In this document: positions 1 to 22,812 of the stretch, piece after piece
How the letters are laid out: each line of letters starts with the position of its first letter
Position numbering within the stretch: position 1 is the stretch's first letter
Origin: Promethearchaeota archaeon
Lineage (GTDB): Archaea > Asgardarchaeota > Lokiarchaeia > Sigyniarchaeales > SOKP01
DNA length: 22,812 nucleotides
Direction of reading: 5' to 3'
NCBI GenBank assembly: GCA_016839745.1
Contig: JAEOTS010000113.1
Span: 1 to 22,812 of the forward strand
The notes under the pieces: generated by a model
The model's database searches: none
What the model was told of the DNA's origin: nothing
What the model saw: only the letters and a program-made list of their open reading frames with translations
Made by a program: the position numbers and the translations under genes

Positions 1-297
1 ATCTCTGATAACATTTTCAGCCGGAAATTCTTTAATTTCTTTAGCGAGCTCTCCTAAAAATAACGGTTTCTTGCCTTTTAGTTTTTCAAGGACTAATTTC
101 CGCTCTGTTTCAGCGTCTATCATTGCATCAAGGATTTGGTAAAAATCGGTTTCAGAAAATTTACCAGCTTTCAATATTTCGTCTTTGGCTTCAAAAAAGG
201 CTCTAACTTGAAAGTTTCCTGAAGCTATATATGTAGCTTCCATTAAATCTGCAGGAGAAAATTCTTTAAATGATTTGTTTTTTACAGTTTGAACCAT
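1..297 (-). CDS. Partial CDS (N-terminal 99 aa, runs off the window start); third gene of the hdrA-mvhD operon, function uncertain, possibly an FrhB/FdhB-type partner
   Basis: Open frame from ATG at 297 to position 1: MVQTVKNKSFKEFSPADLMEATYIASGNFQVRAFFEAKDEILKAGKFSETDFYQILDAMIDAETERKLVLEKLKGKKPLFLGELAKEIKEFPAENVIRD. AGGT upstream. Not in the ORF track. The product guess rests on operon context only. Confidence 0.7.
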   Translation of the reverse strand, partial: MVQTVKNKSFKEFSPADLMEATYIASGNFQVRAFFEAKDEILKAGKFSETDFYQILDAMIDAETERKLVLEKLKGKKPLFLGELAKEIKEFPAENVIRD

Positions 298-356
298 ACT
301 TCATTCTCTTACCTATTTTTTATAAAAATTACATTAATTAACAAAAATTTTATTAC

Positions 357-429
357 ACTCCCTTTCCCTTGCGAGGCAAGTCATCCTACAACTACAATTT
401 TCTTGCAGGAATCATTCTACGGGAGGAGT
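357..429 (-). promoter_or_regulatory. Eukaryote-like SECIS element (selenocysteine insertion sequence)
   Basis: Minus strand 415->380 reads AUGA-U-UCCUGCAA-GAAAAUUGUAG-UUGUAGGA-U-GA-C. This gives an AUGA/GA core, an 8-bp helix with one G.U pair and an A-rich apical loop. A lower helix can form between ACUCCUCCC (429-421) and GGGAAAGGGAGU (368-357). It lies directly 3' of two genes with in-frame UGAs. Confidence 0.85.
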
Positions 430-846
430 TATTACATCCGCATACTTTATCGGATTGGATCCAGACCTCTTTATTTTTTCGTATGCATCCTCTACGCTTT
501 TAACTAGTTTATCTGCTTCTGCTCCGCTTAACCAATACATATTGATTCTTTGATTTCCGTAACCTCTTAAGTCAAGTATCCTATTAGCTAAATCAACATG
601 CCTTTGAGCGGTAAAATTACCTTGTTTGAACTCGCATTCATTTGGGCGTCAACCAACAACCATAACTCCGTCAGCTCCAGCTTTTATCCCATATAGAATA
701 TGCTTTACATCGATTCTTCCGGTACACTTTACTTTTATAATTTTGATTGATGCGGTATATTTCATTCGAGAAACTCCAGCTAAATCCGCCGCAGAATACC
801 CTCATTTCAAACAAGCAAACATTAGAATTTTAAATTCGTTCTCCAT
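412..846 (-). CDS. mvhD: Methyl-viologen-reducing hydrogenase delta subunit MvhD/VhuD, selenoprotein with 2 Sec (U15, U66), 144 aa
   Basis: Manual translation: MENEFKILMFACLKUGYSAADLAGVSRMKYTASIKIIKVKCTGRIDVKHILYGIKAGADGVMVVGURPNECEFKQGNF...GSNPIKYADVITPPVE*. TGA at 804-802 and 651-649 replaces the Cys of the MvhD CxxC and GCxxxxC motifs. SD AGGAGGT overlaps the hdrA 3' end. Confidence 0.93.
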
Positions 847-850
847 TTTT

Positions 851-2791
851 TTAACCTCCTTCCAACATTCCATCAATTTCAGTAAATAACTGATAATCTC
901 TAAAATATCTAATATCTATCGCGTTAGTCGGGCAACAACTAGCGCAGATTCCGCAGCCATCGCAATTAATTTCGTCTATAACCGCCGCTTCTTCACCTGT
1001 AACCGTTATTGCATTTTTAGGGCATACCTTTTCACATCTTCCACAGCTAATGCAAAGATCATTAGTAACTTCTGCAATAATTAGTTCAATGTCTATTTCT
1101 CCAGGAGCTGTTAATTCGGCTACCTTACTTGCGGCAGCTCTAGCTTGAGAAACAGAGTAGGCTATGTCTTTTGGACCTTGGGCGAACCCCGCAATGAAAA
1201 TTCCTTTAGTTTTAGTTTCTTGCGGCATTAATCCAAAGTGAGACTCTGTTAAAAATCCATTTCGATCAGAGTCTAAATTTAATATCCTAGAAATTTGCTC
1301 CGTACCTTTTGAAGGTAATGCAGCTGTTGATAATACTACTAAATCTGCGCTGATTTTTATGATTTCGTCAGTTAACGAAGAGTAAACTCGGATATTAACA
1401 TTCTTTGTGTCTGGATCTTCAGAAAATTCGCCTACTTTTCCTCGAATCATCCTAATGTCAGATTCTTTAGCTCTTTGATAATATTCTTCGAAACCCTTTT
1501 CGTTAGTCCTCATATCTATGTAACAAATAGTAATATTTGCGTTAGGGAATTCTTCTTTCAGCAATTTTCCATTTTTTAAGGCTAACATGCAGCAAACGCC
1601 GCTACAATAAGGTCTCTCAGTGTCCCGACTCCCCACACATTGAATAAACACTATTTCTTCAGGTTCTTTTGTATCCGATATTCTATGGGTATGACCTTCT
1701 AGAGGCCCATTTGGAGCTAGAATTCGTTCGAGCTGGCATTGAGTTATAACATTTTCAAATTCTCCGTATCCATACTCTCCGAACGGCTCGTAAATGTTCC
1801 ACCCCGTCGCTACAATGATTGTGCCTACTTTGAAAGTAACTTCTTCTGGTACCTGACTGAAGTCTATAGCGTCTAACTCGCAAGCTTCAACGCAACTAAA
1901 GCATTCAACGCACACATCACGATTAATATCGTACAAGAAGGGGACGGCTTGTCCAAATGCGATGTCTATAGCTCTTCTTGGTCCTAAGTGTTCGTCAAAG
2001 TAATTGGAAGTGATTATCGGACAAACTTCCGTACACGCTCCACATCCATTACAATCGTTGTTTACATATCTAGGCTTCTTTTCAACTTTCACATCGTAAT
2101 TTCCTACGAATCCATCCACTTTTTTCACGTCGCTATAACTTAGAATTTCTATATTTTCGTTCCGATTAACTTCGAGCATAACGGGACCGCAGATTCATAT
2201 CGAACAATCGTCGGTAGGAAATGTTCTATCTAATTGGGCCATTCTACCTCCTATAGTAGTTTTACTCTCGACTAAATACACTTTGATCCCTTCGTTTGCG
2301 AGGTCCAATGCAGCGTTCATTCCAGCAATCCCCCCACCTACTATCATTGTGGCTTTTTCAACGGGGACCGTTCTGACTGGAACAGCTTCTAAAGTTTTTG
2401 CTCTATTTACTCCGCTAGTAACGAGGATTTTAGCTTTATTTAGTGCATCTTCACTATCTTCTGTACACCAAGAACAATGCTCTCTTACATTTACCATTTG
2501 AAAATGGTAAGGATTTAAGCCCGTTTTAGAAATAGAGGCCCTATAAATTGGTTCGTGAGTCCTAGGTGTTCAAGCAGACGCCACTATACAATCAAGGTTT
2601 TTTTCGTTAATATCGTTAATTATTTCTTGTTGTCCACCCTCTGTTCACAGAAAAGCATGAGTTTTAGATATCACAACATCGTCTAAGCCTTTTGCATAAT
2701 CTACTAGTTTATCGCAATCTACTTTTCTCTTAATGTTAATTCCTCACTGGCAAGCATAGTATCCAATCCGATGATTTTCAGATTTTTCCAT
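851..2791 (-). CDS. hdrA: Heterodisulfide reductase subunit A, selenoprotein with 4 Sec (U16, U49, U74, U199), 646 aa
   Basis: ATG at 2791 (SD GAGGTG upstream) is in frame with track ORFs 2195-2497 and 851-2179. In-frame TGAs at 2746-2744 (ACQUGINI), 2647-2645 (FLUTEGGQ), 2572-2570 (SAUTPRTHEP) and 2197-2195 (TFPTDDCSIUICGP) match HdrA motifs CHCGxNI, MCSxxGQ, ACSPRxHE and TFPTxDCSxCI. Also present: GGGIAG FAD motif, CVGSR...YCSGVCC, and four CxxCxxCxxxC ferredoxin motifs. Confidence 0.95.
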
Positions 2792-3106
2792 TTTCTTTCT
2801 TACTCCACCTCAATTTTTACAATTATGTCTATTCTTTCTGTACTAAATTCAATTTCGTCCTTTATCATTTTCCGACACTCTAAACGAAATTATATCAAAA
2901 AACTTACTTTTTTTTAATGATTTTTTATTTAAATTCTTATTTATTTAAGTTTTTATGTTATATATTATATTTTCTTCTATTTAACGATATAAGTAAAAGC
3001 TAAAAATCAAATTAGTGCTATAATTTGAAATAATTTACTCTTCGATCTATAAAAAAATACCGCTCCTACATAAGAAAGGCACTAAATTCTAATCTAAGAT
3101 GCTTTT

Positions 3107-4249
3107 CTAAACTTGTTGAATTTGCTTCATAGATTGTATTTCAAACTTTCGCTCGACTAAATCTTTTGTCAAATCTTCTAACTTTTCAATTTTTCTTTCT
3201 AATAGGTCTATTTTATTAAAATTCGCTGCTAGGATTTTTCTTATCAGTTTATTTTCTGATACTGTAAACGCTCCAGCCTTTTTTCTAAAAAACTTATATC
3301 TCCGATAGTGATCCGATCTTTTTAAAAGATTCAATCGTATCATCCATTTAATAGCGGGCATAAAATATTTTTTAGGACCAATTTTCCTTTTTACCTCGCC
3401 ATAATAATCTTCAAGCGTATGTTGTTGGTAATTTAGGAGGTTTTGAGATTTGGTGGTATTCATATAGCCACAGTGGAAGTCCTTTTCAGCGAATCCTTCT
3501 TCAGGAAGAAAATTTCTACCTAACCCAAAAATATCCATCATATCGTTAAGATAGTCTCGATAGGTTATTCTACATTGTTTACCACCGGCTAAATTGAATA
3601 TTTCGCCCCATACTTCATCACATCCGATCGAATTGACTAAAGCTAGCCCAACATCTTTAGTATCACAGATTTCGATAGAAGTATCTAATGGCATGTGAAA
3701 CATTAGAGGATCCATATTAAGTTTATCGATAGATGTTATATAGGTTAATCTAAATATTGCGAAATCTACACCTGATTCTCTAATCAACTTTTCAGCAGAG
3801 ATTTTAGTTATAGCATAATAATCTCCTTTACTGGGAGCAACTGGATCACTAACTTCTATCATTGGATTGTATCGTCGATCTCCGTAAACAGCCACAGATG
3901 ATGTAAAGATTAATTTAGATTTCTGCACCTGTTTTTTAATAGCTTCAAGTATGTTTTTGGTTCCTCCAACATTTACAGATTCAGCCAAGCTAGGATTCGT
4001 ATCTGCCAATGGTGGAATAATCGCAGCCAGATGGATTACTATGTCTTGATTCTGGACAGCAGTAGTCACATCTTCCTTATTTCTAAGGTCACCCCAAATA
4101 ATCTCTATTTTATTTTTGAATTGTTTAGCAATTTTTCTGTTTTTTCTATTGTATACTTCAAAAACTCTGACTTCATAATTTTTATTTAGTAATTCATTTA
4201 AGGTGCTTAATCCTACATTCCCAAAAGCACCTGTTAATAATATTTTCAT
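3107..4249 (-). CDS. NAD-dependent epimerase/dehydratase (extended SDR) with C-terminal coiled-coil-like tail
   Basis: TGAFGNVG Rossmann motif, HLAA, VNVGGT, SSVAVYG and catalytic YAITK (YxxxK). Confidence 0.9.
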   Translation of the reverse strand: MKILLTGAFGNVGLSTLNELLNKNYEVRVFEVYNRKNRKIAKQFKNKIEIIWGDLRNKEDVTTAVQNQDIVIHLAAIIPPLADTNPSLAESVNVGGTKNILEAIKKQVQKSKLIFTSSVAVYGDRRYNPMIEVSDPVAPSKGDYYAITKISAEKLIRESGVDFAIFRLTYITSIDKLNMDPLMFHMPLDTSIEICDTKDVGLALVNSIGCDEVWGEIFNLAGGKQCRITYRDYLNDMMDIFGLGRNFLPEEGFAEKDFHCGYMNTTKSQNLLNYQQHTLEDYYGEVKRKIGPKKYFMPAIKWMIRLNLLKRSDHYRRYKFFRKKAGAFTVSENKLIRKILAANFNKIDLLERKIEKLEDLTKDLVERKFEIQSMKQIQQV

Positions 4250-4328
4250 ATTTTTTTCCTCATTTAATTCACAATACTGTTATTAGACCCTAATATAATA
4301 GAATCAATCCTTACTAAATAGTCGAATG

Positions 4329-4342
4329 GTTGCGATCGCAAC
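4329..4342. promoter_or_regulatory. Perfect 14-bp palindrome GTTGCGATCGCAAC, candidate operator
   Basis: Self-complementary, GC-rich site in the AT-rich gap between the divergent SDR and HTH-regulator genes. Confidence 0.5.
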
Positions 4343-4405
4343 ATATAATAGATAATGCTTATTTTACAAAGTATATATAAAAATTATTAATTCAGCTAAA
4401 TTCTA

Positions 4406-5086
4406 ATGAAAATTATACGATTACAAATACCGGGCAATTTTCTAAAACATGTAGGGTTTGCGGATTTGTTTCAACATCTTGAATTTATAGAAATTTTAAA
4501 CGCGTTCCAATACGACCAAAATCACTTTTTTGCTCTTCAGAGGATAAGGTTTAAACCAAATATTATTAAAGAGCTGGAGAAATACATTAAAAAAGAATTT
4601 AAGCCTCAATCTTTCCAGTTATTAAATCAGACTCGGAATGAAATTATTTGCATTATGAATCAGAATAAAACCTCTGGATTCTTTCCGATTGTCGACTCAG
4701 GTCCATGGGCGTTTCTTTTTCCTATTCACGTTTCTCAAGAGGTTCTCTTAATCAATATTATCTCTCAAAACGAATATGTCAATAAATTATTCGATGTTAT
4801 TAATTCATTTACTGAGAAGTATGAAATCGTAGGAATGACTGATTTGGATAAAATAGATGAAGTCGATCAAACAATATGGAGGTCGGCAATTCCATTTCCC
4901 AATTTTACGAAGAGACAGCAAGAAGTCGCTGCATATGCGGCTAAAGAAGGATTTTTTAAAACACCAAAAAAGATAAGTGCGCTTCGAATAGGTACTCATT
5001 TTGGAATATCAGAATCAGCTGTAAATAGACTTTTAAAAACTGCCAAAAATTTAGCTATGGAATATTTTTTTGGATCATTTATGTAA
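4406..5086 (+). CDS. Transcriptional regulator with C-terminal bacterio-opsin-activator-type HTH (HTH_10-like)
   Basis: C-terminus FTKRQQEVAAYAAKEGFFKTPKKIS...FGISESAVNRLLKTA matches the LTxRQxExL..A...GYFxxPR...LGIS...V...LRxA pattern. Confidence 0.82.
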   Translation: MKIIRLQIPGNFLKHVGFADLFQHLEFIEILNAFQYDQNHFFALQRIRFKPNIIKELEKYIKKEFKPQSFQLLNQTRNEIICIMNQNKTSGFFPIVDSGPWAFLFPIHVSQEVLLINIISQNEYVNKLFDVINSFTEKYEIVGMTDLDKIDEVDQTIWRSAIPFPNFTKRQQEVAAYAAKEGFFKTPKKISALRIGTHFGISESAVNRLLKTAKNLAMEYFFGSFM

Positions 5087-5232
5087 AATAAATGTTGGAA
5101 AATGTCAAAGATTTGAGCAATTTTAATTTAAAACATATATTATTTTGAAAATATTTTTATAAGCGTATAACCTAATAATTAAAATAATTAAAATAATTTA
5201 ATTAGCGTTCAAAAAGGGCTTTTTAGATACTC

Positions 5233-6846
5233 ATGTCAGATCCAAAACTTTCGCCTCAAGATATATACGATAAAAGGGAAGAATTTGGATTAGAAAATTC
5301 AGTTGAAATGCTAACAGATATTATTGAAACTGAAAAGGATAACAACAGAAGGAAGGAAGCAGTTAAATTTCTGGGCGGTATTGGTAATTATATTCCCCGA
5401 TTAAAGAATGAATGCTTCACGACTATAGAAAACGTTCTAATATCTGAGGACAAGATTGATCTTAAATGTGAAGCTGCAAAAGCTTTAGGAAAACTAAAAA
5501 ACGATAAAGCATTGAAGCCACTAAAGTGGTTGCTGGAACAAAAACTTGATAATGTGGAACTACGATTAGCTACTTTAAAAGCTATAATGAAAATCAAGTT
5601 CGAAGTGCCCCAGATAAATGTATTTATCAAGGAATTAGACTCTAGTTATAATACTGTCAGAGAATTTGTAAGAAATCACCTCGTTGGAATTGAGCCGGAA
5701 ATTCTAATAAAATTTTTATTAGCATATCTAAAAAATGTAGACATTTCGAATGAACACAAAACTGAAATTATTAAACTAATTGGATACGAGCTGTCTAGCA
5801 TTAATATAGCATTTCAGGACATGAATTATATAAAAGTTAAGTATCCAGAACTAATCTCTAAACTATATAAAGATAAAGCTGTACTTTTAGAGGAAATTAC
5901 GAGAACTTTAAGAGAAGAGGATACTGAGCTACTAAATTCTGCAGTTTCAATTTTAATATTGTTGAGCCCTGAAATTAACAAGGATGTAATCAAATTATTA
6001 CTGAGCGACGATTTTATCGTTAGGAAAAATGCTATCATACTTATCGGGAAATTGAAGTTAAGGGACGCCGTAGACACTCTAATTACAGGTCTAGATAACA
6101 TTTATAGTGAGGTAAGCGTAGCTACGATCGAAGCATTAGGAGAAATTGGTGATCTTTCAGCCGTCCCTGAACTACTCGAAGTATTAAACGTAGAAGATAT
6201 AAGTTTCGAATACACCGATATTGATATGAAATTTTATATCATGGATGCAGTTAAAAAGATTTATTCTGCTAATAAAGACGCTGACTTTAGCATTTTATTC
6301 TCACATTTAAATTCGGATAGCGACACTCTGAAAGAAAGTGTTGCGTTTATTTTGGGTGAAATTGGAAGTGAGGAGTCTACCAAACCTTTAATCAATTTGC
6401 TAAAGATTAGAACCTTAGATGTAAAAAAGAATGCGATTATTGCTTTAGGAAAAATAGGAACCGTAGAACCGATTCGTAATCTAATTGAAATATTAGAGGA
6501 TTCTGAGTCCTACTGGCTTATAAAAAAAGTTGCGGTAGACGCTATTTACAACATCTTTCAAAGAAATTGGTATCGAGTTAGAGGTAAAGATGAGTATTTA
6601 GAACGCATGTTAAATAAGTATATAGCAACCTTAATAGATTATTTAAAACAGAGTGAGACCGAAAATACAAAAGTTAAGGTAAGTTTAATAAAATTTCTGG
6701 AGATTTATGGGGAGGAATCTGCTTTAGGTGCCTTGCTTTCAAGAGTAAACGATTTCCCTAGAATTATAAGGATACACGCTAGCAATGCAATTAAGAAGAT
6801 CGAAGATAAGATAGAAGAAAGGTTAGGTCTCAATAACGTTGACTAA
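5233..6846 (+). CDS. HEAT-repeat (PBS-lyase-like) alpha-solenoid protein
   Basis: Recurring units KCEAAKALGKL, VRKNAIILIGKL, TIEALGEIGD, SVAFILGEIGS, VKKNAIIALGKIG. Confidence 0.88.
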   Translation: MSDPKLSPQDIYDKREEFGLENSVEMLTDIIETEKDNNRRKEAVKFLGGIGNYIPRLKNECFTTIENVLISEDKIDLKCEAAKALGKLKNDKALKPLKWLLEQKLDNVELRLATLKAIMKIKFEVPQINVFIKELDSSYNTVREFVRNHLVGIEPEILIKFLLAYLKNVDISNEHKTEIIKLIGYELSSINIAFQDMNYIKVKYPELISKLYKDKAVLLEEITRTLREEDTELLNSAVSILILLSPEINKDVIKLLLSDDFIVRKNAIILIGKLKLRDAVDTLITGLDNIYSEVSVATIEALGEIGDLSAVPELLEVLNVEDISFEYTDIDMKFYIMDAVKKIYSANKDADFSILFSHLNSDSDTLKESVAFILGEIGSEESTKPLINLLKIRTLDVKKNAIIALGKIGTVEPIRNLIEILEDSESYWLIKKVAVDAIYNIFQRNWYRVRGKDEYLERMLNKYIATLIDYLKQSETENTKVKVSLIKFLEIYGEESALGALLSRVNDFPRIIRIHASNAIKKIEDKIEERLGLNNVD

Positions 6847-6968
6847 AAAGTCGAGAACCTATTGCTTGTTACTTTTTAAGTAAATTTTAATAAATGTAAT
6901 CCATATCCTTACATAGTTTTCAAATTATCAAATTAGGCTAATATAAACTTTTTAATGATTTACTAACT

Positions 6969-8468
6969 ATGACTGAAAATCCAACTGAACCAGAGCCGGA
7001 ATCCACTCAATATGACTATTCTTTTGATTACATTCAAAAGAAACTTGAGGGGAAAAAGGATTCCTATGGAATGTTAATGAAGGAGATTATTCGGGCGGGT
7101 ATCTGTACTGAATGTGGAACTTGTGCTGCAGTATGTCCAGTGCTCGAATGGGATCATTTAGCGGGACAACCTAAATTAATTGGAAAATGCACTGGTTGTG
7201 GAATTTGTTATAATCAGTGTCCCCGAACTATTACTGACCCTATTCAACTGATGGGCGAATTTAAAACCGGATATGTATCAAATACCAATATTCCAGAAGT
7301 TATTGGAGCCCAAGATGGAGGGACGGTAACTTCATTGCTAAGTTATCTATTCGACGAACATCTTATCGATGCCGCAATTGTTTCAATGAAGGATCCTGAT
7401 AATCCTTGGCATCCCGTCGCACAAATTATAACTAATAAAGACGACGCAATTAAAGCATCCGGTTCTATTTATTGCCATTCTCAAACAGTAGAAGCTCTAA
7501 TGGATGCAATACGACAAGATTATCGATCGATAGCATTTGTTGGGACTCCTTGCAATATCGATGCCGTTGATAAAATGACGAGTTCTCCATCAGGTATGTT
7601 GAAATATTTCATGCGAGCTCACATCCTCAAAATTGGTTTGTTCTGTATGGACTCGTTTGCTCCTGAAGCACTTTATCCATTTTTTGAAAAAGACGGGATA
7701 GATTTATCAAAAGTAGTAAAAATGGACATCAATAAGGGAAAGTTTCATATATATTACGATCACGATGGAGAACCGGTAAAATCATATACGATCAAACAAT
7801 TAGACAAATTCAAATCGTCCAGTTGTAATTTTTGTACGGATTTAACTGCCGAGAACGCAGACATCTCTATTGGTTCAGTAGGAAGCGGCGCTAAGAAAAA
7901 TACTGCTTTTGCAAGGACGGGAATTGGGGCAGAAATTATAGAAGACGCTGCCAAAAAGGGATATCTTGAGATTGAACCATATAACGCAATAAATTTAAAC
8001 GCTGTTTTGTTTTTAGCGAAACTTAAAAAAGTATCTCAATACAACATTCAAAAAAGGAAAGTCTTTATTGTTAGAGAACCCAGTGTAATCGAAGAGCCCA
8101 AAATTGAATCGAAACCAGAGGAAGAACAAGCAATTGCAAAACCTCTAGGATCTAGAAAATTTTTAAGTGTTTCAAAGGATATTGATGAAGAAGAAAAACT
8201 CTTAAAAATAACATTAACCAATTCTGTTGGATATCTACTGGAAGATCTTAAGATCAGGATTGTTATTGTCGAAGAACTATTTGAGAAGAAACCTTGGATA
8301 ACAGCAATAAGAGAGTTGTTTCCGTATGAGTCTATAGATATAGGTTATCCCTTAGAAACTGTGGATAATGAAATTGTCTACCCTAATGTGTTAGTAGAAG
8401 CATCGACTGAAAAGTATGGCAAAGTATTCTCAAGAACGTTTAAATTAGCCCCAAAAGAAGAAAAATAA
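6969..8468 (+). CDS. Coenzyme F420 hydrogenase/dehydrogenase beta-subunit (FrhB/FdhB) family protein with N-terminal 2x[4Fe-4S] ferredoxin and an extra C-terminal domain
   Basis: CTECGTCAAVCP and CTGCGICYNQCP, plus FrhB motifs AQDGGTVTSLL, VGTPCNIDAV, IGLFCMDSF and CNFCTDLTAENADISIGSVG. About 130 aa extra at the C-terminus. Confidence 0.9.
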   Translation: MTENPTEPEPESTQYDYSFDYIQKKLEGKKDSYGMLMKEIIRAGICTECGTCAAVCPVLEWDHLAGQPKLIGKCTGCGICYNQCPRTITDPIQLMGEFKTGYVSNTNIPEVIGAQDGGTVTSLLSYLFDEHLIDAAIVSMKDPDNPWHPVAQIITNKDDAIKASGSIYCHSQTVEALMDAIRQDYRSIAFVGTPCNIDAVDKMTSSPSGMLKYFMRAHILKIGLFCMDSFAPEALYPFFEKDGIDLSKVVKMDINKGKFHIYYDHDGEPVKSYTIKQLDKFKSSSCNFCTDLTAENADISIGSVGSGAKKNTAFARTGIGAEIIEDAAKKGYLEIEPYNAINLNAVLFLAKLKKVSQYNIQKRKVFIVREPSVIEEPKIESKPEEEQAIAKPLGSRKFLSVSKDIDEEEKLLKITLTNSVGYLLEDLKIRIVIVEELFEKKPWITAIRELFPYESIDIGYPLETVDNEIVYPNVLVEASTEKYGKVFSRTFKLAPKEEK

Positions 8469-8529
8469 GTTTTAATGTTATAAAGAACTTAATTAGATGG
8501 ATAAATATAAAAAAATTTAACAAAATAAG

Positions 8530-9450
8530 GTGAAGTTTACTATTAAAATATCTCTTGTAGGACTTGGAGGATGTGGTAAAACAAGTTTGTATTCTGTCGC
8601 TTTTGCAGAAAAAAGACCAGAAGACACCAAAAAGTTAAGTCCCACAATCCTCTATGAGACGAGAAGACACCCCTTTTTAGGGCTTCAGGTTGGAATTTTT
8701 GACTTCGGCGGACAAGAACAATACAGAAAAGAATATATGGAAAAGCCAGAAATTTTTAAAGGCACTGATATTTTAATTTGCATTGTTGATTTACACGATC
8801 CAGACTCTTTCGATCAAGGAAAAGAATACTTTGAGGGTTTATTGGATATTCATAGGAAAAATAACGAGAAACCAAGAGTCTTATTATTCTTACACAAATA
8901 CGATACTGAAGACTATCCAAAGGAACTTTTAGATACGAATGTTAAGAATGCCAAAGAAATCTTTTCAGACATGTTTAAAGATTACGATTTCGATTTAAAA
9001 TTGACGAGTATTTATCAACAAGATGAATTAGCTAAAGTTTTTCGGGATATGTTAATTTCTTCTTACAAAGACTTAAAGGCTTCTGTTGAGAAAGCAGAGA
9101 GTCAACTCGAAGAAATAAAAGCTAAGATAATAATTTCTGATGTTTCTGGAAATGTGCTAGTTCATAACGTTCAAGGTGTTAGCAGTGGTTTGACGCTAAG
9201 AGGAGATTTGAGGGATTTCATTGACGCAGCAAATACGGTGAGAGAGAATATTTTTATGTCCGATTCGTGTCGCTTCATGGGACAGAGTGAAGATGGAAAG
9301 GGGATTGAGCTCCACATCTTTAAGTATATCATTTCTGTATTTGTTATGAAATCACAAGAATTAGATAGAGATTCTCAAGATAAATTGAACGTGTTACTTA
9401 ACGATATGAAACTTTTCGCAGATTTAATCATCTCTGCTCACTCCGATTAA
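8530..9450 (+). CDS. Rag/Gtr-like small GTPase with C-terminal roadblock-like domain
   Basis: G1 GLGGCGKTS, G2 SPT, G3 DFGGQ, G4 FLHKYD (HKxD, typical of Rag) and G5 LTSIY (as in RagC/D). C-terminal IIISDVSGNVLVHN... shows an alpha/beta roadblock-like pattern. GTG start. Confidence 0.82.
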   Translation: MKFTIKISLVGLGGCGKTSLYSVAFAEKRPEDTKKLSPTILYETRRHPFLGLQVGIFDFGGQEQYRKEYMEKPEIFKGTDILICIVDLHDPDSFDQGKEYFEGLLDIHRKNNEKPRVLLFLHKYDTEDYPKELLDTNVKNAKEIFSDMFKDYDFDLKLTSIYQQDELAKVFRDMLISSYKDLKASVEKAESQLEEIKAKIIISDVSGNVLVHNVQGVSSGLTLRGDLRDFIDAANTVRENIFMSDSCRFMGQSEDGKGIELHIFKYIISVFVMKSQELDRDSQDKLNVLLNDMKLFADLIISAHSD

Positions 9451-9560
9451 AGCTTTTAACAACTTTATTTTTACTTTTATCTCTTTTTAATATTCAACTT
9501 TTTAAGCAAACATTTTCGAAAAATTTTTTGTATTTGCATTCTTTTTTTTAACTGTATAAG

Positions 9561-10697
9561 ATGTCCGAAAAAGTCGAAGATCGAATAAAAGAATTAGAAG
9601 AAAGATTAGCGAACACCAAGGTAAATAAGGCTACACAAAAAAGTATAAATTATACTAAAGCGCAACTCGCCAAACTCCGCGAGGATTTGATTCGGATTTC
9701 AAGCTCTAAAAAAGGCGGCGGTGGCGGCTTCGGTATTAAAAGAACTGGTGATGCACAAGTGGCTTTCATTGGATTTCCTTCAGTTGGGAAATCTTCTTTA
9801 TTAAATTTGCTCACTGAAGGTAACACTCATTCTAAAGTTGCAGCATATGATTTTACTACTGTTACAGCCATACCTGGTATGATGAATATTGAAGATGCGA
9901 AAATTCAGCTTATTGATTTACCGGGTATAATTTTGGGCGCTGCTGCGGGTAAAGGGCGTGGAAAGGAAGTATTAGCAGCAGTACGCTCAGCAGAATTAGT
10001 GTTAATTATAATTTGTTTTCGATCTGATGGGACGATCAATCTTTCTGATTTGAAAGCTATTAGAACGGAGCTGAATAATGCGGGAATAAGGTTAAATACG
10101 AGCCCACCTAGGATTGTTATTAAAGAGCGTACTCGTGGAGGAATTCATTTTACTTACAAAGGTCACCAACTCATGGACGCAGATGAGGTTAAGGCTCTAA
10201 TGAATGAATTAAAAGTCCGGAACGCGGGGGTATATTTCTCTGAGCCAGATATTACGCCAGATGAGTTAATAGATTTCGTATTTGGAAATCGAATTTATAC
10301 AAGAGAATTTGTGGTCATAAATAAATCTGATTTAATGGAAACTCCAATTCCCCCTGAAAAGATTACAGAAGCAATTGGTCACGAACATTGGGTAATGATC
10401 TCAGCCAAAAATAGAGAAAATATTACTACTCTTAAGCACAATATCTTCACGGAGCTGAATTTAATACGAGTGTTTTTAAAGCCACCAAGACAGGATGCTG
10501 ATATGGATGAGCCAATTATTCTCCACCGGGGCGATACTCTAGAGAAACTCTGTCGTAAAATTCACAAACGATTTATAAGTGATTATCGCTACTCGTTAGT
10601 ATGGGGAAAATCTGCTAAACACCCTGGTCAAAAGTTTGATAACCTAGATCATGTTATTGAGGATGGAGATATAATTTCAATCTATCTAAAGCGATAG
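9561..10697 (+). CDS. drg: DRG/Rbg1 family (OBG superfamily) GTPase with TGS domain
   Basis: NKATQ...KAQLAKLR N-terminus, GFPSVGKSSLL, YDFTT, DLPGII, GKGRGKEVL, NKSD, and C-terminal TGS WGKSAKHPGQK...DHVIEDGDII. Confidence 0.95.
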   Translation: MSEKVEDRIKELEERLANTKVNKATQKSINYTKAQLAKLREDLIRISSSKKGGGGGFGIKRTGDAQVAFIGFPSVGKSSLLNLLTEGNTHSKVAAYDFTTVTAIPGMMNIEDAKIQLIDLPGIILGAAAGKGRGKEVLAAVRSAELVLIIICFRSDGTINLSDLKAIRTELNNAGIRLNTSPPRIVIKERTRGGIHFTYKGHQLMDADEVKALMNELKVRNAGVYFSEPDITPDELIDFVFGNRIYTREFVVINKSDLMETPIPPEKITEAIGHEHWVMISAKNRENITTLKHNIFTELNLIRVFLKPPRQDADMDEPIILHRGDTLEKLCRKIHKRFISDYRYSLVWGKSAKHPGQKFDNLDHVIEDGDIISIYLKR

Positions 10698-10709
10698 TGT
10701 TAATAAAAC

Positions 10710-11342
10710 CTAAGTGTAAAAAATCCTATATAATTCATTGTAAATCTCCGCGAGTTTGGATATTCTATAAGGATCGTTTTCTTGTAATGAATGAAGGAGA
10801 TAAGAACCTAAACCTTCAGGATTTTTAATCCAATCTAAAAAAAATTCCACTTCCGCTTTAAGATTAGGGTCAATTGAGGGTTGTCCTAATCTATTGCTTA
10901 CTTCAGCCAAATCGTTGCTATCGGAAACATCTATTTCAGTCTCAATAAATTGTGATTTTGATCCTTTTGTCATCATTGCTGCTGCTCTTGCTATAGCAGG
11001 GTATGCCATATGCATCCAACCCTTTGCTTTTGGTCTGATGTGAGCTATAAGATACATATCAGTTCCAGGGATGGACGAACCAACTAAGTGTCCCTTTTTC
11101 TTTCTGTTAGTAGCTATAAATCTTTCAGGTTCCATTTGAAGAACTGAATATCTTATGCCGTCCATATTCACAAACTGGGCATTACCGCTACTCCAGCTAG
11201 CAAATACTCCTTTAACATCTTTCGATACATTCCAATTGCTTGTAGAGTGAAGGACTTTTGCCTTATTATTAATCACAACTACTTCTGTAGCGTCAGAATA
11301 ATGCTTTTGCAAATGTTTTACAATTGATTTATAATTAACGAT
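10710..11342 (-). CDS. Asgard profilin-like protein with ~80-aa C-terminal extension; start probably at ATC 11342 rather than TTG 11312
   Basis: VVVINNKAKVLHSTSNWNV...GIRYSVLQMEPERFIATNRKKKGHLVG resembles the Lokiarchaeal profilin pattern (T.NWD, G.KY..., PER..ATN...KGHL). The frame stays open upstream of the TTG and gives the amphipathic helix VNYKSIVKHLQKHY. SD AGGTG lies 7 nt before the ATC. Confidence 0.72.
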   Translation of the reverse strand: MVNYKSIVKHLQKHYSDATEVVVINNKAKVLHSTSNWNVSKDVKGVFASWSSGNAQFVNMDGIRYSVLQMEPERFIATNRKKKGHLVGSSIPGTDMYLIAHIRPKAKGWMHMAYPAIARAAAMMTKGSKSQFIETEIDVSDSNDLAEVSNRLGQPSIDPNLKAEVEFFLDWIKNPEGLGSYLLHSLQENDPYRISKLAEIYNELYRIFYT

Positions 11343-11356
11343 AATTATACACCTAT

Positions 11357-12736
11357 TTAAGTCGATTGTATTTTGCTTATTAAATTAATCCATTTTTCGA
11401 TTTGTTCTGTTAATTCTAATTTTTCTTTAGAGCTTAATCCTTTGTTCGGTTCTACATTTTGGTAAAAGTTAACATATCTACTCATTTCCCACAAAACATT
11501 TGAATGCAAAATCATACTTTTAATGTAATCTCGAGCAATTTCGAGTGCCCTTGCTATGGATCTAATGTCATAATCTTGATTTACGATATCTTTAATAACT
11601 AGGAGAATATCTAGCGAATTACGCGTTGGAATGATTGGAAGTGGCTTAGCCCATACCGTAGGGCGTTTCATAGTTCTAATCTTGAATTCCTTTTGTTCCT
11701 TCCTAAAATCTCCAATATCTATAGTTTCTTTATCAACTTCTTTTGGTTGGTACAATTTACTTTTTACTTGAATAACCGATCTCTCCAGCTCATCCTTCGT
11801 TTTTCTCCTATACTTCTCCGGCCAGTCGATAAACTTATTCATTCTTGGTTCAGCAGAGAGAAAAATTGATTCCTTTGGCATTTTTTTGTTTGATCTCTCA
11901 ACTTTGAGAGCATAAGAAGAATTGATTTCTGATCTTAACTTTAACGTAGCATTTACTAAGATTGAAAACAAATACATTGGATCGTAATCTATCGTAGAAT
12001 AAACCTTTCTAAGTTTTAATGCTAATTTTTCAAGATATTGTAGTTGCTGGTGCGAAAAATATCTTTCTAAATGCTTTTTAGAGTCAAGCGTGATTCCATT
12101 CAATCCTGCAGTAGTGTTTAAATAATTAGTTTTCATTTCATAGTCCATTTCAGAGGAAACCAAGATTTGATTATAAGAATCCCACTCTGTACTTAGAAGA
12201 ATTGGCTCTGTTCTATTTAATTGAAAGGATTGTGGATTTCTCAAGGTTTCCATAAACTCTAAGATAATATCCTTATAGGGAATAAAAAGGTTTCTCATAA
12301 GAGTTCCTTGAATAAACGTACGCTTGTTTTCAGATTTATTAGAAAGATCTATGGGTAATTTAAAGAGGTTCTCGCTTACGATGACATCGCGATCGTTTTC
12401 TAAAGTTACATTTTTTGAGGTTGAAAGATAATCGTAGACGAAATCAGTGAGTACCAACCCAGTTAATTGTCGATTATCAGTAACATATCTTCCGCTTTGA
12501 AGTTCAAATTTAGCGTAATAATAACCTAGTCCGAAAAGATAATAGAGAGTCCCCTTTTCTGTTTGAACAGAACAATCAGCACCACTGAAAAAAATAACAA
12601 GGTCATGAGATATTTTCGAAACATTGTGGTTAGAATATTGACCTAAGGTGGGATAACCAAGCAAATGTCCCCAACTTGGAATGACAAAGAAATTATAACT
12701 TTCCAAAATGTTAGGTTTTGCTTTAATGATGACCAT
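11357..12736 (-). CDS. Hypothetical protein (459 aa), likely co-transcribed with the profilin-like gene
   Basis: Long ORF with ATG start. Its stop codon sits 2 nt from the SD of the next gene. No catalytic motif recognised. Confidence 0.8.
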   Translation of the reverse strand: MVIIKAKPNILESYNFFVIPSWGHLLGYPTLGQYSNHNVSKISHDLVIFFSGADCSVQTEKGTLYYLFGLGYYYAKFELQSGRYVTDNRQLTGLVLTDFVYDYLSTSKNVTLENDRDVIVSENLFKLPIDLSNKSENKRTFIQGTLMRNLFIPYKDIILEFMETLRNPQSFQLNRTEPILLSTEWDSYNQILVSSEMDYEMKTNYLNTTAGLNGITLDSKKHLERYFSHQQLQYLEKLALKLRKVYSTIDYDPMYLFSILVNATLKLRSEINSSYALKVERSNKKMPKESIFLSAEPRMNKFIDWPEKYRRKTKDELERSVIQVKSKLYQPKEVDKETIDIGDFRKEQKEFKIRTMKRPTVWAKPLPIIPTRNSLDILLVIKDIVNQDYDIRSIARALEIARDYIKSMILHSNVLWEMSRYVNFYQNVEPNKGLSSKEKLELTEQIEKWINLISKIQST

Positions 12737-12803
12737 ACCAAATACAATTTCGAGATTTTTTACGATCTAATCTGGATATACTAGTTATTATATCATCTTA
12801 ATA

Positions 12804-12864
12804 CTTATATTTAAGTTTCTATTGGACTTGAATGAAAATTTTAGATTCACTCAATTAATGGACT
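12804..12864 (-). promoter_or_regulatory. Promoter block copy 1: imperfect palindrome plus BRE/TATA
   Basis: ACTCAATTAATGGACT at 12849-12864. Minus-strand AGAAAC-TTAAATATAAG ends 68 nt before the ATG at 12736. Repeated at 13503-13564. Confidence 0.6.
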
Positions 12865-12940
12865 TAATATTAATTTTATCTTATTTTTATCTCTTTTTTT
12901 AAAATTGGTTCCTTATTGGTAGAATGGGTCTTACTAGTGA

Positions 12941-13435
12941 TTACTTAAATGGATTTGGTAACCACTTTCCCACTTTTTTTTTGTATTCTAAAAATAGTGC
13001 ACCGAACATGTTTTCAAGTATCTTTTCTTCAAAGTTTACCATCCTGTTATAAACAAAAAAGACTGGAATAAAAAAACCAATGCTAATTAACGATATCGAT
13101 AAAAAGATAAATGCCACATAAATTAATAATATTCCAAAATACATTGGATTTCTCGTATATCCAAGTATTCCTTTTATAATCAAAGAATTAGGTGGTTGGT
13201 GTGATTTAAATAACGCACGATGAGATAGTGAAATAAAAGTTAGAGCTATAGCTAGAACCAAGATAAAAAGTATTAACCGAATTACAAATGGTACATAGTC
13301 GTTTAAAAATATTGAAATTCGAAAAATGTTTGAATCTAAAAACCAAATTAAGAAAAATCCTACTGGCAATATAGCATGATAAATATGCGCGTTTGGAATT
13401 TCTCTTTCATGACCTTCATGTCTTTTTATACTCAT
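12941..13435 (-). CDS. Isoprenylcysteine carboxyl methyltransferase / PEMT family membrane methyltransferase
   Basis: Hydrophobic helices plus LIIKGILGYTRNPMYFG and EEKILENMFG...EYKKKVGKWLP family motifs. Confidence 0.88.
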   Translation of the reverse strand: MSIKRHEGHEREIPNAHIYHAILPVGFFLIWFLDSNIFRISIFLNDYVPFVIRLILFILVLAIALTFISLSHRALFKSHQPPNSLIIKGILGYTRNPMYFGILLIYVAFIFLSISLISIGFFIPVFFVYNRMVNFEEKILENMFGALFLEYKKKVGKWLPNPFK

Positions 13436-13502
13436 TTTAAATCAACTTTGTTTTTTATTTTTATGTTTCCTATTTTTTTTTTTTTATTTATTGATCTCAA
13501 TT

Positions 13503-13564
13503 CTTATAATTAAGTTTCTTCTGGGCTTCTTTAAAATCTTATTGATATACTCAATTAATGGACT
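13503..13564 (-). promoter_or_regulatory. Promoter block copy 2: imperfect palindrome plus BRE/TATA
   Basis: Identical 16-mer ACTCAATTAATGGACT at 13549-13564. Minus-strand AGAAAC-TTAATTATAAG ends 68 nt before the ATG at 13435. Confidence 0.6.
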
Positions 13565-13634
13565 CCTTTAATGATATTAATTGTGTTTGAAGTGATGATC
13601 TTAAATATCTAAAAATTAAAATTCGAAAATTAAA

Positions 13635-14378
13635 ATGTCAAATATAGATGTCAAAAAAGACTTCCAAGAATTTGGGAAAAATATCCAGATTGTGGCAATT
13701 TGTACAGTTTTAACTATAGCTACAGGTATAACTAATCTTATAGCATTAATTTTTATCTTTATTGCTCTAGGATGTATCAAAAGGGCTAATCTACATTTGA
13801 ATAACTCTTCGTTATATGAATTTCGGTCAAAATACATCAGGGGTTTCATATCAAGAATATGTGGTACGATCATACTGATTACCGGAGGTGTAAACCTTGT
13901 GTTATTTTTCTTTATCCCAACCTTGTTCCCTTCCTATATCTCACTCGCTTTAGCTATAACGCTTATGGTATCGGGTTTACTATTCATACTTATAGGTGTG
14001 GCAGCTGAAATAAAATCGTGGAAAAATCTGAAAATATTTTTTGAGAATAATAGTAAGTTGTTTCCAACTAATATATCTAACGAGGCAATTGAGGGCTGCA
14101 GTAAACTAAAAACAGGTACGATATTAAGTGCCTTTGCGTTTTTAATCATCCCGGGAATTATCGGATTTATATATCAAATCATCGGGTATTTTAAGCTAGC
14201 AAAATTAGACAATTTGCCGATATATGACGCTCCAGAATCATCAGTATTACAAAAGAGCTTACCTGAGTCTCAACCGGTAAACAATTTTGATACAAGTATC
14301 AATTTTTGCCCAAACTGTGGAGTTAAATTATCTGGATTAGGTAAATTCTGTGCTCTATGTGGTTCAGAAATCAAATAA
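13635..14378 (+). CDS. Multi-pass membrane protein (DUF973/DUF996-like) with C-terminal zinc ribbon; paralog 1
   Basis: Several hydrophobic segments and C-terminal FCPNCG...FCALCG. Collinear with 14495-15247 (shared EFGK, RSK.I, QIIGYFKLAKL). Confidence 0.85.
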   Translation: MSNIDVKKDFQEFGKNIQIVAICTVLTIATGITNLIALIFIFIALGCIKRANLHLNNSSLYEFRSKYIRGFISRICGTIILITGGVNLVLFFFIPTLFPSYISLALAITLMVSGLLFILIGVAAEIKSWKNLKIFFENNSKLFPTNISNEAIEGCSKLKTGTILSAFAFLIIPGIIGFIYQIIGYFKLAKLDNLPIYDAPESSVLQKSLPESQPVNNFDTSINFCPNCGVKLSGLGKFCALCGSEIK

Positions 14379-14494
14379 AGAACTTTTTTTTTTTAATATT
14401 AAAATACTTATTTAGATAAATATAATTCAAAAAAGTTAAAACTAATTGATGTAAATATACACTTAATTAAATTAAGTTATCAAAGGTATTACAA

Positions 14495-15247
14495 ATGTCA
14501 AATGTTAATGTTAATAATGAATTCTCTGAGTTCGGAAAAAAGATGAAGATCGTAGGCATAATGACTATTTTGGTTATTATCCCTTTCGTAGGTAGTTTTT
14601 TAAGCTTTATCGGATTTATTTTTGGACTTATGGCTCTTGGGGATATACGGAACGCAAACAATAAATTAAATCAACCTTCCTTAGAAAATTATCGCTCAAA
14701 ATTCATAATAGCGGTTATTTTTAGGATGATTGGTTCTGTCGTTTCAATTGTTGGATCGTTTTACACATTTCCCAGTTTGTTTGACTTTAGTTTTAGCATA
14801 AGTATTCCCGCGTTGATTATGAGTTTTATACCCATGTTTGTAGGTTTTGTTATAAACCTTATAGCAGGTATACTAGAAATGGACGCTTGGCGTAGTTTAA
14901 CCGATTTTTTTAACCAGCATCGTACTTTATTTCCATCTTATGTTGCGAATGAGGCTTCAGAAGGAAGTGATAAATTAAGAACAGCTGCATTAATGAATAT
15001 CCTATCGTTTTTGATAATAACAATTCTGATTGGATGGATTTTTCAAATCATCGGGTACTTCAAATTAGCAAAGTTGGAAGAAACAACGGGGTATGCAGCA
15101 TCTAAAACTACTCCATCGGCACCAAGAGTGCAGCCAACCTCTCCACCGGCTCCAGTGCCTTCGGGAACAAATTTTTGCTCTAACTGTGGCGCCAAACTTA
15201 CTGGAGCGGAAAAGTATTGTCCTGAATGTGGCTCTACATTGAATTAA
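14495..15247 (+). CDS. Multi-pass membrane protein (DUF973/DUF996-like) with Pro-rich linker and C-terminal zinc ribbon; paralog 2
   Basis: Hydrophobic segments, PSAPRVQPTSPPAPVP linker, FCSNCG...YCPECG. Tandem paralog of the upstream gene. Confidence 0.85.
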   Translation: MSNVNVNNEFSEFGKKMKIVGIMTILVIIPFVGSFLSFIGFIFGLMALGDIRNANNKLNQPSLENYRSKFIIAVIFRMIGSVVSIVGSFYTFPSLFDFSFSISIPALIMSFIPMFVGFVINLIAGILEMDAWRSLTDFFNQHRTLFPSYVANEASEGSDKLRTAALMNILSFLIITILIGWIFQIIGYFKLAKLEETTGYAASKTTPSAPRVQPTSPPAPVPSGTNFCSNCGAKLTGAEKYCPECGSTLN

Positions 15248-15448
15248 AAACATAATTGAAATTCATTTTTTCTTCCTTTTTTTTTTATATCACTATTTTT
15301 ACTTTTAGTGACCTCTCCCTCCCTCCCCCTCTTTAAATTTTTTGTTTAAAAATGTGTTAATCTATAGGCTTATTTCTATAGATGTTAATTCATAATTATT
15401 TGATGGCCATGAATAAAATAAAGAAAAAATATGTTAAGAGATTAGAAT

Positions 15449-15682
15449 TTACATACCTTTAAACTTAACTCCAAGGAAAAAGAGAAACCAAGCCAGAAAG
15501 ACTACTATTGCTGCTACAATCAACCAAAATTGAAAAGAGCTAAGACCTGGTATTACATACATCGAAGGTAATAGAGTACCCGTCCAGAGTGCAACAGATT
15601 GGTCAAGTATGATAAATATTCCAAATGCCGTCAAAATGAAGGTTAAAAAAACTGTAAATTTACTTGGTGGTGTCCATCCCAT
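15449..15682 (-). CDS. Small two-TM membrane protein (77 aa)
   Basis: Free-standing ATG-started ORF with two hydrophobic helices; overlaps no other gene. Confidence 0.75.
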   Translation of the reverse strand: MGWTPPSKFTVFLTFILTAFGIFIILDQSVALWTGTLLPSMYVIPGLSSFQFWLIVAAIVVFLAWFLFFLGVKFKGM

Positions 15683-15801
15683 TTTAAATCACATTGTTTT
15701 TAATAAATAGTTAGTGTAAGTTATATGAAGTAATACTCGATATAAAAATTTAATTTATAGATATATCTGAATCGAACAAAAATTTGTATGATTTTCTATA
15801 A

Positions 15802-16875
15802 CTATTTGGTCATAGCTTTGAGAATTACTTCTCCAATCTTTTCATATTTAATTTCTTCAATGAAATGACCAACTCCACTAAAGAGAGTTATATTAGTTCT
15901 AAGCTGAGGGAGATGATGGAGCCATTGTTTTAATACACTTTCGCTACCTAACGGATCCCATTTACCAACTACGGCATGAACACCAATTCCATTAGACTTC
16001 CCACTCCATGATAAATTAATATTTTTTTGTAAGAAATCATAGAACGCTTTTGTACTTCTTTTACCGAATTTTGGATCAGAATAAGTATTCCCTTGACCCC
16101 AAACAGCTGATTGCAGAACTAAGCGTTTTGAGCTTTTAACGTTAGGTTTAGAAAGAAACTGCTGTCTTACTACCGATCGAGCTGTAAATTCTTCTTTTGG
16201 TAATTTTCCTAATTCTGCCATCAAAATGTATTTTAGCATACCTGAGAGTAATTTCATTGAGCTTGTAGGTTTAGCAAACATAGCATAGGACGCGAACGCC
16301 CCCCAGAAGCGGTCCTGAATAATATATGGCGTTCTTGCCCAGCCTAACCACGACATTGGGTAATTTTTATATGTTAAACCGCGATTAGAAAGAGGAAATA
16401 CGGTACTATTTAGTATGATTAGGTTTTTTAAGCGTTCAGGTGTTTTTAACAGCGCTCCCACCCCTATAGGACCGCCCCAATCGTGAATAATCATGGTTAT
16501 GTTTTGAAGATCAAGAGCAGTAATTAAATCCAATAAATTCTCAGCGTGATCCATGCATACCATTTCGTGAGAGGCTTGATCAGATAATCCAAAGCCGACA
16601 TGATCTGGATTTACGATTCTAATTGACTTTTTTCCTGCAATTATTAAGTGTTTTATTACTTTACGATAACTGTAGGAGCATTCAGGATTCCCGTGAACGA
16701 ATAATATTACATCATCAGGTTTGCGTCCTCCATGAATACTATCTCTAAAAAAAAGTTTCTTTCCTTTATCAATTCCTTTCGAAATTTTTAACCAAAAACC
16801 ACATCCTTCGGGATAATAATCTTTTGGTATCTCATATAATGGTGTGTCTCCTGATCCTTGAGTGATGTGAGCCAT
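15802..16875 (-). CDS. Alpha/beta hydrolase, haloalkane dehalogenase/OleB-like
   Basis: HGNP oxyanion motif, PDHVGFGLSD, nucleophile elbow HDWGG (Asp) and C-terminal GHFIEE His. Confidence 0.85.
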   Translation of the reverse strand: MAHITQGSGDTPLYEIPKDYYPEGCGFWLKISKGIDKGKKLFFRDSIHGGRKPDDVILFVHGNPECSYSYRKVIKHLIIAGKKSIRIVNPDHVGFGLSDQASHEMVCMDHAENLLDLITALDLQNITMIIHDWGGPIGVGALLKTPERLKNLIILNSTVFPLSNRGLTYKNYPMSWLGWARTPYIIQDRFWGAFASYAMFAKPTSSMKLLSGMLKYILMAELGKLPKEEFTARSVVRQQFLSKPNVKSSKRLVLQSAVWGQGNTYSDPKFGKRSTKAFYDFLQKNINLSWSGKSNGIGVHAVVGKWDPLGSESVLKQWLHHLPQLRTNITLFSGVGHFIEEIKYEKIGEVILKAMTK

Positions 16876-16912
16876 ATAAAAAACTTTTAAAAAATTGTAT
16901 ATATGAGTTTTA

Positions 16913-18748
16913 TTAAAAAGCTATAAAATTCCTTCTTTTTACCGTTTCGATGATATAGTCGTCAATTTTGCGATCGCTTTTTTTTCGTTTGAATGTTCGG
17001 ATCATTTTTAAGATTTGGGCTAAAACCAGGAATTGTACTTTAGTCCATTTCATCGCAAAAGGTTTCTTTGTAGGTTCAATGGTTTTGTAAGGAATAGTTT
17101 GATCTTTCATAGATTTGTCCTTGTCGTAAATGTATTTTTTAAATGGTTCTTCTTTAGGATAACGATTAAAAGGGTCTAATAGATTCTTTATTTTAAACTT
17201 TTTGGCTCTACTTTCGATTATTTTTTGTAAGTACTTCATAATTGGAGTTGGTTCGCCGATCAATCGCCTGTATTTTTCGTCAGTTTTTCGGACTCTCCTC
17301 CTAACTACCCCATTTGGAGCAAACCGATCCATAGCTTCTATTGCAGTCCACAAAATTGCAGCTTGATGCTTAAAAAATAAGGATTTGTGGTCTCGCATAA
17401 TGGAATTATCGGATTTCAAACAAAACTCATATCCATTCAAAGTAACATCTAATTTACGGAGGATAGATGGGCCCCAAGTTTTATAGAGTAAGTCGTACCC
17501 ATACTCCGTTAAATTAAGTGTTTCATGAGTCTCTAAAGAAATATTTTCCTGAGCACCACTCCAAAAATGGACATCCTCCCATGGAACATCTCTTACTCTA
17601 TTTTGTTCCATCATTTTCTCATATAATACAGTACCTGGAAAAGGGGAAAGTCGGGTTAATTGCTGGAAAGTCGGATAACATGCGACGAAGTAGTTAAGGT
17701 CTTCGTAGATATTTGAATGATCATGAAAATCCCAACCACAAACCCAAGCACCCAATGTTCTGATCCCCATTGAGTGTAGCTTATCAAAGACTTCACGAGC
17801 GTCTACCTCTTGTCGTTTAGTATATCCATGTTCTCCCGCAAATTTTGATTCTACTCCTATAAAAATTGCACCCACACCGATTTCAGCAATAGTTTCCCAC
17901 CCGTATTTCTCAGCAAAATTATAAATATTGTCTACCGAACCAAAAGCAAGCCAATCCAAGGTTTCAACTACTTTCGGACTTGATTCCCAGTACTTTTTTG
18001 TTTCGAATAGATATTCTGGATGCCGGAAATGATCTTCTTCTATTGCAAAGATTAACCGGACATCGGAAAAATGCCGGTGATATGAGTAAATGTGTGATAC
18101 AAATTCTTTTGGTGAGAGCAATTCAATGCGCTTAAAGCCAAACATTTCAGTCGTAGAGCAAAAATCACACCCTCCGGGACACCCCAATCCAGTCACTACA
18201 AAACCTACATTACCAATTGGGTATTTATTGATGAACCACGGAGCACCACCACATTTTGGCATTAATCTCTGCTCAATTGGTCTTTCAATGTCTTCACCTA
18301 AAAATTTTCGTAAGAACTCTACCCCTTCACCTTTCACGACATGATCGACATATCTTTTCTGCGTTTCTTCGTCGTACTTGGCTTTAAAGGCTTGGGCTGC
18401 GTATGAACCCAACAAAATTGTTGTGTCAGGAGATTTGTCTCTAATATATTCGCACATTTTCATGACATTGTCCAAGTGAGGAGGGAAAGCGCTAATACCT
18501 ATAATATTATACCCTTTATCAACTTCTCTCTTAAAATCATTCCACCGAGGGTATTCCAATAAGGTAGCGGATTTGTTGATATTCTGAGCTAAAATATGGT
18601 TTGCGTAGCAGTGCGTATGAGAAATGAGGGTAAAGATATCGTCTCCCTTCGTAAATCTTTGCCCTGTTGCATCTGTTAAAGAATCATTGGCAGGAAGGGT
18701 AGGATAAGGGTACGTTGGTGTTGTTAACAGAACTCGATTCTCAATCAT
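16913..18748 (-). CDS. Cobalamin-binding-domain radical SAM protein
   Basis: CPGGCDFC (CxxxCxxC), preceded by a B12-binding-like region (IIGISAF...TILLGSY...HVVKGEG). Also IFIGVES and LSPFPGTVLY. Confidence 0.88.
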   Translation of the reverse strand: MIENRVLLTTPTYPYPTLPANDSLTDATGQRFTKGDDIFTLISHTHCYANHILAQNINKSATLLEYPRWNDFKREVDKGYNIIGISAFPPHLDNVMKMCEYIRDKSPDTTILLGSYAAQAFKAKYDEETQKRYVDHVVKGEGVEFLRKFLGEDIERPIEQRLMPKCGGAPWFINKYPIGNVGFVVTGLGCPGGCDFCSTTEMFGFKRIELLSPKEFVSHIYSYHRHFSDVRLIFAIEEDHFRHPEYLFETKKYWESSPKVVETLDWLAFGSVDNIYNFAEKYGWETIAEIGVGAIFIGVESKFAGEHGYTKRQEVDAREVFDKLHSMGIRTLGAWVCGWDFHDHSNIYEDLNYFVACYPTFQQLTRLSPFPGTVLYEKMMEQNRVRDVPWEDVHFWSGAQENISLETHETLNLTEYGYDLLYKTWGPSILRKLDVTLNGYEFCLKSDNSIMRDHKSLFFKHQAAILWTAIEAMDRFAPNGVVRRRVRKTDEKYRRLIGEPTPIMKYLQKIIESRAKKFKIKNLLDPFNRYPKEEPFKKYIYDKDKSMKDQTIPYKTIEPTKKPFAMKWTKVQFLVLAQILKMIRTFKRKKSDRKIDDYIIETVKRRNFIAF

Positions 18749-18866
18749 AAATTATACCTTTAATTTTTAGCTTTCAATTTGTATATTTATACGACTAAAT
18801 ATAAAAATTTCTTGTTCTCTTCTGAAAATTTATAATCTCATATAAATTCTTTAACTTGGTTTTAAG

Positions 18867-19445
18867 ATGGGTAGAATAAAGAAAATTTTTTCTAAGACTA
18901 TAACAGGTTTAACGGGGAGAAATCCTAATTTTATCCAAATGAGACTGCTAGTTAAAAACATTACACCTGAATTTGTAGAAGCTCTTAAACAGAGGATTGA
19001 GCACAATATTGTTCAAGCAAAAATACGAGAAGCAAATGAAAAAGATATTGATTGCCTAATAGAACTTCACGACCGTGCTTGGCATTCAACACCTATGCCA
19101 TTTCGTCCGTTAAAGGAAGATTCAATATTGGAAATGCTAAAAGATCCAAGTATCATATTTTTAATTGCGGAGGTCAAGGGTGAGGATAGCGGATTTGCAC
19201 TTATTTATTTTACCGGTGAAGAAGAACTGATAGGAATTATAGCAGGATTGGGTATTATTCCAGAACTCCATCGAAAAGGATTAGGTACAATTTTAGGAAT
19301 GGCTGCATGGGATTATTTCAAAAAAAAAGGAGTTGTAGAACTTCGATGTAAAGTGTATAAAGATAATAAAATCTCTTATAAGTTCATTAAAGGACTAAAA
19401 TTTGAAGAATACGATGAAGACTTTGTCCAATGGAAGGTTTTTTGA
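18867..19445 (+). CDS. GNAT family N-acetyltransferase
   Basis: IREANEKDI, LGIIPELHRKGLGT (R/QxxGxG acetyl-CoA motif) and VYKDNKISYKF. Ends in TGA. Confidence 0.9.
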   Translation: MGRIKKIFSKTITGLTGRNPNFIQMRLLVKNITPEFVEALKQRIEHNIVQAKIREANEKDIDCLIELHDRAWHSTPMPFRPLKEDSILEMLKDPSIIFLIAEVKGEDSGFALIYFTGEEELIGIIAGLGIIPELHRKGLGTILGMAAWDYFKKKGVVELRCKVYKDNKISYKFIKGLKFEEYDEDFVQWKVF

Positions 19446-19545
19446 TTACATTTAGTATTAGTTTCAATCACCCCACCCACCCTCTTAAAAAAAAAATTTA
19501 TTCGACTCATGTTTGCAAATTGTTCTACTCTATTGTACAAAAAGA

Positions 19546-19647
19546 CGCTCAAAATTCATATTAGCTGTTGTTTTTAGGATGATTGCTATTGTTGTTTCAA
19601 TAGTTGGATCGTTTTACACATTTCCCAATTTATTTGAGTTCAATTAT
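19546..19647 (+). pseudogene. Internal fragment of a third copy of the zinc-ribbon membrane protein gene
   Basis: Ungapped match to 14693-14794 with 14 differences in 102 nt by manual count. Encodes RSKFILAVVFRMIAIVVSIVGSFYTFPNLFEF versus RSKFIIAVIFRMIGSVVSIVGSFYTFPSLFDF. Confidence 0.85.
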
Positions 19648-19986
19648 CTCATCGATTTTCCCTCGAATAAAAAAAAGAGCCATAGCCAACACGATCCCTA
19701 ATAAGAATTTAGTGACCAATGTAATTTTAATAACATTTCGCGATTCTTCTTTCTTATTCAATTTACCTAACCGAGCAATATAATATGAACAACCATGATA
19801 AAGACCGAAATCGGTAATATTTAATAAGATCACTGGAAACACTAAGACTAAATTATAAATACTGTAATCATTGACTGAAAAAAACCTGATGAGAAAAAAC
19901 CCCGACCCGAAAGATAACCCAAAAGTGATAATTTCTCCGATAATTAGAATACTTGTACTTCTGGTAAATTCCGTGGTTTCTCTCAC
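19630..19986 (-). pseudogene. Truncated oligosaccharide flippase (Wzx/MOP family), N-terminal ~3 TM segments only
   Basis: LIRFFSVNDYSIYNLV...TDFGLYHGCSYYIAR resembles a Wzx N-terminus. Only 118 aa, running into the paralog fragment. An in-frame ATG at 20043 is cut off by two TAA codons. Lies directly downstream of rfbA. Confidence 0.7.
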
Positions 19987-20057
19987 TTATATCATCATTT
20001 AATTATTGTTGTTTTTAAAATGAGAATTTTTTTTTAAAGCCATTAGTTTTGTTATTC

Positions 20058-20924
20058 TTATTCGTCGGAAATCTTTTTTAGGTACTTCCCATAATCTGTG
20101 TTTGATATGGTATCTGCGATCTTTTGTAAATCTTGTCGAGTAATATACCCTTTATTATAAGCAATCTCTTCTATACATGCGATATATAGCCCTTGTCGTT
20201 TCTGTATTGTTCCCACAAAATTGGATGCTTCAAGTAATCCATCATATGTTCCCGTGTCAAGCCAAGCGAATCCTCTTCCTAAGAGTTGTACTCGCAATTT
20301 CTCCTTTTTAAGGTATTCTTTAAGCAAATCAGTTATTTCAATCTCCCCTCTTGGTGATGGTTCTAAACTCTTTGCATTATCTACAACGTCCTCGTCGCAA
20401 AAATAAAGCCCGGGAATGGCATAATTTGATTTTGGGTTGATTGGTTTCTCCTCCAAGGATATAACTTTTCCGTTTTTATCGAATTCAACAACCCCAAATT
20501 CTTCAGGATTCTTAACATAATAACCAAAAATTACTGCTCCTTCTTTTAACGAGGATGCTTCGCTTAATACAGGCGTGAAACCTTGACCAAAAAAAACATT
20601 ATCAGCAAGAATAAGAGCAACCTTTTCATCAGCAATAAATTTTTCTCCAACAATAAAAGCATCTGGCAGCCCACGAGGTTCAGATTGAATCTTATAAATA
20701 ATTTTAAGACCCACCTTACTTCCGTCTCCCAGAATCATTTTGTAAAAATTGATATGCTGTGGTGTTGAAATAATAAGAATTTCTCTAATATCAGCAAGCA
20801 TTAGCACAGATAACGGGTAATAGATCATCGGTTTATCATAAATAGGAATAAGATGCTTACTTATTGCTTGTGTAATCGGATAAAGCCTAGAGCCACTTCC
20901 TCCTGCTAAGATGATTCCTTTCAT
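20058..20924 (-). CDS. rfbA: Glucose-1-phosphate thymidylyltransferase RfbA/RmlA
   Basis: MKGIILAGGSGSRLYPIT...SKHLIPIYDKPMIYYPLS, EEKP, LGRGFAWLDTGT, IACIEEIAY. Confidence 0.96.
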   Translation of the reverse strand: MKGIILAGGSGSRLYPITQAISKHLIPIYDKPMIYYPLSVLMLADIREILIISTPQHINFYKMILGDGSKVGLKIIYKIQSEPRGLPDAFIVGEKFIADEKVALILADNVFFGQGFTPVLSEASSLKEGAVIFGYYVKNPEEFGVVEFDKNGKVISLEEKPINPKSNYAIPGLYFCDEDVVDNAKSLEPSPRGEIEITDLLKEYLKKEKLRVQLLGRGFAWLDTGTYDGLLEASNFVGTIQKRQGLYIACIEEIAYNKGYITRQDLQKIADTISNTDYGKYLKKISDE

Positions 20925-21054
20925 ATTCCACCTTCTGATAAATTACAATTCCAGCTAATTTTTCACTTTTTATAGATATTAAGTTTTTTATAACTTTTAA
21001 ATTAGAGTATAAATTTTAGGTATTATGTAAATTGGTCGGATTTTTGACCTAATA

Positions 21055-22428
21055 CTAAAAATTGGTTAAATTATGATTATTTACAAATTTTTTAATCTTA
21101 GATGCGATATATATCATATTTTCTTCCGATAAACCTGGATAAACGCCAACAAAAAATGAATTTTTAAAAATTTTATCTGAATTTGATAACTTTCCAATGA
21201 TTTTATAGTTAATATCTCTATAGGCGGGATGTTTTAAAATATTCCCAGCGAATAATACTCTTGTTTGAATCTTATTTTTTTCCAAATATTGTTGTAATTC
21301 TGCTCTTTTAATATTGATATTTTCTCTAATTGTCAATGTAAATGCAAACCAGCTTACTTCACTATCCTTCAGAAATCTAGGCAAAATAAATATCGAATCG
21401 AGATGTTCTAATTCATCATATAATATTTTAAAATTTCTTTTCCGTTGCCTAATAAATGTTGGTAGCTTCTTTAATTGTTCCAAAGCCATTGCACATTGAA
21501 GTTCTAAAGGTTTTAGGTTATATCCTATGTTTGAATAAACATACCTATGGTCAATTTTATCTCCATTAATTTCGAATTCAAATCTTTTTTTACAAGCACC
21601 ATTTGGATTTCTTTCATTAAATTCACAATAACAATCCCTTCCCCAATCCCTTATTGATTGCGCAGTGCGTTTTAATTGGAGATTATTTGTTAAAATTGCA
21701 CCACCTTCACCCATAGTCATATGATGAGCAGGAAAAAAACTATGAGTTGCAAAGTCACCCCAAGTCCCTACTTTTTGCCCCTTGTAAGTAGAACCTAAAG
21801 CATCACAACAATCTTCAATTAAAAAAAGATTATATCTCTCTACTATTTTTTTTATTTTATCCATTTCATTTGGATTTCCAAGTACATGAGTTAACATTAT
21901 ACCTTTTGTCTTTTCACTTATAGCATGTTCTAAACTATTTGCATCAATATTATATGTACCCAATTCTACATCAACAAATACAGGAATGAGATTATTTTGT
22001 ATTATAGGATTAAGAGTTGTTGGAAATGTAGAGGCAGGAGTAATTATTTCATCACCAGGTTTACAATAATTTTTGGTTTCTTTTGAACAAAGAGCAGTAA
22101 TTGCCAACAAACTAGATGAAGAACCTGAATTCGTAACAAGACAATATTTTAAATCATTATATATTGCAAATTCCTTTTGAAATTTATTGCTTTTTTCCCC
22201 TATTCCAAGCCAACCATCTAATAAAGAATTAATTATTGCATTGATTTCATCGTGGTCATATATTGAACCACTATAATTTAGAAAATCAATTCCAGATTTT
22301 TTAGTTTGTTTTCCTCTCAAATTAAATAATTCTTTAACTTGATTAGAAATCTTATCCCTTATTTTTAATTCATTAGTCAATATTGAACATCTCAGAAATC
22401 GATACGATTTTTTTTCCCCATTTTTCAT
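21055..22428 (-). CDS. rfbH: RfbH/DdhC-type NDP-4-keto-6-deoxyglucose 3-dehydrase (E1, PMP/[2Fe-2S]); true start may be TTG 22380
   Basis: DegT/DnrJ fold motifs NSGSSS, EDCCDALG and SFFPAHHMTMGEGG (His in place of the catalytic Lys), plus RDWGRDCYC...C and DHRYVYSNIGYNLKP typical of RfbH. Confidence 0.9.
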   Translation of the reverse strand: MKNGEKKSYRFLRCSILTNELKIRDKISNQVKELFNLRGKQTKKSGIDFLNYSGSIYDHDEINAIINSLLDGWLGIGEKSNKFQKEFAIYNDLKYCLVTNSGSSSSLLAITALCSKETKNYCKPGDEIITPASTFPTTLNPIIQNNLIPVFVDVELGTYNIDANSLEHAISEKTKGIMLTHVLGNPNEMDKIKKIVERYNLFLIEDCCDALGSTYKGQKVGTWGDFATHSFFPAHHMTMGEGGAILTNNLQLKRTAQSIRDWGRDCYCEFNERNPNGACKKRFEFEINGDKIDHRYVYSNIGYNLKPLELQCAMALEQLKKLPTFIRQRKRNFKILYDELEHLDSIFILPRFLKDSEVSWFAFTLTIRENINIKRAELQQYLEKNKIQTRVLFAGNILKHPAYRDINYKIIGKLSNSDKIFKNSFFVGVYPGLSEENMIYIASKIKKFVNNHNLTNF

Positions 22429-22558
22429 TTAAAAAATATGATGTAACGTTTCATTCCTCTGCACATTTTTAAAAAGGGTTAAATCTATTATCGGTTTACT
22501 ATGTGATAGTAGATTTAACGCTTATTATGTAATAAAAATTTTCCAAAATTAAATAACT

Positions 22559-22812
22559 TTGTGTAAAAAAATTTTTAAAAGAGAAATAGATAAAATAAAA
22601 AACACCATTAAACATTGCTACGTTAATGCCCCGAATTATGAAAAAATAAAGAATCTTGTTTTTGAAAACATAAAACCAGGTCTTAATATATCAAAATTGA
22701 ATATAAATTTAATAAATATAATATGTAATTATTTGAATATTAACACTAAGATGTATATTTCATCAGAAATAGAAAAATTGGGGAAAGATGTTTTTTTGGA
22801 GTTAATTCAACA
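22559..22812 (+). pseudogene. WbqC-like fragment lacking the N-terminal part; runs off the window end
   Basis: Open frame after TAA 22550-22552: ...IKNTIKHCYVNAPNYEKIK...NISKLNINLINIICNYLNINTKMYISSEI resembles the central WbqC pattern (TI...Y.KAP.F...LN..LI..I...L.I.T....SSEL). No upstream QP..LPW motif seen. Confidence 0.45.

Follow-up and report, generated by a model that had tools for sequence, protein, structure and literature searches.

Genes and features of the locus

The window, the whole stretch of 22,812 nt that was analysed, carries on its minus strand a bicistronic arrangement of hdrA, with four in-frame UGA codons, and vhuD (also called mvhD), with two, and a single predicted SECIS element lies behind vhuD (Table 1). 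Translated with TGA as U, hdrA is a single open frame, and a Pfam search with its product revealed FAD/NAD-binding and 4Fe-4S domains. The vhuD start lies 4 nt past the hdrA stop, and a GGAGG motif is located upstream of vhuD. Both UGA codons of vhuD align with cysteine (Cys) in the homologues from Archaeoglobales, Methanomassiliicoccales and bacteria, which is the usual signature of selenocysteine (Sec) codons. The nearest vhuD loci are found in MAGs labelled Promethearchaeota or Hermodarchaeota, and the source organism is a Loki-type Asgard archaeon. Standard gene callers split hdrA and vhuD at UGA, which gives the reading of this locus a value for annotation.

Table 1. Coordinates of the genes and of the predicted SECIS element in the window
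Feature	Position	Strand	Description
hdrA	851..2791	minus	646 codons; stop UAA 853-851
hdrA in-frame UGA	codons 16 (2746-2744), 49 (2647-2645), 74 (2572-2570), 199 (2197-2195)	minus	
vhuD/mvhD	412..846	minus	144 codons; Pfam FlpD, E = 3e-41
vhuD predicted Sec codons	U15 (804-802), U66 (651-649)	minus	
Closing (C) helix, 5' strand CUCCC	425-421	minus	within the last vhuD codons
Kink-turn, 5' strand	417-412	minus	G417, bulge A416 A415 U414, G413, A412
SECIS core AUGA	415-412	minus	vhuD stop UGA 414-412 inside AUGA
Upper (NC) stem	411-403 with 391-383	minus	U.U, then 8 standard pairs
Apical loop GAAAAUUGUAG	402-392	minus	11 nt, A-rich start, final AG
3' core half G382, A381 and C380	382-380	minus	C380 pairs with G417
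Third (T) arm, conserved register	376-366	minus	CCU 376-374 with GGG 368-366, loop CGCAA 373-369
Closing (C) helix, 3' strand GGGAG	362-358	minus	pairs with 425-421; 3 nt past the T arm
Two U5 tracts	347-343, 328-324	minus	between the element and the next gene (ATG 299-297)

Reading of the minus strand from 415 to 381 revealed AUGA followed by UUCCUGCAA, the apical loop GAAAAUUGUAG, UUGUAGGAU and GA, that is, a stem of nine positions, a loop of 11 nt and the return strand between the two halves of the core. The stem is continuous and AU-rich and displays no bulge. A preliminary description of this DNA, made from the letters, had reported an AUGA-stem-loop-GA hairpin at this site, and the letters are exactly as described there. 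A search with a covariance model detected only this one element in the window. The U5 tracts 3' of the element are likely archaeal oligo-U termination signals, judged by their sequence.

Enrichment, placement and covariation of the hairpin

The folding energy of 101 nt gave a z-score of -1.2 against shuffles, which is not significant, and Rfam searches with 22.8 kb, 3.2 kb and 141 nt revealed no SECIS family, neither at the gathering score nor at E <= 10. The genome has a G+C content of 32% and is rich in weak hairpins, 283 of which were collected as decoys.

To describe the hairpin we used a strict pattern consisting of AUGA, nine positions, an 11-nt loop of the form RAAA...G, nine positions (at least seven of eight pairs) and RA. 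The 3.53-Mb genome contains 11 matches to this pattern, as compared with 0-2 in ten dinucleotide shuffles and one in the reversed genome. Ten of the 11 matches follow a frame with in-frame UGA, nine of them at a distance of -1 to 23 nt and one at 43 nt, while the eleventh is found behind an HdrA gene that is cut by the contig end. Four of the ten matches behind UGA frames follow further vhuD copies, which show the same spacing of 51 codons between their UGA codons.

To measure covariation in the upper stem, 51 Asgard elements were aligned with MAFFT and a part of the alignment free of gaps was used. The stem positions are paired in 98.5% of the cases and compensatory changes occur at all eight pairs. 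The covariation score is 0.92. Shifting the partners one to three columns out of register lowers it to 0.12-0.20, and none of 500 shuffles reached 0.92; these shuffle counts are not probabilities, because the compared sequences are related to one another. Among the 51 elements, no variation was seen at loop positions A33-A35 and G41. Eight close orthologues, with VhuD proteins of 78-92% identity, have either U-A or C-G at two of the stem pairs. Covariation across the 3' ends of orthologous vhuD (mvhD) genes had been proposed as a check in the preliminary description, which tied its reading to conservation or covariation of the hairpin in related genomes, and the element is indeed conserved with covariation in these eight orthologues. 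The hairpin is real and has not arisen by chance.

Sister elements in the genome

In total, the genome harbours 13 elements of type I and two type II elements, the latter behind SelD genes. Two of the 13 were added to the pattern matches by a covariance model built from Asgard elements, and they follow the fifth vhuD gene and the second Prx-like gene. Frames with in-frame UGA, or the contig-cut HdrA, precede the type I elements at a distance of at most 25 nt in 12 of the 13 and of 43 nt in the remaining one. The genes preceding them comprise five vhuD, one contig-cut HdrA, two Prx-like genes, one vhuU-like gene and four genes for small unknown proteins. Weak matches of the model on contigs C17 and C164 were dropped, as neither had a selenoprotein frame or a fitting fold.

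Predicted kink-turn core

A simple kink-turn follows a consensus of a standard pair, a 3-nt bulge, tandem sheared pairs and a non-canonical helix, and this consensus suits binding by proteins of the L7Ae family. We compared 62 elements, about 50 of which are from other Asgard genomes. In every one of them (62/62) a pair is formed between the nucleotide located two positions 5' of AUGA and the one right after GA, as G:C in 49 elements, U:A in nine, U:G in three and C:G in one. On the ungapped alignment this bulge-flanking pair is formed in 51 of 51 elements, with 11 double changes. Three unpaired nucleotides (A/G, A, U) are left between the flanking pair and the G.A/A.G pairs. The stem is followed by GA in 57 of the 62 elements and by AA in the other five. 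At the level of sequence and covariation, the window element thus conforms to the kink-turn consensus, with G417:C380 as the standard pair, A416, A415 and U414 as the bulge, and the oppositions G413/A381 and A412/G382. The G.A pairs of the core are predicted to be of the sheared type.

The k-junction (Wang, Daldrop, Huang and Lilley 2014, PMC4005666) has the same third helix in the non-bulged strand, near the point opposite the bulge, and shares with simple L7Ae-bound kink-turns the order of pair, 3-nt bulge, tandem G.A and A.G, and non-canonical helix that is seen here. In contrast to the k-junction, Asgard elements may have one to three standard pairs between the kink-turn and the branch point. 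The Asgard element appears k-junction-like, a resemblance at the level of secondary structure only.

Closing helix, third arm and the register of its pairs

Minimum-energy folds showed the same three-way junction in ten of the 11 pattern matches, built from helices without a common sequence. The junction is also present in the two extra elements found with the covariance model and in both type II elements of SelD. Among the 62 elements, plain constrained folds revealed it in 43, and in most of the others it was found by inspection. RNAalifold, applied without guidance to three subfamilies that were aligned separately with MAFFT, detected the third arm in each of them and in one also the closing helix. 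The third arm usually begins 1-4 nt past the core, and 0-3 nt separate it from the closing helix. When the stretch 1-7 nt past the core was inspected for the start of a hairpin with four or more base pairs, two or more of them G:C, all 11 real elements had one, versus 9% of the 283 look-alikes. We found the third arm in loci labelled Borrarchaeota, Jordarchaeia, Freyarchaeota, Hodarchaeota, Odinarchaeota and Thorarchaeota. The closing helix occurs in other elements with differing sequence.

The counts for the closing helix and the third arm derive from a covariance-model alignment (A4), which is fitted to the model and leans towards it; the same alignment misplaces the subfamily with AUGG/CCAU, which was aligned separately, and the closing-helix counts are therefore conservative. 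When the helix potential of each element was compared with that of shuffled flanks, only 24 of the 62 elements were at a fraction of 0.05 or less. This score is weak in AU-rich DNA, so that we relied on covariation and on the decoy control from the same genome.

The preliminary description had suggested a possible lower helix and a small side hairpin, which together with the main stem would make a three-way junction. The lower helix is borne out by the pairing of CUCCC with GGGAG, which the orthologues keep with changes on both sides, and the junction corresponds to a fold common to the Asgard elements. The side hairpin had been called atypical, but it is a conserved arm of these elements. Its letters, UUGC-CUC-GCAA, do stand at 379-369; the register proposed for them, however, is not the one favoured by the comparison of orthologues. 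In that register the pair G377-C371 fails in four of eight orthologues, and the pair C380-G368 that would extend it fails in six of eight. In the shifted register, C376-G366 and C375-G367 are each kept in 8/8 and U374-G368 in 7/8 orthologues, the last with the variants U-A, U-G and A-U, and the shifted hairpin shows a compensatory change. RNAalifold on the ungapped orthologue alignment likewise selects the CCU/GGG register. Nearest-neighbour energies of the window sequence alone favour the earlier register (-20.7 versus -17.2 kcal/mol), but this would use C380 and break the pair G417:C380. As the orthologues keep the pairs of the CCU/GGG register and the extended form of the other takes C380, pairing of 376-374 with 368-366 around the loop CGCAA is favoured over pairing of UUGC with GCAA (379-376 with 372-369). 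In this conserved register, a G-pyrimidine step was read by eye in the third-arm loop of 15/15 elements of the genome, CGCAA being the loop of the window element. The secondary structure of the junction, with its closing helix and third arm, and the covarying pair of the kink-turn are a refinement of the published model and do not define a new kind of element.

Selenocysteine machinery

SepSecS and an EFSec with an archaeal SelB domain III (aSelB_III) are encoded on contig C150, and a PSTK-like gene, which scores 173 bits over the full model and thereby below the equivalog cut-off, is located on C72. SelD is present on C158 as two tandem genes that both contain an in-frame UGA. A BLAST search with a tRNA-Sec of the same genus as query revealed the tRNA-Sec gene at C150:5449-5602 (L002:1128-1281), with SepSecS directly downstream of it and EFSec about 3 kb away. 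Its anticodon is UCA, its acceptor stem has 9 bp and its T stem 4 bp, and the discriminator base is G. Two introns split the gene; the one in the anticodon loop measures about 26 nt and the one in the T loop about 29 nt. The gene was missed by ARAGORN (with and without intron mode), by the Rfam tRNA-Sec model and by a custom scan of the genome for the 9/4 fold, and this failure of standard tools on a two-intron tRNA-Sec is a practical point for annotation. For the published Loki tRNA-Sec, the text of Mariotti et al. 2016 (PMC4989117) describes an intron in the T loop only. In 12 genomes of the same genus, some of them 99-100% complete, the Rfam tRNA-Sec model finds the gene in four; introns may hide it in others.

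The preliminary description had made the presence of a tRNA-Sec, SelB/EFSec, SPS, PSTK and SepSecS in the genome a touchstone of its reading. All five are there, PSTK in the form of the PSTK-like gene.

A search with Pfam PF01248 detected only two genes of the L7Ae family in the genome, which is 89% complete, and SBP2 has not been found in published searches. Immediately downstream of EFSec on C150, on the same strand, lies a gene for a Roadblock/LC7-domain protein of 145 aa (L021:378-812(-)). An uncharacterised gene confined to Asgard archaea and often adjacent to genes of the Sec machinery is mentioned in the text of Huang 2024 (PMC11227280).

Comparison with known SECIS elements

With eukaryotic SECIS elements, the window element shares the non-Watson-Crick AUGA..GA core, the unpaired loop adenines, the 3' location and the predicted service of several UGA codons at a distance. 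It differs from them in its shorter upper stem of nine positions, in giving no match to an Rfam model (the eukaryotic one is presumably SECIS_1, RF00031), in the third arm that leaves the 3' strand just below the core, in its location in a presumably polycistronic mRNA and in the apparent lack of SBP2. In eukaryotic elements, the core and the unpaired adenines are separated by a helix II of about 12-15 bp, and we know of no eukaryotic SECIS model with a third arm.

The SECIS elements of Methanococcales and Methanopyrus occupy the same 3' UTR site and serve the same selenoprotein families (HdrA, VhuD, VhuU and SelD), and their VhuD elements carry AUGA and GAC/AAC. The methanococcal asymmetric GAA/A bulge and the G+C clamps and stems are absent from the window element, as judged by reading and not by a model search.

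The closest likeness is to lokiSECIS (Mariotti et al. 2016, PMC4989117) and to the Asgard type I eSECIS-like structures (Huang 2024, PMC11227280), whose core, as given in the texts of these papers, is identical to that of the window element. According to the text of the former, a lokiSECIS comprises AUGA, a 9-bp stem, an 11-nt loop with early adenines and a final G after A, and GA; it adjoins the stop codon, and HdrA and VhuD share one element, which is located behind VhuD. The same text reports for Lokiarchaeota multi-Sec HdrA proteins whose frames always end in UAA or UAG, elements that reach as many as six UGA codons across about 2 kb, and, for VhuU.1, an AUGA that doubles as the stop codon (PMC4989117). 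For type I eSECIS-like structures, the text of Huang, Xiao and Zhang 2024 (PMC11227280) gives a stem of 7-15 bp with at most two mismatches and a loop of 8-20 nt, and reports that 85% of 1,438 Asgard selenoprotein genes have such a structure. The window element agrees with this type in the flanking AUGA and GA, the size of stem and loop, the A-rich start and final AG of the loop, its position, its covariation and the accompanying machinery. The preliminary description had noted a eukaryote-like AUGA..AA..GA core and a likeness to elements reported from Lokiarchaeota, which holds for each stated feature of lokiSECIS. It had also regarded a helix II shorter than the eukaryotic consensus as a peculiarity; the stem does have nine positions, but this is the published norm for the class.

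Neither Mariotti 2016, Huang 2024, Sun 2021 nor a 2026 review mentions a third helix in its main text; they describe a hairpin, or a lower stem with an internal loop. Figures and supplements aside, these published texts contain neither a three-way junction nor a covarying pair before the 3-nt bulge in Asgard SECIS elements, and the text of Huang 2024 (PMC11227280) cites the k-junction paper solely for the GA_AA pairing. In the only functional test published for a Loki element, that of vhuU.2 was inactive in Methanococcus maripaludis (Peiter et al. 2025). The predicted energy of -6.9 kcal/mol suggests that the construct consisted of the hairpin alone; the inactivity is more likely due to the differing machinery of the host.

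Proposed function and alternative explanations

We consider it highly likely that the window element is the SECIS of the hdrA-vhuD operon and a member of the lokiSECIS or type I eSECIS-like class. Judged by sequence comparison, the folded RNA very probably makes the six upstream UGA codons read as selenocysteine. The preliminary description had taken the hairpin for the functional recoding element, a reading that is supported by the lokiSECIS match, the covariation among orthologues and the Sec machinery in the genome.

In the mechanism that we propose, hdrA and vhuD, with their observed gap of 4 nt, would be transcribed together into one mRNA, the 3' end of which would fold into a kink-turn (G417:C380, bulge AAU, G.A/A.G) that bears the stem of nine positions and the A-rich loop of 11 nt. 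This kink-turn would be seated on a three-way junction with the CUCCC/GGGAG closing helix and the small third arm. Covariation backs the secondary structure of kink-turn and junction, and the RNA would presumably be kinked at the bulge. The fold would recruit EFSec with Sec-tRNA-Sec, either directly or via a putative kink-turn-binding adaptor; these two routes are proposed because SBP2 appears to be absent. EFSec would then place Sec at the six UGA codons, 0.24 to 2.3 kb upstream and across the UAA stop of hdrA. The layout of the genes can be read directly from the DNA, and action over such a distance would agree with the proposal in the text of Mariotti 2016 (PMC4989117). The seventh UGA (414-412) ends vhuD, presumably because it lies inside an element that the arriving ribosome would already have unfolded.

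The probability that we are dealing with a chance AU-rich hairpin or a plain terminator, and that the UGA codons are sequencing errors, pseudogene lesions or signs of another genetic code, is practically negligible. The energy z-score of only -1.2 would fit such an explanation, as would a genome of 32% G+C with its 283 decoys. Against it stand the enrichment of the pattern, its strict placement behind UGA frames and the covariation. Moreover, the UGA codons stand exactly at conserved Cys positions, the Sec machinery is complete, and the genetic code is unchanged, since UGA serves as an ordinary stop in other genes. A true eukaryote-type SECIS, read as in eukaryotes by an SBP2-like protein with an L7Ae domain, is very unlikely as well. 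It would share the AUGA/GA core and the A-rich apical loop, and the kink-turn consensus would suit an L7Ae-family protein; yet no Rfam family matched even at E <= 10 on 141 nt, the upper stem has nine positions versus about 12-15 in eukaryotes, a third arm is present, and the genome contains only two L7Ae-family genes, while published searches were without SBP2.

An explanation that deserves more weight, though we still regard it as rather unlikely, accepts the published two-part hairpin alone as the recoding signal and assumes that the closing helix and the third arm are kept for another reason, such as the protection or definition of the 3' end of the mRNA, or the holding of the core off the ribosomes, and are not themselves recognised by the Sec machinery. 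Published models, as worded in the texts, require just the core, the upper stem and the loop; the U tracts 3' of the element make a role at the transcript end plausible, and the sequence of the closing helix is free to vary. This explanation is difficult to reconcile with a third arm that lies 1-4 nt past the core in 15/15 elements of the genome, including the differently built ones of SelD, and with three arms that form a tight junction with 0-3 unpaired nucleotides. The G-pyrimidine loop step is likewise found in 15/15 elements, whereas a bare stabilising hairpin needs neither a fixed junction nor a conserved loop. There is, in our estimation, an even chance that the Asgard SECIS departs from the two-helix short eukaryotic SECIS of the published models and that the third arm with its G-pyrimidine loop step, placed on a k-junction-like kink-turn, constitutes an obligatory contact for the archaeal SECIS reader, for which EFSec itself, L7Ae/L30e or a new protein would be candidates. 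If the arm is such an obligatory contact, constructs without it would be inactive, and the step from Asgard to eukaryotic SECIS elements would have involved loss of the arm.

The class, the element shared by HdrA and VhuD, the reach over six UGA codons and the AUGA as stop are in the published text of 2016, and according to the text of 2024 more than 1,200 such elements were catalogued, so the instance in the window adds little to them. The architecture is the part that could matter: reporters, binding assays and search models should span the whole junction of about 70 nt.

Further predicted selenoprotein genes

The genome contains five copies of vhuD (on C64, C79, C185 and C20 and in the window), each with two predicted Sec codons and its own SECIS element. 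HdrA sequence lies directly upstream of vhuD on C64 and in the window, and the sixth element of this kind, on C43, follows HdrA without vhuD, where the contig end cuts the gene. With three of the other VhuD copies of the genome, the window VhuD shares an identity of only 37-38%.

The tandem SelD/SPS genes are located at C158:16207-18940; each has one in-frame UGA and is then followed by a type II SECIS element. These elements display a ministem in the apical loop, and their closing helix and third arm are as in type I. The third arm is formed by CCGUU/AACGG and its loop is GCAC or GCUC.

Four small frames with UGA in the same genome are located directly upstream of full three-armed SECIS elements and are candidates for selenoproteins that have not been listed so far. 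They encode a membrane-like protein of 63 aa with the motif GGGUPKPC and an in-frame UGA (L010:245-433(+)), a zinc-ribbon protein of 73 aa with four UGA codons and its stop inside AUGA (L015:344-562(-)), a zinc-ribbon protein of 39/40 aa ending FK-UGA-UAA (L012:352-468(-)) and a protein of 158 aa with GCUU (L016:1731-2204(+)). Pfam searches with these four frames revealed no family over the threshold.

An Asgard-type vhuD with two Sec codons and a lokiSECIS was also detected in JAWODV010000081.1, a sequence labelled Kosmotogaceae bacterium, which is probably a binning error of the public MAG.

Follow-up and report, generated by a model that had tools for sequence, protein, structure and literature searches.

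The locus analysed here raises the question of how six in-frame UGA codons, spread over two adjacent genes, could be read as selenocysteine (Sec) with the help of one SECIS element lying behind the second gene. The window, meaning the whole stretch of DNA that was analysed, is a contig of 22,812 nt from an uncultured Promethearchaeota archaeon of the Loki type; all positions refer to it and are collected in Table 1.

Table 1. Position of the features of the hdrA-vhuD locus in the window
Feature	Position	Strand	Basis or remark
hdrA (heterodisulfide reductase subunit A)	851..2791	-	646 codons + TAA stop at 853-851
hdrA in-frame UGA (Sec) codons 16, 49, 74, 199	2746-2744, 2647-2645, 2572-2570, 2197-2195	-	sequence reading
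Intercistronic gap AAAA, hdrA TAA to vhuD ATG	847..850	-	4 nt
GGAGG Shine-Dalgarno of vhuD	855..859	-	within last hdrA codons; 8 nt before vhuD ATG
vhuD/mvhD (hydrogenase delta subunit)	412..846	-	144 codons, TGA stop 414-412
vhuD in-frame UGA (Sec) codons 15, 66	804-802, 651-649	-	sequence reading
Complete SECIS element (lokiSECIS)	357..429	-	core model R1, full model R2 and covariation
SECIS helix I	5' arm ~426-421 (last vhuD codons), 3' arm 362-357	-	constrained folds, pair counts
SECIS AUGA core	415-412	-	includes vhuD stop UGA 414-412
SECIS helix II	5' arm 411-403, 3' arm 391-383	-	covariation in all 9 pairs
SECIS apical loop GAAAAUUGUAG, 11 nt	402-392	-	sequence reading
SECIS GA	382-381	-	sequence reading
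SECIS mini-hairpin (helix III)	376-366	-	constrained folds, pair counts
T5 tract 10 nt after SECIS	343..347	-	possible archaeal termination signal, from sequence only
Second T5 tract	328-324	-	sequence reading only
SECIS look-alike in hdrA (AUGA, 9-nt arms, GA)	1416..1450	-	strict-pattern match; rejected

Two adjacent genes and their in-frame UGA codons

A domain search found FAD/NAD and 4Fe-4S domains in HdrA, and the vhuD product matched FlpD/MvhD (PF02662) in Pfam at 3e-41. Both proteins have counterparts in solved Hdr-Mvh/Vhu complexes (PDB 9sfi, 8rvu, 5odc and 7bkb, E-values of 1e-168 to 4e-197), HdrA matching 9sfi_A at 4e-197 and VhuD matching 9sfi_K at 1e-37. The U positions of HdrA corresponded to Cys13, Cys46, Cys71 and X196 of 9sfi_A, and both U positions of VhuD to X in 9sfi_K; X denotes an unknown residue and marks Sec in these chains. 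All six UGAs also align with Cys in the Cys-type paralogues from the same genome. At least four full-length all-Cys hdrA-vhuD pairs are also present in this genome, in which Sec-type hdrA always pairs with Sec-type vhuD and Cys-type with Cys-type.

The genome also contains the machinery for Sec. Contig C150 carries SepSecS, a candidate EFSec and an intron-split tRNA-Sec gene, and the genome further has a candidate PSTK and two selD genes that themselves contain Sec. The tRNA-Sec gene carries two introns; searches of the genome for tRNA-Sec with aragorn and Rfam yielded nothing, though the gene exists, split by two insertions.

Based on these comparisons, the six UGAs of hdrA and vhuD almost certainly encode Sec. 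The alternative, that the hdrA UGAs are not Sec codons and that hdrA is either a pseudogene or is read through with a standard amino acid, appears extremely improbable. The same four codons are UGA in 22 orthologues of 79–95% identity, whose frames are otherwise intact, and the counterparts of these UGAs in solved HdrA structures and in paralogues are Cys or Sec. In addition, TGA serves as an ordinary stop elsewhere in this genome, which does encode the Sec machinery.

The initial annotation had placed hdrA and mvhD only 4 nt apart and the first UGA about 2.3 kb from the SECIS. Both distances were confirmed: AAAA is read at 850-847, and the first UGA was measured at 2331 nt upstream of the SECIS core. 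In the orthologues the gap between the genes is 4–9 nt, with a short overlap in one of them, and the GGAGG Shine-Dalgarno within the 3' end of hdrA is kept.

The SECIS element at the end of vhuD

The element was detected by the core model R1 (49.5 bits, E 2e-9) and by the full model R2 (88.8 bits). The features by which a lokiSECIS is recognised were found here: AUGA directly 5' of the stem and GA (rarely AA) directly 3' of it, a 9-bp stem, an 11-nt loop whose first five bases are A-rich and whose last base is G, usually with A before it, and a position in which the element directly follows a selenoprotein coding sequence or overlaps its end. In the stem, UUCCUGCAA and UUGUAGGAU pair at 8 of the 9 positions. 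AUGA and GA are invariant across the nine elements of this genome. In the orthologues, the vhuD stop lies 0–15 nt from the SECIS core; in the window, the stop is the UGA of the core itself.

Helix II covaries, both sides changing in all 9 pairs, with 93.8% of the cells paired against 38–47% in slid controls; its covariation score was reached by none of 500 shuffles. On 53 distinct sequences 94.5% was paired, in an alignment that had been fitted to the model. The fold of the element is a three-helix junction. Using the extended SECIS alignment, RNAalifold returned the upper stem alone, because MAFFT had set the lower arms out of register; for the lower helices, constrained folds and model-based realignment were used.

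Plain MFE folding of 298-420 was not above shuffles (z -0.4) and gave equal weight to a wrong second hairpin. The SECIS element is recognisable only by its motif and by comparison. Rfam includes SECIS models. No Rfam family reached its gathering score in the window, and a search of 1-3300 at E up to 10 yielded no SECIS family; this result is uninformative because lokiSECIS is absent from Rfam.

Search for a second element

A second element was sought with two unfiltered covariance models, with scans for generic kink-turns and for GAA_A sites of the Methanococcus type, and with a scan of synonymous sites over 23 orthologues. These methods detect kink-turn or GAA_A shapes and synonymous constraint, so that elements of other kinds or a trans-acting RNA would escape them. 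An initial whole-genome pattern, ATGA N31-33 GA, was too loose (~7000 matches versus ~5100 in the control) and was replaced by one in which the arms had to pair.

On the sense strand of both genes, R1 gave nothing above 9.9 bits besides the SECIS, and the next best score of R2 was 11.1 bits against the 88.8 bits of the SECIS. The generic scan for [AG]UGA-stem-[GA]A from 3106 to 298 matched at the SECIS site alone. When the kink-turn scan was applied to 23 orthologues, the SECIS site recurred in 22 of them and the next best site in 6. The GAA_A-type scan produced no site in the copy of the window and none common to more than 7 of the 23 orthologues. Apart from the gene ends, the synonymous-site scan revealed no internal suppressed region in hdrA or vhuD, and neither a hairpin nor synonymous constraint was found just after any of the six UGAs.

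One candidate within hdrA, at 1416-1450, first seemed significant, with about 0.002 strict-pattern matches expected in a region of this size. It contains three G-U pairs and a mismatch, and its loop does not follow the consensus. Its score was at most ~11 bits (11.1 bits with R2, E 0.18). The stem has 8–9 pairs in 7 of 22 orthologues and 4–7 pairs in the other 15, and the synonymous ratio (0.92, z -0.6) indicates no constraint. We rejected this look-alike as a functional element: it is a product of the coding sequence and is not conserved.

The analysis thereby establishes how the locus is built, that it is conserved and that no second element is detectable by these scans. The statement of the initial annotation that there is no second AUGA/GA hairpin holds, including for the coding regions, which have now been scanned with the covariance models and the kink-turn and GAA_A scans; these scans detected no further SECIS copies in hdrA, in vhuD or before hdrA. 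A single strong SECIS per locus was found in all 21 same-genus orthologues with enough downstream DNA. The same number, one per locus, was obtained for all 59 matches over 70 sources, which include ~29 loci with a whole hdrA from other Promethearchaeota MAGs. The stop codon of hdrA was TAA or TAG and never TGA, in 23 of 23 and 29 of 29 loci, while TGA closes 11.7% of the long ORFs in this genome. Such avoidance of UGA would not be expected unless the ribosomes that translate hdrA are subject to the SECIS. The earlier proposal that one distal SECIS serves both cistrons is supported, in that all comparative tests run fit it; the element would then act for both genes from a 3' position, much as in eukaryotes.

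It is unlikely, in our view, that this distal SECIS is necessary but not sufficient, an unrecognised cis element helping to decode the far UGAs of hdrA in the manner of the Sec redefinition elements of some eukaryotic mRNAs. Candidates for such an element are the constrained hdrA codons, 1-12 to 16, and an upstream hairpin at ~2893-2858. The first 12 hdrA codons gave the strongest signal in either gene, with a synonymous observed/expected ratio of 0.31 (z -5.4), and this constraint stops at the first UGA, codon 16. Sec-type paralogues have a GUCUG-loop-CAGAC hairpin at the start codon that the Cys-type copy C141 lacks, and the inverted repeat upstream of hdrA covaries (CGACA/UGUCG versus CGAUA/UAUCG). 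These three observations favour an additional element. However, constraint at the 5' end is common in genes and usually linked to initiation, and a small hairpin in hdrA codons 4-10 is lost in more distant orthologues. Moreover, the candidates have no kink-turn core, and nothing comparable was seen near the other three hdrA UGAs.

A related reading, which we give a similarly small chance, combines a second, hitherto undescribed cis element in the first 12-16 hdrA codons, aiding the distant UGAs, with a three-helix junction resembling a k-junction, in which the last vhuD codons form the lower helix and the core UGA is the vhuD stop. On this reading the SECIS would be more than the published hairpin, and each ribosome ending vhuD would have to melt the signal that upstream ribosomes need.

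Transcript, proposed mechanism and known systems

In RNA libraries of two studies, assembled contigs run across the hdrA-vhuD junction at 847-850 and extend at least 77 nt beyond it in either direction: X2 lies at 770-1022 and X7 at 707-1108. A further RNA-library contig, 352-504, spans the end of vhuD and the SECIS. These contigs are assemblies from relatives at ~91% identity in which DNA carry-over is possible, and they hint at hdrA and vhuD lying on a single transcript. Their gaps (221-330 and 2877-3300) and their ends near 352 and 2876 are not readable as transcript ends. A scan for bacterial-type promoters and terminators performed at chance level and is unsuited to archaea.

Separate transcripts for hdrA and vhuD, with a SECIS that works on hdrA in trans or has no effect on it, are considered very unlikely. 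At 33% GC, AT-rich internal promoters of the archaeal type are hard to exclude, and the 3' end of hdrA (904-854), where synonymous change is reduced (z about -2.5 to -2.9), could hide a promoter besides the Shine-Dalgarno. Yet an internal promoter would add a vhuD transcript rather than end that of hdrA, the 4-nt gap has no terminator-like T tract, and the junction is crossed by the contigs of both studies. With two transcripts, the UGAs of hdrA would have to be decoded by some other, unseen means, and the fact that hdrA never ends in UGA also counts against them.

We consider it probable that a single bicistronic mRNA is made and that the single lokiSECIS 3' of vhuD recodes all six UGAs. Both genes would be translated from this mRNA, vhuD translation restarting 4 nt past the hdrA UAA by means of the GGAGG Shine-Dalgarno in the 3' end of hdrA. 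The sole 3' element would be the Loki-type, eukaryote-like kink-turn SECIS, in which AUGA, the 9-bp stem, the 11-nt A-rich loop and GA form part of a three-helix junction. A trans-acting factor is expected to read the kink-turn, L7Ae, L30e and EFSec being the obvious candidates, and the SECIS would direct the Sec-specific elongation factor with Sec-tRNA(Sec) to the six in-frame UGAs. It would thus act at long range, the four hdrA UGAs lying 1.8–2.3 kb and the two vhuD UGAs 0.24–0.39 kb upstream. The seventh in-frame UGA, that of the SECIS core, would end vhuD translation, since it lies too near the SECIS, in fact inside it. The 'steeply selenium-dependent output' of the complex that the initial annotation foresaw is speculation; the all-Cys hdrA-vhuD pairs could buffer selenium dependence.

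Two papers, of 2016 and 2024, have already described a shared SECIS behind hdrA-vhuD. The first, by Mariotti et al. (2016, Mol Biol Evol, PMC4989117), presented Lokiarchaeota HdrA-VhuD tandem genes with one shared lokiSECIS and "up to six UGA codons over ~2 kb", and reported that these archaea have no known homologue of SBP2. In the second, Huang et al. (2024, ISME J, PMC11227280) extended the arrangement, as hdrA-frhD with a structure of the type I eSECIS-like kind, to over 400 Asgard genomes. In the literature consulted, up to a 2026 review, the evidence for lokiSECIS function is computational.

The pair in the window shares with that of 2016 the gene order, the very short gap, up to four Sec in HdrA and two in VhuD, the single AUGA/9-bp stem/11-nt A-rich loop/GA element just after vhuD, an hdrA that never ends in UGA and a SECIS-adjacent UGA that is a stop. 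There is no essential difference; a different Promethearchaeota MAG has supplied one more locus. With the arrangement recognised since 2016, the locus is no discovery, but it contributes a well-documented example together with comparative data. Added beyond that work are the scans of the coding regions in 23 orthologues, the three-helix-junction context and the RNA-library contigs at the junction. The orthologue set (23 loci with one element each) defines clean constructs, for which the look-alike at 1416-1450 is a natural negative control. Should the published model hold, no SECIS is known to act over a longer range and no other across cistrons, and the locus sits at the evolutionary joint of archaeal and eukaryotic Sec decoding.

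With the eukaryotic SECIS, a kink-turn element of the 3'-UTR, the element shares the AUGA...GA core, the unpaired A's of the apical loop, the 3' location, the presumed action at a distance and the minimum-distance rule by which a nearby UGA is a stop. It departs from the eukaryotic SECIS in its shorter stem (9 bp) and in its overlap with the coding sequence and the stop codon; it would also act for two cistrons of a prokaryote-type operon in which translation restarts at a Shine-Dalgarno, and no SBP2 is known. Eukaryotic selenoprotein P has many UGAs and two SECIS elements. The VhuD gene of Methanococcales and Methanopyrus has two Sec codons and one archaeal SECIS in the 3'-UTR (GAA_A type with AUGA_GA flanks); the VhuD Sec positions, the use of one 3' element for more than one UGA and the hdrA-vhuD synteny are the same as in the window. 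The window differs from these archaea in that it has no GAA_A element, that its hdrA has four Sec (theirs one) and no element of its own, and that the range is 2.3 kb rather than the ~150 nt between their codons. The bacterial SECIS is a local hairpin in the coding sequence immediately 3' of each UGA, one per UGA; common to both is the recoding of UGA to Sec in a polycistronic setting.

The hdrA-vhuD pair and its SECIS element

The initial annotation had placed six in-frame UGA codons, spread over hdrA and mvhD (here vhuD), under one distal SECIS, the eukaryote-like element for selenocysteine (Sec) recoding. The underlying sequence observation was confirmed, and the positions are listed in the table. 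In the hdrA product Pfam detected the FAD and 4Fe-4S domains expected for HdrA; vhuD was assigned to the MvhD/FlpD family (3e-41). The best solved relatives were Hdr-Vhu/Mvh complexes (9sfi_A for HdrA, 4e-197; 9sfi_K for VhuD, 1e-37). TGA codons of the window correspond to X in the 9sfi chains at both Sec positions of VhuD and at the canonical one of HdrA; the remaining three HdrA TGAs align with Cys.

Features of the hdrA-vhuD locus (window coordinates) and of the tRNA-Sec gene of the same genome
Feature	Position	Strand	Description
hdrA	2791..851	-	646 codons; in-frame TGA at codons 16, 49, 74 and 199; stop TAA
Intercistronic gap	850-847	-	AAAA, 4 bases
vhuD/mvhD	846..412	-	144 codons; in-frame TGA at codons 15 and 66; stop TGA 414-412
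SECIS core	AUGA 415-412; GA 382-381	-	stem UUCCUGCAA; loop GAAAAUUGUAG; stem UUGUAGGAU; starts at the vhuD stop
Helix I	about 426-421, paired with 362-357	-	5' arm in the last vhuD codons; from fold
Helix III mini-hairpin	376-366	-	4-5 bp; on the 3' strand, between GA and helix I; from fold
tRNA-Sec gene	C150:5449-5598 (L089:1434-1583)	+	complete, read from sequence; interrupted twice

The element fits the published definition of lokiSECIS: AUGA, a 9-bp stem, an 11-nt loop with an A-rich start and an AG end, and GA (Mariotti et al. 2016, PMC4989117). A scan of the whole metagenome-assembled genome (MAG) of the window (3.5 Mb, 192 contigs, 89% complete), requiring pairing, yielded nine elements with the consensus loop, located 3' of prxL-like genes, hdrA-vhuD pairs and some small UGA-containing ORFs. 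In an ungapped alignment of the nine, AUGA, the loop AAA, the final loop G and GA were invariant, and all nine stem pairs showed two-sided changes. A neighbouring Gtr1/RagA-type GTPase gene and the closest public relatives, MAGs labelled Promethearchaeota or Promethearchaeia, mark the source as an uncultured Loki-type Asgard archaeon.

Exactly the same arrangement was described by Mariotti et al. (2016, PMC4989117), with up to four Sec in HdrA, HdrA never ending in UGA and UGA stops obeying a minimum-distance rule. It was extended to more than 400 Asgard genomes by Huang et al. (2024, PMC11227280), and a 2026 review still treats the shared SECIS as a computational inference. The putative shared hdrA-vhuD SECIS in the window is thereby a correct rediscovery of an arrangement published in 2016.

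The short UGA-containing ORFs ahead of a consensus SECIS, on contigs C37 (L010:241-433), C46 (C46:57070-57250, L011) and C116 (C116:14506-14770, L014), may encode selenoproteins that are small or novel, or may correspond to VhuU-like genes. One such SECIS-linked ORF is a 64-codon frame containing GGGUPKPC.

One element per locus

The comparison covered 22 same-genus orthologues at 79-95% identity in amino-acid sequence, in each of which hdrA contains 3-5 in-frame TGAs. Exactly one strong SECIS (40-55 bits) was present, 3' of vhuD, in all 21 orthologues with enough downstream DNA. The full covariance model gave 59 matches in 70 sources, one per locus; about 29 of the loci come from other Promethearchaeota MAGs and had hdrA available in full for the search. 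The hdrA stop was TAA or TAG in 23/23 and 29/29 loci; TGA closes 11.7% of the long open frames in the MAG of the window. Of 22 vhuD stops, 13 coincide with the UGA of the AUGA core, eight are a UAG situated 4 nt upstream and one is a UAA. Among orthologues the SECIS lies 2331-2359 nt from the first hdrA UGA and 236-260 nt from the last vhuD UGA. Within the MAG of the window, hdrA contains Sec only where vhuD does so too. These tests (one SECIS per locus, hdrA never UGA-ended) support the interpretation, made in the initial annotation, that a single 3' element acts across both cistrons; we regard one SECIS on one mRNA as the likely model.

An additional, unrecognised helper element would be the main alternative. 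The earlier finding of no second AUGA/GA hairpin was borne out by six kinds of test, coding regions included. An unfiltered search of the whole window with R1, the model of the SECIS core, gave 49.5 bits (E 2e-9) at 371-425 and at most 9.9 bits on the rest of the sense strand of both genes. With R2, the model of the full three-helix element, the real site scored 88.8 bits and the runner-up 11.1 bits (unfiltered, 1-3300). A generic scan for kink-turns of the form [AG]UGA, stem (8-12 bp, one mismatch allowed), loop (6-40 nt) and [GA]A covered the sense strand between 3106 and 298 and returned only the real site, with a chance expectation of ~0.8. A looser scan (stems 7-12 bp, loops 4-44 nt), counted per alignment column, recovered the real site in 22 of the 23 orthologous loci, the contig of the 23rd stopping short of it, and every other site in at most 6 of 23. 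The Methanococcus-type GAA_A was absent from the window, and no such site was common to more than 7 of 23 orthologues.

RNA structure hidden in coding sequence would constrain it, so that a local synonymous deficit is expected. In a scan of 23 orthologues, normalised for pairwise divergence, only the first hdrA codons and the hdrA end/vhuD start, where a Shine-Dalgarno sequence lies, fell below z = -2.5. The last vhuD codons (5' arm of the lower SECIS helix) and Cys-rich motifs reached about -2.5 to -2.1. A helper element is considered unlikely.

One strict-pattern match inside hdrA (1450-1416), improbable taken alone, was rejected. It has three G-U pairs, a mismatch and an off-consensus loop; conserved Met-Ile and Glu-Asp codons account for its AUGA and GA. 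Only in the window and the six orthologues closest to it does the stem keep 8-9 pairs, against 4-7 in the other 16, and synonymous constraint is absent (ratio 0.92). We regard the match as incidental to the coding sequence.

Near-identical Loki-type vhuD-SECIS loci (L067, L055, L070, L074 and L076; 65-89% identity) also occur on contigs of MAGs that bear the labels Sumerlaeota bacterium, Hermodarchaeota, Odinarchaeota and Hodarchaeota, probably through mistakes of binning or labelling in public records.

Transcription and Sec decoding

Parts of the stretch were present in ten sediment metatranscriptome runs, four of which were aligned to the window. Assembled RNA-library contigs from two different studies (X2, 770-1022; X7, 707-1108), each derived from a relative about 91% identical, bridge the hdrA-vhuD junction and extend 77 nt or more to either side of it; they weakly support co-transcription, as such contigs may merge molecules or include DNA carry-over. 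The gap between the genes is 4-9 nt in orthologues, and a GGAGG lies within the final hdrA codons, 8 nt 5' of the vhuD ATG. Separate transcripts for the two genes retain a small probability. A near-identical contig, X1 (352-504), spans the end of vhuD together with the SECIS. It continues for 5 nt past the lower helix and stops 5 nt short of a T5 tract (347-343, minus strand) that could be an archaeal terminator; a contig end is no evidence for an RNA end.

That the UGAs are not read as Sec is likewise improbable. All six positions are Cys in the all-Cys paralogues of the MAG (contigs C141, C52, C21, C25 and others) and TGA or Cys in its other Sec-type pairs (C20, C79, C185, C137, C64). The MAG encodes SepSecS (score above cut-off), candidate EFSec and PSTK genes, and two tandem selD (selenophosphate synthetase) genes (C158:16249-18543; L085, L086) with one in-frame TGA each, a duplication unusual outside Loki/Thor lineages (Huang et al. 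2024, PMC11227280). Aragorn and Rfam (RF01852) searches of the MAG returned no tRNA-Sec, because the gene is split by two insertions. A congener tRNA-Sec matched contig C150 in two pieces, and comparison with uninterrupted congener genes placed one insertion, of about 28 nt, in the anticodon loop and another, about 30 nt long, in the T loop; Mariotti et al. (2016, PMC4989117) describe only a 31-nt T-loop intron. The gene is flanked by the EFSec candidate (C150:1367-2257) and SepSecS (C150:5822-6766).

The three-helix junction and the region upstream of hdrA

The SECIS region (357-429, minus strand) folds as a three-helix junction of helix I, helix II (the published hairpin) and the helix III mini-hairpin. 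In constrained folds most orthologues formed the junction, as did 7-8 of the nine SECIS elements of the MAG, whatever the gene family; elements 3' of prxL-like genes, vhuD and small ORFs alike (also L009-L016) share a mini-hairpin between GA and the 3' arm of the lower helix. Among 53 distinct sequences, in an alignment fitted to the model and biased towards that structure, pairing was 86.5% for helix III and 70% for helix I, against 46-53% in slid controls, and every junction pair was altered on both sides somewhere. The main texts of Mariotti et al. (2016, PMC4989117) and Huang et al. (2024, PMC11227280) do not mention the mini-hairpin.

The strongest synonymous constraint in the locus fell on hdrA codons 1-12 (2756-2791, minus strand; observed/expected 0.31, z -5.4), stopping just 5' of the first UGA. 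About 45 nt at the hdrA start are identical in eleven orthologues that differ at many synonymous sites elsewhere. The Sec-type paralogues on C20, C79 and C185 begin TTG TCT GAA nnn CAG ACC, giving a GUCUG/CAGAC hairpin at the start codon. Further 5', at about 2858-2893 (minus strand), lies an inverted repeat that in orthologues reads UUUUUCGACA and UGUCGGAAAA, with the arms about 13 nt apart. The repeat shows covariation between CGACA/UGUCG and CGAUA/UAUCG, and G-U pairs preserve it in the window copy; it could serve as an operator or form a hairpin in the 5' UTR. The region upstream of hdrA also has a GAGGUG Shine-Dalgarno sequence (about 2805) and a conserved ACAUAAUUGUAA box (about 2811-2822). 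The FrhB/FdhB-like protein (6969-8468, plus strand) and adjoining Gtr1/RagA-type GTPase (8530-9450, plus strand) of the initial annotation were found here too, the former with an N-terminal ferredoxin domain and without FrhA/G partners.

Follow-up and report, generated by a model that had tools for sequence, protein, structure and literature searches.

Selenocysteine-rich forms of HdrA have been known from Lokiarchaeota since 2016. As described in the main text of Mariotti 2016 (PMC4989117), the HdrA of these archaea carries up to four selenocysteine (Sec) residues distributed among five positions, always including one near residue 200, and is encoded in hdrA-vhuD tandems with very short spacers. 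In the same description, a single lokiSECIS element lies behind vhuD only and serves up to six UGA codons over ~2 kb, and the hdrA genes end in UAA or UAG, not in UGA. HdrA is modelled there with four clusters, and the Sec sites, one C-terminal site excepted, are stated not to be cluster ligands. The set of Asgard selenoproteins has since been extended to 1439 sequences and 227 Sec-using genomes (PMC11227280, 2024).

Solved HdrA structures show that the N-terminal domain binds a [4Fe-4S] cluster, named HA3 or A3 (PMC13518236, PMC12054007). This cluster is described as held by N-terminal Cys residues together with Cys197 of the partner subunit (PMC9012536), and is referred to as the ‘shuttle cluster’ in work that also discusses Cys202/Cys205 and Cys16 of MvhD (PMC13580544). 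Depending on the state, the Cys194/Cys197-type pair has the flavin on one side and, on the other, HA3 or the [2Fe-2S] cluster of MvhD.

The hdrA frame and its UGA codons

The window, i.e. the whole stretch of 22,812 nucleotides analysed here, comes from contig JAEOTS010000113.1 of the Promethearchaeota archaeon assembly GCA_016839745.1. It carries an hdrA gene with the following features:

851..2791, minus strand: hdrA coding sequence of 646 codons, with ATG at 2791-2789 and TAA at 853-851, defined by translation and by matches to solved HdrA
2744..2746, minus strand: UGA codon 16 (Sec16), second residue of C14-x-U16, equivalent to Cys13 of 5odc_A
2645..2647, minus strand: UGA codon 49 (Sec49), equivalent to Cys46 of 5odc_A, Sec in some orthologues and Cys in others
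2570..2572, minus strand: UGA codon 74 (Sec74), equivalent to Cys71 of 5odc_A
2195..2197, minus strand: UGA codon 199 (Sec199), at the canonical Sec site of HdrA and part of the C196-x-x-U199 pair beside the FAD domain

Read on the minus strand with TGA translated as Sec (U), the interval gives one frame of 646 residues with exactly four in-frame TGA codons (16, 49, 74 and 199). The plus-strand reading of 851-2791 was ruled out, as it has many stops throughout. Under translation table 11 the gene splits into ORFs of 442 and 100 amino acids, so ordinary annotation would miss it. The best match among solved HdrA proteins is 9sfi_A (E=4e-197, residues 7-644), and 8rvu, 5odc, 8rvv and 7bkb are also full-length HdrA matches, all below 1e-168. 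The domain layout is that of the five-domain type I HdrA1, with an N-terminal Fe-S domain, a thioredoxin-reductase-like FAD-binding domain (Pyr_redox_2, NAD_binding_8 and FAD_oxidored matches at 148-193), an inserted ferredoxin (Fer4_10 at 241-304) and a C-terminal ferredoxin (Fer4, Fer4_7 and Fer4_21 at 573-626), both of the kind with 2x[4Fe-4S] motifs.

Alignment of the first 210 residues to the five solved HdrA sequences, with Sec treated as an analogue of Cys, places C14, U16, U49, U74, C196 and U199 in invariant Cys columns, equivalent to Cys11, 13, 46, 71, 194 and 197 of 5odc_A. The U199 column additionally corresponds to Cys205 of M. marburgensis HdrA and holds X (Sec) in 9sfi_A. Only four Cys residues of the N-terminal domain are conserved across the five solved sequences, and three of these are Sec in the HdrA of the window. 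A sequence-only reading of this DNA had proposed a single continuous HdrA frame with UGA at codons 16, 49, 74 and 199, each at a conserved HdrA Cys and three of them clustered in the N-terminal Fe-S domain. Its coordinates are right, the strand, which it left unstated, is minus, and both placements are borne out: the aligned residues are Cys (X at 199 in 9sfi_A), and codons 16, 49 and 74 fall in the domain that binds HA3/A3 (PMC13518236, PMC12054007).

The same reading suggested comparing Cys and Sec states across Asgard orthologues. When 300 additional genomes from the phylum were surveyed, orthologues with 3-5 in-frame TGA codons turned up across the genus and family, and 30 of these loci were compared codon by codon. 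TGA is present at all four positions in 19 of the 30 loci, one of which has a fifth Sec at 300, and the other 11 have three TGA codons and Cys at 49. A second set consists of 80 loci plus the window (81 in total, at 74-95% identity), from MAGs labelled Promethearchaeota or Promethearchaeia archaeon and a few under other Asgard names. In this set TGA is kept at codon 16 in 80/81 loci and at codons 74 and 199 in 81/81 each; codon 49 is TGA in 57 and Cys in 24, and C14 and C196 are never Sec. Toggling between Cys and Sec in one column is a classic mark of a true Sec site. Recurrence of TGA at these positions in orthologous loci (81, from different MAGs) goes far beyond what chance would give. The hdrA stop codon of the window is TAA, and in the 80 orthologues it is TAA in 64, TAG in 16 and TGA in none.

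The HdrA paralogues of the same genome form a graded series of zero to four Sec, with Sec at Cys columns only. Four paralogues are all-Cys, one has U16 and U199, two have U16, U74 and U199, a further one has U16, U199 and a Sec within the CxxCxxUxxxCP motif of the inserted ferredoxin, and the gene of the window has four. The four UGA codons of hdrA are very probably decoded as Sec, and we are fairly confident that 851-2791 is a genuine, functional hdrA of an Asgard archaeon (Promethearchaeota/Lokiarchaeia) that encodes a selenoprotein with four selenocysteines.

The HA3 cluster and possible roles of selenocysteine

The alignment and secondary literature point to four candidate HA3 ligands, among them U16, U49 and U74. 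Sec16, Sec49 and Sec74 would replace three of the four conserved N-terminal Cys residues, with Cys14 staying as Cys, and the N-terminal domain would hold the [4Fe-4S] shuttle cluster HA3 as in solved HdrA. Sec199 would take the place of the Cys197-type residue in the CxxC pair beside FAD, a pair that, in one conformational state, may touch or ligate the partner subunit's HA3. With Sec16, Sec49 and Sec74 in the HA3 domain and Sec199 beside FAD, selenium would be gathered where the flavin and the shuttle cluster make their gated contact, and the two Sec residues of VhuD (see below) would lie at the other docking partner. We infer that, among the residues that hold or touch HA3, no fewer than two and as many as four would be selenolates. 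Electron transfer or the exchange of ligands could be faster as a result, or the potential could be tuned.

In its fullest form, the proposal is that HA3 is mainly selenolate-held, by Sec16, Sec49 and Sec74 plus the partner's Sec199 in one state, and that all six Sec residues of the unit line the two surfaces that take turns in docking at the CxxU pair, next to the bifurcating flavin. We advance this tentatively, as a possibility that falls a little short of being probable. The sequence-only reading had likewise supposed that one cluster could be mostly selenolate-ligated, with a shifted redox potential as the consequence. The positional part of that idea stands, with U16, U49 and U74 at all but one of the four conserved Cys positions in the HA3 domain and U199 equivalent to Cys197; ligation by selenium is what we infer from it. 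In the literature searched, we found no paper stating that HA3 is selenolate-held or that Sec lies at the gated flavin contacts.

The main alternative is that the four residues are real Sec but do not bind iron, acting instead as redox-active selenols, in a selenol/thiol relay or in a selenylsulfide, with HA3 held in some other way or absent in this paralogue. The main text of Mariotti 2016 is explicit in this sense, referring to ‘multiple catalytic Cys residues’ (PMC4989117). Several structural observations agree with it. In recent cryo-EM work, the Cys194/Cys197-type pair is described not as a stable HA3 ligand but as a disulfide or selenylsulfide, or as holding an unknown ligand (PMC13518236, PMC13580544), and in M. 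maripaludis HdrA Sec197 and the adjacent Cys probably form a selenylsulfide (PMC13518236). A preprint on BCRII reports a disulfide at the equivalent pair, ~3.5 Å from the cluster equivalent to HA3, and finds that a Sec of the MvhD-like subunit does not ligate a cluster. VhuD Sec15, in turn, is equivalent to the non-ligand ‘additional’ Cys16 of MvhD.

However, solved HdrA has a [4Fe-4S] cluster bound to its N-terminal domain, in which only four Cys are conserved, three of which are Sec here (PMC12054007; PMC13518236). Selenium also appears at positions that are iron ligands by motif: among the 81 loci, rare orthologues have extra Sec at 297, 300 and 613, which are ligand positions of the classical ferredoxin CxxCxxCxxxCP motif, and the C20 paralogue in the same genome has Sec at such a position as well. 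Evidently, therefore, Sec at Fe-S ligand sites is tolerated in the multi-Sec HdrA family, as judged from these motifs. The HdrA structures, which assign HA3 to the N-terminal domain, came after the 2016 statement that the Sec sites are not ligands, and suggest that this statement is doubtful. We consider it unlikely that none of the four residues binds iron, and retain the tentative assignment of HA3 to mainly selenolate ligands.

vhuD, the SECIS element and the Sec machinery

Downstream of hdrA and sharing its strand are the following features:

412..846, minus strand: vhuD/mvhD (FlpD family; PF02662, 3.3e-41), 144 codons, beginning 4 nt past the hdrA stop
804-802 and 651-649, minus strand: Sec15 and Sec66 of vhuD, with the terminator UGA at 414-412, from translation
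381..415, minus strand: hairpin of the lokiSECIS type, consisting of AUGA, a 9-nt arm, an 11-nt A-rich loop, a 9-nt arm and GA
1..297, minus strand: 5' portion of the gene that follows in the unit, truncated where the contig ends and encoding the N-terminus of a 501-aa FrhB/FdhB-like Fe-S flavoprotein (72% identity to L130:11157-12662)

Both Sec positions of VhuD have X in the solved VhuD 9sfi_K, U15 corresponds to Cys16 of M. marburgensis MvhD, and the U/U pattern is found in 78/80 orthologous loci. The AUGA of the hairpin includes the vhuD terminator UGA (414-412). The vhuD stop is TGA in 53/76 loci, and in 51 of those 53 it is the UGA of the SECIS core.

An Rfam scan of positions 1-3200 with E values up to 10 gave no match to a SECIS family and two noise matches only. 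As the element type has no Rfam family match, a covariance model was built from a 30-locus alignment, in which the element is in the same place in 30/30 loci. In this alignment 92.7% of cells pair, compared with 40-56% in slid controls, and five of the nine stem pairs have compensatory double changes. The model makes a single strong match in the window, spanning 373-423 (69.9 bits, E 2.5e-15); with filters off there is no other match above 16 bits anywhere in the window, the interior of hdrA included. Elsewhere in the genome it also matches behind other hdrA-vhuD pairs. By thermodynamic folding alone the region is not significant (z = -0.86). The support for the SECIS is covariation, not folding energy.

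The gene order seen on a longer orthologous contig is epimerase, hdrA, vhuD, two frhB-like genes, an HdrCB-like CCG protein (fourth gene downstream in the orthologous locus), a fused 1028-aa HdrA-like protein and another mvhD. No hdrBC genes are present in the window, where the contig ends. A possible Sec in the HdrCB-like gene L130:13826-15079 was rejected, its lone in-frame TGA being the stop codon near the end. The window also contains a Rag/Gtr1-type GTPase, which fits an Asgard host.

From the anatomy of the locus, hdrA and vhuD are most likely translated from one mRNA. The single eukaryote-like SECIS behind vhuD would recruit the Sec elongation factor and recode the six upstream UGA codons, as in Mariotti 2016, the farthest of them lying ~2.3 kb from the element.

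The source genome has a corresponding set of decoding genes. SepSecS is present above its cut-off (411 bits), and the same contig also carries an EFSec/SelB-like gene (228.6 bits against a curated NCBIfam cut-off of 242). A full-length PSTK-like gene scores 173 bits against a curated NCBIfam cut-off of 290. Though below these cut-offs, the EFSec-like and PSTK-like genes are the best full-length matches. Two adjacent selD genes have one in-frame TGA each. The Rfam model RF01852 found no tRNA-Sec in the genome, its sole match being a tRNA-Gly, and ARAGORN run with and without introns found none either, among only 11-16 tRNAs in the entire genome. BLAST with congeneric tRNA-Sec genes located tRNA-Sec(UCA) at C150:5449-5595, just upstream of SepSecS. 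Two insertions break up this gene, one of 28 nt at the canonical 37/38 site and one of 30 nt in the T-loop. Once these are taken out, ARAGORN reports a tRNA-SeC(tca) whose acceptor stem has 9 bp. A clear tRNA-Sec was found in 4 of the 12 congeneric genomes searched. A lack of Sec machinery, which the sequence-only reading had raised as a ground for doubt, is therefore not what the genome presents: tRNA-Sec, SepSecS, SelD and, below cut-off, EFSec-like and PSTK-like genes are all there.

The escape of tRNA-Sec from standard detectors and the sub-threshold scores of two machinery genes would be in keeping with UGA codons that are not read as Sec, whether the gene is a pseudogene, gives truncated products or has its UGA codons read as Cys or Trp by near-cognate tRNAs. 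This is very improbable, because the TGA positions are conserved in 81 genomes, within an intact frame and with 74-95% protein identity on both sides of them. Moreover, the TGA codons occur at Cys columns only and are in no case used as the hdrA stop, there is a covarying SECIS, the tRNA-Sec was found once its two insertions were removed, and the selD genes themselves carry TGA. That the codons are sequencing or assembly errors (also raised by the sequence-only reading), or that TGA is reassigned genome-wide, has nothing in its favour other than that the MAG is in fragments, with 192 contigs, 89% completeness and 5.8% contamination, and can be dismissed. Errors are refuted by the same codons in independent assemblies from many studies, and reassignment by TGA acting genome-wide as an ordinary stop, at the end of 194 of the 1712 ORFs that are 250 aa or longer (11%). 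Decoding as Sec remains the preferred reading of all four hdrA codons.

Significance and relation to described systems

As a gene class, this HdrA was published in 2016 and surveyed across Asgard archaea in 2024, so the observation itself adds little. The locus does offer a clean, conserved test case for how one 3' SECIS would serve six UGA codons over 2.3 kb and two cistrons. It may also be of use for the role of selenium at the contact between flavin and shuttle cluster in HdrA-type bifurcation, a step that three 2026 structure papers call unresolved (PMC13518236, PMC13580544, bioRxiv 2026.04.10.717634). The natural series within one genus, with zero to five Sec, toggling at codon 49, and Cys14 and Cys196 never replaced, is well suited to comparative biochemistry. 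The locus is also a reminder that such genes are split or missed by standard gene callers. If HA3 is held as tentatively proposed, it would be a natural iron-sulfur cluster with predominantly selenium ligands, and flavin-based bifurcation would have drawn selenium specifically to its conformationally gated step of electron hand-over. This would correct the 2016 statement that the Sec sites are not ligands, a plausible though modest update of the 2016 interpretation.

The closest described proteins are the Loki HdrA.1-HdrA.4 (PMC4989117), compared here by their main-text description. The HdrA of the window is like them in having a Sec near residue 200 and further Sec at conserved Cys. The units are also alike in the same-strand, two-Sec vhuD directly downstream (with a 4-nt spacer here), in a sole lokiSECIS behind vhuD (AUGA, 9-bp stem, 11-nt A-rich loop, GA), and in an hdrA stop of UAA or UAG (TAA here). 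With Sec positions compared by that main-text description, there is no essential difference. As every feature of the 2016 description is found here, the gene is another case of the published kind: multi-Sec HdrA, tandem vhuD and shared SECIS have been known since 2016, and the window is a further example. The caution in the sequence-only reading that multi-Sec Asgard HdrA might already be described was well placed. The Sec at 297, 300 and 613 in orthologues may go beyond the ‘five positions’ given in the 2016 main text.

The HdrA of Methanococcales, as in the Hdr-Vhu-Fwd complex of M. maripaludis (9sfi, PMC13518236), has the same five domains and Sec at the same CxxU position, and its VhuD partner, like that of the window, has two Sec at the same two positions. 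It has a single Sec (Sec197), as the sequence-only reading had it and in agreement with the main text of Mariotti 2016 (PMC4989117), and Cys at the three N-terminal positions where the HdrA of the window has Sec. The SECIS of the methanogen enzyme is of the archaeal type, whereas that of the window is of the eukaryote-like lokiSECIS type. The methanogen HdrA works in the CoM-S-S-CoB-reducing complex of methanogenesis, whereas the Asgard host is not known as a methanogen. Unlike in the methanogen enzyme, the neighbours of the window's genes are FrhB-like, and the orthologous locus adds the HdrCB-like CCG protein and the fused 1028-aa HdrA-like protein. In the HdrA of Methanothermococcus thermolithotrophicus (5ODC/5ODH), Cys11, 13, 46 and 71 of the N-terminal, HA3-binding domain and Cys194/197 align to C14, U16, U49, U74, C196 and U199; unlike the HdrA of the window, that protein is all-cysteine.

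Further selenocysteine positions and paralogues of HdrA

Rare further selenocysteine (Sec) codons of HdrA fall at the classical ferredoxin CxxCxxCxxxCP ligand cysteines (locus L020, orthologous loci L045-L124 and the own-genome paralogue on contig C20). Sec is encoded at position 300 in three of the 81 orthologues and in this paralogue (G000:C20:41044-42966, where G000 is the genome of the window), and at positions 297 and 613 in one orthologue each; one orthologue carries five Sec. Mariotti et al. 2016 (PMC4989117) give “five possible positions” for HdrA Sec, and positions 300, 297 and 613 may lie outside these. Full-length HdrA paralogues number at least nine in the own genome, alongside several fused or tandem forms (copies on contigs C83, C20, C185, C79, C137, C141, C52, C21, C25, C101, C17 and C80), with Sec numbers by gene of 0, 2, 3, 3, 3 and 4. 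No own-genome HdrA copy examined has Sec in place of Cys14 or Cys196.

The hdrA-vhuD gene cluster and its surroundings

The hdrA-vhuD pair begins a conserved cluster. The window holds the first part of the next gene (1-297, minus strand), and a longer orthologous contig (L130:11157-18600) shows what follows: a pair of FrhB/FdhB-like genes, one for an HdrCB-like CCG protein, one for a double HdrA-like protein (fused, 1028 aa) and another mvhD. Neither a large nor a small hydrogenase subunit adjoins the cluster. This arrangement suggests that electron input is FrhB-type, not H2-type. The UGA that terminates vhuD also belongs to the AUGA core of the SECIS (window 412-415, minus strand), as in 51 of 76 orthologous loci; one triplet would both end translation of vhuD and contribute to the recoding signal.

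The window also encodes an Asgard “eukaryotic signature” protein, neighboured by a HEAT-repeat protein, an FrhB-like protein and a DRG/TGS-type GTPase:

8530-9450, plus strand, small GTPase of the Gtr1/RagA family (PF04670, 4.2e-22)

Sec machinery genes of the own genome

Outside the window are found:

G000:C150:5449-5595 (about 1272-1418 of own-genome locus L002), tRNA-Sec(UCA), with SepSecS directly downstream
G000:C158:16249-18543, two side-by-side genes for selenophosphate synthetase (selD), both of which carry a single TGA in frame

Compared with congeneric genes, the tRNA-Sec gene has an extra 28 nt at the 37/38 site and an extra 30 nt within the T-loop. These insertions are probably two introns, and because of them the gene is undetectable by Rfam RF01852 and ARAGORN. 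As tRNA-Sec exceeds the Rfam cut-off in only 4 of 13 same-genus genomes (own genome included), interrupted tRNA-Sec genes may be common across the genus. The selD pair agrees with the account of Loki and Thor genomes, many of which have at least two Sec-containing SelD genes (PMC11227280).
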